Assembly: GCA_964518885.1 (NCBI GenBank)
Contig: CAZFHW010000001.1
Span: 685-64,684 of the forward strand
DNA from: an uncultured Parvibaculum sp.
Lineage (GTDB): Bacteria > Pseudomonadota > Alphaproteobacteria > Parvibaculales > Parvibaculaceae
Direction of reading: 5' to 3'
Length of the DNA stretch: 64,000 nt
The notes under the pieces were generated by a model. That model did not search any database. It saw only the letters and a program-made list of their open reading frames with translations, and was not told the DNA's origin. A program made the translations under genes and the position numbers. How positions within the stretch are numbered: position 1 is the stretch's first letter; every line of letters begins with the position of its first letter. Of this stretch, positions 1 through 64,000 are shown piece by piece.

Positions 1-104
1 CCATGTGGGACAATCGCTGCTGTCTTCACATCGCCGAAGGGGGCTATGACGGGCACCTGCGGGTCATGCATCGCACGACGGTGGCAGGTGACGTGCCGGT
101 ATGA
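1..104 (+). CDS. TauD/TfdA family dioxygenase, C-terminal fragment (5' truncated by window)
   Basis: Frame from nt 3 reads MWDNRCCLHIAEGGYDGHLRVMHRTTVAGDVPV*, the WDNR..H...R.MHRTT C-terminal motif of TauD enzymes; TGA at 102-104. Not in ORF track. Confidence 0.8.
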   Translation, partial: MWDNRCCLHIAEGGYDGHLRVMHRTTVAGDVPV

Positions 105-108
105 GCGC

Positions 109-1014
109 TTAAGCGCCCAGAACCAGCACCACAAGACCCGCGATGATCAGCAGCGCGCCGGTGATCTCGCGACCGTTCGCCCGCTCGCGAAACCATATCC
201 ACGACACCGCAAAGGTGAAAACAAGTTCAATCTGTCCAAGAGCGCGCACATAGGCGGCGTTTTCCAACGTCATGGCGGTGAACCATCCAATGGACCCGAG
301 CGCCCCGGTAACACCGATGGCCAGCGATGCGGGCCAGTTGCGCAACGCCGCCACCAGCGAGGCCCAGTCTCGCCAGATCAGCCATCCAGTCATGAGGACG
401 GTCTGGATGGTCAGCACGACCGCCAGTGTCAGGGCGGCGGGGAGCAGCACCCCCTCCATCTCCAGCGAGAGAGAGCCTGCGCGGTAGCACACGGCGGCGA
501 TCCCGAACGCCGCCCCTGATCCCATTCCCATCAACGCCGTTCGACTGATGAAGGAGGTGAGCAGCGTGCCTGGTGTCAGTTGGGTGCGCGCGACGGAGAT
601 AGTAACAACGCCGATAAGACTGACAAATATTCCCACGCCAGCTTCAACACCAACCGTTTCCCCAAGGATGAAAATACCAAAAATAGCGGTCAGCACGGTT
701 TCGGTTTTGGAGTAGGTCGTGCCCACCACAAAGTTGCGAAAGGTGAACAGGGTGACCAGTAATACCGTTCCCAAAATCTGGGCGATGCCACCAACCGCTG
801 CATAGATATAAAACGCAGTCGGCGGGGTGGGAAACTCCGTGTCGAAGAATAAAAAGAGCGCGACAACATAAAGCAGCGCGATTGGCAGGCCGAACAGGAA
901 GCGCACATAGGTCGCACTCGTCGCGGTGAGGTCACGGGCCAGCTGGCGTTGCAGGGCGGACCGCAGGTTTTGCAGAAAGGCCGCAGCAATGGTGATCGGT
1001 ATCCATAAGGGCAT
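109..1014 (-). CDS. DMT/EamA family transporter
   Basis: 301 aa, about 10 hydrophobic segments in two repeats; FLQNLRSALQR and YSKTE motifs typical of this EamA subgroup. Confidence 0.8.
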   Translation of the reverse strand: MPLWIPITIAAAFLQNLRSALQRQLARDLTATSATYVRFLFGLPIALLYVVALFLFFDTEFPTPPTAFYIYAAVGGIAQILGTVLLVTLFTFRNFVVGTTYSKTETVLTAIFGIFILGETVGVEAGVGIFVSLIGVVTISVARTQLTPGTLLTSFISRTALMGMGSGAAFGIAAVCYRAGSLSLEMEGVLLPAALTLAVVLTIQTVLMTGWLIWRDWASLVAALRNWPASLAIGVTGALGSIGWFTAMTLENAAYVRALGQIELVFTFAVSWIWFRERANGREITGALLIIAGLVVLVLGA

Positions 1015-1601
1015 CAGCAGTCAGGACCACTGGGGCGCTCCGGTGCGCCGTGATCTTGCAAGACACCTTCGATGAACGCGCTCTTGGACATGGTGTAGGA
1101 GTCCACGTCATTGGGGAACCGCGCGGCAAGACCACGTTTCAGGTCTTCATAGGCGGCCTTTAGTCGGGCGTCGGACCGCAAAGCATCGCGAAACACAAGG
1201 TGTCGCTCAATCTCAACGTGACCGCGTTCAAACATATGCATGTTGATATTGACGTGCCCGCGCTGCCGAAAAAATTGGCGTCCCGGAATGCCATACTCCC
1301 TGTGATAGTAGAAGCCGAGTGGCTCCAGAATATCGGCACACCGCTCCCCGTCGGCAAAGGCATCTAACACCGGCATGACATCGATCAGCGGTTTGGCAGA
1401 GAGCCCGGGCACACTGGTGCTGCCAATGTGATGAATATCAACAATCAGCGTACCGCAGGCGGCGCGCACGTCGCGGGAAATTTGCGCAAACATATCCGCC
1501 CAGGCTGGATCATGCACAACGAGCTCAACCCGGTCCGTTTTGTGCTTTGCGAGGTCGGCCTTGGCGGCCGCGCTGACAACGCGCTTCTCTGTCGGCATCA
1601 A
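1014..1601 (-). CDS. GrpB/UPF0157 family nucleotidyltransferase-like protein
   Basis: HHIGSTSVPGLSAKPLIDV, EYGIPGRQFF, HLVFRDALR, YTMSKSAFI motifs. Confidence 0.9.
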   Translation of the reverse strand: MMPTEKRVVSAAAKADLAKHKTDRVELVVHDPAWADMFAQISRDVRAACGTLIVDIHHIGSTSVPGLSAKPLIDVMPVLDAFADGERCADILEPLGFYYHREYGIPGRQFFRQRGHVNINMHMFERGHVEIERHLVFRDALRSDARLKAAYEDLKRGLAARFPNDVDSYTMSKSAFIEGVLQDHGAPERPSGPDC

Positions 1602-2842
1602 TCAAGCACGGACCCGTAGACCAGTTGCTGCATCTGCGGACGCAGAGGGTAGGCACGCGACGGCATAAGCTGCGTCATGAGGATACCGATCAGGTCTTCT
1701 TCCGGGTCAATCCAGAAATAGGTGGACGCCGCACCCCCCCAGGAATGATTTCCCTCAGACGTGACAGCCTGTGCGTCGGCAGGGTCGATGATGACGGAAA
1801 AGCCCAACCCAAAGCCGGTGCCCTCGGAGCCTGTTTCTGAAAAAGCAGACTGGTCCATTTCCGGCATCGTCTTGCCGTTTGGCAGGTGGTTGAGGGTCAT
1901 ATACTCCACCGTCTTGCGCGACAGCAGGCGCGCGCCGTTCAACTCTCCACCATTCAGGAACATCTGGCAGAAGCGCCAATAGTCCATCATGGTTGAGGTG
2001 AGGCCACCGCCCCCGGAAAGAAAGGCTTTCGGTTTGGCGTAGGTGCTGTTCTCGTCGCTGGTGTCGAACAGCCGAACTTCTTTTGTGCGTGGATGCTTTT
2101 CATAGTTGGCAGCAAAACGAGAGAGTTTTTCTTTGGGCACCACGAACCCCGTATCGACCATGCCGAGTGGGTCAAAGATGCGGGATTGAAAAAATTCATC
2201 CAGAGGCAGGCCCGAAAGAACTTCCACCAGACGGCCACAGACATCTGTGGCGACAGAATAGCTCCACTGTGTGCCGGGCGAGAACAGAAGCGGGATCTCA
2301 GAGAGCTGGTCGCAAAAGCTTTCCAGGGTGAGGTCATTGGCTGTTGCCGCACCATCAATGCCGGCCGCGCGGTACATCTCATCGACCGGGTGGACATGCA
2401 TAAAGCCGTAGGTCAGACCGGACGTGTGAGTGAGCAGGTCCCGGATGGTCATGGCCCGTTCACAGGGTTTGGTGCGATGGTCTTCTGCACTGCCGCCGTC
2501 CCACACCTTCAGATTAGCGAAGGAAGGAATATAACGGGCGACTTCATGAGAGAGTTGAAAATGACCCTCTTCGTAAAGCATCATCAGTGCCACGGAAGTG
2601 ATGGGCTTTGACATAGAGTAGATACGGAAGATCGTATCCTTCTCCATCGCCAGTTCATTTTCCCGATCACGCAGACCAATAGTCTCAAAATGTGCAACTT
2701 TGCCGCCGCGTGCCACCAGCGTAGACACGCCCGCAAGTTTGCCGCGATCCACATAAGAGCCGAAATAGTTTGAGATGTTGGCAAGTTTTGTTGAACAAAG
2801 CCCAACATCTTCAGGCGTCGTAAAGGGCGTTTCGGCGTTCAT
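1598..2842 (-). CDS. Serine hydrolase, beta-lactamase class C/esterase family
   Basis: FRIYSMSKP (SxxK), LLTHTSGL, PGTQWSYS, SGGGGL, WGGAASTYFWIDP. Confidence 0.9.
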   Translation of the reverse strand: MNAETPFTTPEDVGLCSTKLANISNYFGSYVDRGKLAGVSTLVARGGKVAHFETIGLRDRENELAMEKDTIFRIYSMSKPITSVALMMLYEEGHFQLSHEVARYIPSFANLKVWDGGSAEDHRTKPCERAMTIRDLLTHTSGLTYGFMHVHPVDEMYRAAGIDGAATANDLTLESFCDQLSEIPLLFSPGTQWSYSVATDVCGRLVEVLSGLPLDEFFQSRIFDPLGMVDTGFVVPKEKLSRFAANYEKHPRTKEVRLFDTSDENSTYAKPKAFLSGGGGLTSTMMDYWRFCQMFLNGGELNGARLLSRKTVEYMTLNHLPNGKTMPEMDQSAFSETGSEGTGFGLGFSVIIDPADAQAVTSEGNHSWGGAASTYFWIDPEEDLIGILMTQLMPSRAYPLRPQMQQLVYGSVLD

Positions 2843-2927
2843 GGGCTTGGGCTCCCGCGTTTGGTAGTTTTCAATTTCGATGTGGCGATCTTACGCTTTT
2901 CCCCTTTCAGGGGAAGGGCAGAACGGC

Positions 2928-3986
2928 TTAGGCCGGGCGGAAACAACCAACCACTTCCGCCATCCAGTCTTTGACATTTTGGCCAAGCTCAGCCGACGTT
3001 TTGCCGTGGCGCACCAGCACCAGGTCCAGGTCTGGCACCACAATGGTGAACTGACCCTCGAAACCATTGGCTGAAAAGCTGCCCGGTCCACCGACGTCAA
3101 GCCACCACTGGGCGCCATATGCGCCCGCTTCCTCAAGCATTTGAGGGGCTTGTGGTGTGGGGGTGCGGGCATAATCGACCCAGCCTTCTGGCAGCAGGCG
3201 CTTGCCCTCCCAGATGCCGTCCCGCAGATAGAGCGTGCCGAATTTTGCAAAGTCGCGCGCCGTCGCATAGCAGAATGAAGAGCCGATAAAGATGCCGGCT
3301 TCATCGAATTTTGGTGCAGCGCTTTTCATGCCAATGAGATCAAGAAGTTCCCGTCGCATGAACGCTTCGAAGTCGGCGCCTGTGGCCCCCAGTGCCAGCG
3401 CAGCACAGCGGGAGATGATGTTGGTGGTGCCGCTTGAGTAGGACCAGAAACTATCCACGTCGTGGGCAAGAGGGAAAGAGGCGGCAAACGCGCCTGTGTC
3501 CTCTTTGCCATCCCCCCAAAGCATTTCGATGACATCGGAAGGGGCGTCCGTGGTGTACTCCTCGCGGAACGCAAGGCCACTCGACATGCGTAGCAACTGA
3601 TCGAGGGTGATTCGATGGCGAGGGTCGCTGGCATCCGACCATTCAGGAACATCTGCGCGCGCCTGAATATCGATTTTCCCGTCGCGCACCAAAATACCGA
3701 CAAGCGCGTGGGTGATGCTTTTGGCTTTTGACCAGGACGGATAGGTGCCAGTGGCGTTGAAGCCTTTGCCATAGCGTTCCGTGACAAGCTTGCCGTGTTG
3801 CACAACTACCAGGGCGTGGCTCTCTCCGAATTTCGGGTCTGGGGTTTCCCCAAAAGCGGCCTCCACCAGAGCCTCCAGCTTGGTCGTGTCCACCTGCGCT
3901 CCCGGTGTCCCCTCGGGCCAATCTTGAGTTGGCCACGGCACGTCTGCGGGCTGTGGCGGCAAGGGGAGCAAAGCGGGTTGCGTCAT
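2928..3986 (-). CDS. Serine hydrolase, beta-lactamase family (NylB-like)
   Basis: SWSKAKS (SxxK), LLRMSSGL, WSYSSG, TARDFAKFG, GFEGQF. Confidence 0.88.
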   Translation of the reverse strand: MTQPALLPLPPQPADVPWPTQDWPEGTPGAQVDTTKLEALVEAAFGETPDPKFGESHALVVVQHGKLVTERYGKGFNATGTYPSWSKAKSITHALVGILVRDGKIDIQARADVPEWSDASDPRHRITLDQLLRMSSGLAFREEYTTDAPSDVIEMLWGDGKEDTGAFAASFPLAHDVDSFWSYSSGTTNIISRCAALALGATGADFEAFMRRELLDLIGMKSAAPKFDEAGIFIGSSFCYATARDFAKFGTLYLRDGIWEGKRLLPEGWVDYARTPTPQAPQMLEEAGAYGAQWWLDVGGPGSFSANGFEGQFTIVVPDLDLVLVRHGKTSAELGQNVKDWMAEVVGCFRPA

Positions 3987-4139
3987 CGGGTGTGTTCCTC
4001 GTCAAATTTTGCTGGCGGGAGCATGGGCGAGCGTATCAAAAAAGACAAGCGGGGCTGGAAGAGGCTTTGGGTGATTGCGACAAAATCCAGTTTGTTGTTC
4101 TATGGCGCCTAGAAAATCAGAAGAAATTGGGAGAGACAC

Positions 4140-6119
4140 ATGGCGCTCGCGCGTATCGGCCTTGAAGGTTCGTGGTTCACAGATGCCGAAGGGCGAAAAG
4201 TTATACTCAGAGGCATCAATCTGGGCGGTGATTGCAAGATGCCTTATCCTGATGGTGGCACAAACCATCCAACAGATTTCTCCGACCATCTTACCGTTTC
4301 TTTCATTGGGCGCCCGTTCCCCCTCGAAGAAGCGGATGAACATTTCTCCCGGCTTGCGGCGTGGGGTTTCAACTGTCTGCGGCTGCTCACAACCTGGGAA
4401 GCAGTGGAGCACGCAGGCCCCGGTGAGTACGACACCGACTATCTCGATTACTACGCCGAACTTTGTCGCAAAGCGGGGGAGTATGGGCTCTACGTATTCG
4501 TTGATTTTCACCAGGATGTTTGGAGCCGTATGACGGGAGGCGATGGCGCCCCCGCATGGATATTTGAAAAGGTCGGCCTCGACTTCACCACCTTTCACGC
4601 ATCGGGCGCGGCCCAGGTGATGCAATATAATTACGATTATGCGCGCGGTGGGCGCCAGGAAGACAATTATCCCACCATGAGCTGGTCGCAGAATTATCGC
4701 CTGCCAGCCAACGGCATCATGTGGACCCTGTTTTTTGCAGGGCGAGACTTTGCGCCAGGTCTGATGATCGATGGCCAAAATGTGCAGGACTATTTGCAGT
4801 CTCATTATCGAGGCTGCCTGGTGGAAATTGCCAAGCGCATTAAGGATCTGCCCAACGTCATTGGTTTTGACACGCTGAACGAGCCGGGAACCGGTTTTAT
4901 CGGGCAATCTCTTTCCTATCAACACGTGGCGCCAAGTGACCAAAACACCCGCATCGCGGTCCCGGGTCCCGCTTGGTCGGCGCTCGACGGGCTGGCTGTT
5001 GCCCGTGGGGTGAGCCGGTCTGTTCCGCAACTCGCTTTTTCAGTCGAGGAAATGAAGTCGGTGGTGACAGAGGACCGCCAAGTGAACGAGGTTGGCGTTG
5101 ACTGTTGGTTGCCCGGCCGCGTTGACCCGTTTGAAGAGGCTGGCGCCTACCGTCGAACCAATGAAGGGGTGGAGCCGCTGCGGGAAGACTTTTTCCAAAA
5201 GGTGAACGGCAAGACCGTCGATCTGGAAGAAGACTACATGGCGCCGTTTTTCAACAAGGTCGCGGAGGCTGTGCGCGCCGTGCGGGAGGACTGGTTGATT
5301 TTCGCTGAGCTTGATCCTTTCACCGGCCTGCTTGGGGGCGTTTTTCCCGAAGCAAGCCCACGTCGCTCGGTGAACGCATCTCACTGGTACGACATCGCCA
5401 CCTTGTCGACGAAAACCTTTATGTACCCAACCGCGATAAATCCGTTTTCGGGAAAAACGTTGGAAGGGCGAGAGGAAATTGAAGCCCATTACCGCCGGCA
5501 ATTGTCGCGCATTCGTGATGCGGGACGGACGTTGAACGAAGGCACCGGCGCGCCAACCCTGATCGGTGAGTGCGGCATTCCTTTCGACCTTGATGGCGCC
5601 AAAGCCTATGACGCCTGGGCGAAGGGTGAGCGGGGAGAGGAGCCTTGGTCGTCCCACGTCATGGCGCTCGAGTTCCTCTACAACGCTCTGGATGCGTTGC
5701 AGCTCAGTTCGACTTTGTGGAATTATACAGCCTCCAATTCCAACGATCTCGCCATCGGAGATGGATGGAACCAGGAGGATCTGTCGATTTTCAGTCGCGA
5801 CCAGCAGGATGATCCGAGCGATATCAATTCTGGTGGCCGGGCCTTGAAAGGTTTCGTGCGGCCCTATTTGCAGACCTGCGAGGGCACACCCCTGGAGACC
5901 AGTTTTACACTTGCGACGGGCGAATTTTTGGCCCGGTACCAACCAACAGCGACGGGCAAGGCAACACTCTTTGTGCCGGTATTGCAGTATCCGAACGGAT
6001 ATAATCTTTCGGTTAAAGGAGGCACGGCGACGTACGGCATGGAGACGCAGAAGGTTGATATCGTTGCTGAGGGCGCAGAGGAAGTGATGATCACGATCAC
6101 GCCGTTTGCTGAAGCGTAA
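4140..6119 (+). CDS. Glycoside hydrolase family 5, endoglycoceramidase/steryl-beta-glucosidase-like
   Basis: LRGINLGG, RLLTTWEAVEHAGPGEYD, DFHQDVWSR, acid/base TLNEP, nucleophile IGECGIP, C-terminal RPY beta-sandwich; no signal peptide visible. Confidence 0.85.
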   Translation: MALARIGLEGSWFTDAEGRKVILRGINLGGDCKMPYPDGGTNHPTDFSDHLTVSFIGRPFPLEEADEHFSRLAAWGFNCLRLLTTWEAVEHAGPGEYDTDYLDYYAELCRKAGEYGLYVFVDFHQDVWSRMTGGDGAPAWIFEKVGLDFTTFHASGAAQVMQYNYDYARGGRQEDNYPTMSWSQNYRLPANGIMWTLFFAGRDFAPGLMIDGQNVQDYLQSHYRGCLVEIAKRIKDLPNVIGFDTLNEPGTGFIGQSLSYQHVAPSDQNTRIAVPGPAWSALDGLAVARGVSRSVPQLAFSVEEMKSVVTEDRQVNEVGVDCWLPGRVDPFEEAGAYRRTNEGVEPLREDFFQKVNGKTVDLEEDYMAPFFNKVAEAVRAVREDWLIFAELDPFTGLLGGVFPEASPRRSVNASHWYDIATLSTKTFMYPTAINPFSGKTLEGREEIEAHYRRQLSRIRDAGRTLNEGTGAPTLIGECGIPFDLDGAKAYDAWAKGERGEEPWSSHVMALEFLYNALDALQLSSTLWNYTASNSNDLAIGDGWNQEDLSIFSRDQQDDPSDINSGGRALKGFVRPYLQTCEGTPLETSFTLATGEFLARYQPTATGKATLFVPVLQYPNGYNLSVKGGTATYGMETQKVDIVAEGAEEVMITITPFAEA

Positions 6120-6128
6120 AACGACGCT

Positions 6129-6884
6129 CTAAGCTTCCCGGGCGATGATGGCCGCGGTCTCCTGCAACTCCGGGATGAAGCGAACAGCTTTTGACGGCGT
6201 GACGGCGGTGCGGATAAATCGCATGGTGATGGAGGCAACGGCCTCTCCATCTTTCAGAACGGGGACAGCCAGTCCGAAGGCGCGGTCATCATGGCGTGGC
6301 GCACCCGAGATCGCATACCCATCCTTCCGGATCGAGCGCACCATCTGCGTCACATAGGCGTCGTCATGGGCAACCCTATCCATTTCCCGCCCGGTGCTTC
6401 GCAGCGTAGAGAGAAGCACGGCGCGGGTTTCCTCGCTCGAGAAGGCAAAAAAGGCGCGGCCAAGTGCTGACAACAACAAGGCGATACGGCGTCCAATATA
6501 AATCCGGTCAAGAGAAAACGGGCTATGGGACAAGGTGCTGTACCTAGCCTGCATGGCATCGTCATCCAGGGTTGCAATGACAACGGGCCATTTGTGCTTC
6601 TGGGTAAGCGCCCGCAGGTGAGGGCGGCTGGCTTCAACAATCTGATCCGTGCTTTGAAAACCCTGTGAGAGCAACGTCACTCTGTCCGTGAGACAGTAGC
6701 CCAGACTGCGCGAAATACGCCGCACATATCCAGTCGCGATGAGCGTGTCGAGCAACCGCACGAGCGTGGATTTTGGCAGGCCCGTCTCATCATGCAGGTC
6801 ACTGAGAGTCGTGTAGACGCGACGATTGAGCGCCTCCACTACCACGAGACCGCGTGCGAGCGATGTGATGCTTCGTTCTGTCAT
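6129..6884 (-). CDS. IclR family transcriptional regulator (MhpR-like)
   Basis: SLARGLVVVEAL...TGLPKSTLVRLLDTL wHTH; SALGRAFFAF; GLAVPV effector domain. Confidence 0.9.
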   Translation of the reverse strand: MTERSITSLARGLVVVEALNRRVYTTLSDLHDETGLPKSTLVRLLDTLIATGYVRRISRSLGYCLTDRVTLLSQGFQSTDQIVEASRPHLRALTQKHKWPVVIATLDDDAMQARYSTLSHSPFSLDRIYIGRRIALLLSALGRAFFAFSSEETRAVLLSTLRSTGREMDRVAHDDAYVTQMVRSIRKDGYAISGAPRHDDRAFGLAVPVLKDGEAVASITMRFIRTAVTPSKAVRFIPELQETAAIIAREA

Positions 6885-6894
6885 GCGTTGGTCA

Positions 6895-6911
6895 ATTCCA
6901 CTATGTGGAAT
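6895..6911. promoter_or_regulatory. Perfect palindrome ATTCCAC-TAT-GTGGAAT, probable IclR operator
   Basis: Located 11 bp before the iclR start in the divergent iclR/tauD spacer; shape matches IclR-type inverted repeats. Confidence 0.7.
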
Positions 6912-6991
6912 AAGTAAATCATTTTCAGGTGGGCGGCGTCAATGCACCTCAAACTCTGGAAAATGCAGGGTCAGCAAAGGAGGAGCCACCC

Positions 6992-7867
6992 ATGAATGTT
7001 CATATGACCGCGCCGGAAGGTGCTGCCGACGCCGCCTCTCTGGGTCTGAGCCTTGAGGAGTTGAGCCCCGCGATTGGAACCATTGTGCACGGGATTGATT
7101 TGAGCCGCCCGGCAAGTGACGAACTGACAGCTTTCATTCGCAGGACGCTGGTGGAACGAAAGGTCGTTTTCTTCCGTGATCAGGACATCACGACAGAGCA
7201 GCATCTTGCTTTTGCAGCCAAATTTGGCGAGCTGGAAGTACATCCCTTCGCCCCCCACAAGCCGGACTACCCGGAAGTTCTTGCCATCACCCATAACAAG
7301 GAAAGCAAGGGCCGGGAAAACACTTGGCATTCAGACGTGACCTGGCGGGCGGAGCCTTCTCTCGGATCGATCCTGCGGGCACTGGAAGTCCCTGCAAATG
7401 GGGGGGACACGCTCTTTGCAAATATGGAAGCGGCGTATGATGATTTGGACGATGCAACCAAAGAGAAAATTGACGGCGCGGTGGCGGTACATGATTTTGC
7501 CCATTTCCGAACCATGATGAAGAAAAAAGGCCTGTCACCGGAAGAGATCGAGGCCTTCAATCAGAAATATCCCACACAGGTACATCCGGTTGTGCGAACG
7601 CACCCCGAAAGCGGTCGCAAATCGATCTATGTGAACAAGGCCTTCACCCAGTATATCGAAGGCATGGAACGTGAAGAGTCCGATCAGCTCCTTGCATTTC
7701 TCTATGCTCGCGCGTCGATCCCTGAATATCAGTGCCGCTTTCAGTGGCAGGCAAATTCCTTTGCCTTCTGGGACAACCGTGCCGCCCAGCATTATGCAGT
7801 GTCCGACTATTGGCCGGCCCTGCGACGGATGGAACGGGTGACAATTAAGGGTGGCCGACCGGTCTAA
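6992..7867 (+). CDS. TauD/TfdA family Fe(II)/2-oxoglutarate dioxygenase
   Basis: WHSDVTW (HxD), GGDTLFA, HPVVRTHPESGRK, FWDNRAAQH; ATG 6992 after AAGGAGGAG. Confidence 0.92.
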   Translation: MNVHMTAPEGAADAASLGLSLEELSPAIGTIVHGIDLSRPASDELTAFIRRTLVERKVVFFRDQDITTEQHLAFAAKFGELEVHPFAPHKPDYPEVLAITHNKESKGRENTWHSDVTWRAEPSLGSILRALEVPANGGDTLFANMEAAYDDLDDATKEKIDGAVAVHDFAHFRTMMKKKGLSPEEIEAFNQKYPTQVHPVVRTHPESGRKSIYVNKAFTQYIEGMEREESDQLLAFLYARASIPEYQCRFQWQANSFAFWDNRAAQHYAVSDYWPALRRMERVTIKGGRPV

Positions 7868-7883
7868 GAAGACGTAAGCCCCC

Positions 7884-9989
7884 CTAGGTCATGTCATGGA
7901 TGGCGAGCGCGAAGGCGTAGGTGAGGGCGGTTTCTTTCAACCGTTCAAAGCGTCCCGCAGCGCCACCATGCCCGGCTTCCATATTTGTTTTCAGCAAGAT
8001 CGCATTGTCACTGGTGGTAAGAGCCCGCAGCTTTGCCACCCACTTTGCCGGTTCCCAATAGGTCACGCGGGGGTCAGTAAGGCCCGCCAATGCCAGAATG
8101 TGCGGGTAGGCGTGCGCCCCTACATTGTCATATGGTGAGTAGGCGGCGATGGCCTCGTAAGCGGATTTGTCCTCTATGGGGTTTCCCCACTCGAACCATT
8201 CGGGTGGGGTGAGCGGTAGGGTGTCGTCGAGCATCGTGTTGAGCACGTCAACAAAAGCCACTTCGGCGATGATGCCCTTGAAGAGCGCTGGGGCCATGTT
8301 CGCCACAGCCCCCATCAACATGCCCCCCGCACTGCCCCCATGGGCGGTAATATTGCCCGCGCTCGTGTAGGCTTGCGCAGCCAGGTGCTCACCCGCCGCA
8401 ATGAAGTCGGAAAACGTGTTGGGTTTCTTGTCCAGTTTGCCTTGTTTGTACCAGCCATAGCCGCGTTCCTTGCCGCCTCGAATATGCGCAATGGCATAGA
8501 CAAAGCCGCGGTCAACAAGGCTGAGGCGACTGACGGAAAAGGACGCGGGGATGGAAATGCCATAGGCGCCATAGCCGTAGAGCAGGCAGGGAGCCTGTCC
8601 ATCTTGCTTCAGGTCTTTGCGATAGAGGAGCGAGATCGGTACCCGCGCCCCGTCTTTCGCCGTGGCAAAAATACGCTCCGTTACATAATCATCAGGATTG
8701 TGACCGCTCGGGACTTCCTGTTCTTTTAGGAGTTGGCGTGTGCGGCCGACCATATCGTAGTCGTAGACCTGCTCTGGTGTTGTCATTGACGAGTAGGAAA
8801 AACGGACAATGGTGGTTTTATATTCAAGCCCGCCCATGGGCGAGAGGTCATAGGCCTTCTCGTCAAAGGCAATGTTGTGCTCGGTCCCATCGTCTAGAGA
8901 CCGGATGACAAGTCGATTGAGGCCGTCTTCGCGCTCAAGCCGGACATGGTGATCCTGATAGGCGATTTGACCCAGCAGCAAAGTACCAGGCCGGTGTGCA
9001 ACGAGGTCCTGCCAGTTTGCGCGATCTGGCGAGGTGGTGGATGTCTCCACCAGTTTGAAATCTTCCGCGCCATCGGCGTTGGTGACGATCAGGAACCTGT
9101 CGCGGGAGACGTCATGTTCGAGATCATATTCGACACCCGCTTCGCGCGCGGCGACAAGGGTCGGGGCGTCATTGGGCGCAGCGGCATCAATCAGATAGCA
9201 TTCGCTGGTCTGGTGATCGTGGACACTGATAACGATATAGCGCCCGCTTTGGGTTTCGCCCACGCTGACAAAAAATCCTGGGTCCTGTTCTTCATAGACG
9301 CACACATCGTCCGTCACATCGGTGCCCAGCACATGGCGAAAGACACGCGACGCGCGGTGGTTCTCATCTACCCGGACGTAGAAAAGCGTTTTGTTGTCCA
9401 GCGCCCAGACAGCGCCGCCGCTGCAATCAGGGATCGTATCCGCAAGGTCTCGCCCACCTGCCATATCGCGAATTTTGAGCGTGAAATATTCAGAGCCTTT
9501 GAGGTCCGCACTCCAGGCAAACAGCGTGTCATCGTGACTGCGCGCAGCCCCGCCAATTTTGAAATAGGCTTCTTCCTCAGCCTCAATATTGCCATCAAGG
9601 AGGATGGACTCAACTGTCTCGCCCTCACGAGGTTTGCGGCAGAAGATCGGGTGCTGCGATCCCGTCAGATATTTTGTGTAATAGAGCCAGTGGCCGTGGG
9701 GAGACGGAACCGAACTGTCATCTTCCTTGATCCGGCCTTTGATTTCCTCAAACAGCTCCTCGCGTAAGTCTTCCAGCGGCTTGAAGGTTTCATCGGCATA
9801 GGCATTTTCAGCTTCCAGATAGGACCGAATGTCGGCTTGAAGAATGGAGGGGTCCTTCATCAAAGCCTGCCACTCCGGGTCGCGCAGCCAGTCATAGGCA
9901 TCAGTGCGGGTAATTCCGTGGCGGGTATCGCGAACAGGTTTTTCAGCGGCTACAGGTACATTGGCGGGCAGGGCGAGGGGCATGGGCAT
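7884..9989 (-). CDS. ptrB: Oligopeptidase B (S9A family)
   Basis: D.YDWLRD N-terminus, HIRGGKERG, GGSAGG nucleophile, DPRVTYWEPAKWVAKLR, AGHGGAAGRF. Confidence 0.93.
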   Translation of the reverse strand: MPMPLALPANVPVAAEKPVRDTRHGITRTDAYDWLRDPEWQALMKDPSILQADIRSYLEAENAYADETFKPLEDLREELFEEIKGRIKEDDSSVPSPHGHWLYYTKYLTGSQHPIFCRKPREGETVESILLDGNIEAEEEAYFKIGGAARSHDDTLFAWSADLKGSEYFTLKIRDMAGGRDLADTIPDCSGGAVWALDNKTLFYVRVDENHRASRVFRHVLGTDVTDDVCVYEEQDPGFFVSVGETQSGRYIVISVHDHQTSECYLIDAAAPNDAPTLVAAREAGVEYDLEHDVSRDRFLIVTNADGAEDFKLVETSTTSPDRANWQDLVAHRPGTLLLGQIAYQDHHVRLEREDGLNRLVIRSLDDGTEHNIAFDEKAYDLSPMGGLEYKTTIVRFSYSSMTTPEQVYDYDMVGRTRQLLKEQEVPSGHNPDDYVTERIFATAKDGARVPISLLYRKDLKQDGQAPCLLYGYGAYGISIPASFSVSRLSLVDRGFVYAIAHIRGGKERGYGWYKQGKLDKKPNTFSDFIAAGEHLAAQAYTSAGNITAHGGSAGGMLMGAVANMAPALFKGIIAEVAFVDVLNTMLDDTLPLTPPEWFEWGNPIEDKSAYEAIAAYSPYDNVGAHAYPHILALAGLTDPRVTYWEPAKWVAKLRALTTSDNAILLKTNMEAGHGGAAGRFERLKETALTYAFALAIHDMT

Positions 9990-9994
9990 CCTTC

Positions 9995-10033
9995 AAAATA
10001 GAAACACCCCCGGCGGACAATCCACCGGAGGTG
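9995..10033 (-). terminator. Intrinsic terminator downstream of the MaoC gene
   Basis: Minus strand CACCTCCGGTGGA-TTG-TCCGCCGGGGGTG followed by TTTCTATTTT. Confidence 0.7.
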
Positions 10034-10054
10034 CAATAGCTATGGGCGCGCGTC

Positions 10055-10507
10055 CTATTCGAACAGCAGCGTAATTGTTTCTGCGACCAGGGCAGGGCGT
10101 TCCTGACCTTCGATCTCAATGGTCACTTCATTGATGAACTGCGTGCCACCGGCTTTAGGATTGGTGCTCTTAAGTTTCATGCGGCCACGAACCTTGGAAC
10201 CAACGGGCACCATGTTGGTGAAGCGCACAGCGTTGGAACCGTAATTGATGCCCCGGGACACGCTTTTCACACCGCTGATCTGGCCCATAAGCATAGGCAG
10301 CAGAGAAAGCGTCAGATAGCCATGCGCAATGGTTGGCATGCCGAGTTCTTTCTGGGTCCGCTCAGGGTCGATATGGATCCACTGGTGGTCACCCGTAGCC
10401 TCAGCGAACATATTGATCCGCTCCTGATCGATCACGGTCCAATCGCTGACACCGATTTCCTTACCGGCCTCCGCCGCATAATCGGCGATAGTATCAAACA
10501 TGCGCAT
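10055..10507 (-). CDS. MaoC family dehydratase
   Basis: FAEATGDHQWIHID, TIAHGYLTLSL, INYGSNAVRF..VPVGSKVR. Confidence 0.92.
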   Translation of the reverse strand: MRMFDTIADYAAEAGKEIGVSDWTVIDQERINMFAEATGDHQWIHIDPERTQKELGMPTIAHGYLTLSLLPMLMGQISGVKSVSRGINYGSNAVRFTNMVPVGSKVRGRMKLKSTNPKAGGTQFINEVTIEIEGQERPALVAETITLLFE

Positions 10508-10559
10508 AGCACAGCCTCCTTGTATGTTTTCTTGTTAGGGGGGAAGCCCCAGAATTCAC

Positions 10560-10907
10560 CTAAATGTCGTCTTGGTTTTTTACCTGAAGGTACCGGCCTC
10601 GTTCAAGGATTTCCAAGGCATAATCATCATAGCTGAGCCCAAGCTTACGCGCTTGCTCCACCCGTCTGCGCGCAATATCGTATGATGGTGGTGTCCAGGC
10701 CGTCGCATGGGCTTCGGCCATTTGTCGCCGCTCAAAAATATCCCAGTCAAACAGACCCGGCCCCAGATTGTGCCCAATCATGGGGTGCAAAGGCACAACG
10801 TAACCTTGATATTCCAGCCGCTCGACCCGTTGGGCGCGCATTTGCGCAAGCCGTTGCCCCGCTTTTGGGCGGTATTTATATTTGGCGGCGGGACGGGCGG
10901 CCAGCAT
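10560..10907 (-). CDS. Conserved alphaproteobacterial hypothetical protein
   Basis: IGHNLGP...AW...RRVEQARKLGLSYDDYALEILERGRYLQ resembles a recurring small-protein family; start uncertain. Confidence 0.55.
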   Translation of the reverse strand: MLAARPAAKYKYRPKAGQRLAQMRAQRVERLEYQGYVVPLHPMIGHNLGPGLFDWDIFERRQMAEAHATAWTPPSYDIARRRVEQARKLGLSYDDYALEILERGRYLQVKNQDDI

Positions 10908-10909
10908 GT

Positions 10910-11377
10910 CTATAACGACAGGCGGATGCGGACCCGGCGGTCTTCTCCAGCCTCCCAGGTCAATTCTTCAAGCCAGCCCCAGGTTTCCCCTTCCGGCTCA
11001 ATGGCAATGTCGCCGCGGCTCCAGCCTAGACGACGCAGTTCTGTGGCCACCGCCTCCGAGCGACCGCGGGCCAGCGCGGCGTTGGAGGCCGGATTGCCGG
11101 TTTTGCTTGCCTTACCAAATAGACAGACCTGAACGGCGTGCTGACCTGTCGCGCGTTCATAGACTTCGCGGATAATAGCCTTGTCTTCCCGGTCAAGGGC
11201 TGTGGAGCTTGGCTCGAAAAAGACAAAAAACTCCCGCTCAAACTTGCCACCCACCCCTTGGCGATTATTGCAACTTTTACCAGATGAGTGGATCTCAATG
11301 GCAAAGCTCATGGGCGCTGCGAGCGCCCCTACGAAAATGAAGGTGCTGACAAAAAAGAGAGAACGAATAAGGGACAT
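10910..11377 (-). CDS. OmpA-like C-terminal domain protein
   Basis: Signal peptide; VFFEPSSTALD, N.ALARGRSEAV, RRVRIRL. Confidence 0.75.
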   Translation of the reverse strand: MSLIRSLFFVSTFIFVGALAAPMSFAIEIHSSGKSCNNRQGVGGKFEREFFVFFEPSSTALDREDKAIIREVYERATGQHAVQVCLFGKASKTGNPASNAALARGRSEAVATELRRLGWSRGDIAIEPEGETWGWLEELTWEAGEDRRVRIRLSL

Positions 11378-11443
11378 GGTCCTGCCTGTGTTTTCAAATA
11401 GTATGGCGTACCCGGTGAGAGTCTACCTCGGTAGTGCCTCAGG

Positions 11444-12190
11444 TCAATCTCTGTCGCCGGTCTTCTGGCGCACGGCCTGTTCCAGCTCATGCAGAGGCCC
11501 TTCGCGCAGGCCGAATTCATTCAGATGCACAATGGTGCGGTAGAGATAGTCCCGATTGGTTCCAATATCCCCCTCCGCCTTGGCAATCCGGCGCACCGCC
11601 TTGGCGAACGGGACGCGCCCGGCAAACCGTTTGCTTGCCCGATTGGCAACAAAGGTGAGGCCGTCAACACGTCGGCCTTCAATATCCAGGGAAACCTGCC
11701 GCGGAACATAACCGGTGCCAATCATCTCACGGAGCCAGAGGATTTCTGTTTCGCTCTCCACATGTTCTGGCGCTATTCGGTGGGCAATGCCAATGCACGA
11801 GCCGCCGCTGTCCAGACCCAGCATTAGACCTGGGTTTTTCGGGCCCCCGCGCCCAATCACCAGATGAAGACAGAAGGCACGGTGATAGCCGAACAGGCGC
11901 GCGCGGGAGGACTCAGCGACATGAATGGCCGGGTTCCACATGAGAGACCCGTAGCCAAACACCCAAAGCGCTTTTTTGTTGGGAAAGCTATTGAGAAAGG
12001 TTCGTCGCGAGAGCTCTCGTTCTTCATGGGTGATGAGGGAATAGTTTGGCAGGGTAGCGACATGACGCTCCAGCCGGTCGATGAAGGCGGGCGTGAAATG
12101 CTCGCGCTTCAAAACCCCGTCGCCCGAAAAAGCAGGCAGGCGACGGGTCTTGTTTGATTGTTTCGTCGTGTTAGACGATTTTCGAGTCAC
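11444..12190 (-). CDS. chaC: Glutathione-specific gamma-glutamylcyclotransferase (ChaC)
   Basis: WVFGYGSLMWNP, RGGPKNPGLMLGLDSGGSC, LWLREM, G.NRDYL; start moved to GTG 12190 to reduce overlap with the ligase gene (start uncertain). Confidence 0.85.
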   Translation of the reverse strand: MTRKSSNTTKQSNKTRRLPAFSGDGVLKREHFTPAFIDRLERHVATLPNYSLITHEERELSRRTFLNSFPNKKALWVFGYGSLMWNPAIHVAESSRARLFGYHRAFCLHLVIGRGGPKNPGLMLGLDSGGSCIGIAHRIAPEHVESETEILWLREMIGTGYVPRQVSLDIEGRRVDGLTFVANRASKRFAGRVPFAKAVRRIAKAEGDIGTNRDYLYRTIVHLNEFGLREGPLHELEQAVRQKTGDRD

Positions 12191-13745
12191 GGTTTCCCCA
12201 GTAACGATCCCGCACCAGACGCTTGTAGAGCTTGCCCGTCGGGTGACGTGGTAATTCTTCATCGAAATCAACAGAGCGCGGACACTTCATTTGTGCAAGT
12301 TGTGACCGGCAGAATTCCAAAAGCTCCGCTTCCAATTCCGGGCCCGCATCGTTCCAGTCCATAGGCTGCACGACCGCCTTTACTTCCTCGCCAAAGTCTT
12401 CGTTGGGCACGCCGATCACCGCCACGTCCGCAACGCGCGGGTGGGTGATGAGAATATTCTCCGCTTCCTGCGGGTAAATATTCACACCGCCGGAGATGAT
12501 CATGAATGCTTTGCGGTCGGTGAGGTACAGGTACCCATCTTCGTCAACGCGGCCCACATCCCCCAGCGTTGACCAGCCGCGTTTCGTCGGATGGCGCGAC
12601 TCTTTCGTCTTGTCCGGGTCGTTGTGATACTCAAACAGGTCGTTCGGGTCCGCATCTTCGGCAGGGGCGAAATAGATCGAACCGGCCTCGCCTGCGGGAA
12701 GTTCTTTGCCTTCGTCGTCGCAAATATGGACGGACCCCAAAAGCGGTTTGCCGACGGAGCCTTTGTGTTCCAGCCACTCTTCAGAATTGAGCTGGCAAAA
12801 CCCATTGCCTTCGGACCCGGCGTAATATTCATAGATGATCGGCCCCCACCATTCGATCATCTGCTCTTTCACGGGCACCGGGCAGGGTGCCGCAGCGTGA
12901 ATGGCGACCTTATGGCTCGAGAGGTCGTATTTGCTGAGTTCTTCCCGCGGTGATTTCAACATGCGCACAAACATGGTGGGAACCCATTGCGAATGCGTGA
13001 TCTTGTGTTTCTCAATGAGCTCTAGAGCACCTGCCGGATCGAAATGATCCATGATAATGCAAGTCCCGCCGATACGCTGCACGGACATATTGTAGCGCAG
13101 CGGTGCGGCGTGATAGAGCGGCGCCGGGGAGAGGTACATTGTCTCTTCGTCCATGCCATAGAGCAGGGTGACGAGATTGAGCAGGCCCTCGCCCTCGTCA
13201 ATCGGCCCACCAGACAATTTCCGCCGAATGCCTTTCGGGCGGCCGGTGGTTCCTGACGAATAGAGCATGTCCGTGCCGGCCGTCTCATCCGCGATGCGTG
13301 TTGCGGGCATGCCATTGCGGGCTTCCTCGTAACTCTCATAGCCATCGTCTTTGCCATTGATCATGTAGCGTTTCTGAACGCCTTTCAAAAGTCCCTGACC
13401 CACGAGCTCTTCCGCAATCGGGGCCAGTTCCTTTGAGGTGAAGAAGAGTTTCGCGCCACAATCTGAGACGATGTAATCGACCTCCGGTGCGGTGAGCCTG
13501 GAGGAGGCGGCGGTGAAATAAAGTCCCGCGCGCTGGGCTGCCCAGCAGAGCTCCAGAAATCTGGCATTGTTCTCCATAAAAATGGCGATTGCGTCGCCTG
13601 GTACCAGACCTTCAGACCGAAACAGCTGAGCTGCCTGGTTCGTCCGGTCTTCAAGCTCTCCATACGTCACGATTTCGCCTGTGGATGCCATGATATAGGC
13701 AGGCTTGTCAGGGTTTTTCGCAGCGTGGTGGCATGGATGGAACAT
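12171..13745 (-). CDS. Acyl-CoA synthetase (AMP-forming)
   Basis: YSSGTTGRPKG, YYAGSEG, LGDVGRVDEDGYLYLTDRK, IISGGVNIYPQE, LPRHPTGKLYK. Confidence 0.93.
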   Translation of the reverse strand: MFHPCHHAAKNPDKPAYIMASTGEIVTYGELEDRTNQAAQLFRSEGLVPGDAIAIFMENNARFLELCWAAQRAGLYFTAASSRLTAPEVDYIVSDCGAKLFFTSKELAPIAEELVGQGLLKGVQKRYMINGKDDGYESYEEARNGMPATRIADETAGTDMLYSSGTTGRPKGIRRKLSGGPIDEGEGLLNLVTLLYGMDEETMYLSPAPLYHAAPLRYNMSVQRIGGTCIIMDHFDPAGALELIEKHKITHSQWVPTMFVRMLKSPREELSKYDLSSHKVAIHAAAPCPVPVKEQMIEWWGPIIYEYYAGSEGNGFCQLNSEEWLEHKGSVGKPLLGSVHICDDEGKELPAGEAGSIYFAPAEDADPNDLFEYHNDPDKTKESRHPTKRGWSTLGDVGRVDEDGYLYLTDRKAFMIISGGVNIYPQEAENILITHPRVADVAVIGVPNEDFGEEVKAVVQPMDWNDAGPELEAELLEFCRSQLAQMKCPRSVDFDEELPRHPTGKLYKRLVRDRYWGNRDSKIV

Positions 13746-13956
13746 GGTTGATCTCTCCCGTTGGACTTTTATTTAGTGGCCGCACAGGGTCTGTAGCGGC
13801 GTGCGTCGGCTTTTCTAGGGTGAGCCGTTCGGCGAAGGCTGTTATATCAGGAACCAGCATATATGCATCGCAGAATTCGTGTGGTTTTTTGCCTTAAGGC
13901 GTTTAGTCAATTGACGTAGGGGAAACAGAACGCCGCACGCCAACAGGGAGATAGTC

Positions 13957-14862
13957 ATGAGTTACAACACGATTAAATATGAGGTTGAGGACAATATTCT
14001 GACCCTCACGCTCAACCGGCCTGAGAAAATGAACGCCTTCACCGGCAAAATGATGATGGAAATGATCGACGCATTTGACCGGGCGGATGCCGACGATGAT
14101 GTCCGTGCGATCATTGTGACGGGCGAAGGAAAGGCATTTTGCGCAGGGGCTGATCTGTCTGCCGGTGCCAAAACCTTTGACTATGAAAAGCGTGATGATC
14201 GCCCTGACAAGAGCGGGTCAGCCGCATCGGCGGACGGTGAGATCGACTGGAGCCATGCTTCCGTTCGTGACGGCGGGGGACGTCTCACGTTGCGCATTTA
14301 TGAATGTATGAAGCCCGTCATTGGGGCAATCAATGGTGCCGCCGTGGGTATTGGTGTGACCATGCAGTTGCCGATGGACATCCGGTTGGCATCTGACAAA
14401 GCGCGATTTGGTTTTGTGTTCGCGCGTCGCGGCATCGTGCCTGAAGCGTGTTCCAGTTGGTTCCTGCCACGCGTGGTGGGGGTGAGCCAGGCATTGGAGT
14501 GGATTTATTCCGGCAGGGTGTTTGACGCGGCAGAAGCTTTGCGTGGCGGTCTGGTGCGCGAAGTATATGCTCCAGACGACCTGCTGCCTGCAGCCCGGGC
14601 GATTGCACGCGAAATCGTCGAGAACACGGCGCCGGTTTCCATTGCTCTTTCGCGTCAGCTCATCTGGCGCATGGCCGGAGCGGACCACCCGATGGAAGCG
14701 CACAAGCTGGACAGTCGTTCCATTTTCTCGCGCGGTGCCTCTGCAGATGCGAAAGAGGGCGTGATGTCGTTCCTCGAAAAACGCCCGGCCGTTTTCCCCT
14801 GCAAAGTGTCAGAAGACATGCCGGTCTTCTATCCCTGGTGGGACGAGCGCGAATACGAATAG
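13957..14862 (+). CDS. Crotonase/enoyl-CoA hydratase family protein
   Basis: LNRPEKMNAF, AFCAGADLS, GAAVGIG, GIVPEACSSWFLPR. Confidence 0.93.
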   Translation: MSYNTIKYEVEDNILTLTLNRPEKMNAFTGKMMMEMIDAFDRADADDDVRAIIVTGEGKAFCAGADLSAGAKTFDYEKRDDRPDKSGSAASADGEIDWSHASVRDGGGRLTLRIYECMKPVIGAINGAAVGIGVTMQLPMDIRLASDKARFGFVFARRGIVPEACSSWFLPRVVGVSQALEWIYSGRVFDAAEALRGGLVREVYAPDDLLPAARAIAREIVENTAPVSIALSRQLIWRMAGADHPMEAHKLDSRSIFSRGASADAKEGVMSFLEKRPAVFPCKVSEDMPVFYPWWDEREYE

Positions 14863-14963
14863 AGCGTATTCCCGAAAAATTGCATGACTTTTCGGACAAG
14901 AATATGCGTCTGGAAAAGCGTATTCCCGAAAAGTTGCATGACTTTTCGGACAAGAATATGCGT
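14863..14963. repeat. Two tandem 47-bp palindromic REP/RIME-like units (period 54 bp)
   Basis: AGCGTATTCCCGAAAA(A/G)TTGCATGACTTTTCGGACAAGAATATGCGT at 14863-14909 and 14917-14963, 1 mismatch; inner stem CCGAAAAGT/ACTTTTCGG (perfect in copy 2); lies between convergent genes. Confidence 0.85.
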
Positions 14964-14979
14964 TGAAAACAGCCAGCGG

Positions 14980-16230
14980 TCAGGCGGGTTTCTCTGCCTG
15001 GCCGGTACCGGCTTCAATTTTCCACAAGTTGGTAAAAAAGAAGACCATAAGCCACAGCACCACCATGCAGGACGAAGGCACGAGCACGGCGTTAAGTGGC
15101 CCGAAGGCCTGGATGACAAAGCCCGCCATAAAGGCGCCGATCGGTCCGCCGCCCATCATGCCCAGCTGAAACACAGAAAGCACACGGGCGCGGTGCGTAT
15201 CCGTCGCCGCGATCTGCACAATGGCGCGGGACTGGCTCATCGAAATGCCCGACGAGAGACCCCAGAAGAGCGCCAACACATACACCGCCCAAAGCGGGGG
15301 ATGAAAGTGCACAAACACCATCATGATAGAGCCGGTGCACATGGCCAGCATGATGGCGCGCCCTTGTCGCTTAATGGGACGGAGACGGCTCAGCACCATG
15401 GACGAGATGCCGATCCCGCCGAAGAAACAGATATTGATAAAGGCAATCTCGAACGATCCGCCCCCATAGACATCTCGCATCAGGATGGGAAACAGCACCA
15501 TGAACACGCCGATATAAAGGATGCCTGCAAAAAACATCATCAAAATGACGGATCGAAGGTCGGCGTTTCGCCAGACAATCTCAACGCCTTCTCGTATTTG
15601 CGAGAGTTGAGAAGGGCGCTTCTTGCCAGGCTCATGGAGAACAGATGGCGGGGCCTTCGGCAACTTCATCGTGGTTGCAGCCGCAACGATCAGCGATAGG
15701 GATTGCGCCAGCATCAGCGGTACTGCACCTATAATCGTTGCCAATCCACCGATCAGCAGGCCGACGACCTGTGACAAAAACTGCGCGCCCGTTGCAAGGG
15801 TGACAGCTTGTTGAATGCGCCCGCCAAGGCTGGTCATGGCCACCCGGTTTAGAAGGGAGTCGCGGGCCGGCATTGTGTAGGCGCCCAGGGCGGACAGGAC
15901 GATGGCGTAAATAATCAACGTCTCATAGTCCACATACCCGGCGGCATAGAGGCCCGCGAGTACAAAAGGCGCCACGGCGGCTAAAAGTTGCAGCCGCATA
16001 AGATATCGTCGCAATTCTCTCCGGTCAGCTGTCGCCCCGCCGAACAATCCGAGCACCAACATGGGCAACATCGCAAACATCTGCGCTATGCCCGCGCGCT
16101 CTGCGCTTTGTTGCAGGACAAAGACGATCAGCCAGGGGAAGAGCACAGACTGAATGCCACCAGAAAAGAAGTAGGCGGAGATCCCCCCCATATACCACCG
16201 CAGGTCAGATCGATTGTCAGTGGTTGGCAC
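14980..16230 (-). CDS. MFS transporter (EntS/DHA3-like), paralogue 1
   Basis: About 12 TM segments; GGATADR motif A, PARDSLL, RARVLSVFQ. Confidence 0.85.
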   Translation of the reverse strand: MPTTDNRSDLRWYMGGISAYFFSGGIQSVLFPWLIVFVLQQSAERAGIAQMFAMLPMLVLGLFGGATADRRELRRYLMRLQLLAAVAPFVLAGLYAAGYVDYETLIIYAIVLSALGAYTMPARDSLLNRVAMTSLGGRIQQAVTLATGAQFLSQVVGLLIGGLATIIGAVPLMLAQSLSLIVAAATTMKLPKAPPSVLHEPGKKRPSQLSQIREGVEIVWRNADLRSVILMMFFAGILYIGVFMVLFPILMRDVYGGGSFEIAFINICFFGGIGISSMVLSRLRPIKRQGRAIMLAMCTGSIMMVFVHFHPPLWAVYVLALFWGLSSGISMSQSRAIVQIAATDTHRARVLSVFQLGMMGGGPIGAFMAGFVIQAFGPLNAVLVPSSCMVVLWLMVFFFTNLWKIEAGTGQAEKPA

Positions 16231-16327
16231 GGTGTATCCCCGAGGGTGTGAGGTTCATTTCAGATGGGTTTGATGGCGACAGGCCTATGTGGTCTGCCTC
16301 GCGAAGGCAAGAGGCATACTGGAAATG

Positions 16328-17527
16328 TCAGTCGGACGCTGCGTCGTGGGCCAAGGAGCGGATGCTCCAGATCGGGGTCAGCAGGCACGCGAGAGCAAGC
16401 ATGATCAGCATGCCGACCGAGGGCACCACTACCGCAATTCGCGGCCCCCACCACTCAATGTACAGGCCACACAGGAAGGCGCCAAGGGGCGCGCCCCCAA
16501 GGACACCCATCTGAAAGACCGAGAGAATACGTCCCCGGTGGCTTGCTGGCGCCGATTCCTGAATGATCGTGCGGTTCATTGTCATGGCGACCCCGCCGCC
16601 ACATCCCCACAGAAATGCAACAGCCATAAAGGCCGGGAAGGTCGGAGCAATCGCAAACGATGCCATCACAAAGGCACCGGCGCCAAGAGCCAGGATGAGG
16701 GCACGACCTTGTCGTACAATCCCACCACGGCGCCCGATCAGAATGACCGTGACGATGATGCCGCTCATCATCGCGACATTGCTCATGGCCAGTTCACTTG
16801 AACCGCCAAGGAAAACGTCGCGCACAAGTATCGGCATGACAACCTGCGAGGTACCAAAAAATAGAATGCCCACACCAAAGACGATCACTGTGGGTGCCAA
16901 AAGGCGTGGCGTGCGGGCAACTTCGCGGAGCCCGTCTGCAATCACGGCAAGTGACGGCGCCTTGCTTCCCTCTGGCCGGTGGGTGGGAAGTTTGAATGCC
17001 AAAGCTGCCCCCATCCACAACAGGGCGGTTTGGGAAAGAAAGATCAGGGCAACCCCGATTACGCCTTCCAGGCTCGCCAGGCCGAAGCCGATAATTTGGG
17101 AACCGAATTGGAACGCGGTCGCGGCCATCACCGCTTTTTGAATTTTGCCACTGGCAATATGATTAAGTAGCGCGTCGCGCGCGGGAATAATAAACGCCCC
17201 CGCAATCCCCATCGCCACCGCATAGATCAGCAACACCGGATAGGTGAGGGCACCCATGCTGATGACGACAAACAGCGCCAGCGGGGGAACGCCTGCAAGA
17301 AAATGCACAAGGATCAAAATACGGCGGCTGTCCAGATGGTCCGCCGTGGCACCTCCCACAAGAATCAACAAAAAGGTAGGCAGGAAGAGCGCCATCATCG
17401 CAATCCCGAGTTCGGTCGGTCCCTCACCCAGTTGCATGGTGATGAGAAAAGGAAACATCACCGTCTGAATGCCTATGGCACTAAACCAGCTGGTCAGACC
17501 ACCAAGATAGAACGTCATAGGCCGCAT
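16328..17527 (-). CDS. MFS transporter, paralogue 2
   Basis: GGATADH, PARDALL, RGRILSVFQMGVLGGAPLG; ATG 17527 preferred. Confidence 0.85.
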   Translation of the reverse strand: MRPMTFYLGGLTSWFSAIGIQTVMFPFLITMQLGEGPTELGIAMMALFLPTFLLILVGGATADHLDSRRILILVHFLAGVPPLALFVVISMGALTYPVLLIYAVAMGIAGAFIIPARDALLNHIASGKIQKAVMAATAFQFGSQIIGFGLASLEGVIGVALIFLSQTALLWMGAALAFKLPTHRPEGSKAPSLAVIADGLREVARTPRLLAPTVIVFGVGILFFGTSQVVMPILVRDVFLGGSSELAMSNVAMMSGIIVTVILIGRRGGIVRQGRALILALGAGAFVMASFAIAPTFPAFMAVAFLWGCGGGVAMTMNRTIIQESAPASHRGRILSVFQMGVLGGAPLGAFLCGLYIEWWGPRIAVVVPSVGMLIMLALACLLTPIWSIRSLAHDAASD

Positions 17528-17553
17528 GGTATTGATCCTTAAATCCGGGGAGT

Positions 17554-18834
17554 TCAGACAGGGGGGTGAGCGCGCAGCACCCAAAGGTGTGACTTCACCA
17601 TAAGCCATGCAAGCACAAGTGTCATGCCGAGTGCCGGAAGCCACATGGCGTTATGGGTTCCAAAATAGCCCGCCATGAAACCCATGATGAGAGCACCAAG
17701 AGGGGCGCCACCGGCAAAACCCATTTGAAAGATCGCCAGAGCACGGGCGCGAAACGCTTCGTCTGTTTCTTCTTGAACGATTGTACGACTGAGAGTCATG
17801 ACGCAACCGGCCCCCAGGCCCCAGACAAGGCAGAGCACGCAAAAGAGCCAGTAGGGCAATTCAAAGGTCAGCCCGACGACGACAAGCGCGCCGCCGAAGA
17901 GGGAGAGGATCATCGCCCGCCCGCGCCGCGTCACATGGCCAAAACGCAGAAGAAAAACCGTGGCAACAATCATGCCGCCGAAGAAAGCGATGTTCGCAAT
18001 GCCGATCTCCACCACACCCCCATGATAGTAGTCGCGCACCAGCAGCGGCAGGGCCACGAGAAACGATCCGACGAAGAAAACACCAATGGCGAACATGGCG
18101 ATGATGACGGGTAGCAATAGGTCGGATCGGCGAACATAGCGGAGGCCATCCCGCATTGCCTGCGCGCGCGACGGATGAACAGTGTTCGGGTCCAGCTTTT
18201 TGCGGGGTAACCGGCGGGCGGTGAGCCCTCCTGCAAGGATCACAAGCGACTGTCCGGCGAAGAGAAGAGGGGCGCCGATCGCCGCAGCCGAAAGGGCAAT
18301 GACCATGCCCAACAGCTGCGCAATTTGCTGCACGGCCATGGCCAGTGTGACCGTCTGTTGGATGTTGCCGCGCGCAACCCGGTTCAAGCTTGCATCGCGC
18401 GCGGGCACCGCAAATGCCGTCGCGGTTCCCATGAGCAGGCCGTAAAAAATCAGAACTTCAAAACTGAGAAGATCCGCGTTAAGAGCCGTTGCCAACGCGA
18501 GCGGTGGTAAAGCCGCAAACAGATGAACGCGAAAGAGGATGGTGCGCGGGTCGCCGCGATCCGCCGTCGCTCCCCCTAGCAGCATGAAAAGAAGTGCCGG
18601 CGCAGAAAGGCTCATTTGCGCGATACCGATCCGGGCAGGTGTCTCATCCAGAACCATAGCCACGAGATAGGGAAACATGACAAATTGCAGGCCAAGGCTG
18701 GCATACCACGTCCCTTGGCCGGTCAAGTACCAGGCGAGGGGCCCAGAACCGCTTTGTGAGTCAGAGCCGCCTTCGCTTTGCTGATCTGCTGCCAATCTAC
18801 CACCCCCGATTTTGGTCTCCGCAAAAAGACCCAC
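17554..18834 (-). CDS. MFS transporter, paralogue 3
   Basis: GGATADR, PARDASL, RARALAIFQMGFAGGAPLG; start uncertain. Confidence 0.85.
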   Translation of the reverse strand: MGLFAETKIGGGRLAADQQSEGGSDSQSGSGPLAWYLTGQGTWYASLGLQFVMFPYLVAMVLDETPARIGIAQMSLSAPALLFMLLGGATADRGDPRTILFRVHLFAALPPLALATALNADLLSFEVLIFYGLLMGTATAFAVPARDASLNRVARGNIQQTVTLAMAVQQIAQLLGMVIALSAAAIGAPLLFAGQSLVILAGGLTARRLPRKKLDPNTVHPSRAQAMRDGLRYVRRSDLLLPVIIAMFAIGVFFVGSFLVALPLLVRDYYHGGVVEIGIANIAFFGGMIVATVFLLRFGHVTRRGRAMILSLFGGALVVVGLTFELPYWLFCVLCLVWGLGAGCVMTLSRTIVQEETDEAFRARALAIFQMGFAGGAPLGALIMGFMAGYFGTHNAMWLPALGMTLVLAWLMVKSHLWVLRAHPPV

Positions 18835-18920
18835 GCCAAACCTGACGCTCTGCTCTCAATAAACCATGTAGGGCTCATATCAAACTTTTGAATCGCAAGT
18901 GTCTTGCGCTGAGGAAGCAA

Positions 18921-19586
18921 CTACCGCCCTGCCTTTTTCATATCGGCGTAGCGATGCGTGGCTCCATTTCCCTCGGTTCCCAGCGCAACCAGCATGGCTT
19001 TGGCAACATCTGTCGCCGCGATCCCGCGATATTTCTGCAGCGGCCCCTGTAGTCCAAGGTTGAGAAAAGGGGTGACCGCGATGGCCAGTTGCTCCGCCGG
19101 TCGGGCTTCTCTCCGCACGCCCAGCAAGACACCGGGCTGAAAGATATGCAGTGCGGGGAAACCCATCGCGCGGATCGCATCTTCGGTCTCTCCTTTGACC
19201 CGCGAATAGAAAATCGATGAGCCAGCACTTGCGCCGACCGCCGAGACGAGTGCGAACCGCTTGGCGCCCGCCGCCAACGCGGCGCGGGCAAAAGCTGTCT
19301 CATAATCAAAATCGACTTTGCGGAAGGCCGCCTGGCTACCCGCCTTCTTGATCGTCGTGCCGAGCGCGCAATAGGCTTCGTCCGCCTTGATGTCTGCCGC
19401 GCGAATACCGTCTTCCAGTGTATCAAAATCAACCACAAGATTGTTCAGCTTGTCGTGTGTTCGCTCCAGTGGTTGTCTGGTCACCGCAACAATCCGGGTG
19501 TGGCGTGGAGAAGCAAGCAGGTACTCAAGCAAGTGTCCGCCGACAAGGCCGGTGGCACCGGCGAGAAGGGCTGTTGTTGTGGTCAT
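18921..19586 (-). CDS. NAD(P)-binding oxidoreductase (TIP30/YraR-like atypical SDR)
   Basis: GATGLVG, CALGTTIKKAGSQAAFRKVD, FYSRVKGE; ATG overlaps the upstream TGA. Confidence 0.88.
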   Translation of the reverse strand: MTTTTALLAGATGLVGGHLLEYLLASPRHTRIVAVTRQPLERTHDKLNNLVVDFDTLEDGIRAADIKADEAYCALGTTIKKAGSQAAFRKVDFDYETAFARAALAAGAKRFALVSAVGASAGSSIFYSRVKGETEDAIRAMGFPALHIFQPGVLLGVRREARPAEQLAIAVTPFLNLGLQGPLQKYRGIAATDVAKAMLVALGTEGNGATHRYADMKKAGR

Positions 19587-20788
19587 GGGGGTGTGGGTCC
19601 TGTGTAGCGCGCACGAGGGCGGATCAGGCCCGGACGCATTTGTTGTTCGATCGCATGAGCGATGAGACCGGCTGTGCGACCAAGCGCAAAGAGCGATAGG
19701 GCAGCGCCTCGCGGCAGGTCAAAGGTTTCACCAAGCGCTGCCAATGCCAAGTCCACATTGGGTTTGATGCCAGCAGCACTTTTCATGGTTTCAATAACGG
19801 TGGAGGCACGCGCAAAGGCATCACTGTCGCCTCGCTGCTCTGCCATAACGCGCATCATCATCTTGGCACGGGGGTCTCCATTGGGATAAAGCCAGTGGGA
19901 AAACCCGGGCATTGGTTCCTGATCGCGCAACCTTTGGCGCACACCCTCCGCAGGGTTGTCCGTTGCAGACAGATCCCGCAGCAGATTTTCTGTGCGCCTT
20001 GAAATGCCCCCATGTCGTGATCCCTGAAGGGCTGCAAGGCCCGCCATAACCGCACCATAGAGGGTCGATCCGGCGGCAGCCGTACACCGGGCGGTAAACG
20101 CGGATGCATTGAGTTCGTGATCGGCGCAAAGCACCAGAGCGGTGCGAATAGCCTCGCCCGTAATTTCATCTTTACCCCAGGCGTCCCGCAACACGTGGTG
20201 CACCGGCCTGGCCGAGGGCTCGCATCCGGCGATCGTGGCCGCAACCAGCCGCAGAATACGCACCCCGGTGGCGGCAAGTCCTTCAGACGTTGTGTTGAAA
20301 AGAGTGGTGTCCGCCACAGCAGCAATGGGCAGCGCTGCCAGACAGCGGTCGACCGGCGGCAGGTCGGCGGGCGGGGCAGGGAAGGATGGCGGCAGCACAT
20401 CATCCTGAAACGGGTTTTGAGGAAAATCCCAAAGCAGACACGCGATGCTCTCCAGCGTGCCATGTTCCGCGAGTTGCGTTGCATCAGATCCGCGATAGTA
20501 GAGCTTGCCGTCCGCGATGAGAGTGATGGCGCTCTCCAGCAGCGGTTGACCGAAATTCAGCGCGTACCCGGTCTCATCCAGAGTGGTTTTGGCTTCCCCC
20601 AGTTTAGCAGTTCGGCGATCCTTCAGAGCCCGCACATCCTCCGCCCGGTAGCGCCGTGCACGGGAGCGGGGCACTGGTTCCGACCGGATGAGATCCCGAC
20701 TGACATAGGCATAGAGCGTGGGCAGGCTGACAGTCAGTTCCGCAGCGGCTTCCTTGGCAGAAAGGTACAAGGTGGCGTCATCTGTCAA
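19583..20788 (-). CDS. HTH (excisionase/MerR-like)-citrate synthase family fusion protein
   Basis: N-terminal LSAKEAAAELTVSLPTLYAYVSR HTH; ADHELNASAFTAR, HGG, GFSH, PNVD citrate synthase motifs; TTG start. Confidence 0.85.
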   Translation of the reverse strand: MTDDATLYLSAKEAAAELTVSLPTLYAYVSRDLIRSEPVPRSRARRYRAEDVRALKDRRTAKLGEAKTTLDETGYALNFGQPLLESAITLIADGKLYYRGSDATQLAEHGTLESIACLLWDFPQNPFQDDVLPPSFPAPPADLPPVDRCLAALPIAAVADTTLFNTTSEGLAATGVRILRLVAATIAGCEPSARPVHHVLRDAWGKDEITGEAIRTALVLCADHELNASAFTARCTAAAGSTLYGAVMAGLAALQGSRHGGISRRTENLLRDLSATDNPAEGVRQRLRDQEPMPGFSHWLYPNGDPRAKMMMRVMAEQRGDSDAFARASTVIETMKSAAGIKPNVDLALAALGETFDLPRGAALSLFALGRTAGLIAHAIEQQMRPGLIRPRARYTGPTPP

Positions 20789-20801
20789 TTTCTGGGTGCC
20801 T

Positions 20802-20835
20802 TCAATTATACATTGATTACCTTAATCAAGATTGA
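20802..20835. promoter_or_regulatory. Cluster of TCAA/TTGA inverted repeats in the divergent promoter
   Basis: TTGATT-N5-AATCAA (20813-20829) perfect; overlapping TCAAT-N5-ATTGA (20802-20816) and TCAA-GA-TTGA (20826-20835). Confidence 0.6.
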
Positions 20836-20907
20836 CGATATAGGCAAGGATTCGCATCTTGTTCCCAGGAAACGCCTGGGCTGATTCCCCCAGCAAAGGA
20901 GTTAAAA

Positions 20908-22032
20908 ATGACGGATGAGAACAAAAAGATGAAGACGACAAAAGTTGCTGCAACGGGTTTGGAAGGCGTTATCGCCGCAGATACGGCTTTGAGCCGGGTG
21001 GATGGGACGGCGGGCCGTCTCATTATCGCCGGGCTCGACCTGCCGGATCTGGTCGCCTCCTCATGTTTCGAAGGCACAGTGGCAGCCCTTTGGCGCACGG
21101 CAGGGCATGTGAGCGACGACCAAGAAGTGGCCGAGGGTTTGGGCCTGGCACGGGTTGACGCATTTATCCATGTTCCCGCCCTCCTGGCAGCCTCAGCCGG
21201 CCTCACTGTGACCGAGGCGCTACGCATTGGTCTGTCTCTGCTGGCAGACGAGCACCCCATTCCGGCCCCTCTTCGGTTAGTGGGCGCGATGCCGGTCTTC
21301 GTTGCGGCATTGGCGCGTCATGAGCAAGGGGCTGATCCATGTGCGCCTGATGCGGCGCGCGGTCATGCGGAAGACTATTTGCGCATGTTGCATGGGAGCG
21401 AGCCCACGCCTGACGCGGTACATGCCATGGACGCCTACTTCACCACCGCCAGTGATCACGGCATGAACGCCTCCACCTTCACCGCCCGTGTGGTGGCCTC
21501 AACTGCCGCGGGGCAGGTGTCGTCTATTCTTGCGGGTCTGTGTGCGCTCAAAGGACCCTTGCACGGAGGTGCACCGGGCCCGGTGCTCGACATGCTGGAT
21601 GAGATCGGGACGCCGGAAAATATTGAACCCTGGTTGCGCAATGCGGTGCAGACCGGCGAACGCCTGATGGGCTTTGGCCACCGCATCTACCGGGTGCGCG
21701 ATCCACGGGCCGATGTGTTGGGCGCAGAAGTAGCACAATTGTCCGGCAATCACCGTCAGCGCATCAGCTTCGCGCTTCAGGTGGAAGAAACCGCCAAGGC
21801 AGTGCTGAAGGAACTCAAACCCCACCGGCCTCTCGATACCAATGTGGAGTTCTACACAGCCCTGCTATTGGAAGCCCTGGATATTCCCCGCAGCGCTTTC
21901 ACACCCACATTCGCCATCGGCCGCGTGGCGGGGTGGACAGCTCACGTTATGGAGCAGGAACAGGCGGGCCGCCTGATCCGTCCCTCAGCAAACTATGTGG
22001 GGATTGTGCCGGACGACCTGGAAGTGGCGTGA
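20908..22032 (+). CDS. Citrate synthase/methylcitrate synthase family protein (CitA-like)
   Basis: GLEGV, DHGMNASTFTAR, GPLHGGA, MGFGHRIYRVRDPRA, NVEFY, GWTAHVMEQ; RBS AAGGAG. Confidence 0.9.
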   Translation: MTDENKKMKTTKVAATGLEGVIAADTALSRVDGTAGRLIIAGLDLPDLVASSCFEGTVAALWRTAGHVSDDQEVAEGLGLARVDAFIHVPALLAASAGLTVTEALRIGLSLLADEHPIPAPLRLVGAMPVFVAALARHEQGADPCAPDAARGHAEDYLRMLHGSEPTPDAVHAMDAYFTTASDHGMNASTFTARVVASTAAGQVSSILAGLCALKGPLHGGAPGPVLDMLDEIGTPENIEPWLRNAVQTGERLMGFGHRIYRVRDPRADVLGAEVAQLSGNHRQRISFALQVEETAKAVLKELKPHRPLDTNVEFYTALLLEALDIPRSAFTPTFAIGRVAGWTAHVMEQEQAGRLIRPSANYVGIVPDDLEVA

Positions 22033-22040
22033 CGCTGTGC

Positions 22041-22511
22041 CTAGCACGGGTTCAGGGAACTGAAAGCGCGCTGGATGAGCCGGATGGCCGGTTCATCCAG
22101 CAGTTCAGGGTGCCATTCGCCAAACCGGATGATCTGGCGTTCGAGCTGTTCAAAACTTGCAGTGCGCGGAACCAAAGCGCACTGGAACCGGTCTGGATCA
22201 TCATTGTCGTGGAGCTTTTGCGTGCCTTCGCTCACCTGCATGGCACGCAGGCTTCCAAAAAAACCGCTCACATATTGCCGACAATAGCGGGCCTTGCCGG
22301 AAAGCCGGTCTTCTGGGTGCGCCAATTGTTGATCAGCAGCAAGTTGGCAAAATGTAAAAAGGTCACGCCCGGTTTCAACTCGCATACGTGCAAGACCTGG
22401 CTCGACCGTGGCACAGAGCAGTAAGACGGCGAGCAGAAATCTGGCTGGTCTGCGGCCGGGTGAAGCAGCATGACTATTCAAACCAGATGTCAGTTGTCGA
22501 AATCGATCCAT
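22041..22511 (-). CDS. Rap1a/Tai family immunity-like exported protein
   Basis: Signal peptide then TGRDLFTFC...YCRQYVSG...C..P...QL...HPELLDEPA..LI..AF...PC, the 4-Cys Rap1a pattern. Confidence 0.7.
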   Translation of the reverse strand: MDRFRQLTSGLNSHAASPGRRPARFLLAVLLLCATVEPGLARMRVETGRDLFTFCQLAADQQLAHPEDRLSGKARYCRQYVSGFFGSLRAMQVSEGTQKLHDNDDPDRFQCALVPRTASFEQLERQIIRFGEWHPELLDEPAIRLIQRAFSSLNPC

Positions 22512-22714
22512 CGCTCCCACAGGCTCTCGGCGCATTCACTGGATGTATATTGGCTGGTGAGTAACCGCATTGGGCGTTCTGCGATGCCACCCAGCGTATC
22601 CCCCGCCATTTCCGACGCCAAGGCGCGGCAGGGATCCAGCGTCCCGTAGTTTCCGTAAAAAAGTCCGCCTGCTGCAACCGCGAGCAAAGCAACCATGCTG
22701 ATAAGCGTGCGCAT
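22490..22714 (-). CDS. Small exported/membrane hypothetical protein
   Basis: 74 aa, N-terminal hydrophobic helix, two Cys (DPC, SEC). Confidence 0.6.
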   Translation of the reverse strand: MRTLISMVALLAVAAGGLFYGNYGTLDPCRALASEMAGDTLGGIAERPMRLLTSQYTSSECAESLWERWIDFDN

Positions 22715-22762
22715 ATCGTTTCATTTCCCCAAAAAGTTTGAAACGTGATCGGTAACGAAGCA

Positions 22763-23086
22763 TCAGTAACGGATGACAGTGTTGTCCCGGCGTTCGTTAA
22801 AAACAGAATTGTCGTCGAATTGCCGTTGGCCGCCACATGACGCATATCCATCACCCCATCCGGCGCGGTAGACCTCTTGTGTCTTGTAGAGCGCCTCGTT
22901 CCGGTGAACCGTATCGTTAAATCCGGAGACCCGCGTATGTGCGGTCTCACATCCCTCCGAAAAGCCGGTTTTATAAATGGGGCTTTGCAAGACCTCTGGG
23001 GCTCTTTCATAAGCACAGGCGGACAGAACAAACCCGGCACTGAGCAAAACCAAAGGCACTAAACTTTTTACGCGACGCACATTCAT
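22763..23086 (-). CDS. Hypothetical lipoprotein
   Basis: Lipobox LSAC; YKTGFSEGC...YRAGWGDGYASC repeated motif. Confidence 0.7.
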   Translation of the reverse strand: MNVRRVKSLVPLVLLSAGFVLSACAYERAPEVLQSPIYKTGFSEGCETAHTRVSGFNDTVHRNEALYKTQEVYRAGWGDGYASCGGQRQFDDNSVFNERRDNTVIRY

Positions 23087-23278
23087 GAGCGATCTTTCTG
23101 ATACGAAGCCGGATATCCAGCGGTACTGTCTGCCAGAGGTCGCCTTCCCGGCGCACACTCTGCCTCCAACGATACCGGACTTTTAGGCTGGGCGCCAATT
23201 GGCAAAACCGGTGGGAGGACGGGTTTGTCCCGAATATGACGGTCTAGGGGCTATTTTTCCCACAGGGAACGCCCGGAA

Positions 23279-23294
23279 TTCACTCCCTGTTAAC
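23279..23294 (+). promoter_or_regulatory. CtrA-like box TTCA-N7-TTAAC
   Basis: 1 mismatch to TTAA-N7-TTAAC; 57 bp upstream of the DUF2336 gene. Confidence 0.5.
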
Positions 23295-23351
23295 GCCGAA
23301 AGCGTTGCATGTGGCGGGTAGGCGCGGAGCGTAAATCTGCCCCAAATCAGG

Positions 23352-24446
23352 ATGATACAGGCCTTGTCACAGTCCGATATACAAGTCGCAAACCAAGCCG
23401 AGCCGGAGGCTGTCTATGAGCTTCTGGCACGACACCTGAGTGACTTGTTGCTTACGGGCATGGGAAGTATTGCGCCGCACGAACTGGCCCTGGCGGAAAC
23501 AGCCTTGGTCGACCTGCTGCCTTTTTTGAGTGAGGAATTGAAGCGCCGGTTGGCAGAACGGCTCGTCCCTCTGGAAATGGCGCCGGATGCCTTGCTGGCG
23601 GCCTTGCTGGCGGAACCCTTAAGCGTGTCGGGACCCTTGGTCTCCGATGGTCTGTGTTTGACCAGTTGTGATCTCGTTCATTTTGCTGAAACAGGGGGGC
23701 TGGAGCACCGTCTTTGCGTCGCACAGAGGCGCGATCTGAGCCGCGTTGTCTGTGATGCGTTGACGGTGAAGGGCGAAATAGAGGTCTTGCGGGCCCTGGT
23801 GGGGAATACCACCGCGTCCCTGTCAGACCGGGCGATAGAAATGATCGCCCGTCGATCTTCAGCTGAACCTGATCTCATCATGATGCTTCTCAACCGCCGC
23901 GAACTCACGCCTTGGTTTGCGCACCTGATGTTCTGGTGGGCAGACGGGGAGGAGCGCAGCGCAATCTTGAAGCGGTTTCCGATCGATCGCCGTGCGGTTG
24001 TTGAGGCGCTGGATGATCTCTTCGATCTGGAGAGCCTTATGGAGACAGAATCTGTGGCGCTTCACAGCACCTATCGGTTGTTGCGCCCGGCGCGCCGTTT
24101 GGAAAATGAGGCGTTGCAGGCCCTCATCGCCGGGGTCGATGTTCGCTCGACACAATCAGCCACGTCGGCCATGGCAGCAGCGGCTGATATTTCACCAAAA
24201 ACAGCATCTTGGGTTATCTCAGACGAGGGCGGGGAGCCATTGGCTGTTCTGGGTAAGGCGCTCGGACTTTCCCGCAGCGATTTTCGCGATGTTGCCTCGC
24301 GTCTGGGTGCGGCCCGGCTATCGGGTGCGTACACGGAAAATGAAATGGAACGGGCTGTCGCTCTTTTCGATTCAGTAACAATGGACAGAGCAGATTCCAT
24401 CCTGCACTTCTGGGACAGGATCGTCTGCGCAGAAACCAGAACCTGA
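23352..24446 (+). CDS. DUF2336 domain protein
   Basis: LAERL...AP..L...L......VSGPL, AQRRDLS..VCDAL...GE..V...L.GN..A, GEPLAVLGKALGLSR. Confidence 0.8.
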   Translation: MIQALSQSDIQVANQAEPEAVYELLARHLSDLLLTGMGSIAPHELALAETALVDLLPFLSEELKRRLAERLVPLEMAPDALLAALLAEPLSVSGPLVSDGLCLTSCDLVHFAETGGLEHRLCVAQRRDLSRVVCDALTVKGEIEVLRALVGNTTASLSDRAIEMIARRSSAEPDLIMMLLNRRELTPWFAHLMFWWADGEERSAILKRFPIDRRAVVEALDDLFDLESLMETESVALHSTYRLLRPARRLENEALQALIAGVDVRSTQSATSAMAAAADISPKTASWVISDEGGEPLAVLGKALGLSRSDFRDVASRLGAARLSGAYTENEMERAVALFDSVTMDRADSILHFWDRIVCAETRT

Positions 24447-24451
24447 AAAAA

Positions 24452-25231
24452 CTAGCTGGCGGCCTTCTCTGATCGAGGTGCGCGGAACGTGCTCAAGGAG
24501 ACCACGCGTTCAAGGTCTTCCCGAGTAGAGCGTGCGGTCTCGAAAATATCCCCTTCAGCCCGGTCAATCAGGTTGAGAATTTCTTCCACACCGGTCAGGA
24601 TGGGGGCCAGCCAATCGTTGGCCTCATCTGGGTTCTGAGCGTTCGCCTGCGCTTCATCGACCATCAATTGGGCATCGGTCGCAAGGGTCGCGGCCGCCTG
24701 GCGGACCGCGCCAGTGTTGAAATCATCAGCCCCAACGATCAGGTTCTCAATATGTCGGATTTGCGCACGGATGCCATTGATACGTGCAGCCTGTTCCCGC
24801 CCGGCCCGCTCGCTGTCGTCCATCATGGGGGCCAGATCATCAAGAGACACGGTCAGGCAGTGGGCAATCGCCGTCATGGTGCGAAAAGTGCCGTCCTTCT
24901 TCCCGGTTTCAATCTCTGAGAGGTAGGCCGGACTGATGCCCGCCGCGCGTGCAAGCTCGACGCCTTTAAAGCCCCGATGCTGACGCCAGACCCGCACGGG
25001 TATTTCGCCATCAGCAATCCGGTGCACCACCTCCGCTGGAATAAGGTCCGTCGAGTCGCCCAGAATGGCATTTGACGATGCTTTCACATCGTCTATTTCC
25101 TCGGCGGCTCGTTTCAGGCGGGCATATTCTGCAACCGGCACCAACGTATAAAGCGGTTCGCCGTCGCTGCTGCATATGACTTGTGGGGCGGATGATGGTT
25201 TTTTGGATAGGCCCGCTGTGGCTTGGGTCAT
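24452..25231 (-). CDS. XRE (HigA-like) HTH protein with long helical C-terminal extension
   Basis: GEPLYTLVPVAEY, GEIPVRVWRQHRG...LARAAGISPAYLSEIETGKKDG; about 125 extra residues after the HTH. Confidence 0.8.
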   Translation of the reverse strand: MTQATAGLSKKPSSAPQVICSSDGEPLYTLVPVAEYARLKRAAEEIDDVKASSNAILGDSTDLIPAEVVHRIADGEIPVRVWRQHRGFKGVELARAAGISPAYLSEIETGKKDGTFRTMTAIAHCLTVSLDDLAPMMDDSERAGREQAARINGIRAQIRHIENLIVGADDFNTGAVRQAAATLATDAQLMVDEAQANAQNPDEANDWLAPILTGVEEILNLIDRAEGDIFETARSTREDLERVVSLSTFRAPRSEKAAS

Positions 25232-25243
25232 GAGCGAATGTCC

Positions 25244-25537
25244 TTATCTGTCGCGTGCGGCGACTGTGCCGCCGGAAATAGCCAACACCGTGAGGGCGCT
25301 GCCGCTGCGTCTAAATACAAAACGGAGGCCTTCGGGAAAACGCCGCACCAGCCGTGTATCTGTCAGCGGTTCGTCGAGACGATCATCGGTACGCATGGCA
25401 ACCAGTGCTTCAGTGATCTTTTTGCGGTCGATCATGTTGAGCCGCGACATATGGCGAAAGGCTTCCCGACTATAGGCGATGCCATGATCGTTGGCGGCGG
25501 CACCGAAATAGGTGACGTTCTCCGCTGGTCCTTGCAT
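25244..25537 (-). CDS. Degenerate RelE/ParE-fold toxin-like protein
   Basis: IAYSREAFRHMSRL...RKKITEAL...LRFVF....LTVLAI; toxin-first order in front of the XRE gene; basic catalytic motifs not visible. Confidence 0.5.
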   Translation of the reverse strand: MQGPAENVTYFGAAANDHGIAYSREAFRHMSRLNMIDRKKITEALVAMRTDDRLDEPLTDTRLVRRFPEGLRFVFRRSGSALTVLAISGGTVAARDR

Positions 25538-25801
25538 GGCATTGCTCCTCTATTGTCTGGCAAGTCTGGGTTGCAGGCCGCTCCCGTCTTTGCGCGTCGC
25601 ACCGAAATACGCCTCGGGATAACGCCTCAAACGCCGCCCGATCTGCAGGGCCGCAAGCACGTGAACAATGGTTTGATAGCAAATACTTTAATGCGATTCG
25701 CCAGACAGCAGCGAATTTGAAAATATGCTGCTTTTCGCGCTCGACCGTTTACGGCATCATGTCATTGAACAAGCAGGACTTACTGCGGCGGAGGAACAAT
25801 T

Positions 25802-26719
25802 ATGTCAGCAGAACCGATCGACCAGGTTATTGAACTGTTGAAGGCACAGGCACTGGGCAGCGAAGAGCTGTCTTTGGAGGAGCGCCGCGCGGCAATGGAC
25901 AATATGTCTGCGGCATTTGGTGAACCGCAGGGCGTAAAGCGGGATTTTTCCGAGCTGGCAGGGCGACCGGTACAGATATTCAAACCGGAAGGCAAAGATC
26001 CAGAGCAAGTGCTGCTCTACTTTCATGGCGGGGGATATGTCATGGGATCTCCCAACTCGCACGCGAACCTGACCGCACGGTTGGCGATTTCTTCCGGTGC
26101 AACGGTGGTGAGTTTCGACTACCGGTTAGCGCCTGAACATCCGTTCCCGGCGGCAGTAGAGGATGGGCTCGCCGCCTACCAAGCGCTGCTGGATGCTGGT
26201 GTCTCACCGTCCCGGTTTGCCGTCGGCGGAGACAGTGCCGGAGGAGGGCTGACTTTCGCCGTGTTACAAAAAGCGCGGGATGAGGGTTTGCCCATGCCCG
26301 CCGCTGCAATTGGCCTTAGTCCGTGGATGGATCTGACGGGTGCCTCGCAGACATACAAGACACACGCAGAAGCTGACCCCATGATTGAACCAGCAGCCAT
26401 CATTGCAATCGGCCAGGAGTATCTGGGAGGGGCGGCGGCGACCGATCCGCTGGCCTCACCCTTGTTTGGGGATTTTGCCGGACTGCCGCCTCTGTTCATT
26501 CAGGTCGGCGATGCTGAAATCTTGCTGGATGACAGTCGGGAACTGGAAAAGAAGGCACGGGCGGCCGGTGTCGATTGCAAATTGGAAGTTTGGGATCGAA
26601 TGATCCATGTCTGGCAGGCCTTTTTCCCAATGTTACCCGAGGGCGAAGAAGCAATTGATCGCCTGGGAGCTTTTCTAAAGATGCGGTGGGAGCAGGAAGC
26701 CAGGGCCCAGGCAATCTAA
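25802..26719 (+). CDS. Alpha/beta hydrolase, HSL-family esterase
   Basis: YFHGGGY, DYRLAPEHPFPAA, GDSAGG, MIHVW; RBS GGAGG. Confidence 0.92.
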   Translation: MSAEPIDQVIELLKAQALGSEELSLEERRAAMDNMSAAFGEPQGVKRDFSELAGRPVQIFKPEGKDPEQVLLYFHGGGYVMGSPNSHANLTARLAISSGATVVSFDYRLAPEHPFPAAVEDGLAAYQALLDAGVSPSRFAVGGDSAGGGLTFAVLQKARDEGLPMPAAAIGLSPWMDLTGASQTYKTHAEADPMIEPAAIIAIGQEYLGGAAATDPLASPLFGDFAGLPPLFIQVGDAEILLDDSRELEKKARAAGVDCKLEVWDRMIHVWQAFFPMLPEGEEAIDRLGAFLKMRWEQEARAQAI

Positions 26720-26808
26720 AAACAACGTTTCTTTGATCTTAATGCCTTATTTCTATCTTCAAATCGTCCCGAAGCGGAGTAATTGCCGCAGACGGAAAGG
26801 GTGGCTTC

Positions 26809-26822
26809 TTGATCCTGATCAA
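26809..26822. promoter_or_regulatory. FNR/FnrL/FixK box
   Basis: TTGAT-CCTG-ATCAA, perfect match to TTGAT-N4-ATCAA, about 105 bp upstream of ompW. Confidence 0.75.
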
Positions 26823-26927
26823 ATCGATCTTGTCAAAGATAGTCCATGTTGTTCCGCAAGAGGTGTGGGGACTCACCTCTCACGATGGAAACGTTCCGCA
26901 CTGGAGCATGAAGGTTTGGAGATCGGT

Positions 26928-27572
26928 ATGAGGAAATTTGGGGCTACCTCACGTGCCTTGGCAGTTGTAACCGGGGCCGTGGTCGGAGCATTTGGTTTGT
27001 TTGCAAGCGCTGAGCAGGCGCGCGCTGAGGGCGGTGATAGTCCCTGGTTGATTCGTGTGCGGGCCATCTACGTGGCACCTGACGAGAGCGCAACGGTAAC
27101 GGGTCTGACGGGGACCATCGATGCTGGCAATTCGTTGGTACCAGAACTGGATATCACCTATTTCTTCACGGACAATATTGCCGCTGAGCTGATCCTTGCA
27201 ACATCCAAGCATGACATGTCGGCAAGTGCCGGGGTTGATCTTGGTGACGTGTGGGTGCTGCCGCCAACCTTGACGTTGCAGTATCACTTCATGCCGAAAG
27301 CGCAATTCCGTCCTTATGTCGGTGCAGGTGTGAACTACACTATCTTCTACGGAGAAAGCAGTGGTGCTGTTGCAAGCATTGATTATGAAAACGGTTTTGG
27401 TGTCGCGTTGCAGGCGGGTATGGATTACGACCTCGGCAATCAGTGGGTATTCAACGTCGATGTGAAGAAGCTTTGGCTGAACACCGATGTGACTATCAAC
27501 GGCGGGGCCATCACAGCCGACGTCGATCTTGACCCTTGGATCTTCGGCGCAGGCTTCGGCTATCGCTTCTAG
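26928..27572 (+). CDS. ompW: OmpW family outer membrane protein
   Basis: Signal peptide; PELDITYFFTDNIAAELIL, LPPTLTLQYHF, RPYVGAGVNYT, C-terminal GYRF. Confidence 0.93.
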   Translation: MRKFGATSRALAVVTGAVVGAFGLFASAEQARAEGGDSPWLIRVRAIYVAPDESATVTGLTGTIDAGNSLVPELDITYFFTDNIAAELILATSKHDMSASAGVDLGDVWVLPPTLTLQYHFMPKAQFRPYVGAGVNYTIFYGESSGAVASIDYENGFGVALQAGMDYDLGNQWVFNVDVKKLWLNTDVTINGGAITADVDLDPWIFGAGFGYRF

Positions 27573-27598
27573 AACGGACCAAGATTTCGGACAGGTTC

Positions 27599-27640
27599 AA
27601 AGCCCTCGTGAGCAAGATGCTCGCGGGGGCTTCTTCTTTG
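27599..27640 (+). terminator. Intrinsic terminator between convergent ompW and Rieske genes
   Basis: AAGCCCTCGTGAGCA-AGA-TGCTCGCGGGGGCTT then CTTCTTT. Confidence 0.75.
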
Positions 27641-28696
27641 TCAGCTGCGCCAGCGCAGGGTCACCGGTTCGATAGGATTGACGAACGGCGTAGCGTCCTC
27701 AACGGATTTGGCCCATTCGCTCTTCAAGCGGTGGTACCACTTTGCCTGCACATCTGAATCATTGATGAGCATCAGCCGAGGGTCAAACTTCAGCCCTTGC
27801 TGTTGCAGGTTGACCATGTCGCGATCCTGGCCAAGGAAAGATCGCAGGAATTGCCGGGCAATGGGTTTGACCAAACCCATGAACGGCAGGGTCCAGTAGA
27901 AGGTCTGGGTTATTTCCGTCTCGTTTTCGCTCACCGGCGTGACAGCTGTTAGACCACAGATTGTGTGTTTGCCAGCCCGAATTGTCTCAATGCGTATGCC
28001 CGGAAGCTGGAATGAAATTTCTGTTGTTGGCGCACCCCCTAGAATTTTGTAGGCCTTGGAGTTTTTTGAGGGCGTATGGGCAACCATGGTGAAGCCACGC
28101 TCGCTGGGCGCAAAGTCTTTCGCCTTTTCGTGGATGGATTTCGAAGAGCGCCACCACCACGACTGGTGTACGAAAGGACCATGTGCGGGGTCCATCAGGC
28201 CAATCACCGCATGGTCGATGTGGCAGGAAAACGTCATGGTTTCCCGAATGCCCGGCCGTCCATTTTCAAAGTGTGGCACCTGTGGCGGGTCAATCGTGGG
28301 AACCGCGTCTGGATGGGCATCACTTGCCATATAGATCCAGATGTTTCCCTGCACTTCCCGCACCGGATAGGCCCGGACACGGATGCGCGCTACGTCCATC
28401 TCCTGCCCAGGAACCAAGGACGGTATCTCAGCGCACTGTCCATCGGTCCGAAACTTCCAGCCATGGTAAGGACATTCAATCGCGCTTGCGTCACACCCGC
28501 TTGATTTTGGGGAGAATAGTTTGCCAGCAGACAGAGGGACGCCGCGGTGAGGGCACACATCGCGTAAAGCAAAAGGAGCCCCATTCTGTTCGCGTCCAAT
28601 AACGATCGGCTCCCCCAGGAGCACCTTATGCGTCATTGCACCAGGGCGGAGGCTTTCTGCCGGAATCGCGAAGTACCAAATATCACGTAAAAACAT
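27641..28696 (-). CDS. Rieske non-heme iron oxygenase alpha subunit (VanA/KshA-like)
   Basis: CPHRG...CPYHGW Rieske motif; D.AHGPFVH mononuclear iron motif. Confidence 0.9.
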   Translation of the reverse strand: MFLRDIWYFAIPAESLRPGAMTHKVLLGEPIVIGREQNGAPFALRDVCPHRGVPLSAGKLFSPKSSGCDASAIECPYHGWKFRTDGQCAEIPSLVPGQEMDVARIRVRAYPVREVQGNIWIYMASDAHPDAVPTIDPPQVPHFENGRPGIRETMTFSCHIDHAVIGLMDPAHGPFVHQSWWWRSSKSIHEKAKDFAPSERGFTMVAHTPSKNSKAYKILGGAPTTEISFQLPGIRIETIRAGKHTICGLTAVTPVSENETEITQTFYWTLPFMGLVKPIARQFLRSFLGQDRDMVNLQQQGLKFDPRLMLINDSDVQAKWYHRLKSEWAKSVEDATPFVNPIEPVTLRWRS

Positions 28697-28787
28697 GTGT
28701 CTCTTAAGCCCATTTATGCAGCCGCCACCCGCTGTTTCAAAATGCGAAAAAATACATTTTTGTCAATGTTTTAGAACAAATCGCCCT

Positions 28788-28803
28788 TTCAATTTTCGTT
28801 AAC
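28788..28803 (+). promoter_or_regulatory. CtrA-like box TTCA-N7-TTAAC
   Basis: 1 mismatch to consensus; about 108 bp upstream of the ParA-like gene. Confidence 0.5.
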
Positions 28804-28911
28804 TTGTCGTGCCGTAGCGTTGTTCCAGGCCCCTTGTTCTGTGGTTCAGCCCCATTGTTGGGTGACGATGAGGGTCGCCACAGAACAAGGTTAGAGGAAG
28901 GAACGAAGACG

Positions 28912-29652
28912 ATGGAAATGCATGTTCTGGTGTTTGCGGCTCAAAAGGGCGGCGTGGGAAAGACGACCCTCGCGGGCCATATTGCCGTGGCAGCGCACCG
29001 TGCGGGCGTGGGACCCGTTGGTCTGATCGATGCGGACCCCCAAGGCAGCCTGATGAAGTGGATGGAGTGTCGGTCTGTCGAAGGGTTGTCGCTTTTTCTG
29101 ACTGACCATGGAGGTGTCCAGCCCGCCCTGCGGGAGGCCGCCGCGGCGGGTATGCGCCTGACCATCATCGACACGCCTCCTGCGGTAACCCGCTCCATCT
29201 CAGATGTTGTTGGCCATGCGGATCTGGTCATCATTCCCACACGGCCAAGTCCCCATGACCTGCGCGCCGTTGGAGCCACGGTTGATATTGCCCAGTGGCA
29301 TGAAAAGCCGCTTGTTTTCGTTGTCAATGGCGCCACACCAAGGGCTCGTATCACCTCGGACGCGGCCGTTGCCCTGTCGCAGCACGGGACAGTCGCCCCG
29401 GTGACCATCCACCACCGGGTTGATTTCGCCGCCAGCATGATAGATGGGCGCACCGTGCTGGAAGCCAAACCCGAGGGAAAGAGCGCCGCAGAAATCGAGG
29501 CACTGTGGGTGTATCTTGCTAACCGCCTGGATCGGCTCGCGCCCCTGACCATTGATCCTGCAACGGTCGAAAGTTTTGGAACCCACCTTCCATCGAACTT
29601 GAACGCTCTGGGGCGCCGTGCGCCCGCGTTCGGCCGCCGGCCCGGCCATTGA
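28912..29652 (+). CDS. ParA family ATPase (orphan)
   Basis: Deviant Walker A QKGGVGKTT, DADPQGS, IIDTPP, P.RPSPHDL. Confidence 0.9.
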   Translation: MEMHVLVFAAQKGGVGKTTLAGHIAVAAHRAGVGPVGLIDADPQGSLMKWMECRSVEGLSLFLTDHGGVQPALREAAAAGMRLTIIDTPPAVTRSISDVVGHADLVIIPTRPSPHDLRAVGATVDIAQWHEKPLVFVVNGATPRARITSDAAVALSQHGTVAPVTIHHRVDFAASMIDGRTVLEAKPEGKSAAEIEALWVYLANRLDRLAPLTIDPATVESFGTHLPSNLNALGRRAPAFGRRPGH

Positions 29653-29755
29653 TGCTTTGTGCCCCGGCCATTGATTTGAGAGACGGGCCACTGATTTGTG
29701 GGGGCCAGACATCCATTTGAGATCAAAGTCGTCCAACGAAAGGCATAGAGGCGCC

Positions 29756-30274
29756 ATGCAGGATCACAACAAGCCCAATCGCGTCTGCAAAACCGCCGAT
29801 GGCTTTGCCACGCTGAGTGCGGCCATGATGGAAAGAAATCCGGCTCCCCAACAGAATCCGGCTCCCCAAGAGAAGGACAGGTCGGCGAGGTTGGGGCCTG
29901 GGCAGCCGTCTGCCGCATTCGGTCTGCTCAATCGCGAACCTGCAAATTCTGGCGAGAGATTGCAGAGCCGCCTTTTCCTGGCCGAGGATTGCTCAGAACA
30001 GTCAGCTGAGCGCCCAGAGGGCGACAGCGAGCCCTACGATGGGCCCGAGCGTCGCCTGAAGGACGTAAGCCCGGTTTTGGAGCGCCGCAGGGCGATGCCG
30101 CCTCGGGTACGCACATCGGTGCGCTTGGAAAATCATCGATACACTAGACTGAAGAGTGCCTCGGTTTTACTTGAGAGAACCCATCAGGATCTTATGACCT
30201 CAGCCCTCGATCTCTATTTGGATGGGTTGGGAATACCCTCACTGAAGCCACCGGTGCGGGGTATAAAACCATAA
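29756..30274 (+). CDS. Hypothetical protein with C-terminal ribbon-helix-helix-like segment (ParA partner)
   Basis: Low-complexity N-terminus; RTSVRLENHRYTRLKSAS.....QDLMTSALDLYL. Confidence 0.6.
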   Translation: MQDHNKPNRVCKTADGFATLSAAMMERNPAPQQNPAPQEKDRSARLGPGQPSAAFGLLNREPANSGERLQSRLFLAEDCSEQSAERPEGDSEPYDGPERRLKDVSPVLERRRAMPPRVRTSVRLENHRYTRLKSASVLLERTHQDLMTSALDLYLDGLGIPSLKPPVRGIKP

Positions 30275-30491
30275 TCCTATGGGGTGTTCTTATCTGAAAG
30301 ATAAATTTCTCTATGCAAGTCGAGACCCCAATAGCTTAAATCAATGGCAAATGTGGACTAAATTCTCGTGCCGCGTTGCTTGTGTTTGTTTCAGTTGCTA
30401 TAAGTCGCCAGCATGAATTTGACTGAAATGATAATGAAGATGTCATTTTACCAAATAATTATGTAAGAAACGGTTGAGCGGAGCGAGTTTT

Positions 30492-30914
30492 ATGCAAGAC
30501 AAGGCGGATCTGGTTGAGATGACCGCCGAAATTGTCTCAGCCTATTTGGGCAACAATTCGGTGCCGATATCCGATGTGCCCGCTTTGATCGAAACCGTTT
30601 TCGGTGCGCTGCAAAGCGTCGAGACGGGGCAAGCGAGCAATGCTGTGCCAAGCGTTGAGCCCGCAGTTCCCATCAAACAGTCGGTAACGGCTGATTTCTT
30701 GATCTGCCTGGAAGATGGGAAACAGTTCAAATCATTGAAACGCCATCTGCGAACCCACTACAATTTGTCGCCGGAAGAGTATCGGCGCAAATGGGGTTTG
30801 CCGGTTGATTATCCCATGGTCGCCCCGAATTACGCGGCGGCACGCTCCAAGCTCGCGAAAGAAATGGGTCTCGGCCAAAAACGCGCGGCAGGCAGCTCTG
30901 CACAAAAACGCTGA
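30492..30914 (+). CDS. mucR: MucR/Ros family zinc-finger transcriptional regulator
   Basis: EIVSAYLGNN, CLEDGKQFKSLKRHL, YRRKWGLP.DYPMVAPNYA..RS.LAK.MGLG. Confidence 0.95.
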   Translation: MQDKADLVEMTAEIVSAYLGNNSVPISDVPALIETVFGALQSVETGQASNAVPSVEPAVPIKQSVTADFLICLEDGKQFKSLKRHLRTHYNLSPEEYRRKWGLPVDYPMVAPNYAAARSKLAKEMGLGQKRAAGSSAQKR

Positions 30915-31075
30915 ACAGCGTTTGTGAAGCCCGGTCAAGATTCCTCTTCCATCAGTGATGTTCCGACTTGCTCCTAACCGGCGAGAGCGGCAAGCTTGTG
31001 CTATCTGTGTTGCAGCAGAGTAATGAGAAGAAGTTCGGCAGGCCCAGGTCGGTCGACGCAAGGAGCACAAGGTCC

Positions 31076-31564
31076 ATGCCCAAATCGACACACAATCCTA
31101 CGGTCAACGCGGTGTTGCGCAGGGCGCGCCACAGCATTGCAGCCGCGTGTCTCATGATCGCAAGTGTTGGACCCGTGTCCGCAGCCGACACCGCGACGAT
31201 GACCGGCGGGAGCCACACAATTGCATTAGGCGAACGGGCTACTTTTTCTATCCAAACACGAGCAGATCAATCCACCGAATTTTCGGGATGGTGCGAACTC
31301 ACATCGGCAGGCTCTGCGAGTGTGGTGTTTGACGGTCGTCACTATATCCCGCTCTCTGAACCGGCGGTGGGTGATGTGATAAACTTCAACGGTCCAGGCG
31401 TGCGCCGTTTTGAAATGGCCGGGACCTTTGAGGCCAGTTTGGGGGAGGCCAATATCAGCTTCTATTTTGCCAATGTACCCGTGGCCTTTTGTTTTGGTGG
31501 GGGGGATTGTGCCACCGTTAGCGAGAGCGCTGGGTCTGTTGTCGCTGAATGCGGTCAAAACTAG
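31076..31564 (+). CDS. Hypothetical exported beta-rich protein
   Basis: RBS AGGAG; signal-like AAACLMIASVGPVSA; paired cysteines. Confidence 0.6.
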   Translation: MPKSTHNPTVNAVLRRARHSIAAACLMIASVGPVSAADTATMTGGSHTIALGERATFSIQTRADQSTEFSGWCELTSAGSASVVFDGRHYIPLSEPAVGDVINFNGPGVRRFEMAGTFEASLGEANISFYFANVPVAFCFGGGDCATVSESAGSVVAECGQN

Positions 31565-31603
31565 AGTGTGGGATGTGCCCCCTCTAGCCGATAGGACGGG
31601 GCG

Positions 31604-33586
31604 GTGGCGCTTTGGTCGAGGCTGATGTCAATCATCGAATTTTTCAGCAGAAGGCGGGCGGGCATCATCCTGGGCGTGACTGTCTTTGTTCTGGGGGGAG
31701 CCCTGGGGTGGGGGTTGTACCATCAACGAGACACTCAGGACCTCGCCAGGACCGTCAAACCCATCGATTCGCCTGCAACCGCGCGCTTGGACCGGGATCT
31801 GGCACAAATTCTGGAATTGCTCGATGGCTTGGCCCCTTCGGAGCAAGCCGCACGAGCAGATAATCCACCTTGTGAGCGATGTTCTTATCTGGCGCAGGTT
31901 GCGACAGGCTATCGGGACAAGGCGACGGTTGCCCTCGCTGATATTCGGAAGCTGGAGGCAGCGCTGTCGCGCCACACAGGTGTCTCTCATTCGGTCGAAC
32001 GGACATCGCTGGAGCGACAGCTTGCGGCGCGCCAGAACGCTGCTGGGAGGGCTGTGGAGGGGCTCCGGAGTTTTGCTGACGGCGCAACCGCCTGCGAAAG
32101 CGAGCGCCTGTGTACACGTGATGATCTGGTACGCACCGCCCAGACCCAGCCCTTGGATTGCGTTCGGGATGGAGAAGAAATCCGAAACGCCGCAGCACGC
32201 ATAGGTCGTCTGGCGGACCACGTGATCGCCCAAGCACGCCTGTGCCAGAGAACCGCATGTCCGGTAATGAATTGTGATCGCTCGGCCGCTCTAGCGGCTG
32301 ACCTGCAGATTGTCGAAATGTCACTGGCTGAACTCGCTGGCGGTAGAACCGCCCTGCCAGGAGGCCGACAAACTGTGCCGAGCACGGGCCTTGCCACGGT
32401 TCTGGGAGGTGTTGAGCGGGCATTGGCGCGTTTGGCGCTTGATTCTGCGGAGACCACTTTATCCCCGCAGGCCCTGTCTGCCCGGGCCCGCGACATGCGG
32501 GAGGGACTCAAGGCCTGGCTGGAGCAAACCGAACATCGCAGAGGAGTTCGCAGAGACAGCTGGCGCGTAAGTGCCTTGATCGGTGAGATCGATGTGGCGG
32601 CGGAATGGGCCCTTGGAGGTGAAACAGCGGAATACAGACGGGCATATTTTGCGGCACTGACCCGCGCCATGTTGAGTGCTGCCCGTCTGGATGCGGCTCT
32701 GTCGACGACGGAAGAAGACCAACCCGTGACCGCGGTCGGGGGGCCCGTTTGTGGTGCATCAGAATTGGCAAATGCCTACCTGAAAGCGGGACACGCCATT
32801 GCTGCACTGGGGTTTTGCCGTGCCAAATCAGCCTGCACACCGTCGGCAACGACAGCAATATTGGGAAGGTCATTTCGGTCGGCGAGTGACCATGAAATCG
32901 GAGCGCTGGCCGCTGTGACGGGAGCACTTCCGCTGGGAGAAGAACGCCACGCAGATGCCCGGGTTGTCCAGTCGTCGCCTGTCAGCATCGCGTTCGAGAG
33001 GATCGACGTCTTGGCCGGGGAAATTGTCTCCGTTTCCGCAGACACCTCGCCGTCGGCCTGTCTCATTGCTGATGGTGCCATTGGCCTCGTGCGCGCAGGT
33101 GCACCGCTGGGAACTGAAGAGCGCTACCGTCTGGAGGGCGGCACAAGGTCGGAGGTATCACTGGCAGCACCGACAGCTCCAGGTCGTTATGTCATACGGG
33201 TCTTTGCCTCACCCGGTCGGGGCGGACAGCTGCTGAGTGAGCACGGTTTCACGGTCCAGGCGTTGAAAGCAGGGTGTGAAGGTTTTACAGGCCTGTGGGA
33301 CACATCATTTGGACCCCTTCGACTGGTTGACCGCGATGGACGGGTGACCGGGAGTTACCGACGCGGTGGCAATGCCCCTCTGCCGGGCCTGGTCGTCGGC
33401 TCGCGGACGGGAACGGGAACCTCGCAGGTGTTTGAAGGTACCTGGCTTTCTGAGCTGGGGCGCGGGGGTACACGATTGCGCCTGACAAATAATGGAACCA
33501 GATTCAGGGGCACCTGGGGGGTCACGCCTAACCGGTCTACCGGTGGCGGGGCTTGGAACGGCGAGTGTCTGGGGACGGCACCCTAG
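31604..33586 (+). CDS. Large Cys-rich hypothetical membrane-anchored protein
   Basis: 660 aa; N-terminal TM helix; 14 Cys; Ig-like APTAPGRYVIRVF segment; C-terminal FTGLWDTSFG...GTW...GTW avidin-like barrel pattern. Confidence 0.65.
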   Translation: MALWSRLMSIIEFFSRRRAGIILGVTVFVLGGALGWGLYHQRDTQDLARTVKPIDSPATARLDRDLAQILELLDGLAPSEQAARADNPPCERCSYLAQVATGYRDKATVALADIRKLEAALSRHTGVSHSVERTSLERQLAARQNAAGRAVEGLRSFADGATACESERLCTRDDLVRTAQTQPLDCVRDGEEIRNAAARIGRLADHVIAQARLCQRTACPVMNCDRSAALAADLQIVEMSLAELAGGRTALPGGRQTVPSTGLATVLGGVERALARLALDSAETTLSPQALSARARDMREGLKAWLEQTEHRRGVRRDSWRVSALIGEIDVAAEWALGGETAEYRRAYFAALTRAMLSAARLDAALSTTEEDQPVTAVGGPVCGASELANAYLKAGHAIAALGFCRAKSACTPSATTAILGRSFRSASDHEIGALAAVTGALPLGEERHADARVVQSSPVSIAFERIDVLAGEIVSVSADTSPSACLIADGAIGLVRAGAPLGTEERYRLEGGTRSEVSLAAPTAPGRYVIRVFASPGRGGQLLSEHGFTVQALKAGCEGFTGLWDTSFGPLRLVDRDGRVTGSYRRGGNAPLPGLVVGSRTGTGTSQVFEGTWLSELGRGGTRLRLTNNGTRFRGTWGVTPNRSTGGGAWNGECLGTAP

Positions 33587-33845
33587 AAACTGCCAGCAGG
33601 CCAGGGATATGCGACAGAATAGCAGCGTGGCGAAGAGGGCAATACGCCAAGCTTTCCTGCTGGCGAAGGAAGCGCTCAGACTTGAGGTGCCTTTTGAGTG
33701 CTGTGATCATGTTTCGGCGATCGGGACACCCCGAAGAAGAGCCAGGTTTTAGCCCCACACCGCTTCGCACGAAATGTCGAAACGCCCTGCGCCCGGCTCT
33801 GGCAAGAGCGTCCTCATTCTGCCCAATAGGTAATTTTCGCACCAT
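33537..33845 (-). CDS. GafB/DUF6477-like protein (putative)
   Basis: ARAGRRAFR...ITALKRHLKSERF.....AY..LRH pattern resembles DUF6477; lies directly downstream of the RogA-like gene; no clear RBS; overlaps the 660-aa ORF by 50 nt. Confidence 0.55.
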   Translation of the reverse strand: MVRKLPIGQNEDALARAGRRAFRHFVRSGVGLKPGSSSGCPDRRNMITALKRHLKSERFLRQQESLAYCPLRHAAILSHIPGLLAVSRVPSPDTRRSKPRHR

Positions 33846-33883
33846 GTGCCGCAGTTTGGACGTGAAACTTGGCAGGGGAATAA

Positions 33884-33898
33884 TTGCGTTTTACGCAA
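33884..33898. promoter_or_regulatory. Palindrome TTGCGT-TTT-ACGCAA (operator candidate 1)
   Basis: Perfect 6-3-6 inverted repeat in the 63-bp gap between the rogA-like stop and the gafB-like start. Confidence 0.6.
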
Positions 33899-33908
33899 AA
33901 ACAGCCGA

Positions 33909-34481
33909 TCAAAAATAGCGAATAGACATGATAATGGGCGCGCACCACAACAGACGATCTATGTACCTTTCCTTGGAACCGGGTTGGAGCGGCACCAGGC
34001 AGTACCGCTTGGAATTTTTTGGACCACGAACAAGACGCCGCAACAAGACGGTGCCGTCTTTAAGTCCAACGAGGCAATCGCGGCCAAATCCCTGCTCCAG
34101 TTTTTCGTTTTCGAAACGCGCACCAACCAGTAACTCTCCTGATCGAAAGGGGCCGTGATCCTGTGTAAGACGGACGGCTACCGGACGGACGGCCGGAACG
34201 CGCAAGACAAAACCATCAGTATTTTCAACGGATTTAGACGATACAGTCCCATCTGCTTCGACCCGACCCAGCATCTCAATCCGCTCTGGAGAAGGTTCGT
34301 CAATCAGGTCACTCATCGGAACTTGCAAGATCGTTGCGAGTGGTTGTAGCCAATCCACCGATATCCTAATTCCCTCGGTTTCAAGCCGCGAAATGGTCGC
34401 TGCTGTGGTCCCGAGCCTGTCGGCGAGGTCAGTCTGCGTGATCCCCATCTGTCGCCGGTAGTGTCGAATTCTGTTTTTCAC
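33909..34481 (-). CDS. rogA: XRE-family repressor with S24-like C-terminus (RogA-like GTA repressor)
   Basis: NRIRHYRRQMGITQTDLADRLGTTAATISRLE HTH; divergent from the gafY/gafZ-like genes as in Caulobacter. Confidence 0.7.
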   Translation of the reverse strand: MKNRIRHYRRQMGITQTDLADRLGTTAATISRLETEGIRISVDWLQPLATILQVPMSDLIDEPSPERIEMLGRVEADGTVSSKSVENTDGFVLRVPAVRPVAVRLTQDHGPFRSGELLVGARFENEKLEQGFGRDCLVGLKDGTVLLRRLVRGPKNSKRYCLVPLQPGSKERYIDRLLWCAPIIMSIRYF

Positions 34482-34534
34482 ATCTGCCGTCTTTCATTTG
34501 CACCACATTCAGGTGTTTCATTATATTTTTGTAC

Positions 34535-34549
34535 TTACGTAAAACGCAA
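34535..34549. promoter_or_regulatory. Palindrome TTACGT-AAA-ACGCAA (operator candidate 2)
   Basis: Reverse complement TTGCGTTTTACGTAA is 14/15 identical to the site at 33884; in the rogA/gafY divergent spacer. Confidence 0.6.
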
Positions 34550-34642
34550 AATTTACTCCCGGGTTCTTCGATGGGGCTTAAGGTGTTTTTATACCTGATT
34601 GAAAAAAGCGGCTCGGTATTTGTCAGCCACCTAGGAGGTTAG

Positions 34643-35077
34643 ATGCTTGAATTGCCCTCAAATGCTTTATGCGAACGCGACGAAAAACTAACACGACAAG
34701 GTATTTTGACCACAAAGGCGGCGGCACGCCGAGCGGCGGTCTGGTCCCAACAAGTCGCGGAAATCAAGCTGACCTGTGATGTTGTTGCGAGAGTTTACAA
34801 TATTTTGCCTGCAGCGCTTTATTCGCCTACACGCGGCGAGGCATATGTCGCCCATGCTCGCCAGTTGGCTATGTATCTTGCTCATGTGACGTTCGGCCTC
34901 AGCCTTGGGGCGGTAGGGCGTCATTTTAGACGAGACAGAACCACCGCAGCCTATGGTTGCCGTCAGGTTGAAGATCGGCGCGATAATCCCAGTTTTGATT
35001 TCATGCTGGACCGTCTGGAACAAGCCCTAGCGATTTTGTCTGCCGTCCGCTTTGGAACGTCTCAGAAAATGCAATAG
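34643..35077 (+). CDS. gafY: DnaA domain IV-like HTH protein (GafY-like GTA activator)
   Basis: TRGEAYVAHARQLAMYLAHV..GLSL..VGRHFRRDRTTAAYGCRQVEDRRD; RBS AGGAGG. Confidence 0.8.
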   Translation: MLELPSNALCERDEKLTRQGILTTKAAARRAAVWSQQVAEIKLTCDVVARVYNILPAALYSPTRGEAYVAHARQLAMYLAHVTFGLSLGAVGRHFRRDRTTAAYGCRQVEDRRDNPSFDFMLDRLEQALAILSAVRFGTSQKMQ

Positions 35078-35088
35078 GGGAATGGGCT

Positions 35089-35973
35089 ATGGAAATCGCT
35101 GCGGGAGAACTACGTCGGGAGGGTTTGCGGCTTTTTCGACGTCTGAGGGAGCCGGGGCATTATGTCCGGCATTTGGATGACGGTAAGCCGCAAGAGGCAT
35201 CAGGGGCCTTGTTTGGTCCCCGTAATAGCTGGCGCCATCCGGTCTTGAGGGTAGATATGAGGATCGTTAGTGCGTTGCACAGGACGGATCTCTTGCGGCG
35301 CGAAGTAGCCTATGTGCCAGCGCAGGGCTTAGAAAGCGTTCCAGAATGTTACCTCGTCAGCGCAGCTGGTGAAGCGTGGTGGCGCAGGCAGGCTGGAGGC
35401 ACCGAGCCTTTTCGAGCCCAGCACCAGCTTTTAGGCGAGTGCGTGATTGAGGAGCCGGGGCGGGGCGTGGTGCGGCGCCAGGTCAATTTGGGGGAAACCC
35501 CCTTAGGGTGGCTCCGCAGACGCAAAGGGCCAGATGGTCGCCCCTTTTTGTCAGACATTGAAATGGAAGCGGGGGAACGATTGAGGCGCGACTATACGCT
35601 GGCCGCTCTCGGTTCCCGTGTTACTGCCGATTGGTCTGCGATGGCCGCTCACGTCGATCAAAGTAGATCTGGGCCTTCATCTGGGGGCGACGTATCTCTC
35701 GCGGCATTGGATGCCCGGCGGCGGGTAGAGCGCGCACTGGCCAGTGTGGGGCCAGGATTGGGCGATGTGCTTTTAGAGACGTGCTGCTATTTGTCAGGTC
35801 TGGAACAGGCGGAACAATTGCTTGGCTGGCCACAGCGGTCAGCAAAAATCGTGCTGAAAATTGCTCTGGCGCGCATTGCCATCCACTATGGCCTCGGGCT
35901 CACGGGGACACCAAAACAGGGGCTCCATGTCTGGCGGATGGGGGGAGACGGCAAACATCAGCACGGGAGGTGA
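35089..35973 (+). CDS. gafZ: DUF6456 protein (GafZ-like, GafA C-terminal homologue)
   Basis: ETPLGWLRRRKGPDGRPFL...AGERLRRDY, LGDVLLETCCYLSGLE.AE..LGWPQRSAKIVLKIAL. Confidence 0.85.
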   Translation: MEIAAGELRREGLRLFRRLREPGHYVRHLDDGKPQEASGALFGPRNSWRHPVLRVDMRIVSALHRTDLLRREVAYVPAQGLESVPECYLVSAAGEAWWRRQAGGTEPFRAQHQLLGECVIEEPGRGVVRRQVNLGETPLGWLRRRKGPDGRPFLSDIEMEAGERLRRDYTLAALGSRVTADWSAMAAHVDQSRSGPSSGGDVSLAALDARRRVERALASVGPGLGDVLLETCCYLSGLEQAEQLLGWPQRSAKIVLKIALARIAIHYGLGLTGTPKQGLHVWRMGGDGKHQHGR

Positions 35974-35975
35974 AG

Positions 35976-36401
35976 TCAGCCCGCCTGAGCTGTCGCCAGA
36001 TGTTGAGCGGCATCCTTGCGAATGCGCGACACCATAGCGTGTAAGCCATTTGAGCGTTGGGGACTGAGATGTTCATTGAGGCCTAGTTTCTGGAACACTT
36101 CTTTGGCGTCGATATCCAGTATCGCTTCCGGCGTGGTTCCAGAATACATCACCAGTAAAATGGCAATGAGTCCGCTGACGATCAGGGCATCGCTATCCCC
36201 TCGGAAAGTCAGATACTTATCACCGTCAACATGGTCACACACCAGCCAGACCTGACTGACACAACCTTGCACTTTCACAGCATCATTGTGTTCAACCTCC
36301 GTCAGGGGGCTGAGCTGCCGACCGAGCTCGATCACATATTTGTAGCGATCTTCCCAGTCGTCGAGATAGGTGAAATCGTCTATCAGATCTTGGATGGCCA
36401 T
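35976..36401 (-). CDS. sufE: SufE family sulfur acceptor
   Basis: DWEDRYKYVIELG, VQGCVSQVW, GDSDALIVSGL, LSPQRSNGL. Confidence 0.95.
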   Translation of the reverse strand: MAIQDLIDDFTYLDDWEDRYKYVIELGRQLSPLTEVEHNDAVKVQGCVSQVWLVCDHVDGDKYLTFRGDSDALIVSGLIAILLVMYSGTTPEAILDIDAKEVFQKLGLNEHLSPQRSNGLHAMVSRIRKDAAQHLATAQAG

Positions 36402-36529
36402 CGTGTGTTCAGCTTTGTGTGATGCGGGGCTTCCTCTGTGAGATAGAGGGCCGCGCTCCAGATGGCAAGTTTACCGCTCTTTTTTTGGCATAACTATGGA
36501 AAAGGCGGAAAAAGGGATGGGAAAAAGGG

Positions 36530-36577
36530 GTGCACAGATCACCGGTAAAAGGGCACCGGTACCGGTGATCTGTGCAC
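36530..36577. repeat. Perfect 18-bp inverted repeat with 12-nt loop
   Basis: GTGCACAGATCACCGGTA (36530-36547) / TACCGGTGATCTGTGCAC (36560-36577). Confidence 0.9.
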
Positions 36578-36643
36578 AGTGTTGGACGGGGGCAACCGTC
36601 CGAATATGGAACATCGCGAACGAGCTAGAACGATGCTCCGCGC

Positions 36644-37066
36644 TTAGGCACCGCGAAGAGTTGAAACAGGGGCACTGGGTGAAAATGCCTCTGTTAACTC
36701 CCGCGGATCCGCCTTTGCGCTGGTATTAGAAGAACGGGTCCCTGCAACGTCAGAGCCCTGTTCAGCGGCCCAGCTCAACGCGAGACCGCCATAGTAGAAA
36801 ACTTGTCGTTGTACATGGCCGGCAATGGCAAGGCCGGTGTCGCAGGCCCGAGGGTTGCGGTCACAAAAACCGAGAACGTCCTCGGCAGAAGCCATCGCGG
36901 CACCTGCAACCTCGGTCATATCGAGGCTCTGCCTGGAAACCGGACTGAACAGCGCCGCTGGGATCGTACCGGCGCCCTGGCCAGCTGCCATCGCGTCGGG
37001 TGTGTCCGGTGCTGGAAGCAGAACCGCAATCACGGAAATCCAAAATGCCAGTCGTACCAAAAACAT
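36644..37066 (-). CDS. DUF5330 domain protein
   Basis: MFLVRLAFWISV...LLP...AEDVLGFCDRNPRACDTG. Confidence 0.8.
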   Translation of the reverse strand: MFLVRLAFWISVIAVLLPAPDTPDAMAAGQGAGTIPAALFSPVSRQSLDMTEVAGAAMASAEDVLGFCDRNPRACDTGLAIAGHVQRQVFYYGGLALSWAAEQGSDVAGTRSSNTSAKADPRELTEAFSPSAPVSTLRGA

Positions 37067-37376
37067 GAAACTTGGCCCTTTACATTCTATCCGCCCCTTT
37101 TCCCGCCGGGTGAGCCTTAGTGTTGGAGGGGATCTCCAAGCGGGGGGAGCGACTTTCTATGTGCAGAAGGTAGCGCGCCAAGTGCTGCTCGAAGCTTAAA
37201 TACAAATATAAAATTGAATATACATCGCTGAAAAACAAGTTGAGAAGATTTTATAGTTCAAAAATCACGCATGTGACTTAAACTATACTAATAAAATCAT
37301 ATTCAATATTTTAGCTGTTTAAGTGAAAATTCACTTCAAATTGTATGCTTTGGGACAAAGGGCATGCTCGACGCAC

Positions 37377-37406
37377 AAAAAAACCGGCAGAACACTGCCG
37401 GTTTTT
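37377..37406 (-). terminator. Intrinsic terminator (symmetric)
   Basis: AAAAAAACCGGCAG-AACA-CTGCCGGTTTTT, just past the stop of the 37424 ORF. Confidence 0.85.
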
Positions 37407-37423
37407 CTGATGGCTCGGAGGTT

Positions 37424-38542
37424 TTATCGATCGGCGGTTGGGAGAACGCTTGCCCAGCAGGCCCGAACATCCTCAATCGCATGGGTCGCGGTGCACCAGG
37501 CTTCCTCTGAGGGGAAGTGGGCGGCGGCGATACACTGATTGAGGTTGAGTTTTGCCCAGTTGAGGCAGCTTGTTGATCGTTGCGTCGGAGGGGCCAGATC
37601 ACCGGCTTGTATCTCTGTTTCCAAAGACGTTGCGATCAGGTGGCGAGCACCGTAGGCCAATACTCGCTCCATGAGAGGGGGGGCATAAGCGAGGGCTGGG
37701 CTGATCGGCGCAAGGGCTTCAAGAGCGGAAGCAACGTGTGTGGTGAGAGTGGTCTGGGCACCCAAATTCTCTACATTGGCAAAATCAACGGCCTGCTGTG
37801 AGGTTGGTTTCTCAATCATACCCCAGCGATTTCCCTGAAAAGTATGGGCTGCGGAGAGGAAATGGGCACGCAATTCACTCAGCCGGTCATTATCAAGCAC
37901 GATTTGTGACATGACGGCGGCAACGGCGGAATTCGCTCCTGGCAGGTTCCGCGCAAAACTTCCCCGCCCGGTAAGCTGCTCCATCACGGAAATCGGACCT
38001 TGCTGGGCAAGGGCGCGGCGAACACCATCTGCAAATGCGGGATCATTCGCCGCGATAAGGCCACGATGCGCGAGCCACCCTTGAGCGACTGACTGAGGCT
38101 CTGAGAAGCGCAGTTTGTCGAGGAGACGGCGAATTTCGCGCGGTGTCCTGAGTGAACTGCCAATAGCTTCTGTGACAGCACTTTGGAATTGTGTGTATTG
38201 CAGGGCAATTGCACCGACGCCGGTCAGAGCGATCTCCCCTGGTTGAACCGGGCGCGCCCGAGGCAGCGGTACTTGAGCAACGATTTCCAGAGCAGCGGCA
38301 GCCTCTGCAGCAGCGGGAGCCTCTGGAGCAGCGGGAGTCTGGGGAGTTGCGGTTGCTTGGGGAGCCGTGGTTTCGAGAGTGGGCGCTGCGGTACTGGCCT
38401 CTTCAGCCTTAAGGCTTGCCGCCCCCATAATAACGATGGCGGTGGCACCCACGAGGGCAGCCAAAATCCGTGGCGCTTCAGAACCATCCCAGTAGGTTCT
38501 CAAGTGTCTTGTGGTGGTTCCCGTACCACTCGTCCCAGCCAT
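37424..38542 (-). CDS. Exported hypothetical protein with Ala/Pro linker and C-terminal 4-Cys domain
   Basis: TM/signal segment, APEAPAAAEAAAA linker, CLNWAKLNLNQC...EEAWC..H..EDVRAC. Confidence 0.7.
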   Translation of the reverse strand: MAGTSGTGTTTRHLRTYWDGSEAPRILAALVGATAIVIMGAASLKAEEASTAAPTLETTAPQATATPQTPAAPEAPAAAEAAAALEIVAQVPLPRARPVQPGEIALTGVGAIALQYTQFQSAVTEAIGSSLRTPREIRRLLDKLRFSEPQSVAQGWLAHRGLIAANDPAFADGVRRALAQQGPISVMEQLTGRGSFARNLPGANSAVAAVMSQIVLDNDRLSELRAHFLSAAHTFQGNRWGMIEKPTSQQAVDFANVENLGAQTTLTTHVASALEALAPISPALAYAPPLMERVLAYGARHLIATSLETEIQAGDLAPPTQRSTSCLNWAKLNLNQCIAAAHFPSEEAWCTATHAIEDVRACWASVLPTADR

Positions 38543-38977
38543 TATTTTCACGCGATACTCCTCATCGAGGTTCGCCCCGTAAGGACGATATATTTGGTAC
38601 ATTTCAACTTCGTGCTCACAGGAGCATATTTCTCAAAATCTGATCCGATCAGCATATAGCAGCTCTGCCGCCCAGACGCTGATTTGTTAACTTCCTCAAT
38701 GGTCGAGGGATCGGAATAGTAGGAGTGGTTGGCCAGAGGCGCAATCGCCGCGTGGATTAAAAACCTGAGAGTTTTGAGGCTTTTGTGTGATTTTTTTGAG
38801 TCAAACAGCATTGGACCCGCGTAGAACAAGGCCGTAGGACCCTTTGCGCCGACCCGGCGAAAGGTTAAGGATAAAGTGAAACAGTCCCCAATCGGCTTCA
38901 AAAGACCTGGTGGCCGGCTTTCCCGAAACCAACGCCCCCGAAACCAAAATGACGCAAAAGCCGAGCAACAAGCAGAC

Positions 38978-39337
38978 ATGAACCTAAAATCTGAAATCTG
39001 GGTCAAGGCCCTTATCCGGCGCGCTGCGGTGGCCAATGCACCTGCAATGGTCGTGCGTCGCGGTCACAGCGATGCAGGCACGATTTATGTGAAAGTTGCC
39101 CGCCTGGATGGGACAGCTGAAGTCTACGGGCCGACGTATGGGAAGGAAGGGGAGCGCGTCTGGATGCGGGTCACAGGAGCCGATCCGGTGACCGATGCAG
39201 AGGCCGACGCCTATCTTGTGCGTCAGGAGAAATTCGATCCTGACTTCTGGGTCGTGGAAGTGGAAGACAAAGAGGGCAGACACTTTCTGACCGAGCCGGT
39301 CGTGCAGGATCTGCCCTCGATAGGGTCGCGGATATAG
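38978..39337 (+). CDS. DUF1491 family protein
   Basis: LKSEIWVKALIRR, VVRRGHSDAG.I.VKV, FDPDFWVVEVED..GRH. Confidence 0.88.
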   Translation: MNLKSEIWVKALIRRAAVANAPAMVVRRGHSDAGTIYVKVARLDGTAEVYGPTYGKEGERVWMRVTGADPVTDAEADAYLVRQEKFDPDFWVVEVEDKEGRHFLTEPVVQDLPSIGSRI

Positions 39338-39351
39338 TCTGGTTAGAAACC

Positions 39352-39570
39352 TCAGGGCCGCATAAACGTGTAATCCGTGTCCGGATCGAGATTCTCAGCC
39401 GTTGAGACGAGCTCGGAAGCTATGTCTTCAATACTGCGCGTCTGCTTGTAAATATGCAGGACTTTTTCGAGCATTACCCGGGCCACCGCGTCGGTGGCAA
39501 CGTTGGCAGCCTCAGCCTCAGATAAGGCCGCGTCCATGGCGCGTGTCGCGATTTCTCTTGCCGTCGTCAT
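39352..39570 (-). CDS. Small conserved hypothetical protein
   Basis: 72 aa, RBS AAGGAG; ends ENLDPDTDYTFMRP. Confidence 0.7.
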   Translation of the reverse strand: MTTAREIATRAMDAALSEAEAANVATDAVARVMLEKVLHIYKQTRSIEDIASELVSTAENLDPDTDYTFMRP

Positions 39571-39770
39571 ATCTGTCTCCTTCAGTATTCACCCGTCGAT
39601 CCGTTTAGGGACCGGGGTGACACCCTCTATTTCAATTTCAATGGCGCGAAACTCGCTCAGATTGGCCGATTGTGCAATGATACAAATCAACATTGGCGCG
39701 ACTCAGGTACGGGGCCGATGCTGAAGGCTCCTCAGGGGCCTGATTTCTGGATGCGGCAGAGGTGGCTCAT

Positions 39771-40148
39771 ATGGCCCTATTTCTTTATCGCGACCGATTG
39801 GTTGAGTTGTTGGATACGGTCGACCCCAAGGATCAAAGTGATTTTCCCCTCAGTGCCGAGCAATACGAAAAACTGACTCTCGATGACCTGATGGAACTGT
39901 TGACGGAGGGACTCTCAGAAAACCCCCATCTGGCAGAACAAGAACCTCGTTTTGTGCTGGCAATCTGCCACATGCTCTTCGATAAGGGACAAGTCAACGC
40001 GGTGCGCGTCATGGATGACGGAAGGGGCCCCATTCTCTCCTGCGCCCGCATTCCCTCCCAGTCGCTGGATGTCCTGGATGAATTGCGCATGCGAGGGGCT
40101 CTCAATCAGCAAACAGTCGATGAAGCCGTGTGGAACCCCCTTGCCTGA
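39771..40148 (+). CDS. Hypothetical protein
   Basis: Acidic ORF of about 125 aa filling the gap before prfC; no motif recognised. Confidence 0.55.
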   Translation: MALFLYRDRLVELLDTVDPKDQSDFPLSAEQYEKLTLDDLMELLTEGLSENPHLAEQEPRFVLAICHMLFDKGQVNAVRVMDDGRGPILSCARIPSQSLDVLDELRMRGALNQQTVDEAVWNPLA

Positions 40149-40276
40149 TTGAAGGCACGGCCCGCTGGTGTCCGGGCCTTAGCTGGGATAGTGTCCGCCG
40201 CGCCTGAGGGACCCTTGGATATTTCCCGTGAAATGATCCACCTCAGGAAATGCCAATCCTATTCAGGAGAGTTAAT

Positions 40277-41887
40277 GTGAGCGCGACCGGAGCAGGCTAT
40301 GTCGAGCCGACAAATGAACAAGTGAAACGGCGCCGGACGTTTGCAATCATCTCACACCCGGATGCCGGTAAAACCACGCTGACAGAAAACCTGTTGCTGC
40401 GCGGCGGTGCCATCCACCTGGCGGGGCAAGTGAAAGCCAGGGGCGACCGCCGCCGGGCGCGCTCAGACTGGATGAAGATCGAGCAGGAACGGGGCATCTC
40501 GGTAACCTCCGCGGTTATGACCTTTGAGTACAAAGGCATGATCTGCAATCTGCTGGACACGCCGGGCCATGAAGATTTTTCTGAAGACACCTACCGCACT
40601 CTGACAGCGGCCGACAGCGCCATCATGGTGCTGGATGCGGCAAAAGGCATTGAAGCCCAAACCCTCAAACTGTTCGAAGTCTGTCGCCTGCGCGACATCC
40701 CCATCATCACCTTCATCAACAAGGTGGACCGGGAGGGGTTGGACCCTTTTGACCTGATGCAGGAAGTGGCGGACCGGCTGGCACTGGACACCGCCCCAAT
40801 GACCTGGCCCATTGGACAGGGCAACCGGCTGCGCGGGCTGTACGACCTGAACAAAAATACTTTCGCGGCCTATCAACAAGGCGGAAGAGCGGAGCCAACC
40901 GGTCTTAGTCTTGAGGATGAGGGGATCACCAAATATGTGCCCGAAAACGAGCTGGAGGCCGCACGCGAAGAAGTTGACTTGGCCCAAGGGGCGTGCACGC
41001 CGTTTGATCTTGATCTCTATCATGCAGGGGCCTTGACACCGGTCTATTTTGGCAGTGCGCTGAGGCACCTGGGTGTCGATGAATTGCTGGACGCGGTGGC
41101 CGCGTTCGCACCGCCGCCGCAGCCACAAGCATCGACCGTCCGTGTGGTAAGCCCCGACGATCCGAAGGTCTCTGGTTTTGTTTTCAAAGTGCAGGCCAAC
41201 ATGGATCAAAACCACCGGGACCGTATCGCTTTCATGCGGCTGTGTTCTGGACAGTTCAAACGCGGCATGAAACTGAAACTCTCCAGCTCTGGGAAAATGA
41301 TTGGTGTCCACAACCCGATCCTGTTTTTTGCCCAGGACAGAGAACTGGTGGACGAAGCCTGGCCCGGTGACATTATCGGTATTCCCAATCACGGAACCAT
41401 CCGGGTGGGGGACAGCCTGACCGAGGGAGAAGATTTGGTTTTCACGGGCATTCCCAATTTTGCACCGGAAATGCTGCGCCGTGTGCGCCTTGACGATCCC
41501 ATGAAAGCAAAGCACCTGCGTCGCGCCCTGGAGAGCCTAGCGGAAGAAGGTGTTACCCAGGTATTCAAACCACAACTTGGCGCCAATTGGATTGTGGGGG
41601 TGGTCGGCCAGTTGCAGCTTGAAGTGTTGACCCAGCGCATTGAGACTGAGTACAGCATCAAAGTGGCGTTTGAGCAGGCCCCCTTTGAGACAGCGCGGTG
41701 GGTGGAGGCGGAGGATGCCGGTGAGCTGAAAAAATTCGTCGACAGCAACCAGGCAAGCATGGCCGAAGACCGGGACGGGGCGCCGGTCTATCTGGCAAAA
41801 AGCGCCTGGGAGGTTGGCTACACAGAAGAGAAGTGGCCGAAGGTGCGTTTCTCAGCAATACGAGAGCGCGCCGCCGCACATGCATAG
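40277..41887 (+). CDS. prfC: Peptide chain release factor 3
   Basis: RRRTFAIISHPDAGKTTLTE, SDWMKIEQERGISV, LLDTPGHEDFSEDTYR, GVVGQLQLEV; GTG 40277 after AGGAG. Confidence 0.97.
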   Translation: MSATGAGYVEPTNEQVKRRRTFAIISHPDAGKTTLTENLLLRGGAIHLAGQVKARGDRRRARSDWMKIEQERGISVTSAVMTFEYKGMICNLLDTPGHEDFSEDTYRTLTAADSAIMVLDAAKGIEAQTLKLFEVCRLRDIPIITFINKVDREGLDPFDLMQEVADRLALDTAPMTWPIGQGNRLRGLYDLNKNTFAAYQQGGRAEPTGLSLEDEGITKYVPENELEAAREEVDLAQGACTPFDLDLYHAGALTPVYFGSALRHLGVDELLDAVAAFAPPPQPQASTVRVVSPDDPKVSGFVFKVQANMDQNHRDRIAFMRLCSGQFKRGMKLKLSSSGKMIGVHNPILFFAQDRELVDEAWPGDIIGIPNHGTIRVGDSLTEGEDLVFTGIPNFAPEMLRRVRLDDPMKAKHLRRALESLAEEGVTQVFKPQLGANWIVGVVGQLQLEVLTQRIETEYSIKVAFEQAPFETARWVEAEDAGELKKFVDSNQASMAEDRDGAPVYLAKSAWEVGYTEEKWPKVRFSAIRERAAAHA

Positions 41888-41957
41888 CGGGCCGAAAAGA
41901 GCGTAGCGGACTGGATCAGTCGGAAGAAACATCATAAGCAGCGGAGCAGACGGAGCG

Positions 41958-43100
41958 ATGGAAAAGATCGAGGAACTTTGGCAACTCGTTGTGGGTGTCT
42001 GGCAGACCGGGGCGTTGGGATATGACATTGGCCATTTTCTCACCGCGCTGGTCATATTCTTCGGCTTCTATCTGCTGCGGGGCCTGTTTACACGGTTCAT
42101 TTTTTCTTTTGTTGATCGTTGGGTCGCCGACACGGAAACCAAAGTTGACGACTACCTGCATGAAACACTGTCCGATCCGTTGCGGACAACCTTCATCATT
42201 GTTGGTGTGTTTTTTGCGCTCGATTATCTGGCGCTGGAAGGCACCGCCGCAGATCTCGCCCGCAATCTCGTTCAGTCGCTTATCGCCTTTACAATTTTCT
42301 GGGCGCTCCACAATGCCGTCAAACCACTCAGCCTGTTGCTCCGCGAGTTGGAGCGACTGCTGACCCATGAGATGGTGGACTGGCTGGTGACCGGCGCGCG
42401 CTGGGCCGTGATTCTTGTGGGGGCGGCGACGATCTTGCAAATCTGGGGTATTCAGGTTGCCCCTATTATTGCGGGACTTGGGCTTTTTGGTGTGGCGGTT
42501 GCGCTGGGTGCGCAAGACCTGTTCAAAAACCTGATCGCCGGCCTCTCCATCCTGATCGAAAAGCGCTACCGCAAGGGCGACTGGATTTTGGTCGATGGCG
42601 TGGTGGAAGGCACTGTGGAATCGATTGGGTTCAGGTCAACAACGGTGCGGCGTTTCGATAAGGCGCCGGTCTATGTCCCCAACCAAAAACTCGCCGACGC
42701 CGCCGTCACCAATTTCACCAAAATGACCCATCGGCGCATCTATTGGAAAATCGGACTTGAATATCGCAGCACGCTGGGTCAGTTGCGTGAAGTGCGCGAC
42801 AACATCGAGGCTTATGTGATGGCGTCGGAGGAATTTGTCAATCCACCCGAAGTGCCGCTCTTTGTGCGCATTGATGCGTTCAACGACAGTTCCATCGACA
42901 TCATGATCTATTGCTTCACGCGGACAACCAATTGGGGAGAGTGGCTGGAGATCAAGGAACGCCTCGCCTATGCGATCAAGGAAATTGTTGAAACATCGGG
43001 AACAAGCTTTGCGTTCCCAAGCCAGTCGATTTATGTGGAGGCGATACCGGAGATGATCGCGGCACAGGGGCCAGCGCCGGAGAGTGCAGGTTCCAATTGA
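41958..43100 (+). CDS. mscS: Small-conductance mechanosensitive channel
   Basis: GLGLFGVAVALGAQD..KNLIAG, GTVESIGFRST, VYVPN, FAFPSQS. Confidence 0.92.
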   Translation: MEKIEELWQLVVGVWQTGALGYDIGHFLTALVIFFGFYLLRGLFTRFIFSFVDRWVADTETKVDDYLHETLSDPLRTTFIIVGVFFALDYLALEGTAADLARNLVQSLIAFTIFWALHNAVKPLSLLLRELERLLTHEMVDWLVTGARWAVILVGAATILQIWGIQVAPIIAGLGLFGVAVALGAQDLFKNLIAGLSILIEKRYRKGDWILVDGVVEGTVESIGFRSTTVRRFDKAPVYVPNQKLADAAVTNFTKMTHRRIYWKIGLEYRSTLGQLREVRDNIEAYVMASEEFVNPPEVPLFVRIDAFNDSSIDIMIYCFTRTTNWGEWLEIKERLAYAIKEIVETSGTSFAFPSQSIYVEAIPEMIAAQGPAPESAGSN

Positions 43101-43101
43101 G

Positions 43102-43725
43102 ATGAGCGATGTGCCGGACGATATTGCCAATGGATTTACGCCTTACAATGATGAGGCTCCGCTGCTTCGAAAAAGATACGCCGTTACACCCTTTGAAGAA
43201 CGCCATGCGCTCTTTCGAAATTACTATCCAAAAATGCCGTCAAACATTCTTGATGTCGGGGCCGGGACGGGTGTGGACGCAAAAGGATTTGCGGATCTGG
43301 GGCACAATGTTGTTGCCGTTGAGCCTGCAGATGAAATGCGCGCCCTTGCTGTCACCGACAATGATCACGTGAACATCACCTGGATCAATGATTATCTGCC
43401 CACACTTGAAAATGTGCAGGCGTTGGGCATGACGTTCAGCTTCATACTTGCAAGCGCTTCCTTTATGCACCTAAGACCCGAGCGACAGCGGCGAGGCTTT
43501 GAGAGGTTGAGCGAGCTTTTATCCCAGGGCGGGTATCTCGCCATGTCGTTGCGCCATGGGCCGGTGCCCGAAGGCCGGATAATGTTTGATATTTCACGAG
43601 AAGCCGCGGAAGAACTTGGTGTACATGCCGGGCTGGATTTGGTGGAACACACGGAGGGTCAGGGACGAAAAAACGTTCCTGGTGTTACCTGGTCAAACCT
43701 GGTGTTTGTCAAAGACGCTGATTAG
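43102..43725 (+). CDS. Class I SAM-dependent methyltransferase
   Basis: ILDVGAGTG.DA, VAVEP, DYLP.L, SLRHGP. Confidence 0.85.
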   Translation: MSDVPDDIANGFTPYNDEAPLLRKRYAVTPFEERHALFRNYYPKMPSNILDVGAGTGVDAKGFADLGHNVVAVEPADEMRALAVTDNDHVNITWINDYLPTLENVQALGMTFSFILASASFMHLRPERQRRGFERLSELLSQGGYLAMSLRHGPVPEGRIMFDISREAAEELGVHAGLDLVEHTEGQGRKNVPGVTWSNLVFVKDAD

Positions 43726-44819
43726 GCCGCCGCTTGTATCGACTGGCAGCGAACGCGCCAGAAGCGCATGGCACGCAGCGCCACGTCGGGTGGCATTTGC
43801 TCGTATAGATCGAGAAGTTCACGGGTAGAGTCCAGACCTCGTCTCTTCTCGGAAGGAGCGAGGAGAGCGAGCGTCGAGAAAGTGGACCGATCAAACCGCG
43901 TTGCCTTGCACGCAATGGCGAGGGCTTCGCCACTTGGGTCATGGAGAATGCGCTCTGCGGTGGCCGCATCAACTTTGACCAGATGCGCAAAGCCGCAGGC
44001 CAGTTCTTCAAGCCGATTGGCACGGACAAGGTCGACGAGAAGGGCCTCGGACAATTCTCGTGTTGCAGCTTTGCGGTCAATAAATTCCTGGGCCTTGCTA
44101 CGTTTCCCTTTATCTCCGCCCTTGGTTTTCAGAACCTTTCGTTCCATCTGTACAAGCACCTTGTCGACGACTTCCGGGTCAAGCTCCGCCGAGCGCTCCA
44201 GAATGCGGGTGCGCAGTTTTCCAGACACCGCCCAGTACATCTCGTGCATGACATCTGCAGGCAGATCTTCCCGACCGATCAAAGGCGCTTGCAGGTCTTC
44301 ATTGTCTGTTGCTCGGAAGGCCACCTTTTCGATGGTTTTGGGAGAAATGCAGGCCTCTTTGTTACCCATAAGGACGCCAACGACTTTGTCATTGCCGTGA
44401 TCTACCAGCGCATCGGAAATGGTTTCGTCAACGTCCGGGCGGGTGGCAACCACCGCTCTGTGAGCATTTCCACATCGTTCGATGATGTCCAGCAGGTCTT
44501 CCTGGGTCAGGGCGGAGCTGTTTTCCAGAATGGGCGCCGCGACGCTGACTTCGTCGTCATGAGCCAGTTGAACGACAAGCTCGCGCGGTGCTTCCGCAAT
44601 TGTCGCCAGTCGGCGCGCAAGTTCCATGCGCACTTCAGTTTCCATCGACCGGGCGACGGTTCCCAGGATCTCAGAAAAATGACGGCGTTCCTCTTCGCTA
44701 TAGTCGGCGGGTCTCTCAAGGAAAAGATTGGTCACACTGCGCAGCAGCTCACGTCGTCGGTCGCTCGACGGTTCTTTAGCGAGATCAATAAGGTCTCGCA
44801 AATGGGTGAAGTTACTCAT
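43722..44819 (-). CDS. DUF2336 domain protein
   Basis: LAKEPSSDRRRELLR..T.LF, LAHDDEVSVAAPILENS..L...DL, A.RPDV...ISDALV. Confidence 0.85.
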   Translation of the reverse strand: MSNFTHLRDLIDLAKEPSSDRRRELLRSVTNLFLERPADYSEEERRHFSEILGTVARSMETEVRMELARRLATIAEAPRELVVQLAHDDEVSVAAPILENSSALTQEDLLDIIERCGNAHRAVVATRPDVDETISDALVDHGNDKVVGVLMGNKEACISPKTIEKVAFRATDNEDLQAPLIGREDLPADVMHEMYWAVSGKLRTRILERSAELDPEVVDKVLVQMERKVLKTKGGDKGKRSKAQEFIDRKAATRELSEALLVDLVRANRLEELACGFAHLVKVDAATAERILHDPSGEALAIACKATRFDRSTFSTLALLAPSEKRRGLDSTRELLDLYEQMPPDVALRAMRFWRVRCQSIQAAA

Positions 44820-44977
44820 TCCCAACCCTTGCCTTCCCAAAACTCTATTGAAGACAATTTGCAGGACGGCTCTTAACAAGCGGTAGGACGGGGAGGATGT
44901 AATTTTGTGAAACTTGTAGTTTTCTCTCACATCCTTCTGCAAACAGGAATTTTTGAGGCAATTGCGCCGTTTATTCG

Positions 44978-44993
44978 GTTAACGCTTTATTCA
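44978..44993 (-). promoter_or_regulatory. CtrA-like box (minus strand TGAA-N7-TTAAC)
   Basis: Plus strand GTTAA-CGCTTTA-TTCA, between the divergent DUF2336 and small-protein genes. Confidence 0.5.
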
Positions 44994-45071
44994 CCGTGTT
45001 TGGCGGAGACTTAAGCTGATTTCCGCGAGTGCATCGTGCCTCATCGGGAACACCCCAACCCACGGGAGGCG

Positions 45072-45257
45072 ATGATGGCCAATATCATCGAGTTCAAGCC
45101 GAGGGAGACCAAAGGGAAACGTCGCACTTACAAAAAGGCGGCTGATGTCATTCCCATGCCTGCGGGCAAAACATCCCAGAGCGTAAAAGAGAAGCCTAAG
45201 AAGGTACCGTCTCTGTCTGACGTGTTAGATCTCACCTGGCCGCGCGCGACAGATTGA
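45072..45257 (+). CDS. Small basic hypothetical protein (61 aa)
   Basis: RBS GGAGG 2-5 nt before ATGATG; NIIEFKPR and DVIPMP motifs. Confidence 0.6.
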   Translation: MMANIIEFKPRETKGKRRTYKKAADVIPMPAGKTSQSVKEKPKKVPSLSDVLDLTWPRATD

Positions 45258-45406
45258 CGATCAATCGGTCCGCGCGAAATACGAGCCGATGCCTATAGAA
45301 TAGTCGCTCTCCCCTCGCACAGAAGGGACGCGGGTTTGGCGTCGCTTTCAGCCTGACATTTTGCTAACAAGGGACAGCTTTCGCATCTGACCCGAGACTC
45401 TTGGTA

Positions 45407-46711
45407 ATGCCTATTGTTGAACACCCCTCAGTACCCAAAAAAATAGTCGTCATTGGGGCTGGTGTGATCGGCGTGACAACGGCCTATCAGCTTGCGCGTG
45501 AGGGACACCGGGTGCAGGTGGTTGAGCAGGGCGACGGGCCAGGCCTGGAAACAAGTTTCGCAAACGGGGGGCAGTTGAGCGCTGGCGAAGTTGCGCCGTG
45601 GGCCGGGCCCGGGGTGCCGCTGCAAGCCCTGAAATGGTTGGGGCGTGCGGATGCACCGCTGCGGCTTCGACTGAGGTGGGACCCCAATCAATGGCTGTGG
45701 CTGTGGCGTTTCTGGCGCAGATGCACGGCAAAAGCGCAACGCGACGGCGCGAGCCGCAATGTTGGCTTGGCGCTGCTGAGCCGGGAAATTATGACAAAAA
45801 CTCTGGCGGATTTGGAAGCAGGGGGCACTCCTCTGGATTTCGATCGCCGGGAAAAGGGCATCCTGCGAATTTTTGCGACCGAGGACGAGGCGGACTATGC
45901 CGCGCGGGAAGCAGAGCATCTGGAAAGCTATGGACTTGATCAAAAACGATTGAGCGCGGCGGAGTGCGTGGCTTTGGAGCCCGCTCTCGCCTCAGCCCAC
46001 CAGCGCGGTGAAGTGGCAGGTGGTGTGTACTCAGCCGACGACACCAGCGGCGATGCTTACAAATTTACTTCCGGGCTCGCGACCGCAGCAGAAGGGCTCG
46101 GCGTCTCATTCTTCTATGGAGAGACGGTTCGGGGCCTGGAACGTCTGGGCTCGCGCATTACCCATGTGCGCACAGATACCCGCAGGCTCGAAGCCGACCT
46201 TGTTGTCATGGCCGCAGGTGTGATGAGCCCGGAGCTGATGGCCAATATGGGCGGCAGGCTTCCGGTCTACCCGGTCAAAGGGTATTCGGTGACCTTGCCG
46301 GTTCCTGACGATGGCTCGGCGCCTACCGTCAGTGTGACCGATGAGGCCCGGCGTATTGTTATCAGCAGACTAGGCAATCGGCTGCGCGCAGCAGGACAGG
46401 CCGAAGTGGCGGGTTATGACCGCACTCTGGAACGAGATCGTGCACAATCTGTCCTGACCGCCCTGCAGGCTCTTTTCCCCGCTTTAGGAGAGGATGTGGA
46501 GCCGGAGTTCTGGTGTGGTCTGCGACCCATGACACCCGACGGTTGCCCGGTTCTGGGGCCGGTGCCCGGGTGCGACAATCTTCTCCTTAATACCGGGCAC
46601 GGCACGCTGGGCTGGACCCAGGCGCTGGGCTCGGCGGTTCTTATTGCGGACATGGTTGCCGGGCGTGATCCGAAAGTGGATCCGACCTTCTTCTCCATCG
46701 ACCGCTTCTGA
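45407..46711 (+). CDS. dadA: D-amino acid dehydrogenase (FAD-dependent)
   Basis: VIGAGVIG, ETSFANGGQLS, YPVKGYS, WCGLRPMTPD, NTGHGTLGWT. Confidence 0.88.
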   Translation: MPIVEHPSVPKKIVVIGAGVIGVTTAYQLAREGHRVQVVEQGDGPGLETSFANGGQLSAGEVAPWAGPGVPLQALKWLGRADAPLRLRLRWDPNQWLWLWRFWRRCTAKAQRDGASRNVGLALLSREIMTKTLADLEAGGTPLDFDRREKGILRIFATEDEADYAAREAEHLESYGLDQKRLSAAECVALEPALASAHQRGEVAGGVYSADDTSGDAYKFTSGLATAAEGLGVSFFYGETVRGLERLGSRITHVRTDTRRLEADLVVMAAGVMSPELMANMGGRLPVYPVKGYSVTLPVPDDGSAPTVSVTDEARRIVISRLGNRLRAAGQAEVAGYDRTLERDRAQSVLTALQALFPALGEDVEPEFWCGLRPMTPDGCPVLGPVPGCDNLLLNTGHGTLGWTQALGSAVLIADMVAGRDPKVDPTFFSIDRF

Positions 46712-46724
46712 ACGGGTAGGGCAA

Positions 46725-47243
46725 TTACGTCGTAATGCGTCGTCGCACCTGCGATACGGCAAATGCGGAGAGAAGCACGCCGCCCGCGAACAGTGCGACA
46801 CCACCGTGAATGTCCGCACTGGTCAGCAATTGACCATTCAGCACCAGCACGATGAGTGCGAAGACAAAGACATCCGTCAGCGACCATTTGGATAGCCAGA
46901 CCAGCGCCCCCAGGAGGAGCCCGATGCGTCGGTGTCCCCGTTTCCCATTTGGCAGAGGTTTGCGTACCAGCAGCGCCAGCCCCAGAAGTATTTTGAGAAC
47001 GGGGAAAACCACCGACACGGTAAGAACCAGAATACCCAAAGCCGTCTGTCCTTCGTCAAAAAAGGACTGAATGCCATCAATGATGGAAAGGTCACGCTCG
47101 TAGAGCCAGAACGAGCTGATCGTCACGGCTGGGAGCTGCAGCCCCGCCACAACCATCACCAGTGATACGAGCAATAGGACCATCAAGGGACGTCGGCCTT
47201 TAATGGGGGGAGACGGGGGATCAGCGTTCAAAGGAAGAACCAT
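46725..47243 (-). CDS. Paraquat-inducible protein A (PqiA) single-domain protein
   Basis: SIIDGIQ.F...G...L.ILV...SVVFPVLK, LSKWS..DVFV.AL. Confidence 0.8.
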   Translation of the reverse strand: MVLPLNADPPSPPIKGRRPLMVLLLVSLVMVVAGLQLPAVTISSFWLYERDLSIIDGIQSFFDEGQTALGILVLTVSVVFPVLKILLGLALLVRKPLPNGKRGHRRIGLLLGALVWLSKWSLTDVFVFALIVLVLNGQLLTSADIHGGVALFAGGVLLSAFAVSQVRRRITT

Positions 47244-47355
47244 AGGTTAGCGGATGCACCCGCAGTTTTTCGAGGAAATCAGCGCATTAACAAGCGCATA
47301 AGGATTAAACCCTAAGCTTATGGCGAAACTGTGCCGCAGATATAAAGGCCTCGCC

Positions 47356-48111
47356 ATGCGTCTGATTGTAAAAATTCTGGGAACGGGTCTGACCGCCGCA
47401 AGTCTGATGGCTTGTGCCGGACAGGGTGATCTGGGCCGAACCAAACCCGGTGAGTTCTCTTTCGTAAGTGGCTTGGGCGACCAACTGGCAGTATTGATAA
47501 ACCCGGATCCCACAAACGGGTTGCCTATGACGGACGAGGAGCAGCAGCTTCGCACCCTGGCCGGCAACATCGACGCCCACGTGGATACGTCGAGCACCAG
47601 CCTGCTCGAAAGACTTTCCATTCTGCAAACGGAAGACGTCGGCGATAAAGCCTATTACCGCTTTCTTCTCAAGGCTCATTCTGAAAGTGGTGTCGGATTG
47701 CTCAACACATTTGGCAATGACGCGATGCGTGACGTCACCATGGCAGATCAGTTCGCGAGTTTAAGCATTGCAGTCACCGGGGCTGATGCCCAGCGGCTGT
47801 CCCTGGTAAGAGATGCAATGGCGGCCAGCAGCGCGGTGTTTTCAGATGCTGTTGATGTGGTGTTGCGTGTGGAAGACAATGGCAATGTCATCGACCAGAC
47901 AATCGATTTACTGGACCAACGCCTTGTCGAATATCGGGTCGCGTTGGAACAGGCAGCCTTTGACATCCCAGAGCAAGATCTGATTGCCACGATCAAGGAA
48001 GTTCTCGACATGCTGGAAGAAAGCATAGACGGGGTCAGAGAAGATGCGGCGCGCCATAGAGCAGTACGTGGCGAATTGTTCGGACGCCGCTCCGCAGAAC
48101 GACCTGCTTAA
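47356..48111 (+). CDS. Hypothetical lipoprotein
   Basis: Lipobox LMAC followed by GDLGR; MTDEEQQLR; helical C-terminus. Confidence 0.7.
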   Translation: MRLIVKILGTGLTAASLMACAGQGDLGRTKPGEFSFVSGLGDQLAVLINPDPTNGLPMTDEEQQLRTLAGNIDAHVDTSSTSLLERLSILQTEDVGDKAYYRFLLKAHSESGVGLLNTFGNDAMRDVTMADQFASLSIAVTGADAQRLSLVRDAMAASSAVFSDAVDVVLRVEDNGNVIDQTIDLLDQRLVEYRVALEQAAFDIPEQDLIATIKEVLDMLEESIDGVREDAARHRAVRGELFGRRSAERPA

Positions 48112-48143
48112 ACGGGCTTTCGGGTTTCTCCAGAAATTTTGTT

Positions 48144-48512
48144 TCAGTAGCCGCGAACCCGACCTGGTTCGCTGGAGCCGACCGTGACGCCACTCACACA
48201 ACATGGTGTTGCCTCGCCATGTGGGACAGTCAGCTTGAGATGGCAGGAGGCCAAGGGGCCTTCTGTCCCTTTGTTGACATATGTCCAAGCAAGGCATTGC
48301 GTATCGGCTGCGCAAGCAGCGGCGCAATAACGCGGGCTCCCAACACCATCAGTCAGAACGCGGTAGTCGCCACCGGGGCGGTCCATTCCACGTTCCATGA
48401 AAACACCGGAGCTGGCTGCAAAGCTTGGCCCCGTGAGGATCGCGATAAAGAAGTACCCGACCAGTGCGGTCCCGATGTGCCATTTGTTTGGTGTAGAAAG
48501 CTCAACTCTCAT
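48144..48512 (-). CDS. PAN/apple domain exported protein
   Basis: DRPGGDYR...CAAAC..D.QC.AWTY......C.LK. Confidence 0.8.
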   Translation of the reverse strand: MRVELSTPNKWHIGTALVGYFFIAILTGPSFAASSGVFMERGMDRPGGDYRVLTDGVGSPRYCAAACAADTQCLAWTYVNKGTEGPLASCHLKLTVPHGEATPCCVSGVTVGSSEPGRVRGY

Positions 48513-48649
48513 TACTCAACTCCGTGGACCCGATGAAACCGGCGGGAGCTGCCGAGATGTGGGGTCCAAACCTTAAGAACAGTCCTACCAATGACAGATG
48601 GAAGAAACTTGAACGGTTTGCATCGGGTTTGAGGAAAATTGAAGTTTGG

Positions 48650-48665
48650 TTTAGAGCAGGTTAAC
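48650..48665 (+). promoter_or_regulatory. CtrA-like box TTTA-N7-TTAAC
   Basis: 1 mismatch to consensus; about 140 bp upstream of the PAN-domain gene. Confidence 0.4.
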
Positions 48666-48694
48666 GCCGCGCTATTTTCTGAGCCTGTGTGGCG

Positions 48695-49192
48695 TCAGTC
48701 TGATGTGCCGTGTCGGAGTTCCATCACCGTGGGGCGGCTATCGCCGGTGCGTTGGTAGACAAGGCTTAATTCGTTCATCGCCGTTTCGAAAGCAGCGAGC
48801 GTTGTGCCCTCAGCAACGTCAAAGGCGTCAATGCCGCAGCGCGCCATGAAGAACCACTGGTCATAGAGCACTTCGCCCGTCGCCCGGATTTCGCCTTCGT
48901 ATCCGTGGCGCTCCCGAAGCAGCCGGGCCGACGAATAGCCGCGCCCATCCTTGTAGATGGGGAATTGCACGGCCACCAGTTGCAGGCGATCCAGATCGTT
49001 GACGATGGCATCGGGCACGTCGCTGCTGGCCAGGGTCACACCCAGCGGTGTGTTGCGGCCCAGCAATGTCTCGCGCTCCGCCAGCCAGCGGGTGAGAGAG
49101 ACAATCACGCCGCCTTCGGACGGCAGGTCGTCCTCGTCACCAACGCTCACCCATTCATCGTCTGCAAAGGCGCCGTTCTTAATGAGTGGCAT
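48695..49192 (-). CDS. DUF934 family protein
   Basis: FPIYKDGRGYSSARLLRERHGYEGEIRATGEVL.DQ...M.RCG.DAF. Confidence 0.9.
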   Translation of the reverse strand: MPLIKNGAFADDEWVSVGDEDDLPSEGGVIVSLTRWLAERETLLGRNTPLGVTLASSDVPDAIVNDLDRLQLVAVQFPIYKDGRGYSSARLLRERHGYEGEIRATGEVLYDQWFFMARCGIDAFDVAEGTTLAAFETAMNELSLVYQRTGDSRPTVMELRHGTSD

Positions 49193-50837
49193 AGAGTTTC
49201 TCCTTGAACGGGGCTTTGCCGATGCGGCGATAAGTGTCGATGAAACGTTCGCCCTTTTCGCGCGCGTCCAGATAGGTCTCGACGATGGTTTCGATGGCAT
49301 CGACGATTTGATCTTCGGTAAAGGCCGGTCCAACAATCTCAGCGAGCGAGCTTGTCTCATCCGCCGATCCGCCAAGTGACACCTGGTAGAACTCGGTGCC
49401 CTTCTTGTCGACACCCAGAATGCCGATATGGCCCACATGGTGATGGCCGCAGGCATTGATGCAGCCAGAGATCTTGATCTTCAGCTCGCCTATGTCGTGC
49501 TGCCGGTCAAGATCTGCGAACCGCTCTGCAATTTCCTGCGAAATCGGAATGGAGCGCGCATTGGCCAGCGCGCAATAGTCGAGACCAGGACACACGATAT
49601 GATCGGTGATGAGGGCAAGGTTGGGGTCGCCCAGACCAGCCTCCTCAAGTGCCTGCCAGAGTGGGTACAGATCGTCCTTGCGCACATATGGCAGGGTCAG
49701 GTTTTGTTCATGAGTGACACGGACTTCGTCGAAACTGTATTTGGTGGTGAGATCAGCAATCAGATCCATCTGGTCTGCGCTGGCATCCCCGGCAATGCCG
49801 CCAACCGGTTTCAACGAGATGTTGGCAATCGCATAGCCCGCCACTTTGTGCGCGGCGACATTGGTCTTTACCCAGTCCCCAAATCGCTTGTTCTGTGCCA
49901 CGGCAGCATCAAGAGCATCTGAAGTGTCCGGCAGTGTCTCGTAAGCAGGCGCTTGGAAGTATGTCCGGATACGCTCAATTTCCGCTGCAGGCAAAAACGG
50001 TATGCCTTGTTCTTTAACGTGGGCGAACTCTTCTTCGACCTGGCGCTTCATTTCCTCTGCACCCAAAGAGTGAACGAGGATCTTGATGCGTGCCTTGTAA
50101 AGATTGTCGCGGCGTCCGTTCATATTGTAGACGCGCATAATCGCTTCCAGATAGGCGATGAGATCGCCAGCTGGTACGGCTTTACCGATCAAATGCCCGA
50201 TCATCGGTGTGCGGCCCTGGCCCCCACCCACATAAACATCAAAAGCGGGTTTGCCGTCGGCGCCTTTGACCACTTCGATGCCAACGTCATGAAAGCGAAT
50301 GGCTGCACGGTCCGTATGCATGCCGGTCACGGCAAACTTGAACTTGCGGGGCAGGAAAGTGAATTCCGGGTGGAACGTTGACCACTGCCGGATGATCTCA
50401 CTCCAGATACGCGGATCGTCGATCTCGTCGGCGGCTGCACCTGCATACTGATCTGACGTCACATTGCGAATGCAGTTCCCACTGGTCTGAATGGCGTGCA
50501 TTTCCACAGTTGCGAGATCATCCAGGATCGCGGGAATGTCTTCCAGAGACGGCCAGTTATACTGAATATTCTGACGCGTGGTGAAGTGGCCATAGCCCTT
50601 GTCATATTTGCGTGCGATGTGCGCGAGCATATGCATCTGCGGGCCCGACAGGGTGCCATAAGGAACCGCAACGCGCAGCATATAGGCGTGCAGTTGAAGA
50701 TAGACACCGTTCATCAGCCGCAAGGGTTTGAACTGGTCTTCCGTCAACTCACCAGCAAGGCGTCGAGCCACCTGGCCGCGAAACTGGGTAACGCGCTCTT
50801 GCACGAGCTTGTGGTCAAATTCGTCGTAGCGATACAT
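49179..50837 (-). CDS. cysI: Sulfite/nitrite reductase hemoprotein (CysI/Sir-like)
   Basis: RLMNGVYLQLHAYMLR, TTRQNIQ, TSGNCIRN, CPGLDYC...GCINACGHH siroheme/4Fe-4S motif. Confidence 0.9.
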   Translation of the reverse strand: MYRYDEFDHKLVQERVTQFRGQVARRLAGELTEDQFKPLRLMNGVYLQLHAYMLRVAVPYGTLSGPQMHMLAHIARKYDKGYGHFTTRQNIQYNWPSLEDIPAILDDLATVEMHAIQTSGNCIRNVTSDQYAGAAADEIDDPRIWSEIIRQWSTFHPEFTFLPRKFKFAVTGMHTDRAAIRFHDVGIEVVKGADGKPAFDVYVGGGQGRTPMIGHLIGKAVPAGDLIAYLEAIMRVYNMNGRRDNLYKARIKILVHSLGAEEMKRQVEEEFAHVKEQGIPFLPAAEIERIRTYFQAPAYETLPDTSDALDAAVAQNKRFGDWVKTNVAAHKVAGYAIANISLKPVGGIAGDASADQMDLIADLTTKYSFDEVRVTHEQNLTLPYVRKDDLYPLWQALEEAGLGDPNLALITDHIVCPGLDYCALANARSIPISQEIAERFADLDRQHDIGELKIKISGCINACGHHHVGHIGILGVDKKGTEFYQVSLGGSADETSSLAEIVGPAFTEDQIVDAIETIVETYLDAREKGERFIDTYRRIGKAPFKEKLYATH

Positions 50838-50867
50838 CGCAGAATACTTTCATTCCAGAGAAGGTAA

Positions 50868-51197
50868 TCAGGCGTTGGCGGCCTGTTTCCCAAGATCAAG
50901 TCGGATCGTCGGGCCGGCCATGCGGATTTTCTCCCGCACACTGGCAGGGACAATCTCACCTTCATCGACGGCTACTTCGAAGAGATAGGGGTCGATTACC
51001 AGTTGCGCCGCCACGGCAGGTTCAGCGGAAGCAAGCAGCTTCGCGCAGTCCTCTTTGCCATCGGCAACTTGCGAGTCTTTCAACCACAGCGACCAGTCGC
51101 CCGCCGCAGTAAAATAGACCACATCGCCGTCGGTCAGCCTGTTGGCCGTGACCGCCTGAGTGGTGGCGCGCTTATTGGTATGTTGGGCCAAACCCAA
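50868..51197 (-). CDS. DUF2849 domain protein
   Basis: AVTANRLTDGDVVYFT..G.W, REKIRMAGPT. Confidence 0.88.
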   Translation of the reverse strand: MGLAQHTNKRATTQAVTANRLTDGDVVYFTAAGDWSLWLKDSQVADGKEDCAKLLASAEPAVAAQLVIDPYLFEVAVDEGEIVPASVREKIRMAGPTIRLDLGKQAANA

Positions 51198-51367
51198 TCC
51201 TCCGAAGAACTTTCATGTAAAACCTTTTCCAGCCGTGGCCTGGCTTGGAAAACTGTCCTTATTGGCCGCAAACATGGGTGTTTTTACATTACACGTCAAT
51301 AGGAGTGTGAAATATATTAAAACACAAATATTTTAAGTAAAAAAGGCGATTTTTGGCAGAATTCCGA

Positions 51368-52159
51368 CTATTTTTTGCGGTCTATCGCACTTTCATGCCA
51401 CCGGCGCAGCACAATGTGCTCCAGAACGCTGAGCGAGAAGAAGATCGCGATGCCCAGCGCGGATAAAAGCAGCAGGGCGGCGAACATGGTCGGCACCTGT
51501 AAACGGTTCCCCGCTTCGATAATGCGCCACGCAAGACCCGTTCCTGACCCCGACCCAGCCACAAATTCCGCGACCACGGCACCAATGAGAGCCAGCCCCC
51601 CGGAAATCTTCATGCCCCCCAGAATGTGAGGCAGAGAGGCAGGCAGTTGCAAAGACCAGAGCCGCTGCCAGCGAGAGGCTCCGTAGAGGGTGAACAGGTC
51701 CATCAGATTGTGGTCCACGGACCGCAATCCCAATGTCGTGTTCGACAGGATCGGAAAAAACGCCACGATCCACGCCAGGATCAAAAGTGCCAAGTTCACA
51801 TTGTCAAAGCCCACCCAGATGAGAACCAGCGGGGCGATCGCCACCACCGGCGTCACCTGAAGAATGACCGCGAACGGGAAGAGGGCTGTCTCCACAAGGC
51901 GGCTTTGTGAAAACACCACGGCCAGCGCCACACCGCCAACCACCGCCAGAGCAAATGCGAGCACCGTGATGCGCAACGTGATCCACAGCGCGGCCATCAG
52001 ACTGGCGAAATTATCGACCAGCGCTTCCATTATCCGGCTGGGAGCTGGCAGCACAAATTGCGGTACCTCGTAAAAGTGAACCGCAGCCTCCCAGAGCAGG
52101 AAGAAGGCAAGTCCCACCAAAAGCGGGAGGACAATGCGTTTGATTCTTTGAGAGGTCAT
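51368..52159 (-). CDS. ABC transporter permease (NitT/TauT family)
   Basis: Q.TPVVAIAPL, FFPILSNT..GL, LQLPASLP, GAVVAEF. Confidence 0.9.
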   Translation of the reverse strand: MTSQRIKRIVLPLLVGLAFFLLWEAAVHFYEVPQFVLPAPSRIMEALVDNFASLMAALWITLRITVLAFALAVVGGVALAVVFSQSRLVETALFPFAVILQVTPVVAIAPLVLIWVGFDNVNLALLILAWIVAFFPILSNTTLGLRSVDHNLMDLFTLYGASRWQRLWSLQLPASLPHILGGMKISGGLALIGAVVAEFVAGSGSGTGLAWRIIEAGNRLQVPTMFAALLLLSALGIAIFFSLSVLEHIVLRRWHESAIDRKK

Positions 52160-52941
52160 GATACCTCCCCGCGAAGCGCTTGGGAGACCGTGCGGCAATG
52201 ATCGAAATAGGATTGGCTTTGCCGAAAGGCGAGGCCGCGCGGATAGGGGGCGTCAATGGGAAGGTCCGCCACAATGCGCCCGGGCTTGCCTGCCGCATCT
52301 CCATCCATCCCCATCACCAGAATGCGTTCCGACAGATAGACGCTCTCATACACACTGTGCGTGACAAAGATCACCGTCCAGCCCAGCTCGCGCCAGAGCG
52401 TCAGCAGATCATCGTCCAGTTTTTCGCGGGCGAATTCATCAAGCGCTGCAAACGGTTCGTCCATCAACAGCACCGGCGGCTCGGTGACAAGCGCGCGGGC
52501 GATGGACGCCCGCATCGCCATGCCGCCGGAAAGTTCGTGGGGTAGTTTGGCGGCGGCGTCGCCAAGCCCGACCCGCTCCAGGGCGGCGTCAATGTCGGGC
52601 AGTGCGGCGTCGCGCGTGATCCCCTTCAGCTTCAGGGGCAGATAGACGTTTTCAGAGACCGTGGCCCAGGGAAGCAGCGTTGCGTCCTGAAATACAAATC
52701 CGAGGTCCGCAGGCCGGGTGCGTGTCGACCCCAGCCAGAGGATGTCCCCTTTGGTGGGCTGCAACAGGCCTGCGAGCATCCGAAGCAGCGTGCTCTTGCC
52801 ACATCCCGAAGGGCCGACAAGGGAGACGAACGATCCTTGTGCGATCTCGATATTGATGTCGGTGACGACGTCCCGGTCAGCCTCGAATGACTTGGTGACA
52901 TGCGACAGCTGGACCAGAGCGGAGGCGGAAGACGTGTTCAT
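52156..52941 (-). CDS. ABC transporter ATP-binding protein (NitT/TauT family)
   Basis: GPSGCGKST, LSGGMAMR, LLMDEPFAALD. Confidence 0.93.
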   Translation of the reverse strand: MNTSSASALVQLSHVTKSFEADRDVVTDINIEIAQGSFVSLVGPSGCGKSTLLRMLAGLLQPTKGDILWLGSTRTRPADLGFVFQDATLLPWATVSENVYLPLKLKGITRDAALPDIDAALERVGLGDAAAKLPHELSGGMAMRASIARALVTEPPVLLMDEPFAALDEFAREKLDDDLLTLWRELGWTVIFVTHSVYESVYLSERILVMGMDGDAAGKPGRIVADLPIDAPYPRGLAFRQSQSYFDHCRTVSQALRGEVS

Positions 52942-53987
52942 TTTCCTGTCAGCTCAGCCTTGAAGTCGAGCCCATACCCTTTGTTGACAAAGGCAAGCGT
53001 GTACGCGGCGTGCCAGTCGAGGTCCGGGTCATAGACGCCGTTTTCCGCCATCACCTCAAAGAAGGTCTGCCAGCGCGCGTCAGTCATGGCGCCAATGCCC
53101 AATGTTTCTGCATCACCTGATGCCGCGATCCCATATGCATTGAGTTTCACAATGGCCTGGGCAATCACGTCCGCGCTCATATCGGGATTGTCGGCCATGA
53201 TCAGCGCGTTGGCGGGAGACGGGTCACCATAAAGATACGACGTCCAGCCTTTGATGGTGGCGTTGACGAAGGCCTGCACAAGCTCCGGTTCCGCCTCAAT
53301 CATCGTGGTGTTGGCGAGGATGAAAGTGGCATATCCCGGGTAGCCATGATCCGCCAGCAGGAAGACCTGGGGGATGAAGCCCGCTTCCTTTTCAATCAAA
53401 TAGGGCTCGGAAGAGAGATAGCCCTGCTGGATTGCATTCTCGTCCACCAGAAAGGGCGCGAGGTTGAATGTGTATTTGCGGATCTGATCATCGGTAAAAC
53501 CAAAACGCGCGCGCAGCCAGACCCAGAACGCGCTGATCGTGGCGTCCGACACCATGATCGGCATGCCGCGCATGTCTTCCAGTGTTTTTACGTCGTCGCG
53601 TGGATGGGTGATGAGCACTTGCGGGTCTTTCTGGAAAGACGCCATCACCGCTTTGGCACCGGCATTGGCCGCGACAATGTTGAGCGGGATAAAACTGTTC
53701 GACCCCATGCCGAAATCAATACTGCCCGTCGCCAGAAGCTGCGGCACATTGCTGCCGGGGCCGCCTTGCCGGATGGTGACGTTGAGGCCCGCTTCAGCGT
53801 AATAGCCATTGGCAACCGCCTGATAGAAGCCCCCATGCTCGGCTTGCGCTTTCCAGTCCGTAACAAAAGTGATGGCGCGCAGCCCGTCATCACCGGCGGG
53901 CTCTTGGCTTGGGGCATAAAGCGAGAAAACAAGCAGGGCGAGCACCACGAGAGTGACAGCGCCCCCAATCAACACATTACGGTTCAT
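52938..53987 (-). CDS. ABC transporter substrate-binding protein (NMT1/THI5-like)
   Basis: TDWKAQAEHGGFYQA...GYY...GL.V.IRQGGP, QQGYLSSEP. Confidence 0.88.
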   Translation of the reverse strand: MNRNVLIGGAVTLVVLALLVFSLYAPSQEPAGDDGLRAITFVTDWKAQAEHGGFYQAVANGYYAEAGLNVTIRQGGPGSNVPQLLATGSIDFGMGSNSFIPLNIVAANAGAKAVMASFQKDPQVLITHPRDDVKTLEDMRGMPIMVSDATISAFWVWLRARFGFTDDQIRKYTFNLAPFLVDENAIQQGYLSSEPYLIEKEAGFIPQVFLLADHGYPGYATFILANTTMIEAEPELVQAFVNATIKGWTSYLYGDPSPANALIMADNPDMSADVIAQAIVKLNAYGIAASGDAETLGIGAMTDARWQTFFEVMAENGVYDPDLDWHAAYTLAFVNKGYGLDFKAELTGK

Positions 53988-54083
53988 GATTTCCCCCGGC
54001 CGATCCAACGTGTCGCGACCTTAGCATGCGCCTCCCACACATTGTCACCCTCGTGCGGACCGGAAAGAAAATAGGGAGAAGGC

Positions 54084-54174
54084 GTCATTGCCGGACTTGT
54101 TCCGGCAATCCAGGAGCTGCAAACAGAAGCTTTAATGTGTGGCCCTGGACCCCCGGAACAAGTCCGGGGGTGAC
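54084..54174. repeat. REP doublet (inverted pair of GTCA-type palindromes)
   Basis: GTCATTGCCGGACTTGTTCCGGCAATCCA ... TGGACCCCCGGAACAAGTCCGGGGGTGAC; both arms fit GTCA-N3-CCGGACTTGTTCCGG-N3-TCCA. Confidence 0.85.
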
Positions 54175-54220
54175 AGTTTTTGCGGTGTCATTTTTGCTTA
54201 GAGATAGCGCTGCCGCACGC

Positions 54221-54265
54221 CCTCACGCCTCAAGGAGCGGTCATAGACCGCATCTCGAAGGGTGG
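54221..54265. repeat. Degenerate second-type alphaproteobacterial palindromic repeat
   Basis: CCTCACGCCTCAAGGAGCGGTC-ATA-GACCGCATCTCGAAGGGTGG resembles the CCTCATCCTGAGGAG...GTCTCGAAGGATG repeat family. Confidence 0.55.
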
Positions 54266-54280
54266 TGACAGACACGCCCC

Positions 54281-54805
54281 TCACATCACTTCGCAGGTGG
54301 CTTCCCGGCGGATGGCGTCTAGTTCTTCAAAACGGTCTTCGGACGCAATGAGCGTGCGGAAGAGGATGACACCGCGGACGCTGGGGGCGATCACCACAGG
54401 CGCGCCTCCCAGTTCACTCACTGCGGAGCCCGGTTTCACCAGCACCACGCTCACACTGTCTTTCTCAAGCTGGCTGTCATTCACCACAAAGAAGTTATCC
54501 GTATTGTCGCCAAACATAGACAGCGAAAAATACGTGTCGGCAGGCACTGGCGATGAAATTTTCAGCGGGCGCTCCGATACGTCGAACGCACAAATCGTAT
54601 AGATGAGGTCAGGGCTCGGGCGCACCACGTTGCGGGCATCTGCGTCGGCGCGAGGCGCATGCACCGCCGTGTTAAGTCCGGCGCGCGTTTCCAGTCCCCC
54701 AACAAGACGGTTCATGACAAAGTCCGGCCACATCAAAATCGCACTCACATGGACAATGCCGGCAAGGATGAGCGTGGCGGCAAGCAGATAAGGCCAGGAT
54801 TTCAT
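54281..54805 (-). CDS. DUF1254 domain protein
   Basis: RPSPDLIYTICAFDV..RPL, YFSLSMFG.N.DNFF..ND. Confidence 0.8.
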   Translation of the reverse strand: MKSWPYLLAATLILAGIVHVSAILMWPDFVMNRLVGGLETRAGLNTAVHAPRADADARNVVRPSPDLIYTICAFDVSERPLKISSPVPADTYFSLSMFGDNTDNFFVVNDSQLEKDSVSVVLVKPGSAVSELGGAPVVIAPSVRGVILFRTLIASEDRFEELDAIRREATCEVM

Positions 54806-55407
54806 TGACAGCCCTCCAGAGTGAGGGTGGGCAGAGCGATGCCACCGAGGTTCGAATAGGTGGCTTCTTCGGGGTTGTAGAGCCGAAGCGTCAGGCTGAA
54901 GGCAGCACCCTGATTGGTGTCGCTGCTGGCGCCTGAAAATCCTGTGGGAATACCATTTTCCTGCGACCCGTCCGGGCTCACAATAATGGTAAAGCCGTTC
55001 TGGTCGTCTCGTGTGACCGTGTTCATGGCCTGACTGTAGTGGTTCGCCGGATTGGGGATCAGATAATGGTCGGCACCATAGGCGGTGATGCTCCACCAGC
55101 GGGTGGCGAGCGGGTGGCCCACCAGCTTGTAAGTGCAGGCGGTAGAGAGCGGCTGACCGGCATCGTCCCTAGACGCGGTGAAATACACCGTCTCGGATTT
55201 GTTCAGGGCCAGAAGCCCCGCGCGGGCGACGGCAGCTCTGGAATAGGGCCCCGCCTGCTCACTGCCAATGTTCGGGTCGGTTACCCAGGCACCGTTTTGC
55301 AGCGCGCTGCCAAAGCCTGCATTGATCGACCACCACGCGGACCCCAGTCCGAGGGTGAGGGCGACCAAAAGCACGCCGCCAAGTTTAAGCAAAAATTTCA
55401 CCATCAA
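54802..55407 (-). CDS. DUF1214 domain protein
   Basis: PYSRA.VAR.GL.AL...E..YF.A..D..G.PL...C.Y, RWWSIT.Y, LTLRLYNP. Confidence 0.85.
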   Translation of the reverse strand: MMVKFLLKLGGVLLVALTLGLGSAWWSINAGFGSALQNGAWVTDPNIGSEQAGPYSRAAVARAGLLALNKSETVYFTASRDDAGQPLSTACTYKLVGHPLATRWWSITAYGADHYLIPNPANHYSQAMNTVTRDDQNGFTIIVSPDGSQENGIPTGFSGASSDTNQGAAFSLTLRLYNPEEATYSNLGGIALPTLTLEGCQ

Positions 55408-55503
55408 TCCCCAAACCGCAAAGCCCCAAAAAATCTCTCAACCGTTGTAGAGGCAAGTGCTGTGCGATGCCAGCGCACATGCCCGGCGCGGTTAACGAGG
55501 ATA

Positions 55504-57504
55504 TCATCTACGCAAAGTCTGGCCGCCGCGTCGAAAGCCCGGGCCAGGGTTGAGTTGCGCCCGGTGTGTCTGGCGGAACAGTTCGGACAAAGAAGTGTAA
55601 AAACGGCGGATCTCAATCTGTTCCTGGCTCGTGCCCGCGGCTGTCTGGACCGGCCGCCCGATGGGGGCAGGTCGCCCGCCCGCCAGATCTGTCATGGGGC
55701 GCCCCCGGTGGACCGACTTCATGAAGCTCGCCCACGCCCGCGCGCTGATGCCCCCGCCTTGCGCCCCCACCATCGGGGAGGCGTCGTCATTGCCAAACCA
55801 GACACCCGCAACCTGATCGGCGGTGTAGCCGATAAACCAGGCGTCACGCCCTTGCTGACTGGTACCGGTCTTGCCCGCCGCCGGGCGACCGCCGATGGCC
55901 GCCTGTCGTCCCGTGCCTGTCAGGATCACCTGATAGAGCAGATAGTTGAGGGAGCGCGCCGCACCCCGCGCCACAATTCGCGTGGCGAGTGATTGATGTT
56001 CATGCAGCACCTCACCATCCGGCGTCAGAATGCGGGTGATGCCAAACGGTGTTGCCCGGTACCCGCCATTGGCAAAGACCGCATAAGCCGACGTCAGATC
56101 AAGCAGGTTGACCTCTTCCGTGCCCAAGGCAATGGAAGGGTGAGAGGCCAGCGGGGAGGTGATGCCAAGTCGCTCCGCTACCTCGATCACCCGCAGGCGT
56201 CCAACCTGTTCGGAGAGACGGACGGCAACGGAATTGACGGAATCTTTCATCGCATCAAGCAGGGTGATTTTTCCCTGCGGCTGCCCGGTACTCTGGGGCG
56301 ACCATCCATCGACAAACACAGGGGCGTCACTTATCAGGCTTTCTGGTGTCAGCCCCTGTTCAATAGCAGCCAGATAGACAAAGGGTTTGAACGCAGAGCC
56401 CGGTTGCCGCTCGGCCTGAGCTGTGCGGTTAAATTGACTTTCCAGATAGTTGCGTCCGCCCACCATCGCCCGCACGGCGCCGTCCGGGTCGAGCGCAACA
56501 AGCGCGCCTTGCGTTGGGGAAGGCCCATCATCGGTCTCCTGATCCAACAGAGCATCGGCAATGGCCAGTTCGCCTGCCGCCTGGCTGACCGGATCAAGGG
56601 TGGTTTCGATAATCAATTGACCGGTGACGCCGGGCAGGAGAATGGCAACTTCCTCTGCGATCCAGTCGACAAAATACTGCGATCCTCCGCGAGGGCTGCG
56701 TTCTGTAATGGTTGCCGGCGTTGCCCGAGCGGCGAAAACCTCACCCTCGGTCAGAATATTATTGTCCACCAGGCGCCGGAGCACCTGTTCTGCCCGCGAT
56801 TGCGCGCGTGCCAGATCATTGGTGGGCGCAAATCGGGAAGGGGCTTTGATGAGCCCCGCCAGCAGAGCGGCCTCTGCCAGGGAGACATCGCGCACAGAGT
56901 GATCGAAATAATGACGTGAAGCGGCTTCCACGCCGTACGATCCAGCACCCATATAGATGCGGTTCAGGTACAAGGTGAGGATTTCGTCTTTGGAATATTT
57001 GTCCTCCAGCCAGAGCGTTACCAGCACCTCGCGTGCTTTGCGCCACAAGGTTCTCTCCCTGCTGAGGTAAAGGTTTTTGGCGAGCTGCTGGGTGATACTT
57101 GATCCCCCTTGCACAATGCGGCCTGCGCGCACATTGGCCCAAAGGGCCCGTCCAATCCCGCGAAAATCAAACCCGAAATGCGTGTAGAAACGCCGGTCTT
57201 CGGTACTCAATACCGCCTGAATGAGATAGTCGGGCATTTCGTCAAGAGGCACGATGGCCGCATACCGTCCGCCGCGACTGGCGATCTCGTCACCCTCTCG
57301 GTCAAGCACGGTGAGCGCAAACGCATCCGGACCCAATGGCCCCAGAAGCTGCCGCTCGAGCTTTGGTAAGGTGTCGAGCACAAGCACGCCACTCAAAACG
57401 AAGAGGACAAACAGCACACCTCCTATGAGCCGCGGCCAGATAGACCGGCGCGGTGTGTGCGAATGAGGCACATCTATTTCGTCTTGCTCTCGGGCCACTG
57501 ACAT
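55504..57504 (-). CDS. Class A penicillin-binding protein (PBP1A family)
   Basis: [37 protein letters not shown]. Confidence 0.93.
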
Positions 57505-57686
57505 TTTTCTCCCAGTCAGGCACAAACGTGCCGAAACGGCACACTACGGGCGTCTTTTCACGCCTACCTGGGCTCAACCCGCAAGCCTCATGCCGTGGTG
57601 AGGGGCGCTCGCGCTTGTGCTATTGGCCGGAAATCTGGCATAGACTGGCAAATCCCCGACAGACCAGTTTGGGGCGAGGAGTGAGT

Positions 57687-58145
57687 ATGGAAGAGAAGCC
57701 CTTTTGGCAGACAAAGAGCCTCAGCGAGATGACCCGCCAGGAGTGGGAGTCGCTGTGCGACGGCTGTGCAAAATGTTGCCTCATCAAACTGGAAGATGAA
57801 GACACGGGCGATCTGGAATACACCGACATCGCGTGCAACCTGCTGGACTGCGAGAACTGCCGCTGCACGGATTATCCCAACCGTGCCACCAAGGTGCCCG
57901 ACTGTGTTGAACTCACCCCGAAAAACGTGCACCAGCTTACCTGGATGCCATCGACCTGCGCTTACCGTCTGCTCGCGGAAGGCAAGGACCTGCCCTGGTG
58001 GCACCCGCTGGTGAGCGGTGAGGAGGACACCGTTCATCTGGCTGGCATCTCCGTGCGCGGACGCGTGTTGCTCGAGGATGATGTGGACATGACCGACATT
58101 GAAAGCCGCATCGTAAGCTGGCCGGAACAACCACTGGCAGATTGA
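57687..58145 (+). CDS. ycgN: YcgN/UPF0260 cysteine-cluster protein
   Basis: [16 protein letters not shown]...[20 protein letters not shown]. Confidence 0.92.
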
Positions 58146-58309
58146 GCACACAATAAATTTCAGTCGCGACCTTGACATCGCAACGATTGAAACCATCTAT
58201 TTACTCATCTCCAGAAGTGCGCCCCCAGGATAGCGTCCCCGGGACACCATCCCGCAAGCACCTCTTCCGAAGATAATCGAGACACTCCGACATTTTGAAA
58301 GCGAGCCTC

Positions 58310-58846
58310 ATGACAGAGGACGACCCGAAGGTGATCCCGCCTGCGCGTGAGCCCGACTGGGCACACATTGCCCGCGTCTACCAAGGCGAGGAACCTCTGG
58401 AAAAGATCGCGGGTCACTACGGTCTCTCAGTACAAAAAGTCTCTGCTCATGCGCAAGCGCAGGGCTGGCCGTTGCGCAAGTACCGCAGTGCCCGGACTGA
58501 AAGTGCCACAGGACAGAAACGCCAGGACCTAGCAGCGTTGATACACCGCCTGACGGGCCTTGTGGAACGTCAGATCAAGGAAATTGAAACCAGACTTTGT
58601 GAAGCAGGGGAGGCGCGTGATCAGGAGCGCGACGCCCGAACGCTGTCCAATCTGACACGCACGCTCGACAAGCTGGTGGAACTGAAACGAGGCGCCGAGG
58701 ATGACAGGGCTGCCAAAGCGCAACGTGCCCGCGAAACGGCAAAACGAAAAGGAAGCAAGGCTGATGGAGAGGCAATGCGAGCCCATCTTGCACGCCGCCT
58801 GTTTCGGCTCGCTGCCCAAGCCAACAGTTCACGCGTTTCTGGATAG
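58310..58846 (+). CDS. GTA small terminase subunit (putative)
   Basis: N-terminal HTH (WAHIARVY.G..PL.KIA..YGLS), coiled coil, ERDARTLSNLTRTLDKLVEL; first gene of the cluster, overlapping terL. Confidence 0.7.
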   Translation: MTEDDPKVIPPAREPDWAHIARVYQGEEPLEKIAGHYGLSVQKVSAHAQAQGWPLRKYRSARTESATGQKRQDLAALIHRLTGLVERQIKEIETRLCEAGEARDQERDARTLSNLTRTLDKLVELKRGAEDDRAAKAQRARETAKRKGSKADGEAMRAHLARRLFRLAAQANSSRVSG

Positions 58847-60071
58847 CCTGTCGGGCAGAGAGCTTGCCTTTCTCGCCCACGATTGGCGCTTCTGGGCGCG
58901 TCCCTCACAATGTGAACCAGAAGGGTCGTGGACAACCTGGCTCATCCTGGGTGGACGCGGAGCGGGCAAAACCCGCGCCGGGGCGGAATGGGTGCGGGAA
59001 CAAGTCCAGTGCGGGAACGCGGGGCATCTGGCCTTGATCGGCGAGAGTTATGCCGAAGCACGCGAAGTGATGGTGGAAGGTATTGCCGGGCTGCGCGCGT
59101 TGGGACCGAGTGACGAGCGCCCGCGCTATGAAGCAACGCGGCGACGTCTGCTCTGGCCGAACGGCGCCGTGGCAACGCTCTTTTCCGCCAGCGACCCGGA
59201 GGGTCTGCGCGGGCCACAATTTGATGCCGCCTGGAGTGATGAGGCTGGCAAGTGGCCGGACGCCGAAGCCGCCTGGGCCATGTTGCAGTTTGGATTGCGT
59301 CTGGGGGAGCACCCAAGACAGGTGGTGACAACAACCCCGCGCGCTGTCCCGCTCATCAAGAAGCTGTTGGCCGACGACACGGTCCGCGTCACCCGCGCAA
59401 CGACGTACGACAATCGGGCGAACCTGGCAGACGCCTTCTTCTCGACGGTGATCAAAACCTATGAGGGAACAAGGCTCGGACGTCAGGAACTGGACGGTGA
59501 ATTGCTGGAGGATGATCCGGACGCCCTTTGGTCGCGGAGCATGATTGAGAAGACGCGCTGCGGCGCGGTTCCAGAACTGGTGCGCACAGTGGTGGGGGTG
59601 GATCCCCCGGCAACGTCCGGCGCGGGCGCGGACGAGTGCGGCATCGTGGTGGTTGGCATTGCGGCAGACGGTCGGTTTTACGTGTTGGCGGATCGCTCGC
59701 GCGGACGCCTGAAACCGGCAGACTGGGCGCGCCGGGTGGCGGGTGCATATGACGCGTTTGAAGCAGACCGCGTGGTGGCGGAGGTCAATCAGGGCGGCGA
59801 AATGGTAACCGCGGTGCTGCAGCAGGTGGCGCCTCATCTGCCTATCCGTCAGGTAAGGGCAACCCGGGGCAAGTGGGTGCGCGCAGAACCCATCGCAGCA
59901 CTTTACGAGCAGGGGCGGGTGCGCCACGCCAAGCCCTTTGCCGAACTGGAAGACCAATTGTGCAATTTCACCGGAACCGGAGGCAAAAGCCCCGACCGGC
60001 TGGACGCCCTCGTCTGGGCGATCACGGATTTGATGCGAGGGGCCGGCAACCCGACCATCAGGCGACTCTAA
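58764..60071 (+). CDS. terL: GTA large terminase (RcGTA g2 homologue)
   Basis: DWRFWARP.Q, GGRGAGKTRAGAEW, LRGPQFDAAWSDE, TTTPR, GVDPP, SPDRLDALVWA; start uncertain (58701/58764/58788). Confidence 0.92.
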   Translation: MERQCEPILHAACFGSLPKPTVHAFLDSLSGRELAFLAHDWRFWARPSQCEPEGSWTTWLILGGRGAGKTRAGAEWVREQVQCGNAGHLALIGESYAEAREVMVEGIAGLRALGPSDERPRYEATRRRLLWPNGAVATLFSASDPEGLRGPQFDAAWSDEAGKWPDAEAAWAMLQFGLRLGEHPRQVVTTTPRAVPLIKKLLADDTVRVTRATTYDNRANLADAFFSTVIKTYEGTRLGRQELDGELLEDDPDALWSRSMIEKTRCGAVPELVRTVVGVDPPATSGAGADECGIVVVGIAADGRFYVLADRSRGRLKPADWARRVAGAYDAFEADRVVAEVNQGGEMVTAVLQQVAPHLPIRQVRATRGKWVRAEPIAALYEQGRVRHAKPFAELEDQLCNFTGTGGKSPDRLDALVWAITDLMRGAGNPTIRRL

Positions 60072-60086
60072 CTCTAAGGGAACGCA

Positions 60087-61304
60087 ATGAACGAGACACA
60101 GACCGCAAACCAAACAGGAACGGGCCTCTGGCACCGCATGTTTGGACGGAGGAGCCAACAGCCCGGGCCTGTGCATGTGAAGGCGAGTGCAACCGGCTCG
60201 CTGATTGCCCTCAGTTCACTGGGACAACCGGTATGGACCCCGCGTGACTACGACCAGCTCGCCCGGGAAGGCTATGAGCAAAATGCGGTGGCCTTCCGCT
60301 GTGTCCGCATGATTGCCGAAGCGGCGGCATCCGTGCCGTGGCTTTTGTATGAAAGGGACCGCGAGCTTGAGGTGCACCCGTTGCTCACGCTTTTGCAGCG
60401 ACCTAATCCGGGGGAGGGAGGTGCCGACCTGCTGGAAGCCTGGTACGGATATTTGCAGGTTTCCGGCAATGCCTATCTGGAAGCGGTTCGCATTGGAGAG
60501 CAGGTGCGCGAGCTTCATGTTCTGCGGCCCGACCGGATGAAAGTTGTGCCAGGCCAGCGCGGTTGGCCGGAGGCTTACGAATATACCGTCAATGGGCGGA
60601 CGGTGCGGTTCCTCGATGAGCCGGACCATCCAATCCTGCATCTCAAAGCCTTTCACCCGACCGACGATCACTATGGCCTTTCCCCCCTGGAAGCCGCCGC
60701 GAGGGCGATAGACATTCACAATGCCGCGGGCGCCTGGAACAAGGCGCTGCTCGACAATTCGGCGCGTCCTTCCGGGGCCTTGATCTACAAAGGCGCGAAC
60801 GGGGACCAGACCCTGACGAACGAACAGTTCGATCGTCTGAAGCTTGAGTTGGAAGAAAACTATTCCGGTGCGGGAAATGCCGGGCGCCCGCTGCTGCTGG
60901 AAGGCGGGCTGGATTGGAAACAGATGGGGCTTGCGCCCAAGGATCTGGATTTCAACGAGACGAAAAATTCGGCGGCGCGTGAAATTGCTCTGGCCTTCGG
61001 GGTGCCGCCCATGTTGTTGGGTATTCCCGGCGACAACACGTTTGCCAATTACAAGGAGGCAAATCTGGTGCTGTGGCGTCAGACCATCCTGCCGCTGGTG
61101 CGCAAAACCGTGACCGCCCTGTCCAACTGGCTGGTGCCGCGCTTTGGCGAGGGGCTGCGCCTTGATGTGGATCTCGACGCCGTGCCCGCCCTGGGTGTTG
61201 AGCGCGACGGCCTGTGGGCACGTCTGAAGGATGCAGACTTTCTGAGTGAAGACGAGAAACGCGCTGTCGTTGGCTATGAACCTCGAAGGCGGACCTCATC
61301 ATGA
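60087..61304 (+). CDS. GTA portal protein (HK97 family, g3)
   Basis: WTPRDY..LAREGY..N.V..RCVRMIAEAA, LRPDRM, GLSPLEAA, NAGRPLLLEGGLDWK, TYANYKEAN-like motif. Confidence 0.93.
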   Translation: MNETQTANQTGTGLWHRMFGRRSQQPGPVHVKASATGSLIALSSLGQPVWTPRDYDQLAREGYEQNAVAFRCVRMIAEAAASVPWLLYERDRELEVHPLLTLLQRPNPGEGGADLLEAWYGYLQVSGNAYLEAVRIGEQVRELHVLRPDRMKVVPGQRGWPEAYEYTVNGRTVRFLDEPDHPILHLKAFHPTDDHYGLSPLEAAARAIDIHNAAGAWNKALLDNSARPSGALIYKGANGDQTLTNEQFDRLKLELEENYSGAGNAGRPLLLEGGLDWKQMGLAPKDLDFNETKNSAAREIALAFGVPPMLLGIPGDNTFANYKEANLVLWRQTILPLVRKTVTALSNWLVPRFGEGLRLDVDLDAVPALGVERDGLWARLKDADFLSEDEKRAVVGYEPRRRTSS

Positions 61305-61576
61305 GCCATGATGACAATGGCTACGAAACAGAAAGCCGGTGGCATCTGGACAGGCGTGTGCCCCTCGCACTGATTATGGCGATCCTCATCCAAACCGCTG
61401 GCGCACTCACCTGGGCAGGCGCGGCAACGGAACGGATCAATCAGCTGGAACGCCAGGTAACGGAGGGTGGTGATCTCGGCGAGCGCACCGCCCGGCTTGA
61501 GGAGCACAGTGTTTTCATGCGCGCAGCACTGGAGCGCATAGAGCGGAAACTGGACCGGGTGATTGCTGGCGAGTGA
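61301..61576 (+). CDS. GTA g3.5-like small membrane/coiled-coil protein
   Basis: WHLDRRVPLALIMAILIQT TM segment, ERTARLEE..ERIERKLD; ATGA overlap with the portal stop. Confidence 0.75.
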   Translation: MSHDDNGYETESRWHLDRRVPLALIMAILIQTAGALTWAGAATERINQLERQVTEGGDLGERTARLEEHSVFMRAALERIERKLDRVIAGE

Positions 61577-61603
61577 CCGCGATCGAACGAAGAGAATTTG
61601 GAT

Positions 61604-61636
61604 GGCGCTTTTCGATAGGTGAAGAGCGCCTTTTTT
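61604..61636 (+). terminator. Intrinsic terminator inside the GTA operon
   Basis: GGCGCTTTTC-GATAGGT-GAAGAGCGCC (10 bp, one G.U) followed by TTTTTT, 15 nt before the protease ATG. Confidence 0.8.
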
Positions 61637-61651
61637 GTGACTGGGAGAAAC

Positions 61652-62353
61652 ATGCAGACACATCGGTCAATCGACCCAGAGCTGAAATCGGAACAGGGAC
61701 CAGGAGAAACCAAACGGGCGTCATTCAATATTGAACATGTGGATGAAGCTGGCGCCTTCGAAGGTTATGCCAGTCTTTTTGGAGCCGAAGATCTGGGTCA
61801 CGATCTTGTTCAGCGCGGTGCCTTTCGCGCGAGCCTTCTCAAACGGGGCGCGGCGGGTGTGCGGATGCTGTTTCAGCACGATCCGGGCGCACCCATTGGT
61901 GTGTGGGATGAAATTCGAGAGGATGCGCGCGGGCTTTATGTGCGCGGTCGCCTCACCCTTGATGTGGCTCGCGCCCGCGAAGTTCATGCGCTCATGAAAG
62001 CCGGCGCGCTGGATGGACTGTCCATCGGGTTTCATACGGTGACAGCTGTGCGTGATGCCGGAACAGGTATCCGACGGTTGCTCGAGATAGATTTATGGGA
62101 AATTTCCATTGTGACTTTCCCCATGCAGCCCGGTGCGCGGGTGGCCACGGTAAAGGCCGGGGTCCTGCCAACGGCGCGAGAACTCGAACGCTGGCTCCTG
62201 CGGGATGCAGGCTTCAGCAGACACCAGGCCCGCGCGTTGATTGCGGGTGGATATAAGGCGGCACTGACCCCGCGGGATGCGGGCCCAGCCGACGTCGACC
62301 TTGCTGGCCTTGCCCGGACCATTCGGGTCGCGGGCGAGTGCTTTCTTCATTGA
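61652..62353 (+). CDS. GTA prohead protease (HK97 family, g4)
   Basis: FEGYASLFG..DLG.D.VQRGAF, MLFQHD, EDARGLYVRGRL, DGLSIGF, LWEISIVTFPM. Confidence 0.93.
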   Translation: MQTHRSIDPELKSEQGPGETKRASFNIEHVDEAGAFEGYASLFGAEDLGHDLVQRGAFRASLLKRGAAGVRMLFQHDPGAPIGVWDEIREDARGLYVRGRLTLDVARAREVHALMKAGALDGLSIGFHTVTAVRDAGTGIRRLLEIDLWEISIVTFPMQPGARVATVKAGVLPTARELERWLLRDAGFSRHQARALIAGGYKAALTPRDAGPADVDLAGLARTIRVAGECFLH

Positions 62354-62398
62354 CCTTGAAACCAGTCACAACACGTCGCGATGACGAAGGAGACGACT

Positions 62399-63739
62399 AT
62401 GCCTCTCATGAGGAAGAGCAATGTGGGCCGCATCGGCCATACGTTGAACACCCAAACCTCCCACCCCAACGGCCGAACCCGCCAAAAGGGGGCGCCGGAG
62501 CGAAAGAGTACCGATCTGGGAAGCCCGGCGGTGCACGATGTACGGGATGCTTTTGATGAATTCATGACCCGCTTCGAAAGCTTCAAGCAGGCCAATGATG
62601 ATCGGCTGCGGGAGCTCGAACAAAAAAAGACGGCGGATGTGGTCACCGTTGAAAAAGTAGACCGCCTGAACGCGGCACTCGATCTGCAGCAGAAAACGGT
62701 GGATGGTCTCGCTCTCTCGCTTTCTCGGCCAGAAAGGGGCGAGCTCTCGACCCTGACCCCGGCGTCACGCGACCACAAAATGGCGTTCGACACCTATGTG
62801 CGTCGCGGCGAGACGGGCACGTTACGCGCGCTGGAGGCAAAAGCACTGAGTGCGCAGTCAGACCCAGATGGCGGTTATCTGGTGCCATCAGAAACCGAAC
62901 GCCTGATCGACCGGGTGGTCTCGGAAGCATCGCCCATTCGCACTATTGCCGGTGTCCGGCAGATCGGCGCGGCATCTTACAAGAAACCGTTTGCAACCAC
63001 AGGGGCCGCAACCGGCTGGGTGGGCGAAACTGAACCGCGCGCGCAGACCGACGGCCCCAGGATTTCCGAACTCGAATTTCCGGTGATGGAACTCTATGCC
63101 ATGCCAGCGGCCACCTCGACGCTGCTGGACGACAATGCCGTCAATCTGGACCAGTGGATCGCCGAGGAAGTCCAAACCGCTTTTGCGGAACAGGAAGGTG
63201 CTGCCTTTGTGTCCGGGGATGGGGTGCGCAAACCGCGCGGGTTCCTCTCCTATGACACCGTCGACAATGCGAGCTGGGCCTGGGGCAAGGTTGGTTACAT
63301 CGCAACGGGCGCATCGGGCGCCTTCCCGGTGAACAACCCTTCTGATGTGCTGCTCGACCTAGTCTATGCGGTGAAGTCCGGCTACCGGGCCAATGCGCAT
63401 TTTGTCATGAACCGGCAGACCCAGTCTCAGATCCGCAAGTTCAAGGACGCCGACGGCCACTATCTCTGGCAGCCAAGTCTTGCGGCGGGCGAAGCTCCAA
63501 GACTGATGAATGTCCCCATCGCGGAAGCTGAAGACATGCCCGATGTCGGAGCCGACGCCTTTTCCATGGCCTATGGCGATTTCCGGCGGGGATATCTGAT
63601 TGTGGACCGGCTGGGCATTCGGGTTCTGCGCGATCCCTATTCCGCAAAACCCTATGTCCTTTTCTACACCACCAAACGTGTTGGCGGCGGCATCCAGAAT
63701 TTCGAAGCCATCAAGCTTCTGAAATTCGGCACATCATAA
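62399..63739 (+). CDS. GTA major capsid protein (HK97 fold, g5)
   Basis: DGGYLV, SPIRTIA, FPVMELYAMPAAT..LLDD, GDG..KPRGFL, LRDPYSAKPYVLFYTTKRVGG; RBS AAGGAG before ATG 62399. Confidence 0.95.
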   Translation: MPLMRKSNVGRIGHTLNTQTSHPNGRTRQKGAPERKSTDLGSPAVHDVRDAFDEFMTRFESFKQANDDRLRELEQKKTADVVTVEKVDRLNAALDLQQKTVDGLALSLSRPERGELSTLTPASRDHKMAFDTYVRRGETGTLRALEAKALSAQSDPDGGYLVPSETERLIDRVVSEASPIRTIAGVRQIGAASYKKPFATTGAATGWVGETEPRAQTDGPRISELEFPVMELYAMPAATSTLLDDNAVNLDQWIAEEVQTAFAEQEGAAFVSGDGVRKPRGFLSYDTVDNASWAWGKVGYIATGASGAFPVNNPSDVLLDLVYAVKSGYRANAHFVMNRQTQSQIRKFKDADGHYLWQPSLAAGEAPRLMNVPIAEAEDMPDVGADAFSMAYGDFRRGYLIVDRLGIRVLRDPYSAKPYVLFYTTKRVGGGIQNFEAIKLLKFGTS

Positions 63740-63750
63740 GGAGGTTCTTC

Positions 63751-64000
63751 ATGCGTGATCTTCATTCAAACCTCGGTCTCATCCAGACCCTCGACCCGGC
63801 GGTGACAAGCGCAAGCCGGGCGGGTGCCCCTGTCGACCGACAGGGCTTTGAAAGCGTGGAGCATGTCGTGCTCATCGGCATCAGTGGTGACACTCTGTCC
63901 GGGGTGAATTCGATCTCCCTGCAGCTCGACGAGAGCGAAGACGGCAGCAGTTGGTCACCCGTCATCAATGACAGTCATGTGCTGGGCGCCTCCATTGACG
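63751..64000 (+). CDS. Putative capsid cement/decoration protein (3' truncated by window)
   Basis: RBS AAGGAGG; MRDLHSNLGLIQTLDPAV...VDRQGFESVEHVVLIG...LQLDESEDGSSWSPV...VLG; open to window end; not in ORF track. Confidence 0.6.
   Translation, partial: MRDLHSNLGLIQTLDPAVTSASRAGAPVDRQGFESVEHVVLIGISGDTLSGVNSISLQLDESEDGSSWSPVINDSHVLGASID

What the first reader, a model, noticed from the sequence alone, without database searches (positions are those of the whole stretch)
19583..22032. HTH-citrate-synthase fusion divergent from a citrate synthase with Glu at the catalytic Asp position
Seen: the HTH fusion keeps DH, HGG, GFSH and NVD (His/His/Asp triad apparently intact), while the stand-alone partner has NVEFY instead of NVDF. 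The 119-bp spacer holds overlapping inverted repeats (TTGATT-N5-AATCAA). Inference: an enzyme-fold one-component regulator that senses citrate/oxaloacetate/acyl-CoA and controls a citrate-synthase-like enzyme of possibly different specificity; the two could also form heterodimers. The fusion is translationally coupled to a NAD(P)-binding protein.
Basis: partly seen in the sequence, partly recalled or inferred. Interest (0 to 1): 0.55.

Follow-up and report, generated by a model that had tools for sequence, protein, structure and literature searches.

The report
Citrate-synthase-fold gene regulator with operator
A protein annotated as a citrate synthase carries a DNA-binding head and most likely works as a metabolite-sensing switch for the neighbouring minor citrate synthase gene and its own operon, through a DNA site that is almost unchanged across about ten bacterial phyla; no paper I could find describes this widespread family as a regulator.

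Summary
All the sequence observations hold. The minus-strand gene 19583-20788 encodes a MerR-type winged HTH joined by a flexible linker to a complete citrate-synthase fold with its His/His/Asp triad. It faces a stand-alone citrate synthase (20908-22032) that reads NVEFY. The 119-bp spacer holds TTGATTA-N3-TAATCAA, and an ATGA overlap couples the fusion to an NAD(P)-binding gene.

The Glu is not a novelty. It marks the CitA / NF009005 subfamily: B. subtilis CitA, M. tuberculosis CitA and 57 of 57 partner genes examined have it.

The regulator reading is strongly supported by comparison:
- The fusion family has a single origin and occurs in at least 598 species.
- 56 of 80 loci keep the divergent CitA-type partner.
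- 73 of 79 loci carry the same operator, TCAAT-n-TTGAT-N5-8-ATCAA, just upstream of the fusion.
- The operator is also present where the neighbour is instead a CoA-transferase, a PEP-mutase/ICL enzyme, an HMGL-like enzyme or an MFS exporter.
- In this genome the operator occurs once.

The ligand, the sign of regulation and any enzyme activity are unknown; heterodimers were not tested.

This scan found the same family before on other DNA (26 findings in at least 25 genomes). This window is one more member, with a lineage-specific operon of an SDR-like gene and three MFS_3 genes.

The parts
19583..20788 (-). HTH-citrate-synthase fusion gene (401 aa, TTG start): the proposed regulator
   Evidence: Searches give the ORF and family matches. 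The AlphaFold2 model has mean pLDDT 92.3. Full-length homologues fill at least 150 clusters at 50% identity and at least 598 species.
20591..20767 (-). Winged helix-turn-helix domain (residues 8-66). The recognition-helix motif TLYAYVSR(G) is nearly invariant in the family.
   Evidence: Invariant columns are listed. The domain model has pLDDT 90. Its nearest solved folds are SoxR, RacA, BldC, Pukovnik Xis, NmlR and CadR, with TM about 0.63-0.77.
19586..20545 (-). Citrate-synthase-fold body (residues 82-401), with the triad H259/H298/D346 and the oxaloacetate/citrate-binding H224, R307, R371 and R392. It follows a disordered linker (residues 65-81).
   Evidence: The fold matches PrpC and citrate synthases at TM about 0.7. 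The domain forms a single clade.
20813..20835 (-). Core operator TCAATCTTGATTAAGGTAATCAA, written on the fusion's sense strand. It has three alternating TCAA/TTGA half-sites; a fourth (TTGA, + strand 20803-20806) makes the TCAAT-N5-ATTGA repeat.
   Evidence: It is unique in the genome. It is conserved in 73 of 79 loci, against 3 matches elsewhere in 1.58 Mb.
20805..20810 (-). TATAAT hexamer on the fusion's sense strand, directly after the last operator half-site: a candidate -10 box of the fusion's promoter
   Evidence: Read from the sequence. The same placement is seen in L007, L026, L055 and L077. The consensus promoter scan found no complete sigma-70 site, so this is inference.
20908..22032 (+). 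CitA-type (NF009005) citrate synthase with Glu314 in NVEFY and an AAGGAG ribosome-binding site 7 nt upstream: the proposed regulated target
   Evidence: The Glu is found in 57 of 57 CitA-type partners.
18921..19586 (-). NAD(P)H-binding SDR-like gene (221 aa), overlapping the fusion's stop as ATGA
   Evidence: It is shared only with L005 and L007.
14980..18834 (-). Three tandem MFS_3 (EntS-like) transporter genes on the same strand, probably in the fusion's operon (14980-16230, 16328-17644, 17554-18834 as longest ORFs)
   Evidence: L005 has two such genes after the SDR-like gene. Membership of the operon is inferred from strand and spacing only.

Best explanation
The fusion is a local transcription regulator. 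Its sensor is a citrate-synthase fold and its DNA-binding part is a MerR-superfamily winged HTH.

Proposed mechanism (inferred): the protein is a dimer held together by the citrate-synthase body. Its two tethered HTH domains bind the TCAA/TTGA half-sites at 20802-20836. These sit in the core of the divergent promoter region. Binding therefore controls both the CitA-type citrate synthase gene (20908-22032) and the fusion's own operon (fusion, SDR-like gene, probably three MFS_3 transporters).

A small molecule that fits the preserved active site most likely shifts the body between its open and closed states and so changes DNA binding. Candidates are oxaloacetate, citrate or an acyl-CoA.

Shown: the domain architecture, the preserved binding residues, the family-wide and genome-unique operator, and the conserved gene pairing.

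Inferred: DNA binding itself, dimerisation, the ligand, and the sign of regulation. I favour ligand-relieved repression, because the site overlaps the probable promoters.
For: - Architecture.
- HTH conservation: the HTH is the most conserved part of the protein, with L18, Y26, Y28, V29, S30, R31 and S36 invariant in 37 diverse members. A fixed DNA target is therefore expected.
- Fixed target found: 73 of 79 loci from about ten phyla carry TCAA..TTGA-N6-10-TCAA on the sense strand, a median of 10 nt before the fusion's start. There are only 3 matches in the other 1.58 Mb of those loci.
- The site follows the fusion, not citA. It is present where the divergent gene is a family III CoA-transferase (7 loci), a PEP-mutase/ICL protein, an HMGL-like protein or an MFS_3 protein.
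- The exact site occurs once in this genome.
- 56 of 80 loci keep the CitA-type partner, mostly 40-100 bp away.
- The four oxaloacetate/citrate-binding residues are kept in 255 of 263 members and R307 in all. The full catalytic triad is lost in 19 of 263 members that still carry the HTH.
- The fusion's citrate-synthase domains form one clade with longer branches than the partner enzymes.
- In Caulobacter, citC did not complement an E. coli gltA mutant while the adjacent citB did (PMC7083601). The citC cloning primer encodes MTDWMD, the N-terminus typical of Caulobacteraceae fusions.
Against: - No experiment on any member shows DNA binding or regulation.
- The triad is intact here and in 93% of the family, so the protein may still be mainly an enzyme.
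- The model gives no confident docking of the HTH on the body, because the linker 65-81 is disordered. No allosteric path is visible.
- The promoter scan found no sigma-70 consensus in the spacer. That the site overlaps the promoters is therefore inferred from spacing alone.
- HTH_17 and MerR_1 score just below Pfam's cut-offs for this protein.
- I could not fetch the Caulobacter genome, so the identity of CitC with this family rests on a six-residue primer translation.
Confidence: 0.75

Rival explanations
1. Bifunctional 'trigger enzyme'. The fusion is a working citrate synthase, or another acyl-CoA plus oxo-acid synthase, that also binds DNA. Its catalytic cycle or a bound intermediate such as citryl-CoA sets operator occupancy, as biotinyl-AMP does for BirA.
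For: The triad H259/H298/D346 and all oxaloacetate-binding residues are intact here and in 244 of 263 members. Such retention is unusual for a pure pseudoenzyme. The fold is complete, with pLDDT 92.
Against: Of the 88 columns conserved in the partner and other citrate synthases, 23 are systematically changed and 28 relaxed in the fusions, including the residues around GFGH. 7% of members have lost a triad residue yet keep the HTH. Caulobacter citC did not rescue an E. coli gltA mutant, though poor expression could also explain that.
Confidence: 0.25
2. MerR-style activator. The protein stays on the operator and, once it binds its ligand, distorts an over-long promoter spacer to switch on the partner gene, rather than acting as a repressor that falls off.
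For: The HTH is closest in fold to MerR-family members (SoxR, NmlR, CadR, BmrR, MtaN). In the partner's direction the window reads TTGATT, then 19-20 nt containing the dyad, then ATATAG/TATAGG. This resembles the 19-20 bp spacers of MerR-type promoters (general knowledge).
Against: No -10-like element is conserved at a fixed distance on the partner side across loci: information content is low outside the operator. The long antiparallel coiled coil of MerR proteins is missing; there is only an 18-residue helix and then a disordered linker. The site has three or four half-sites, not one dyad.
Confidence: 0.2
3. The fusion is just a third citrate synthase isozyme. Its HTH has no regulatory role, and the conserved spacer motif belongs to some other factor.
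For: Databases name it 'citrate synthase (family protein)'. The active site is intact.
Against: The motif travels with the fusion whatever the neighbour gene is. It occurs once in the genome, so it is not a global regulator's site. The HTH is the most conserved segment of the protein. The genome already has a canonical GltA on contig C27 and the CitA-type enzyme.
Confidence: 0.05
4. The fusion and the partner form heterodimers, so that the regulator senses or titrates the enzyme it controls.
For: Both keep the citrate-synthase dimer-type fold and the Arg that reaches into the other subunit's site (R392 in the fusion). They are co-inherited in 56 of 80 loci.
Against: They are only 35% identical, over the C-terminal half alone. 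About a quarter of the loci have no citrate synthase partner. A palindromic site suits a homodimer. No multimer model could be run.
Confidence: 0.1

Closest known systems
Caulobacter crescentus CitB/CitC (CCNA_03757/03758; Berge et al. 2020, eLife, PMC7083601)
   Same: They are adjacent citrate synthase paralogues in an alphaproteobacterium. CitB complements E. coli gltA and CitC does not. The citB primer encodes MMSDGLEGV, the start of a plain synthase like P0002. The citC primer encodes MTDWMD, which matches the MTDWL... start of Caulobacteraceae HTH fusions.
   Different: The paper treats CitC only as a non-functional paralogue; it mentions no HTH, operator or regulation. I could not fetch the Caulobacter locus itself, so the equivalence is only partly tested.
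Bacillus subtilis citA-citR (Jin & Sonenshein 1994, from memory) and M. tuberculosis CitA (PDB 8GMF, 6WGY)
   Same: The partner here is the same subfamily of minor citrate synthase, with Glu in NVEF(Y/W). In B. subtilis, citA also faces a divergently transcribed dedicated regulator (from memory).
   Different: CitR is a LysR-type protein. Here the regulator is built from a citrate synthase fold and a MerR-type HTH.
BirA, PutA and NadR: enzymes with a fused DNA-binding domain ('trigger enzymes')
   Same: A DNA-binding domain is fused to an enzyme fold with an intact active site, and the protein autoregulates the pathway's genes through a nearby operator.
   Different: The folds and chemistry differ. 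Those proteins are proven enzymes and repressors; here neither activity has been tested.
MocR/GabR/PdxR (winged HTH plus aminotransferase fold) and BzdR (HTH plus shikimate-kinase-like domain, senses benzoyl-CoA; PMC3602430)
   Same: These are widespread regulators in which an enzyme fold serves as the ligand sensor, and they usually lie divergent from the genes they control.
   Different: The sensor fold here is citrate synthase. The HTH is MerR/excisionase-type, not GntR or XRE.
MerR superfamily winged HTH proteins (SoxR, BldC, RacA, phage Xis)
   Same: The fold of residues 8-66 is the same: strand, two helices, a two-strand wing and a helix, with TM 0.63-0.77.
   Different: There is no long coiled-coil dimerisation helix and no C-terminal MerR effector domain. 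Dimerisation would come from the citrate-synthase body.

Membership tests
Citrate synthase family (Pfam PF00285), for the fusion | Profile match above the curated cut-off, and the citrate synthase fold | tested here: met
   192.2 bits against a cut-off of 27. The model matches PrpC and citrate synthase structures at TM 0.63-0.69, probability 1.00.
Citrate synthase family (PF00285), for the fusion | Catalytic His/His/Asp, plus the oxaloacetate-binding His and three Arg | tested here: met
   H259, H298 and D346, with H224, R307, R371 and R392, are all present.
Citrate synthase family (PF00285), for the fusion | Citrate synthase activity | not testable with these tools
   The only indirect data are that Caulobacter citC failed to complement E. 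coli gltA. No NCBIfam citrate synthase model reaches its cut-off: the best is 155 bits against 421.
CitA-type 'citrate synthase 2' (NCBIfam NF009005), for the partner | Score above the curated cut-off | tested here: met
   399.2 bits against 332. The closest solved chains are B. subtilis CitA 2C6X (1.1e-74) and M. tuberculosis CitA.
CitA-type 'citrate synthase 2' (NF009005), for the partner | Glu in place of the catalytic Asp (NVEF motif) | tested here: met
   E314. The same Glu is in 2C6X and 8GMF and in 57 of 57 CitA-type partners.
MerR family transcription regulators | Winged HTH of MerR type at the N-terminus | tested here: met
   By fold: SoxR, NmlR, CadR, BmrR and MtaN match at TM 0.65-0.77. 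By sequence it falls just short: MerR_1 17.4 bits against 21.6, HTH_17 25.5 against 27.
MerR family transcription regulators | Long antiparallel coiled-coil dimerisation helix followed by a C-terminal effector-binding region | tested here: not met
   The model shows one helix (residues 49-66), then a disordered linker (65-81), then the citrate synthase body.
MerR family transcription regulators | Operator dyad inside a 19-20 bp spacer between -35 and -10 | tested here: inconclusive
   The window can be read as TTGATT-N19/20-ATATAG/TATAGG. No such -10 is conserved across loci, and the scan found no promoter.
Enzyme-fold one-component regulators (BirA / PutA / MocR / BzdR kind) | A DNA-binding domain and an enzyme-derived ligand-binding domain in one chain | tested here: met
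Enzyme-fold one-component regulators (BirA / PutA / MocR / BzdR kind) | A specific operator linked to the regulator gene and its target genes | tested here: met
   73 of 79 loci carry it; it is unique in this genome; it follows the fusion across different neighbour genes. This is comparative evidence, not a binding assay.
Enzyme-fold one-component regulators (BirA / PutA / MocR / BzdR kind) | Ligand-dependent DNA binding | not testable with these tools
   This needs EMSA or ITC with candidate ligands.

The most novel reading that the evidence does not exclude
The fusion is a flux sensor. It is a still-active synthase whose open-to-closed catalytic cycle on oxaloacetate plus acyl-CoA directly sets operator occupancy. 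In this lineage it switches on a self-contained module that makes citrate (the CitA-type enzyme) and exports it or a derivative through the three MFS_3 transporters, for example for metal acquisition.
Probability: 0.15. Interest if true: 0.8.

Novelty: new variant of a known kind. Interest (0 to 1): 0.6.

Why it matters
Citrate synthase is the entry point of the Krebs cycle. How bacteria control their second, 'minor' citrate synthases is known in only a few species.

If this reading holds, hundreds of species in about ten phyla use a copy of the enzyme itself, fitted with a DNA-binding head, to sense a central metabolite and control genes for citrate synthase, CoA-transferases and lyases. That would have several consequences:
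- It would add a new sensor fold to the enzyme-derived regulators.
- It would re-annotate thousands of 'citrate synthase family proteins'.
- It would explain why Caulobacter CitC lacks synthase function.
- It would supply a ready-made operator and regulator pair for biosensors of oxaloacetate, citrate or acyl-CoA.

The near-invariant operator makes the claim directly testable.

Tried and rejected
- Glu314 as a sign of new specificity: rejected. It is the norm for the CitA subfamily.
- Locating Caulobacter citC directly: the published citC primer was searched as a pattern in 301 sampled Caulobacterales genomes and gave no exact match. A homologue search seeded with a Caulobacterales fusion returned only unnamed or MAG records. 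The link to CitC therefore rests on the primer-encoded N-terminus.
- Sigma-70 promoter and terminator scan of 20600-21100: nothing found. Reading -35 and -10 elements by eye gave no arrangement conserved across loci.
- P0133 (792 aa) as a natural fusion of regulator and partner: rejected. It is two HTH-citrate-synthase units in tandem.
- An orthologous MFS link: the Pseudoduganella divergent MFS_3 is only 28% identical to the window's first MFS. The tie exists only at family level.
- Other operator copies that would define a regulon in this genome: only chance-level 1-2-mismatch hits.
- Literature: six searches found no description of the family as a regulator. One hit calls S. coelicolor SCO5831 'citrate synthase-like' without further detail.
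- Heterodimer modelling and docking on DNA: no multimer tool was available, so this was not done.
Full report
**What is there**

Window 19583-20788 (-) encodes a 401-aa protein, P0001. Residues 8-59 match the HTH_17 and MerR_1 profiles just under their cut-offs. The rest matches Pfam Citrate_synt at 1.8e-56.

It keeps every residue that defines a citrate synthase active site. These are ADHELN (H224, equivalent to pig H238), GSRHGG (H259, pig H274), GFSHWLY (H298, pig H320), GDPR (R307), PNVD (D346, pig D375), GR (R371) and RPR (R392). The pig numbering is from general knowledge; the residues are read.

Across a 119-nt spacer, 20908-22032 (+) encodes a 374-aa citrate synthase, P0002. It passes the NCBIfam NF009005 cut-off (399 bits against 332) and reads TNVEFY. 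The genome also has a canonical GltA-type gene on another contig.

The fusion's stop overlaps the ATG of a 221-aa NAD(P)H-binding gene as ATGA. Three MFS_3 (EntS-like) transporter genes follow on the same strand.

**The Glu is ordinary**

The closest solved relatives of P0002 are B. subtilis CitA (2C6X) and M. tuberculosis CitA (8GMF). The 6WGY entry from M. bovis, 'putative citrate synthase 2', scores equally well. The two printed alignments both show NVEF(Y/W).

Among the partner genes I extracted from related loci, all 57 of the CitA type have Glu. The four with Asp belong to PrpC-like or GltA-like subfamilies. The Glu is therefore a subfamily hallmark, and members with it are accepted citrate synthases.

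**The fusion is a large, old family**

- A full scan of cluster representatives gave at least 150 clusters at 50% identity that align over residues 6-400, and 1023 hits below 1e-30.
- The best 80 come from Alpha-, Beta- and Gammaproteobacteria, Acidobacteriota, Chloroflexota, Actinomycetota (Rubrobacteraceae), Gemmatimonadota, Myxococcota, Latescibacterota, Binatia and Vulcanimicrobiota.
- The most conserved segment is the recognition helix, TLYAYVSR(G), with seven invariant residues in 37 diverse members.
- On a tree, the fusions' synthase domains form one clade (support 100), apart from the CitA-, GltA- and PrpC-type enzymes. Their branches are longer than the partners' (FastTree only, midpoint root).

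**The operator**

With each locus oriented on the fusion, 56 of 80 have a CitA-type gene divergent and close by, mostly 40-100 bp away. Printing those spacers showed one shared motif: (G/A)TCAAT(C/A)TTGAT(T)-N4-6-(A)ATCAAT.

- The pattern TCAA..TTGA-N6-10-TCAA lies on the sense strand within 200 nt of the fusion's start in 73 of 79 loci.
- Its median distance from the start is 10 nt.
- There are 3 matches in the remaining 1.58 Mb of those loci.
- Four of the six exceptions have a one-mismatch copy (L009, L012, L013, L056). In the other two the site lies elsewhere in the locus (L032, L033).
- The distance to the last half-site differs by one base between proteobacteria (N5) and Chloroflexota/Acidobacteriota (N4).

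The site follows the fusion rather than citA. It is present where the divergent gene is:
- a family III CoA-transferase (Pandoraea, Bordetella, Burkholderia, Achromobacter, Paraburkholderia, Xylophilus, a Terriglobales MAG);
- a PEP-mutase/isocitrate-lyase-family gene followed by a PrpC-like synthase (Stenotrophomonas, and by the same layout Luteimonas);
- an HMGL-like gene (Ktedonobacter);
- an MFS_3 gene (Pseudoduganella).

In this genome the exact pattern occurs once, and no shuffle of the window produces it. A nearly invariant recognition helix paired with a nearly invariant site, unique in the genome and tied to the gene, is the signature of a local regulator and its operator.

**Structure**

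AlphaFold2 on the family alignment gives pLDDT 92.3. The model has a small N-terminal domain (strand, two helices, two-strand wing, helix 49-66), a disordered linker (65-81) and a complete citrate synthase body.
- The body matches PrpC and citrate synthase structures.
- The head, modelled alone at pLDDT 90, is closest to SoxR, RacA, BldC, mycobacteriophage Xis, NmlR and CadR. TM is 0.63-0.77 and the E-values are weak, as expected for 60 residues.
- It is thus a winged HTH of the MerR superfamily without the MerR coiled coil. Dimerisation would have to come from the synthase body, whose inter-subunit Arg (R392) is kept in 262 of 263 members.

**Sensor or enzyme?**

In 263 members with the HTH, the four oxaloacetate/citrate-binding residues are all kept in 255, and R307 in all 263. 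The full triad is kept in 244. Nineteen members have lost a triad residue and are still in the family.

Of the 88 columns conserved in the partner and other synthases, 37 are the same in the fusions, 23 are systematically different (for example MGFGHR.Y..RDPR becomes PGFGHPLYP.GDPR) and 28 are relaxed. Ligand binding looks more constrained than catalysis, but catalysis cannot be excluded.

The only experimental hint comes from Caulobacter. Of the adjacent genes citB and citC, citB rescues an E. coli gltA mutant and citC does not (PMC7083601). The paper does not mention an HTH. Its citC cloning primer encodes MTDWMD. That is how Caulobacteraceae members of this family begin (MTDWL...), whereas the citB primer encodes the start of a plain synthase. 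I could not retrieve the Caulobacter locus to confirm this.

**How it most likely works**

A dimer binds the alternating half-sites that fill the core of the divergent promoter region. In many loci the whole spacer is only 40-60 bp, and the fusion's ATG abuts the last half-site. In this window a TATAAT follows that half-site directly.

Occupancy should therefore affect both transcription units: the CitA-type gene, and the fusion's own operon with the SDR-like and MFS_3 genes. A metabolite bound in the preserved site would change occupancy. Oxaloacetate, citrate or an acyl-CoA are the obvious candidates, given that the neighbour genes in all lineages handle acyl-CoA and C4-C6 acids. Citrate synthases close their small domain on oxaloacetate binding (general knowledge), which offers a ready switch.

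Repression relieved by the ligand is my preferred sign. A MerR-like activation mode remains possible.

**What is specific to this window**

The SDR-like gene and the MFS_3 genes behind the fusion are shared only with the nearest relatives (L005, L007). MFS_3 recurs next to the fusion in Pseudoduganella, but at 28% identity.

**Novelty**

Six full-text searches found no paper that treats this family as a regulator. Enzyme-derived one-component regulators are a known kind (BirA, PutA, MocR, BzdR), so this is a new variant of that kind.

Earlier agents of this scan reached the same reading on other genomes: 26 findings in at least 25 genomes. I had stated my regulator reading and derived the operator, before reading those notes. 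They are not independent evidence.

Noticed in passing
window 14980-18834 (-): Three tandem paralogous MFS_3 (EntS-like 'secretion effector') transporter genes lie directly behind the fusion and SDR-like pair. Such a triple array next to a citrate synthase module hints at export of citrate or a derivative.
   Followed up: partly
window 22041-22535 (-): A 164-aa ORF convergent with the citrate synthase gene matches Rap1a, a type VI secretion immunity protein family (PF18602, 1.9e-08). No effector gene was noticed beside it among the ORFs I scanned.
   Followed up: no
window 23352-24446 (+): A DUF2336 protein (1.3e-45) of unknown function lies between the citrate synthase module and an XRE-type HTH gene (24452-25231).
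   Followed up: no
P0282, P0296, P0300, P0302 and other Caulobacteraceae homologues: Gene callers often start these fusions too early and translate the operator itself, giving artefactual N-termini such as LINLINM. This is a useful flag for the operator and for mis-set start codons.
   Followed up: partly
P0133 (792 aa) and P0210 (512 aa): Two odd architectures occur in the fusion's clade: a tandem double HTH-citrate-synthase chain, and a Sel1-repeat N-terminus in place of the HTH.
   Followed up: partly
L080:3316-3338 and L080:4920-4942 (Uliginosibacterium): This locus has two operator copies 1.6 kb apart, one by the fusion and one in another intergenic gap. Some members may therefore control a second transcription unit.
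   Followed up: no
L033:3949-3970 (Promineifilaceae MAG): Here the fusion and the CitA-type gene are 1.1 kb apart, and the operator stays next to the synthase gene rather than the fusion. This fits the synthase being the regulated target.
   Followed up: partly

Follow-up and report, generated by a model that had tools for sequence, protein, structure and literature searches.

GTA production kills the producer cell, and the wiring of the on/off decision is a central question. To our knowledge, Caulobacter (RogA-GafYZ) and Rhodobacter (GafA) are so far the only bacteria whose GTA switch has been dissected. In Caulobacter the gafYZ promoter is bound by the repressor RogA, for which ChIP showed just two targets (Gozzi et al. 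2022, PMC9632790). Its operator is GGAA-N4-TTCC, and it was not found on the GTA structural promoter (PMC9632790). Along with that study, our comparisons with RogA and GafY/GafZ draw on Tran & Le 2024 (PMC11150451). For RcGTA of Rhodobacter capsulatus, Rcc01866 is needed for particle maturation and release (Hynes et al. 2016, PMC5026251).

The locus and its closest relatives

The locus described here lies in a 64-kb window, which is the whole stretch of DNA that was analysed. We find it rather likely that two palindromes on either side of a CI-like XRE repressor gene are the operator pair of that repressor, controlling its own gene, gafYZ and a small gene. Repressor binding, repression rather than activation, the promoter positions and looping are what we infer. 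The features are as follows:

33537..33845, minus strand: small conserved gene, 102 aa, three predicted helices
33853..33858, minus strand: inferred -10 of the small-gene promoter (P_small), CAAACT, 7 nt before the ATG; CATGCT/TATGCT conserved there in congeners
33876..33883, minus strand: P_small box TTATTCCC, next to site 1 without a gap and pointing at the small gene; proposed -35 region
33884-33898, no strand assigned: site 1, putative downstream operator, TTGCGTTTTACGCAA (TTGCGT-TTT-ACGCAA)
33909..34481, minus strand: repressor gene, 190 aa, GTG start; XRE/HTH_3 N-domain and lambda-CI/LexA-like C-domain
34520..34525, minus strand: inferred -10 of the repressor promoter, TATAAT; the matching -35 would fall within site 2
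34535-34549, no strand assigned: site 2, putative intergenic operator, TTACGTAAAACGCAA (TTACGT-AAA-ACGCAA), between the divergent repressor and gafY genes
34553..34560, plus strand: P_gafY box TTACTCCC, 3 nt beyond site 2 and pointing at gafY; proposed -35 region
34578..34583, plus strand: inferred P_gafY -10, TTAAGG (TTATAT in congeners), 17 nt after ACTCCC
34643..35077, plus strand: gafY-like gene, 144 aa, DnaA domain-IV-type HTH (Pfam Bac_DnaA_C, 3.6e-15)
35089..35973, plus strand: gafZ-like gene, 294 aa (Pfam DUF6456, 4e-51)

The N-domain of the repressor matches Pfam HTH_3 (8e-11), with PDB profile matches to SinR and the 434 repressor, and the AlphaFold model (pLDDT 86.6) gave lambda CI, 186 CI and the LexA C-domain as best Foldseek matches. 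Pfam S24 was not detected in the protein, and a PDB sequence search with the C-domain gave no match. As no invariant Ser or Lys of a catalytic dyad was found in the C-domain when 20 family members were aligned, we rejected a self-cleaving S24 type (LexA, lambda CI; Ser-Lys dyad, Ala-Gly site), and RecA-driven self-cleavage is unlikely. An Arg in the LRRL motif of the C-domain is almost invariant in the family alignment, and by our reading of that alignment it would be the counterpart of the LexA Lys position. The recognition helix, TTAATxSRLE, is invariant across the family, and a phage database search with the repressor gave matches at the HTH level only.

The repressor gene is divergent from gafYZ in 30/30 family loci and also in 10 loci from other alphaproteobacterial families; full-length homologues linked to gafYZ were found in about 10 such families. 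GafY aligns to E. coli DnaA domain IV (PDB 1J1V), its gene lies directly upstream of gafZ, and DUF6456 recurs as the C-terminal part of a GafA-like fusion protein in locus L106.

Much of this resembles the Caulobacter system: an N-terminal HTH with a LexA/CI-like C-domain devoid of cleavage residues, the split activators GafY (DnaA-type HTH) and GafZ (DUF6456) as targets (putative here), inverted-repeat sites, and a tiny regulon, with two ChIP peaks there and two predicted sites here. Unlike in Caulobacter, the operator would be TTRCRT-N3-AYGYAA rather than GGAA-N4-TTCC, the repressor gene is a divergent neighbour of gafYZ rather than unlinked, a second putative operator lies behind the repressor gene and before a DUF6477-related gene, and congeners have a third putative operator on the GTA structural promoter. 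The name RogA, given in the initial annotation, thus fits the architecture and fits neither the motif nor the position of the gene. Likened on shared architecture only, the locus may be regarded as a lineage-specific version of the known RogA-GafYZ switch.

Compared with the phage systems, the likeness lies in the predicted fold (lambda CI with its OR/OL operators, 186 CI), in the HTH match to the 434 repressor and in the A/T-rich central bases, as in 434 operators. As in lambda, the repressor gene faces a divergent lytic-type activator and has putative operators on both sides, an arrangement that in lambda permits looping and cooperative repression. Unlike lambda, there is one palindrome on each side and no triple operator, no Cro is found and GafYZ is the partner, the catalytic Ser/Lys are missing, and the module belongs to the chromosome, is passed on vertically and lies in no prophage. 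The Caulobacter proteins CdxB, RtrA and RtrB (gafYZ, lypABC; PMC13236601, PMC10688885) are likewise XRE repressors at the gafYZ promoter and GTA accessory loci, but they are short, with a small dimerisation domain and many sites, in contrast to the CI fold and two local sites here.

Sequence and conservation of the palindromes

Two 15-mers flanking the repressor gene and identical at 14/15 positions had been described in the initial annotation, and the sequence check bore out their coordinates, placement and identity. Site 1, a 6-3-6 palindrome with perfectly matching arms, follows the repressor stop codon by 10 nt and precedes the ATG of the minus-strand 102-aa ORF by 38 nt. Site 2 precedes the repressor start by 53 nt and gafY by 93 nt, and a single arm change (A for G, position 3) accounts for its 14/15 match to site 1 on the opposite strand. 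The sites are spaced 651 bp, on either side of the repressor gene.

In the window, TTRCGTNNNACGCAA with at most one mismatch was found at three places (6 strand matches) against 0.41 expected, and 6 strand matches were reached in 0/100 shuffles; the third place (43901) falls within long ORFs and has a GC-rich spacer. The genome-wide scan suggested with the initial annotation was run on the whole 3.15-Mb assembly (91.6% complete), and TTRCGT-N3-ACGYAA occurred at sites 1 and 2 only, both beside the XRE gene. When the arms alone were scored across the genome (12 positions), the two sites were the sole 0-mismatch match and one of ten 1-mismatch matches, and among all these matches only sites 1 and 2 have an all-A/T spacer.

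The palindromes also held up in the suggested phylogenetic footprinting, being present at fixed offsets in 14-15 of 15 congeneric Parvibaculaceae genomes, counts that are not independent because the genomes are related. For site 2 the count is 15/15, at 53-58 nt before the start of the repressor gene; its column identity is 0.92 against 0.65 in the flanks, and no block of the spacer is more conserved. Site 1 was found in 14/15, 8-10 nt past the repressor stop and with at least 9/12 arm matches (column identity 0.87, flanks 0.60). The best 15-column windows of both non-coding regions were the palindromes themselves, and the family consensus of the conserved sites is TTRCRT-N3-AYGYAA. Changes that break the symmetry of the arms (TTGCAT...ACGCAA) are no rarer in congeners than symmetric ones, and the commonest congener form of site 1 is TTACGT-AAT-CCGYAA; the conserved feature is the sequence and not the pairing of the arms.

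Two genomes with gafYZ and no repressor homologue, G017 and G035, have kept the TTATCCCC box and the -10, and the palindrome is eroded in G017 and replaced by GC-rich sequence in G035. The expectation that a 6-3-6 repeat suits a dimeric XRE reader is supported by these comparisons, since the sites are unique, footprinted, and unrecognisable where the repressor gene is missing. In one congener, G010 (locus L008), both the small gene and its box have disappeared and site 1 is kept, hence control of the small gene cannot be its sole role. In Parvibaculum and other families the counterpart of the palindrome is found downstream of the box, between it and the -10, and overlaps the latter.

A third position of the motif was found at the GTA structural promoter, where the 6-3-6 motif (TTGCAG-AAA-ATGCAA and variants) recurs in 12/17 congeners, 7-8 nt ahead of the GTA cluster's CTTGAM -35. 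Sites 1 and 2 and the GTA-promoter site are all present in the cultured relative 'Alpha proteobacterium Mf 1.05b.01' (BAOK01000001.1). The GTA-promoter copy is lost in the clade of the present genome. That the palindrome defines a GTA regulon motif, as the initial annotation proposed, gains support from these 12/17 congeners, because the same motif stands at their structural promoter, while the genome at hand has the two local sites only. As to a wider regulon, a genus-wide pattern scan showed no excess over a reversed-pattern control once the local sites and a tRNA match were removed. That match, TTGCATGGCATGCAA, occurs once per genome but within a tRNA gene, and was rejected as a regulon member. 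The 8-mer ATTTACTC, common to the P_gafY box and the GTA promoter of the window (58199-58206), was likewise set aside as chance, as the spacer that holds it, between two CATCT repeats, is not conserved and congeners lack the 8-mer.

Inferred promoters and the small downstream gene

Just downstream of each palindrome, and oriented, lies a box with the family-wide form TTATCCCC (TTAYYCCC), which is replaced by exact TTATCCACA in two other families. At P_small the layout is ATTCCC, 17 nt, CAAACT, 7 nt, ATG, and a -10 only 7 nt before the ATG would imply a leaderless-type mRNA. A consensus promoter scan did not call the inferred elements, whose matches to the sigma-70 consensus are weak. If the promoters are placed correctly, the palindrome centre is at about -47 to -52 at P_gafY, P_small and the congener P_GTA, and at roughly -47 to -50 when P_gafY and P_small are taken alone.

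The box was considered as part of the operator and rejected, as it is kept in the genomes that lack the repressor. Nor does it seem to be a general GafY box on GTA structural promoters: none was found within 1.3 kb upstream of terL in 10 Parvibaculum loci (L125-L133, L136), it is absent from genus-g1 GTA promoters, and there was one occurrence in G017 (genus g2). As a candidate, the GafY box survives for the gafY and small-gene promoters only.

The small gene overlaps a convergent 660-aa gene by 50 nt, and orthologues were found in 14/15 congeners with codon-position differences of 0.45/0.45/0.64. The initial annotation had called it gafB-like, a name we dropped because no GTA gene of that name was found in the literature searched, GTA papers included; in a full-text search "gafB" denotes GAF-domain B of cyclases, phosphodiesterases and the like. 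None of 14 orthologous proteins (0/14) matched DUF6477 (Pfam PF20083, 25-bit cut-off) even at E<=1, a six-frame genome search for DUF6477 gave no match, hhalign against DUF6477 with the single sequence was negative, and a fold search with the small protein gave no significant match. With a multi-sequence profile, hhalign matched DUF6477 at a probability of 78.8% (E 1.7e-5, 37 columns), and a second comparison at 87.5% (E 3.6e-6, 45 columns), both in the C-terminal half only. Two intermediates, P0007 and P0011, match both profiles, with DUF6477 scores of 15.9 and 18.2 bits that are below threshold. Further, the equivalent place behind the repressor gene is taken in family f64 by a bona fide DUF6477 gene, and an operator-like site and TTATCCYC follow the repressor stop before it. 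We suggest the small gene to be only a remote relative of DUF6477 (Rcc01866-like).

The gafA-rcc01866 locus (PMC5026251) resembles the present one in having a small DUF6477 gene beside the GTA activator gene. It differs in that the small gene here is below the Pfam threshold, lies behind the repressor gene and has its own putative operator; in L106, the one fused-GafA locus examined, a divergent DUF6477 gene accompanies the fused GafA with no repressor gene between.

Alternative readings and a possible switch

A chance likeness of two short AT-rich palindromes might be thought of, as short palindromes are common in intergenic DNA, but uniqueness in the genome and positional conservation over 15 genomes effectively refute it, and we give it next to no weight. 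A more specific reading is that site 1 acts mainly as an RNA/DNA hairpin, for instance by terminating the repressor transcript or stabilising its 3' end, as it begins 10 nt after the stop codon and is bracketed by longer inverted repeats (predicted folds of -10 to -15 kcal/mol) in loci L007, L009, L011, L013 and L014. Its 6-bp stem is however weak (-8.2 kcal/mol when folded within 48 nt of the window) and lacks a U-tract, several congeners show almost no predicted structure (-1.7 to -3.7 kcal/mol), the arms are unpaired in most of them (TTACGT/CCGYAA) and yet the sequence is kept, and it is met again in front of genes, at site 2 and the GTA promoter. The scanner did not call an intrinsic terminator, the folds are weak and inconsistent and the pairing is not conserved, so we rejected site 1 as such; Rfam covariance models gave no match at E<=1 in 33300-34800. 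The hairpin reading seems to us very improbable.

Only slightly less improbable is that the sites belong to another transcription factor, for instance a global regulator, with the XRE gene an incidental neighbour. TTG...CAA palindromes do look CRP/FNR-like at first sight, but CRP/FNR boxes are TTG-N8-CAA and the spacing here is TTG-N9-CAA. Moreover, the genome has two sites only, both at the XRE gene, the genus-wide scan shows no excess elsewhere, and the palindrome is unrecognisable where the XRE gene is absent; GafY, as a monomeric DnaA-type binder, is an unlikely reader of a two-fold symmetric site. The strongest competitor, which we still hold to be unlikely, is that the XRE/CI-like protein binds the sites but as an activator or dual regulator (lambda CI at PRM; class I). 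The palindrome centre, immediately upstream of the -35, is a position also used by activators, and the poor fit of the -35 regions (AYCCCC) to sigma-70 is what activator-dependent promoters would show. Against this, the equivalent palindrome overlaps the -10 in Parvibaculum and other families, which is a classical repressing position, and genomes without the protein keep the box, the -10 and gafYZ. RogA, the sole characterised protein of such architecture in this circuit, is a repressor (PMC9632790).

Returning to the operator pair of a CI-like repressor, we propose that a repressor dimer would read the half-site TTRCRT through its HTH with the invariant recognition helix, the A/T spacer probably serving DNA shape rather than contacts. 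Site 2 would overlap the -35 of the repressor promoter and, at 5 bp, adjoin the -35 region (TTACTCCC) from which gafY-gafZ would be read divergently, so that one bound dimer would control its own gene and also keep the GTA activators silent. Site 1 adjoins TTATTCCC before the small DUF6477-related gene, and a repressor bound there would keep that gene off too. Sites at all three promoters thus stand behind the co-repression of gafYZ, repressor and small gene claimed at first; the sign of the control is by analogy only, as the palindrome at P_gafY and P_small lies just upstream of the -35 and not over the core promoter. The lambda-CI fold of the C-domain and the 651-bp spacing of sites that flank the gene suggest that dimers may pair and loop the DNA between sites 1 and 2, as in lambda OL-OR.

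More tentatively, and with more doubt than belief, we speculate that two-input promoters (the repressor palindrome and a DnaA-box look-alike read by GafY) along with a 651-bp loop, closed through the CI-fold domain, might form a bistable GTA switch derived from a prophage immunity region. Both at gafYZ and at the DUF6477-like gene, auto-activation by GafY would then vie with repressor binding at adjacent sites. The HTH of GafY is presumably a DnaA domain-IV paralogue and keeps most of the presumed base-contacting positions. In most congeners the same repressor would also gate the structural GTA promoter directly, a layer lost in this clade.

The palindromes provide a candidate operator motif for CI-like GTA repressors of a second branch. 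This branch is widespread, with linkage to gafYZ in Parvibaculaceae and in about 10 more of the alphaproteobacterial families sampled. The operator-flanked layout, which resembles phage immunity, suggests a GTA switch descended from a prophage cI region, and a DUF6477-type maturation gene would be tied into the same putative control as gafYZ. We know of no GafY binding motif defined so far, and the invariant DnaA-box-like element beside the operators is a candidate for it. Direct repressor control of the structural promoter, apparently gained or lost between sister species, would be a natural experiment on the layers of GTA repression.

Palindromes flanking the repressor gene

Both 15-mers described in the initial annotation were confirmed by direct inspection of the sequence. 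They lie on either side of a repressor gene, among the features listed here.

Features of the locus (positions in the window)
33884-33898: site 1, TTGCGTTTTACGCAA, a perfect 6-3-6 palindrome
34535-34549: site 2, TTACGTAAAACGCAA, one arm base different
34481..33909, minus strand: repressor gene, 190 aa, HTH_3 domain, between sites 1 and 2
Divergent from the repressor: gafY-like gene (Bac_DnaA_C)
Divergent from the repressor: gafZ-like gene (DUF6456)
33845..33537, minus strand: small gene, 102 aa
33883..33876, minus strand: box at site 1, TTATTCCC
34553-34560, plus strand: box at site 2, TTACTCCC
Putative small-gene promoter (P_small): ATTCCC, 17 nt, CAAACT, 7 nt, ATG at 33845
Putative gafY promoter (P_gafY): ACTCCC, 17 nt, TTAAGG
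Putative repressor promoter (P_rep): TATAAT at 34525..34520, -35 inside site 2

In the window the pattern with at most one mismatch gave 6 strand matches vs 0.41 expected, a number reached by 0/100 shuffles, and sites 1 and 2 are the sole occurrences of TTRCGT-N3-ACGYAA in the 3.15-Mb assembly. When the 12 arm positions were scored across the assembly, the two sites made up the single match without mismatch and one of the ten with one mismatch, and they alone among these have an A/T spacer. In a genus-wide scan the one recurrent extra match, TTGCATGGCATGCAA, lies inside a tRNA gene and was rejected as a regulon site. The tRNA-gene sequence TTGCATGCCATGCAA (G000 contig C99:7326-7340), present once per genome of the genus, has nothing to do with the operator.

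The source organism belongs to an uncultured-rich genus of the Parvibaculaceae that includes 'Alpha proteobacterium Mf 1.05b.01'. The repressor-gafYZ arrangement was present in 30/30 family loci fetched. Phylogenetic footprinting, proposed earlier as a check, supported the motif; all 15 loci from the window's genus have site 2, at 53-58 nt before the start of the repressor gene, and 14/15 have site 1, counted as present at 9 or more of 12 arm positions, 8-10 nt past the repressor stop codon. The centres are 647-655 bp apart. The palindromes are the top-conserved 15-column windows of the MAFFT alignments, with column identities of 0.92 (site 2) and 0.87 (site 1) vs 0.65 and 0.60, respectively, in the remaining non-coding columns.

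Across the palindrome variants it is the sequence class TTRCRT that is kept, not pairing; symmetric (TTGCAT-AAA-ATGCAA) and asymmetric (TTGCAT-AAA-ACGCAA) forms are both present in congeners, and in most of them site 1 is TTACGT-AAT-CCGYAA, which makes a hairpin impossible. As predicted RNA folds 3' of the repressor stop codon are also weak or inconsistent, with no terminator called by the scanner at site 1 and no Rfam match at the locus, we favour protein-binding sites, on this comparative evidence, rather than RNA or DNA structure. A longer, sequence-variable inverted repeat surrounds site 1 and its box in the loci L007, L009, L011, L013 and L014 (e.g. GAGAACCGG...CCGGTTCTT), with predicted folds of -10 to -15 kcal/mol in the first 48 nt past the repressor stop; it is absent from the window and several other genomes, and might act as a terminator or add a further layer of control.

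Promoter context and the link to the repressor

A TTAYYCCC box follows each palindrome on the strand of the gene faced. It reads TTATCCCC in essentially all Parvibaculum loci and coincides exactly with the E. coli DnaA-box consensus, TTATCCACA, in the repressor-gafY spacer of two other families (L141, L147). A gap of exactly 17 nt separates A-T-C-C-C-C from TAAATT or TAATTT in Parvibaculum, which puts the box in the -35 region; the palindrome lies within the spacer and over the -10 there, and immediately upstream of the box in the window's genus. From such sequence features we infer P_small, P_gafY and P_rep to be promoters; none of them was called by the consensus promoter scanner.

The AlphaFold model of the repressor (pLDDT 86.6) matches lambda CI, 186 CI and LexA C-domains. 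Aligning 20 family members showed no invariant Ser or Lys in the C-domain and an invariant recognition helix, TTAATxSRLE. This is also the architecture reported for Caulobacter RogA, whose HTH is joined to a LexA/CI-like domain without cleavage residues (PMC9632790).

Two independent lines of sequence comparison appear to tie the palindromes to the repressor and the GTA, whose head cluster (terminase, portal) begins ~24 kb downstream. One is a third occurrence of the 6-3-6 motif (TTGCAG-AAA-ATGCAA, TTGCAT-AAT-ATGCAA or TTGCGT-ATT-ATGCAA), which in 12 of the 17 congeners (loci L089-L105) precedes by 7-8 nt a CTTGAM -35-like element before the first GTA cluster gene; in G013 (L100) this promoter has two tandem operator-plus-promoter units. 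The motif is absent there from the window genome and its two nearest relatives, G016 and G014, which all have ACAATAAATTTCAG at the palindrome position (window 58130-58170), and from the divergent members G008 and G011, which have a different inverted repeat, ATGATGA...TCATCAT. The suggested GTA regulon motif is supported by the GTA promoter of the 12 congeners; in the window genome it is confined to sites 1 and 2, and the genus-wide scan found no excess elsewhere over a reversed-pattern control. Within window 58171-58212 (and in L092-L103) a sequence closely resembling the sigma-32 (RpoH) consensus, CTTGAA-N13-17-CCCCATNT, precedes a direct repeat, CCATCT-N7-CATCTCC.

The other line comes from genomes that lack the repressor. 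In both G017 (genus g2) and G035 (a Parvibaculum) gafY-gafZ are present, but no homologue of the repressor was found at E<=1e-10. The adjacent TTATCCCC box and the -10 are kept in both; GC-rich sequence stands in place of the palindromic half-sites in G035, and in G017 they are eroded. Further, the module is uncoupled from the particle genes in some relatives: the three genomes of genus g3 have repressor-gafYZ and gave no match to the GTA large terminase at E<=1e-30, and genus g2 and G035 have gafYZ and terminase without a repressor homologue.

The small gene behind site 1

Judged by its conservation the 102-aa ORF is a genuine gene; orthologues exist in 14/15 congeners, in most of which the gene starts 62-63 nt past the repressor stop, and substitutions fall mainly on the third position of codons (0.45/0.45/0.64 across the whole gene, 0.35/0.28/0.67 within its conserved block). 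It shares 50 nt (33537-33586) with the 3' end of a convergent gene for a 660-aa membrane protein; in G010, which has no small gene, 165 nt separate the end of the 660-aa homologue from the repressor stop. The name GafB, given to it initially, was not found in the literature searched.

The small gene has no Pfam match, a six-frame search of the genome gave no match to DUF6477 (PF20083), and comparison with a single DUF6477 protein by hhalign was negative. A protein passing the DUF6477 cut-off (28 bits) holds the same position in another alphaproteobacterial family (f64), behind the repressor gene and preceded by an operator-like TTACGT-AAG-TCGTAA and TTATCCCC. Profile-profile comparison with a four-member DUF6477 alignment gave a probability of 78.8% (E 1.7e-5), and 87.5% (E 3.6e-6) with an enlarged query, over the C-terminal 37-45 columns only; the intermediates P0007 and P0011, found with the small-gene profile, match DUF6477 below threshold. 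Based on these the small gene is read as a probable divergent DUF6477 relative.

We take R. capsulatus Rcc01866 to be a DUF6477 member, from the DUF6477 gene adjoining a fused gafA-like gene in L106, a locus of another family. There the fused GafA-like gene (HTH and DUF6456, 381 aa) is divergent from a bona fide DUF6477 gene, the same layout as rcc01865-rcc01866; neither a TTATCC box nor a repressor-type palindrome was seen by eye in its spacer. Rcc01866 is a maturation and release factor (PMC5026251).

In G010 the small gene and box are gone and site 1 is still there, which argues for an additional, small-gene-independent role of site 1, such as looping or roadblock.

A probable variant of the RogA-GafYZ switch

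From sequence, the palindromes most likely serve the adjacent CI-like repressor as paired operators. Through site 2 the repressor would control its own gene and keep gafYZ silent, through site 1 it would keep the DUF6477-like gene silent, and its CI-fold C-domain may pair both dimers across 651 bp. The upstream position of the palindromes at the window-genus promoters leaves room for activation or dual control, which seems rather unlikely to us; the RogA analogy, the repressing site position in Parvibaculum and the promoter core persisting without the protein all point to repression.

In alignment with E. coli DnaA domain IV, GafY has RDRTTAAY against RDHTTVLH, and it presumably keeps most of the base-contacting positions (residue roles from the 1J1V complex). 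Given this likeness, and as GafY of Caulobacter binds at its own promoter, the DnaA-box-like elements next to the operators could serve GafY auto-activation; the absence of the box from the GTA structural promoters examined counts against this.

The nearest known system is Caulobacter RogA-GafYZ, where RogA ChIP peaks were at gafYZ and CCNA_02002 only (PMC9632790). Unlike in Caulobacter, the repressor and gafYZ genes are linked here, operators lie on both sides of the repressor gene, and congeners have an operator on the structural promoter. The RogA label given initially fits the shared repressor architecture, but the operator differs from the GGAA-N4-TTCC of RogA. In the ten loci examined, drawn from roughly eight other families, full-length repressor homologues have a similar recognition helix (TTPQTxSRLE) and linkage to gafY and/or gafZ, hence the repressor-gafYZ module is, by homology, widespread. 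We read the present locus as a probable variant of the known RogA-GafYZ switch with a different operator sequence.

Follow-up and report, generated by a model that had tools for sequence, protein, structure and literature searches.

A conserved terminator-like hairpin between g3.5 and the prohead protease gene of an RcGTA-like cluster in Parvibaculum

The window analysed here, which is the whole 64,000-nt stretch from an uncultured Parvibaculum sp., ends within an RcGTA-like head-tail cluster. The following genes of this cluster were identified:

58310-58846, + strand: terS/g1-like gene, first gene of the cluster (phrog_1206, terminase small subunit, E 5.8e-6), conserved in relatives
58701-60071, + strand: large terminase, terL (Pfam/PHROGs/NCBIfam)
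60087-61304, + strand: portal protein (Pfam/PHROGs/NCBIfam)
61301-61576, + strand: g3.5-like gene of 91 aa, the last gene before the putative terminator, with 51-92% identity in relatives
61652-62353, + strand: HK97-type prohead protease (TIGR01543), the first gene after the putative terminator
62381-63739, + strand: major capsid protein, MCP (Pfam/PHROGs/NCBIfam)
from 63751, cut by the window end, + strand: conserved 143-aa gene after MCP, here called gX (phrog_5707, unknown function)

The terS-like and terL frames overlap by 146 nt when the longest terL ORF, from ATG 58701, is taken. The contig ends 84 nt beyond the window, and the remaining part of the cluster is found on other contigs. In the closest relative, the downstream genes are those for the g6 connector, g7, g8, the g9 tail tube, GTA-gp10, DUF2460, hub, NlpC/P60 and a 1317-aa g15. 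The canonical RcGTA order does not include the 143-aa gene. Behind this gene lies a strong hairpin, GCGGACGGGGGAGGGCTCCCGTCCGC, that lacks a T-run (63751-64000 together with contig C184:1-230), and the same post-MCP spacer of relatives harbors REP-like palindromes of up to -86 kcal/mol.

A gap of 75 nt separates the stop of g3.5 (61576) from the ATG of the protease gene (61652), and an intrinsic-terminator motif lies within it, directly followed by the translation signals of the protease:

61604-61614, + strand: 5' arm of the hairpin, GGCGCTTTTCG
61615-61619, + strand: loop of 5 nt, ATAGG
61620-61630, + strand: 3' arm of the hairpin, TGAAGAGCGCC
61604-61630, + strand: whole hairpin, with an 11-bp stem, a GC-rich base (GGCGC/GCGCC) and a 5-nt loop, dG -15.8 kcal/mol
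61631-61636, + strand: T6 tract (U-tract of the putative terminator), 0 nt after the stem and followed by GTG
61643-61654, + strand: protease SD GGGAG (61643-61647) and ATG 61652, in the block TTTTTTGTG(A/C)C(T/C)GGGAGAAACATG conserved in the genus

The sequence-only reading had described this structure as a 10-bp GC-rich hairpin plus U6. The U6 was found as described, but the stem is 11 bp long, the top G-U pair having been omitted; six of its pairs are G-C, concentrated at the base, three are A-U and two are G-U. The placement that it gave, between g3.5 and the prohead protease and about 3.3 kb into the cluster, agrees with the coordinates (3.29 kb from the terS-like start at 58310, and 3.4 kb downstream of the promoter block described below) and with the gene identities from Pfam, PHROGs and NCBIfam. 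The hairpin starts 27 nt past the g3.5 stop, in what should be untranslated RNA, so that ribosomes would not melt the stem, and 6 nt separate the end of the T-tract from the protease SD. The element thus combines what is expected of an intrinsic terminator, namely a GC-rich stem of about 5-14 bp, a loop of 3-8 nt, a U-tract of at least 5 and an untranslated position. Among the terminator-like sites listed by a consensus scan of the + strand from 54 to 64 kb, it is the strongest by stem length. On the minus strand the stem has no T-run, which rules out a terminator in that orientation. GTG 61619 was dropped as protease start in favor of ATG 61652 with its conserved SD. An attenuator-type alternative pairing, between an upstream GAAGAG and the CTTTTC of the 5' arm, exists in the window and in L113; it is weak, unconserved in relatives with other stems, and was rejected. 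No Rfam family matched anywhere in the window.

The hairpin energy was calculated with ViennaRNA on the hairpin alone, and this hairpin is also the only structure in the centroid of the 84-nt spacer. The energy of the whole spacer fold is unexceptional relative to shuffles (z = -1.14); the significance of the element rests on the combination of hairpin and T-run, on its position and on its conservation, and not on the bulk energy of the spacer. Such an unremarkable fold would suit an inverted repeat that arose by chance, or else a REP-like or mobile repeat, without any function in the operon, as would the fact that REP-like palindromes are frequent between genes in these genomes and, in some relatives, occur in this very spacer. 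To estimate the chance expectation, a scanner was used that required a stem of at least 6 bp with at most two unpaired stem bases, a loop of 3-8, dG <= -9 and at least 5 T of 7. It found 810 matches on both strands of the 3.15-Mb assembly, of which 65 are as strong as the present element (dG <= -15, at least 6 T of 7). Genome-wide, similar motifs typically lie 22-59 nt after same-strand stops, as judged from crude longest-ORF gene calls. Forty dinucleotide shuffles of the window gave four such strong matches in total, i.e. 0.1 per 64 kb on both strands, which speaks against a chance origin. The element is single-copy in both the window and the assembly, which rules out a REP/MITE-like dispersed or mobile repeat, and no tandem or direct repeats were found in 57500-64000.

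Clusters from 20 genomes of the same genus or family, the region upstream of the protease gene from 9 more, and the window make up a sample of 30. The order terL-portal-g3.5-protease-MCP is kept in all relatives sampled, and in 27 of the 30 family genomes, which represent at least three genera (g1, g2, and g5), the ribosome site of the protease gene is directly preceded by a hairpin with T5-7. A strict scan recovers 26 of these 27; the other one, L124, has a weaker stem with an internal loop and a bulge, followed by T6. The element is missing from three genomes (L123, L129, and L180), where REP-like insertions or a deletion are found at the site, and it is therefore dispensable in some lineages. 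In relatives without REP insertions, the hairpin starts 14-45 nt past the g3.5 stop; where REP-like palindromes occupy the spacer (L124, L130-L132, L177-L183), the putative terminator still adjoins the protease gene.

This constancy of position is accompanied by variation in sequence. Twenty-two hairpins were compared, 19 from the family and 3 from distant loci, and every sequence is different. Folded one by one, they have 6-12 pairs, loops of 3-7 and dG values from -10.5 to -21.9, and they are followed by T-runs of 5 (2 cases), 6 (14 cases) or 7 (6 cases). Only the basal GCGC/GCGC pairs are common to them, the upper stems being different and yet predicted to pair. The covariation argument is drawn from these per-sequence folds because MAFFT/RNAalifold captured only 6 conserved basal pairs, 2 of them with compensatory changes, and because base-anchored counting of pairs mixes registers. 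As far as predicted folds can tell, the stem sequence drifts, whereas pairing and T-run are kept. The position-conservation check proposed in the sequence-only reading was thus answered in its favor, with the same site occupied by different stems. A scan of 20 relative clusters, of which 18 are complete from terS to g15, found no other sense-strand terminator motif that recurs. The gX/g6 spacer harbors very stable hairpins or REPs, but mostly without a T-run, as in the copy of this genome, so that the T-run between g3.5 and the protease gene appears specific to this site and looks selected. One position in 27 of 30 genomes, with a drifting stem and an invariant T-run, brings the idea of a chance or REP-like repeat close to refutation, and it is hardly credible any longer. 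The sequence comparisons instead make it very probable that a conserved, functional terminator-like RNA element is located here.

An RNA element of this shape could also serve another role. A hairpin with a U-tail is a generic Hfq module, and the structure might accordingly be the Hfq-binding 3' end of an sRNA derived from the 3'-UTR of g3.5, or an S1-type translation enhancer for the protease. The short distance of 6 nt between the U-tract and a strong SD would fit such a role, and so would the conservation, in the genus, of the whole block that runs from the T-tract to the ATG. The T-tract-to-start distance is 15 nt in the genus. In other genera, the T-run is found 12-45 nt from the SD or start, and hairpin and T-run persist despite this variable spacing, which argues against a role in translation of the protease; the lack of any Rfam match and of any sign of an sRNA also weighs against this explanation, which we regard as improbable.

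Whether an intrinsic terminator at this site would matter for the cluster depends on where transcription starts. One promoter-like block was recognised, upstream of terS:

58171-58219, + strand: conserved GTA promoter block, with CTTGACA (-35), AACGAT, CATCTAT (-10-like) and the near-invariant CATCTCCAGAA

In the window it reads CTTGACA-TCGCAACGATTGAAAC-CATCTAT-TTACT-CATCTCCAGAA. The block is conserved upstream of terS across the genus, as well as in another genus of the family, and its -10-like CATCTAT resembles TATCTTT, the mapped -10 of the Caulobacter PgtaT promoter. Between the hexamers, the block AACG(A/C)T... is conserved, with the form ATCG-CAA-CGAT found only in the window and its closest relatives. 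The near-invariant CATCTCCAGAA constitutes a second CATCT-type element, 5 nt after the -10-like CATCTAT and at about the transcription start. The whole promoter block is tandemly doubled in L114, L116, L118-L120, L123, and L125.

The composite motif occurs once in the assembly, at the head of the cluster, and a second GafYZ-type promoter upstream of the hairpin was rejected on this basis; CATCTCCAGAA by itself has three matches in the genome, and the other two have no same-strand gene start nearby. A promoter after the T-run was also ruled out, as the 6-45 nt left before the SD or start are too few for a promoter and a leader. With no room downstream and a single promoter copy upstream of terS, transcription from the protease gene to g15 should have to cross the element, unless a start site that escapes recognition lies inside it, and RNA polymerase would have to pass it for any particle to be made. 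The claim that it is placed so as to block protease, MCP and everything downstream is borne out by this arrangement. The housekeeping gene ycgN (57687-58145) is co-oriented with the cluster and lies directly before the GTA promoter, an arrangement that is conserved in the genus. No terminator was found between ycgN and this promoter in the window or in most relatives; therefore read-through from ycgN should enter terS, terL and portal, and the first stop that it meets would be the site between g3.5 and the protease gene.

A candidate factor for passage through this site is encoded elsewhere in the window:

34643-35077, + strand: gafY-like gene with a DnaA domain-IV HTH (PF08299, E 3.6e-15, 56 bits)
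35089-35973, + strand: gafZ-like gene (DUF6456; PF20057, 173 bits), candidate processive anti-terminator
33909-34481, - strand: XRE-type HTH repressor gene, rogA-like by position, divergent from the gafY/gafZ-like pair

As a control, the DUF6456 model was run on 14 genomes, among which only Caulobacter vibrioides gave a match. Of the 36 other family genomes, 35 have a DUF6456 gene, and in those relatives for which coordinates were compared it is separated from the GTA cluster by 26-32 kb. In Caulobacter crescentus, the binding site of GafZ lies between the -35 and -10 of the cluster promoter; GafZ moves along with RNAP and NusA/G/E, and lets a fraction of polymerases past terGTA and past the E. 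coli rrnB T1 intrinsic terminator (PMC11150451). The read-through of a GTA-cluster terminator by Caulobacter GafYZ, which had been named in the sequence-only reading, is thus a real precedent. The present locus resembles CcGTA in having a one-promoter head-tail cluster with an internal terminator motif downstream of the promoter, adjacent but separate gafY- and gafZ-like (DUF6456) genes, and a divergent repressor gene. By contrast, terGTA follows immediately on gtaT, the first gene, and consists of three GC-rich direct repeats of 150 bp (Tran & Le 2024, PMC11150451), whereas the present cluster has a single hairpin with T6 that separates g3.5 from the protease gene, 3.3 kb from the cluster start. 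A terminator of the terGTA type was ruled out, since the 57500-64000 region lacks tandem or direct repeats and neither the window nor the relatives have a sense terminator between terS and terL. No clear conserved counterpart of the Caulobacter ZBE palindrome was recognised in the -35/-10 interval of the promoter block.

By analogy with Caulobacter, the reading that we favor, although with modest confidence, is that of an intrinsic terminator acting as an internal lock that is opened by a GafZ-modified polymerase. The putative terminator would split the GTA operon into a 3.3-kb packaging part (terS, terL, portal, and g3.5) and a part with head, tail and remaining genes (protease, MCP ... g15). 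As in Caulobacter, the conserved GTA promoter would be the loading site of the GafZ homologue, whose gene lies 26 kb upstream, and the RNA polymerase so modified would read through the terminator, so that the particle genes are expressed. Unmodified polymerase, coming from basal promoter activity or from ycgN read-through, would stop after g3.5, and the terminator would in this way constitute a second lock on capsid and tail expression. We infer both termination at the element and its override by GafZ, and GafZ-dependent read-through is a reasonable expectation at this locus. A conserved terminator inside the operon means that an anti-termination factor, probably the GafZ homologue, would most likely be needed for GTA particles.

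Anti-terminators that are loaded at a promoter are familiar from phages. The late operons of phages lambda and P21 are controlled by the Q protein, with a qut site at PR' and with tR' and downstream terminators. There, too, a promoter-loaded processive anti-terminator passes intrinsic terminators in a structural operon, the present one being phage-derived, and GafZ would play that part here. However, tR' lies directly after the promoter and before the structural genes, whereas four genes precede the putative terminator of the Parvibaculum cluster. The repeated -10-like sequences at and after the GTA promoter, CATCTAT ... CATCTCC, are reminiscent of the sigma-dependent pause elements at which Q-type anti-terminators are loaded. 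GafZ has no sequence similarity to Q, and a structural likeness of GafZ/GafA to Q21 has been argued only in one preprint (bioRxiv 10.1101/2024.11.20.624540). The Bartonella BaGTA is a further system in which a GTA structural locus is gated by a terminator, opened in this case by the Q-like anti-terminator BrrG (Korotaev et al., bioRxiv 10.1101/2024.11.20.624540). The likeness lies in a structural locus placed behind a terminator, its opening by an anti-terminator being proposed by analogy for the present cluster. The two differ in that BaGTA has an independent GTA origin, that its terminator lies in a long leader before the first gene, and that BrrG is unrelated.

Loci outside the family were also surveyed. 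In 11 of 77 other Hyphomicrobiales loci, the 150 nt upstream of the protease gene contain a hairpin (dG <= -9) that adjoins a T-run; four of these 11 are clear cases (L009, L019, L067, and L070). In a class-wide sample of 40 loci, three carry an analogous hairpin, and the DUF6456 gene is absent from the genomes of two of these three distant loci (G182 and G114). The layout at G183 (...GGGGCGCTTTTTTTATGTCTGGAGACAAGATG), one of the three, matches that of the genus. As a separate observation, the DUF6456 gene of G183 lies just 5 kb from the protease gene. None of the 4 nearest phage-collection records has such a hairpin, and an ancestral phage feature is thus not supported. Fully mapped Hyphomicrobiales clusters have a strong (dG <= -12) intergenic sense terminator motif between terL and 800 nt past MCP in 21 of 60 cases. 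Its position is typical of the lineage: Martelella has it just before portal, several Rhizobium/Pararhizobium have it some 450 nt upstream of the protease gene, and in 14 clusters it follows MCP. The Martelella loci L007, L012, L016, L017, and L025 have a strong sense terminator motif between terL and portal, about 50-70 nt before portal, such as GGCCCCGGTTTTTCCGGGGCT followed by TTTTTGT. These Martelella clusters harbor neither g3.5 nor a hairpin before the protease gene, their internal terminator motif being placed differently.

The absence of a GafZ-like gene from two distant genomes with an analogous hairpin is one of several observations that would suit a simpler explanation, namely a leaky attenuator or mRNA-end element that terminates partially and has no dedicated anti-terminator. 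Intercistronic hairpins can set segmental mRNA stability, as in the Rhodobacter puf operon. The element would then also, or mainly, shield the 3' end of a message running from terS to g3.5, or the 5' end of a processed message covering protease, MCP and gX, and give rise to segmental stabilities. In keeping with this, a second strong hairpin or REP follows gX, so that protease-MCP-gX is bracketed by structures; the stems are moderate (dG -10.5 to -21.9), and three family genomes do without the element. A T6 hairpin of -15.8 kcal/mol may also be leaky enough to need no factor. The puf-type hairpins share with the present one a location between cistrons of one operon, where they could bound a stable RNA segment, but they have no obligatory U-tract. 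A stabiliser needs none, whereas every element compared at the present site has T5-7 and most gX/g6 hairpins have no T-run. Plain attenuation would moreover lower the expression of capsid genes relative to portal genes, the opposite of particle stoichiometry. Since capsid is needed in excess over portal, stoichiometry offers no argument for plain attenuation, although it is no proof of anti-termination. Finally, this genome has a gene homologous to that of an anti-terminator whose processive action is proven (PMC11150451). Taking these points together, we regard the attenuator or mRNA-end element as possible but rather unlikely, and keep to the GafZ-opened lock as the preferred reading.

The idea of GTA anti-termination is already known, and what the present site adds is a new example that is well conserved; no paper on a terminator between g3.5 and the protease gene was found. 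To our knowledge, GTA anti-termination has been demonstrated only in Caulobacter, where the terminator is of an unusual repeat type, and in the Bartonella GTA, which is unrelated, and we know of no demonstration for RcGTA-like clusters in general, for which it has been proposed. A canonical terminator in the middle of the operon, kept family-wide together with a conserved gafYZ module, lends independent support from comparative data to the view that the mechanism is general, and one hairpin with one T-tract is a simple and clean test object. A wider generalization, which we put forward as speculation, is that Hyphomicrobiales RcGTA-like clusters generally carry at least one intrinsic terminator whose position shifts (leader, before portal, between g3.5 and protease, or after MCP), with two-stage expression in the family. 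If true, terS, terL, portal and g3.5 would be reachable by ordinary polymerase, including ycgN read-through, and capsid, tail and later genes only by GafZ-modified polymerase. Processive anti-termination of the GafZ/GafA type would then be a universal, ancestral requirement of alphaproteobacterial GTAs, with the terminator as a commitment checkpoint. The data also suggest that the position of the lock differs between lineages, which bears on predicting the genomes that have inducible, functional GTAs.

Two further structures of the window deserve mention. A strong hairpin at 62307-62341 (dG -23, tail TTTCTTC) lies within the protease gene at its 3' end, 10 nt short of the stop; it is shared with the closest relative, L113, alone and is probably no conserved signal. 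At 54145-54176, the REP-like palindrome GACCCCCGGAACAAGTCCGGGGGTGACA recurs in GTA spacers of relatives, between gX and g6 in L114, L118, and L119 and between g3.5 and the protease gene in L123, and it looks like a dispersed repeat family of the genus.

Follow-up and report, generated by a model that had tools for sequence, protein, structure and literature searches.

A candidate jelly-roll capsid cement gene between the major capsid and adaptor genes of an RcGTA-like cluster in Parvibaculaceae

The heads of GTAs are known structurally from RcGTA alone, which carries spikes and for which no cement protein has been described. A term search of the RcGTA structure paper returned no mention of cement or decoration, and the same paper gives the determinants of the oblate shape of this head as not known (PMC7296036). 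Among phages, Bbp16 of BPP-1 forms dimers by beta-sheet augmentation, which sit on the icosahedral and local two-fold axes in a 1:1 ratio with the major capsid protein (MCP). It is present in 7 copies per asymmetric unit, contacts the MCP through its N- and C-terminal arms and one loop, and is needed for infectious particles (PMC3863775). In phage 7-7-1, dimers of gp002 bridge pentamer-hexamer interfaces (PMC12796354), while gp49 of A1002 is a jelly-roll cement protein that forms a trimer on the three-fold axes (PMC13730344).

The DNA analysed here, referred to as the window, is a stretch of 64,000 nt (G000:C1:685-64684) from an uncultured Parvibaculum sp. Its end holds the start of a gene, X, which is one additional gene, standing between g5 and g6, in a cluster that otherwise conforms to the canonical RcGTA-like order. 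Read directly from the sequence, the TAA stop codon of the MCP gene (g5) lies at 63737-63739 and the ATG of X follows 11 nt further, at 63751. A first, sequence-only reading of this DNA had reported a strong ribosome-binding site and an open frame missing from its ORF track. Both were found as described: a GGAGG motif lies 6 nt before the ATG, and translation from 63751 gives MRDLHSNL...VDRQGFESV...LQLDESEDGSSWSPV..., in agreement with the peptide quoted at the time. X is absent from the list of closed ORFs because its frame stays open to the end of the window. The placement of the GGAGG motif suggests that one operon transcript would serve for the translation of both the MCP and X.

Contig C1 stops 84 nt past the window, which leaves 111 aa of X on that contig. 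The last 55 nt of C1 match the first 55 nt of contig C184 exactly, as is typical of an assembler k-mer overlap, and joining the two gives an ORF of 143 aa (432 nt including the stop codon) that runs from C1 into C184. Exactly these 143 aa are encoded, as P0001, on L003, an independent metagenome contig of 10.9 kb that spans the junction unbroken. X is an acidic protein of ~14.7 kDa with 44 close homologues of 126-151 aa, and an exhaustive profile search at E<=1e-3 extended the family to 2,230 representative clusters, counted at 50% identity. The GTA cluster in this MAG is split over at least four contigs (C1, C184, C270 and C275), and L003 differs from the MAG by 1-2% over the same region; the divergence and the breakage suggest that strain variants were co-assembled here.

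Genes of the cluster follow the canonical g1-g15 order, with a short tape-measure gene and GTA-specific domains (Table 1). The end of the cluster is intact in L005, a relative that is 92-96% identical, where g14 (NlpC/P60) is followed by g15, a protein of 1317 aa with GTA_TIM, Phage-tail_3 and Rcc01698_C domains, and then by a DUF2793 protein. Pieces of g14 and g15 from the genome studied here were found on contigs C184, C270 and C275. In a sequence search of the PDB, the best solved relative of the MCP was RcGTA Rcc01687 (E=5.8e-99); this MCP is the presumed binding partner of X. At the other end of the cluster, the longest ORF for the large terminase (TerL) and the g1-position ORF share 146 nt (58701-58846). 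The gene call on L003 starts TerL 29 codons later than the longest ORF, and the true start probably lies further downstream than the longest ORF would place it.

Table 1 Features of the window and of the adjoining contig C184 that relate to the GTA cluster
Feature	Position	Strand	Evidence and remarks
XRE repressor gene	33909-34481	-	divergent from the gafYZ-like pair
gafY-like (144 aa) and gafZ-like (294 aa) pair	34643..35973	+	Bac_DnaA_C; DUF6456
g1-position ORF, 183 aa	58295..58846	+	no Pfam match; overlaps the TerL start
g2, large terminase	58701..60071	+	Terminase_6N and Terminase_6C
g3, portal protein	60087..61304	+	Phage_portal, E=9e-92
g3.5-position small ORF, 91 aa	61301..61576	+	conserved across Parvibaculaceae clusters
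g4, prohead serine protease	61619..62353	+	Peptidase_S78
g5, HK97-fold major capsid protein, 452 aa including N-terminal delta/scaffold region	62381..63739	+	Phage_capsid, E=2e-87
Shine-Dalgarno sequence GGAGG	63740..63744	+	directly after the MCP stop codon, 6 nt upstream of the X ATG
Gene X, first 250 nt (83 codons)	63751..64000	+	candidate capsid cement/decoration gene, jelly-roll; 143 aa when whole
g6, 183 aa, gene after X	on C184		Phage_connect_1; RcGTA adaptor Rcc01688, E=1.6e-15
g7	on C184		Phage_HCP
g8	on C184		Tail_completion_gp17
g9, tail tube gene	on C184		Phage_tail_2
g10	on C184		Phage_TAC_11 ('GTA-gp10')
g11, 217-aa ORF	on C184		no Pfam match
g12	on C184		DUF2460
g13	on C184		phiJL001-gp84/BR0599 hub

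Across 28 Parvibaculaceae loci X was found at the same chromosomal site, after the MCP gene, a pattern of vertical inheritance at a fixed position between host genes. The PBP1a(-)/CxxCxxCC genes precede the cluster in 17 of the 17 Parvibaculaceae loci that reach far enough upstream, and one further locus, which reaches only the CxxCxxCC gene, has that gene in place. In the window, a pair of genes with Bac_DnaA_C and DUF6456 domains, which we take to be the domains of GafY and GafZ respectively, sits 24 kb upstream of the GTA cluster. Together with the divergent XRE gene, the pair fits a GafYZ-type activator module, and its products are candidate GTA activators. The same cluster is found in culturable relatives, for example Parvibaculum sedimenti HXT-9 (L018) and P. 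lavamentivorans. In some loci of Parvibaculum proper (L018:12562-15822, also L024 and L028) the spacing between g10 and g11 is 3-4.6 kb, as against ~0.2 kb in the clade of the window; in L018 this gap holds about five plus-strand ORFs of 116-255 aa, for which a weak match to MalM was the sole Pfam match.

The structure of X was modelled with AF2 from an alignment of 44 sequences. The model is an all-beta jelly-roll (pLDDT 91.1, pTM 0.84) with seven strands of at least three residues, and together with Foldseek it describes X as a single beta jelly-roll domain, within the size range (about 130-145 aa) of the BPP-1, Carin-1 and 7-7-1 cement class. Its N-terminal ten residues were modelled with lower confidence than the core and are as conserved as the core strands (3.28 versus 3.27-3.50 bits). 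When the model was compared with the PDB using Foldseek, the first-ranked match was 3j4u_H, the 'cementing protein' of BPP-1 (E=1.5e-4, TM 0.50/0.51). Foldseek also found 8cjz_A from the capsid of Carin-1 (TM 0.49/0.53) and 9hz8_0 (TM 0.55/0.57), a 135-aa chain of phage 7-7-1 whose length equals that of the decoration protein gp002. Near-equal scores were returned for many generic jelly-rolls (CBM32, Eph ligand-binding domains and plant-virus coats), and because the cement matches, at TM ~0.5, sit among these, the fold of X alone is not specific. Closer matches were seen in BFVD, to uncharacterised phage proteins of 131-145 aa (TM 0.7-0.79).

To this, sequence profiles add a more definite set of relatives. 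A profile of the 44 homologues found the 'Capsid Decoration Protein' of Carin-1 in the PDB at E=0.011, and a family profile of 141 sequences (A2), searched against the whole PDB, gave only two significant matches: one at E=2.8e-5 to the Carin-1 decoration protein and one at E=1.5e-3 to the BPP-1 cementing protein. In hhalign, A2 aligned with a Bbp16 alignment (A3) over 87 columns with 87.5% probability (E=3.6e-6), and Bbp16 was the sole Pfam family to recur among members of the X family. Full-length X scored 15.5 bits (E=0.023) against the Pfam model for Bbp16, PF21190, below its gathering threshold of 27.1 bits. This cut-off was reached by no member: any match at all was seen in 6 of the 44 close homologues (best E=1e-3) and in 9 of the 141 (best E=2e-4). 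Pairwise BLASTP gave no match between X and Bbp16. NCBIfam holds no family for X, for its relatives or for Bbp16 itself, and in PHROGs X matches phrog_5707 alone, a family of unknown function. Because the PF21190 threshold was never reached, we place X in a sister family of Bbp16 rather than within PF21190, and on these sequence comparisons the X family is treated as a distant, unannotated sister family. The resemblance to Bbp16 suggested by the sequence-only reading is thus upheld by profile-level homology and by the fold match to BPP-1, but it does not extend to membership of PF21190. Two other comparisons can be mentioned here: X gave no match to the RcGTA head-spike base Rcc01079, and a match of the C1 fragment of X to Phage_tail_2 (E=0.15) was rejected, as g9, the tail tube gene, lies on C184 and the predicted fold of X is a jelly-roll.

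The extra gene first noticed at this one locus proved to recur in Parvibaculaceae and in L087, while g5 is joined directly to g6, without X, in ten or more RcGTA-like clusters that have short tail modules (gaps of 6-241 bp). Other clusters carry different genes at this junction. At L095:7229-9575 (-) (G025) and L098:7106-9830 (-) (G205), the g5|g6 gap holds a small ORF and then an ORF of 691-832 aa. The small ORF of L095 (88 aa) is a homologue of Rcc01079 (E=3.8e-10), which places head-spike genes inside the cluster, whereas in RcGTA they are encoded at a distant locus; the 691-aa ORF of L095 has Laminin_G_3 and SASA (sialate O-acetylesterase-type) domains, and the 91-aa ORF of L098 resembles the 88-aa ORF by eye. 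In another GTA lineage (G306/G165), a 2.7-kb insertion with five ORFs (123 aa, 138-147 aa, 363-394 aa, 130 aa and 91-93 aa) occupies the junction, at L096:4672-7246 (-) and L102:6231-8927 (+). In L096, the 91-aa ORF matches the fibre-tail adaptor Gp77 of podophage GP4 above the cut-off (E=3e-25), the 130-aa ORF weakly resembles Gp80, a fibre protein of GP4, without reaching the cut-off (E=4.6e-4), and the 363-aa ORF has a sub-threshold match to Laminin_G_3. The g5|g6 junction is a slot whose content of head-surface genes varies between lineages, from cement to spike base and fibre or GP4-type fibre parts.

Two ORFs near this junction were also considered as divergent copies of X. Neither the 123-aa ORF downstream of the MCP gene in L096/L102 nor the 89-aa ORF that follows X in L032 gave any signal. 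An X-sized gap in L100 was ruled out as an insertion, the gap being the C-terminal piece of a split MCP gene. At this locus (L100:5910-7404; G122, X-negative) the MCP gene lies in two frames, with the C-terminal 78 aa as a separate ORF, which points to decay of this GTA by frameshift or else to an error in the sequence.

The genome studied here has homologues of the head-spike genes, away from the GTA cluster. On contig C54:8475-9988 (= L146:2976-4489, -) there are adjacent homologues of the spike base (90 aa, E=1.4e-12 versus Rcc01079) and of the head-spike fibre (413 aa, E=4.8e-7). Because the spikes are encoded separately on C54, X would come on top of RcGTA-type spikes rather than take their place.

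Taken together, these data indicate that X is probably a jelly-roll head accessory of an RcGTA-like GTA and a remote homologue of the Bbp16/Carin-1/7-7-1 class of cement proteins. The original suggestion of a probable capsid cement or decoration gene is, as a prediction, supported by homology and by context. We propose that X would be translated with the MCP from one operon and would bind the outer surface of the HK97-fold shell between capsomers. By analogy with BPP-1 and 7-7-1, it would most likely form dimers that straddle the two-fold and quasi-two-fold axes, with about one copy of X per MCP. Such dimers would clamp adjacent capsomers non-covalently, so that the head could withstand DNA packaging and life outside the cell. 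The centres of the pentamers would probably be taken separately by RcGTA-type head spikes, because the genome encodes spike base and fibre homologues elsewhere. The conserved N-terminal arm is a small detail that, by comparison with Bbp16, would be consistent with a dimer clamp. An arrangement of X as a trimer on the three-fold axes, as in A1002 gp49, is also possible.

A capsid-attached X could instead have adhesion as its main job, with a lectin-like binding of polysaccharide on the surface of recipient cells, similar to that of Hoc-type decoration proteins or of the RcGTA spikes. Carbohydrate-binding jelly-rolls (CBM32, BC2L-C lectin, F5/8 type C) are among the near-equal fold matches, weak F5_F8_type_C matches occur in 11 of the 44 X family members (best E=0.035), and the Laminin_G_3 and SASA esterase genes found in other clusters show that the g5|g6 junction can carry genes of the adhesion type. 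Every CBM match to X is below threshold, however, and the only significant sequence relatives with solved structures are cement or decoration proteins that bridge capsomers, while the genome already has the spike base and fibre homologues for attachment. We consider a primary role in adhesion unlikely.

X could also act during assembly, as a chaperone or external scaffold for the procapsid or for head shape, and be missing from the mature particle. Its place within the head-morphogenesis block would suit such a role, as would the fact that what sets the oblate shape of the RcGTA head is given as not known in the structure paper (PMC7296036). Against this, the MCP has an N-terminal delta-type region of its own and the prohead protease is present, and the solved relatives of X are all components of mature capsids, which makes an assembly factor of this kind quite improbable.

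The preferred reading, a structural component of the head, can be compared with the position, the selection and the co-inheritance of the gene. Wherever both were located, X or its homologue follows the MCP gene: in Parvibaculaceae, in other Alphaproteobacteria, in a planctomycete, in a Flavobacteriaceae MAG and in two cultured phages, Azospirillum Cd (gp34) and Rhizobium RHph_X2_25. The alphaproteobacterial X loci outside Parvibaculaceae are prophage-like elements. Median dN/dS across the 28 orthologues was 0.25 for X, compared with 0.15 for the MCP and 0.33 for g6; X is under purifying selection. Among 73 Parvibaculaceae genomes, 54 have both X and the GTA tail gene g12 and 14 have neither, with g12 only in 4 and X only in 1 (Fisher p=1e-10). 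Two of the 4 g12-only genomes have a shorter type of g12 and the other two are 57-79% complete; the X-only genome is 83% complete. Of the loci with X after an MCP gene, the contig of the Flavobacteriaceae MAG (L035, JBFWXZ010000042.1) stands out for its host. It encodes a homologue of X and an MCP 50% identical to that of the window, and in the MCP tree as well as the X tree it forms a tight group with elements of Mesorhizobium and Pseudolabrys; it may reflect a binning error or a cross-phylum phage.

These observations bear on whether X might be a moron-like passenger gene with no role in the particle, carried in a permissive intergenic slot. The junction clearly does permit insertions of several kinds. 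Nevertheless, the purifying selection on X is comparable to that on structural genes, it is strictly linked to an MCP gene in different phyla as well as in cultured phages, it disappears where the GTA is lost, and it is homologous to capsid proteins, so that we regard a mere passenger as highly improbable. That X is the head-tail adaptor g6, expected in this place from the canonical RcGTA order and named by the sequence-only reading as the finding that would overturn its proposal, can be practically dismissed: nothing favours it except that X is the first gene after the MCP gene, it is the next gene downstream that matches Rcc01688 (Table 1), and X has a jelly-roll fold and no adaptor match in Pfam or Foldseek.

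The distribution of X was followed more widely in 401 sampled alphaproteobacterial genomes, of which 42 have X-family genes and 68 have g12. In 11 genomes, which represent at least five families, X is no more than 6 kb upstream of g12, and two further genomes have it at 9-10 kb. The core RcGTA-like clade of the MCP tree comprises 21 rows (support 100/97), 12 of them X-negative and 9 X-positive, the latter being Parvibaculaceae (8) and L087, which has the same PBP1a/CxxCxxCC flank as Parvibaculaceae. The sister clade of the core is entirely X-positive, and the remaining clades are mostly so, in a sampling of loci that is biased in that X-positive loci were found via X and X-negative loci via g12. 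The pattern of the MCP tree would fit an ancestral presence of X followed by repeated loss. The X tree has a backbone without resolution at depth and places the X of L087 away from that of Parvibaculaceae; given this tree, re-acquisition of X is a possible alternative to ancestral retention. A shorter g12/g13 type, with a g12 of 585 nt, occurs in many genomes that have no RcGTA-like MCP gene nearby, for example in L115 (G010:C1:2527110-2540694), in four copies in G151 and as one extra copy in a Parvibaculaceae genome; it probably marks a separate element of phage origin that has the distal tail module in common.

A broader conjecture, which we put forward as doubtful, is that cement was part of the phage head module ancestral to RcGTA-like agents and that X sets the geometry or capacity of the head, with X-retaining heads being reinforced and holding longer DNA. 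If this were so, lineages that kept X (such as Parvibaculaceae and L087) could build a regular icosahedral or larger head, those that lost it, such as the line to RcGTA, would have come to build the small oblate one, and X would be a genetic marker that predicts the cargo size of GTAs across Alphaproteobacteria. The idea of the sequence-only reading that a cemented capsid could make the GTA head more stable or alter its size, and with it the length of the DNA fragments, is likewise speculative.

A jelly-roll cement protein encoded beside the MCP gene is of a well-known kind, to which X adds a new, distant member whose family is without annotation. In the literature covered, which is incomplete, no description was found of a cement-type gene in a GTA cluster, and a term search of GTA papers, including PMC7296036, found no mention of such a gene. 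That the GTA operon of a whole family, and of some other alphaproteobacterial lineages, holds a conserved, selected cement-type gene suggests that GTA heads differ in how they are built. X offers a way into the questions of what stabilises domesticated capsids and whether lineages differ in head capacity, and the variable g5|g6 slot should help in the annotation of GTA clusters and in telling them apart from prophages. For the family as a whole, with its about 2,230 clusters and no function in Pfam, NCBIfam or PHROGs, we suggest the provisional name of distant Bbp16-like capsid cement/decoration proteins.

Compared with the named systems, X is close to Bbp16 of BPP-1 (PDB 3J4U; PF21190) in size (143 versus 140 aa), and Bbp16 is likewise a jelly-roll, of eight strands with short terminal arms. 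The gene bbp16 lies directly downstream of the BPP-1 MCP gene bbp17, just as X follows g5. The dimers, the 1:1 stoichiometry and the essentiality are established for Bbp16 only (PMC3863775) and not for X, and BPP-1 is a T=7 podovirus whose MCP has a permuted HK97 topology, unlike the MCP here, which is close to that of RcGTA. The decoration protein of Carin-1, a phage of Cobetia marina (PDB 8CJZ), is the best sequence-profile match to X in the PDB. The spike base in the Carin-1 capsid is a homologue of Rcc01079, and the present genome encodes one too, so that this solved capsid holds homologues of both accessory proteins of this genome, X and the spike base. Carin-1 differs in being a lytic podovirus, and its MCP is absent from the PDB matches of the window MCP at E<=1e-5. 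Agrobacterium phage 7-7-1 (PDB 9HZ8) shares with this system an alphaproteobacterial host, and its gp002, of 135 aa, is beta-rich and encoded next to the MCP gene (PMC12796354), as X is. Phage 7-7-1 is nevertheless a T=9 myovirus with additional linker proteins, and gp002 gave no match to the X family at the sequence level. For RcGTA itself (PDB 6TB9/6TBA; head spike Rcc01079/Rcc01080), the consecutive locus tags Rcc01687 and Rcc01688 mean that no gene is annotated between the MCP and the adaptor. X is missing from RcGTA and from at least ten further RcGTA-like clusters, so the gene is not required for this type of head generally. The MCP, adaptor, spike base and spike fibre of the RcGTA head all have homologues here, and the two clusters share the g1-g15 order, with X standing between g5 and g6 in this one.
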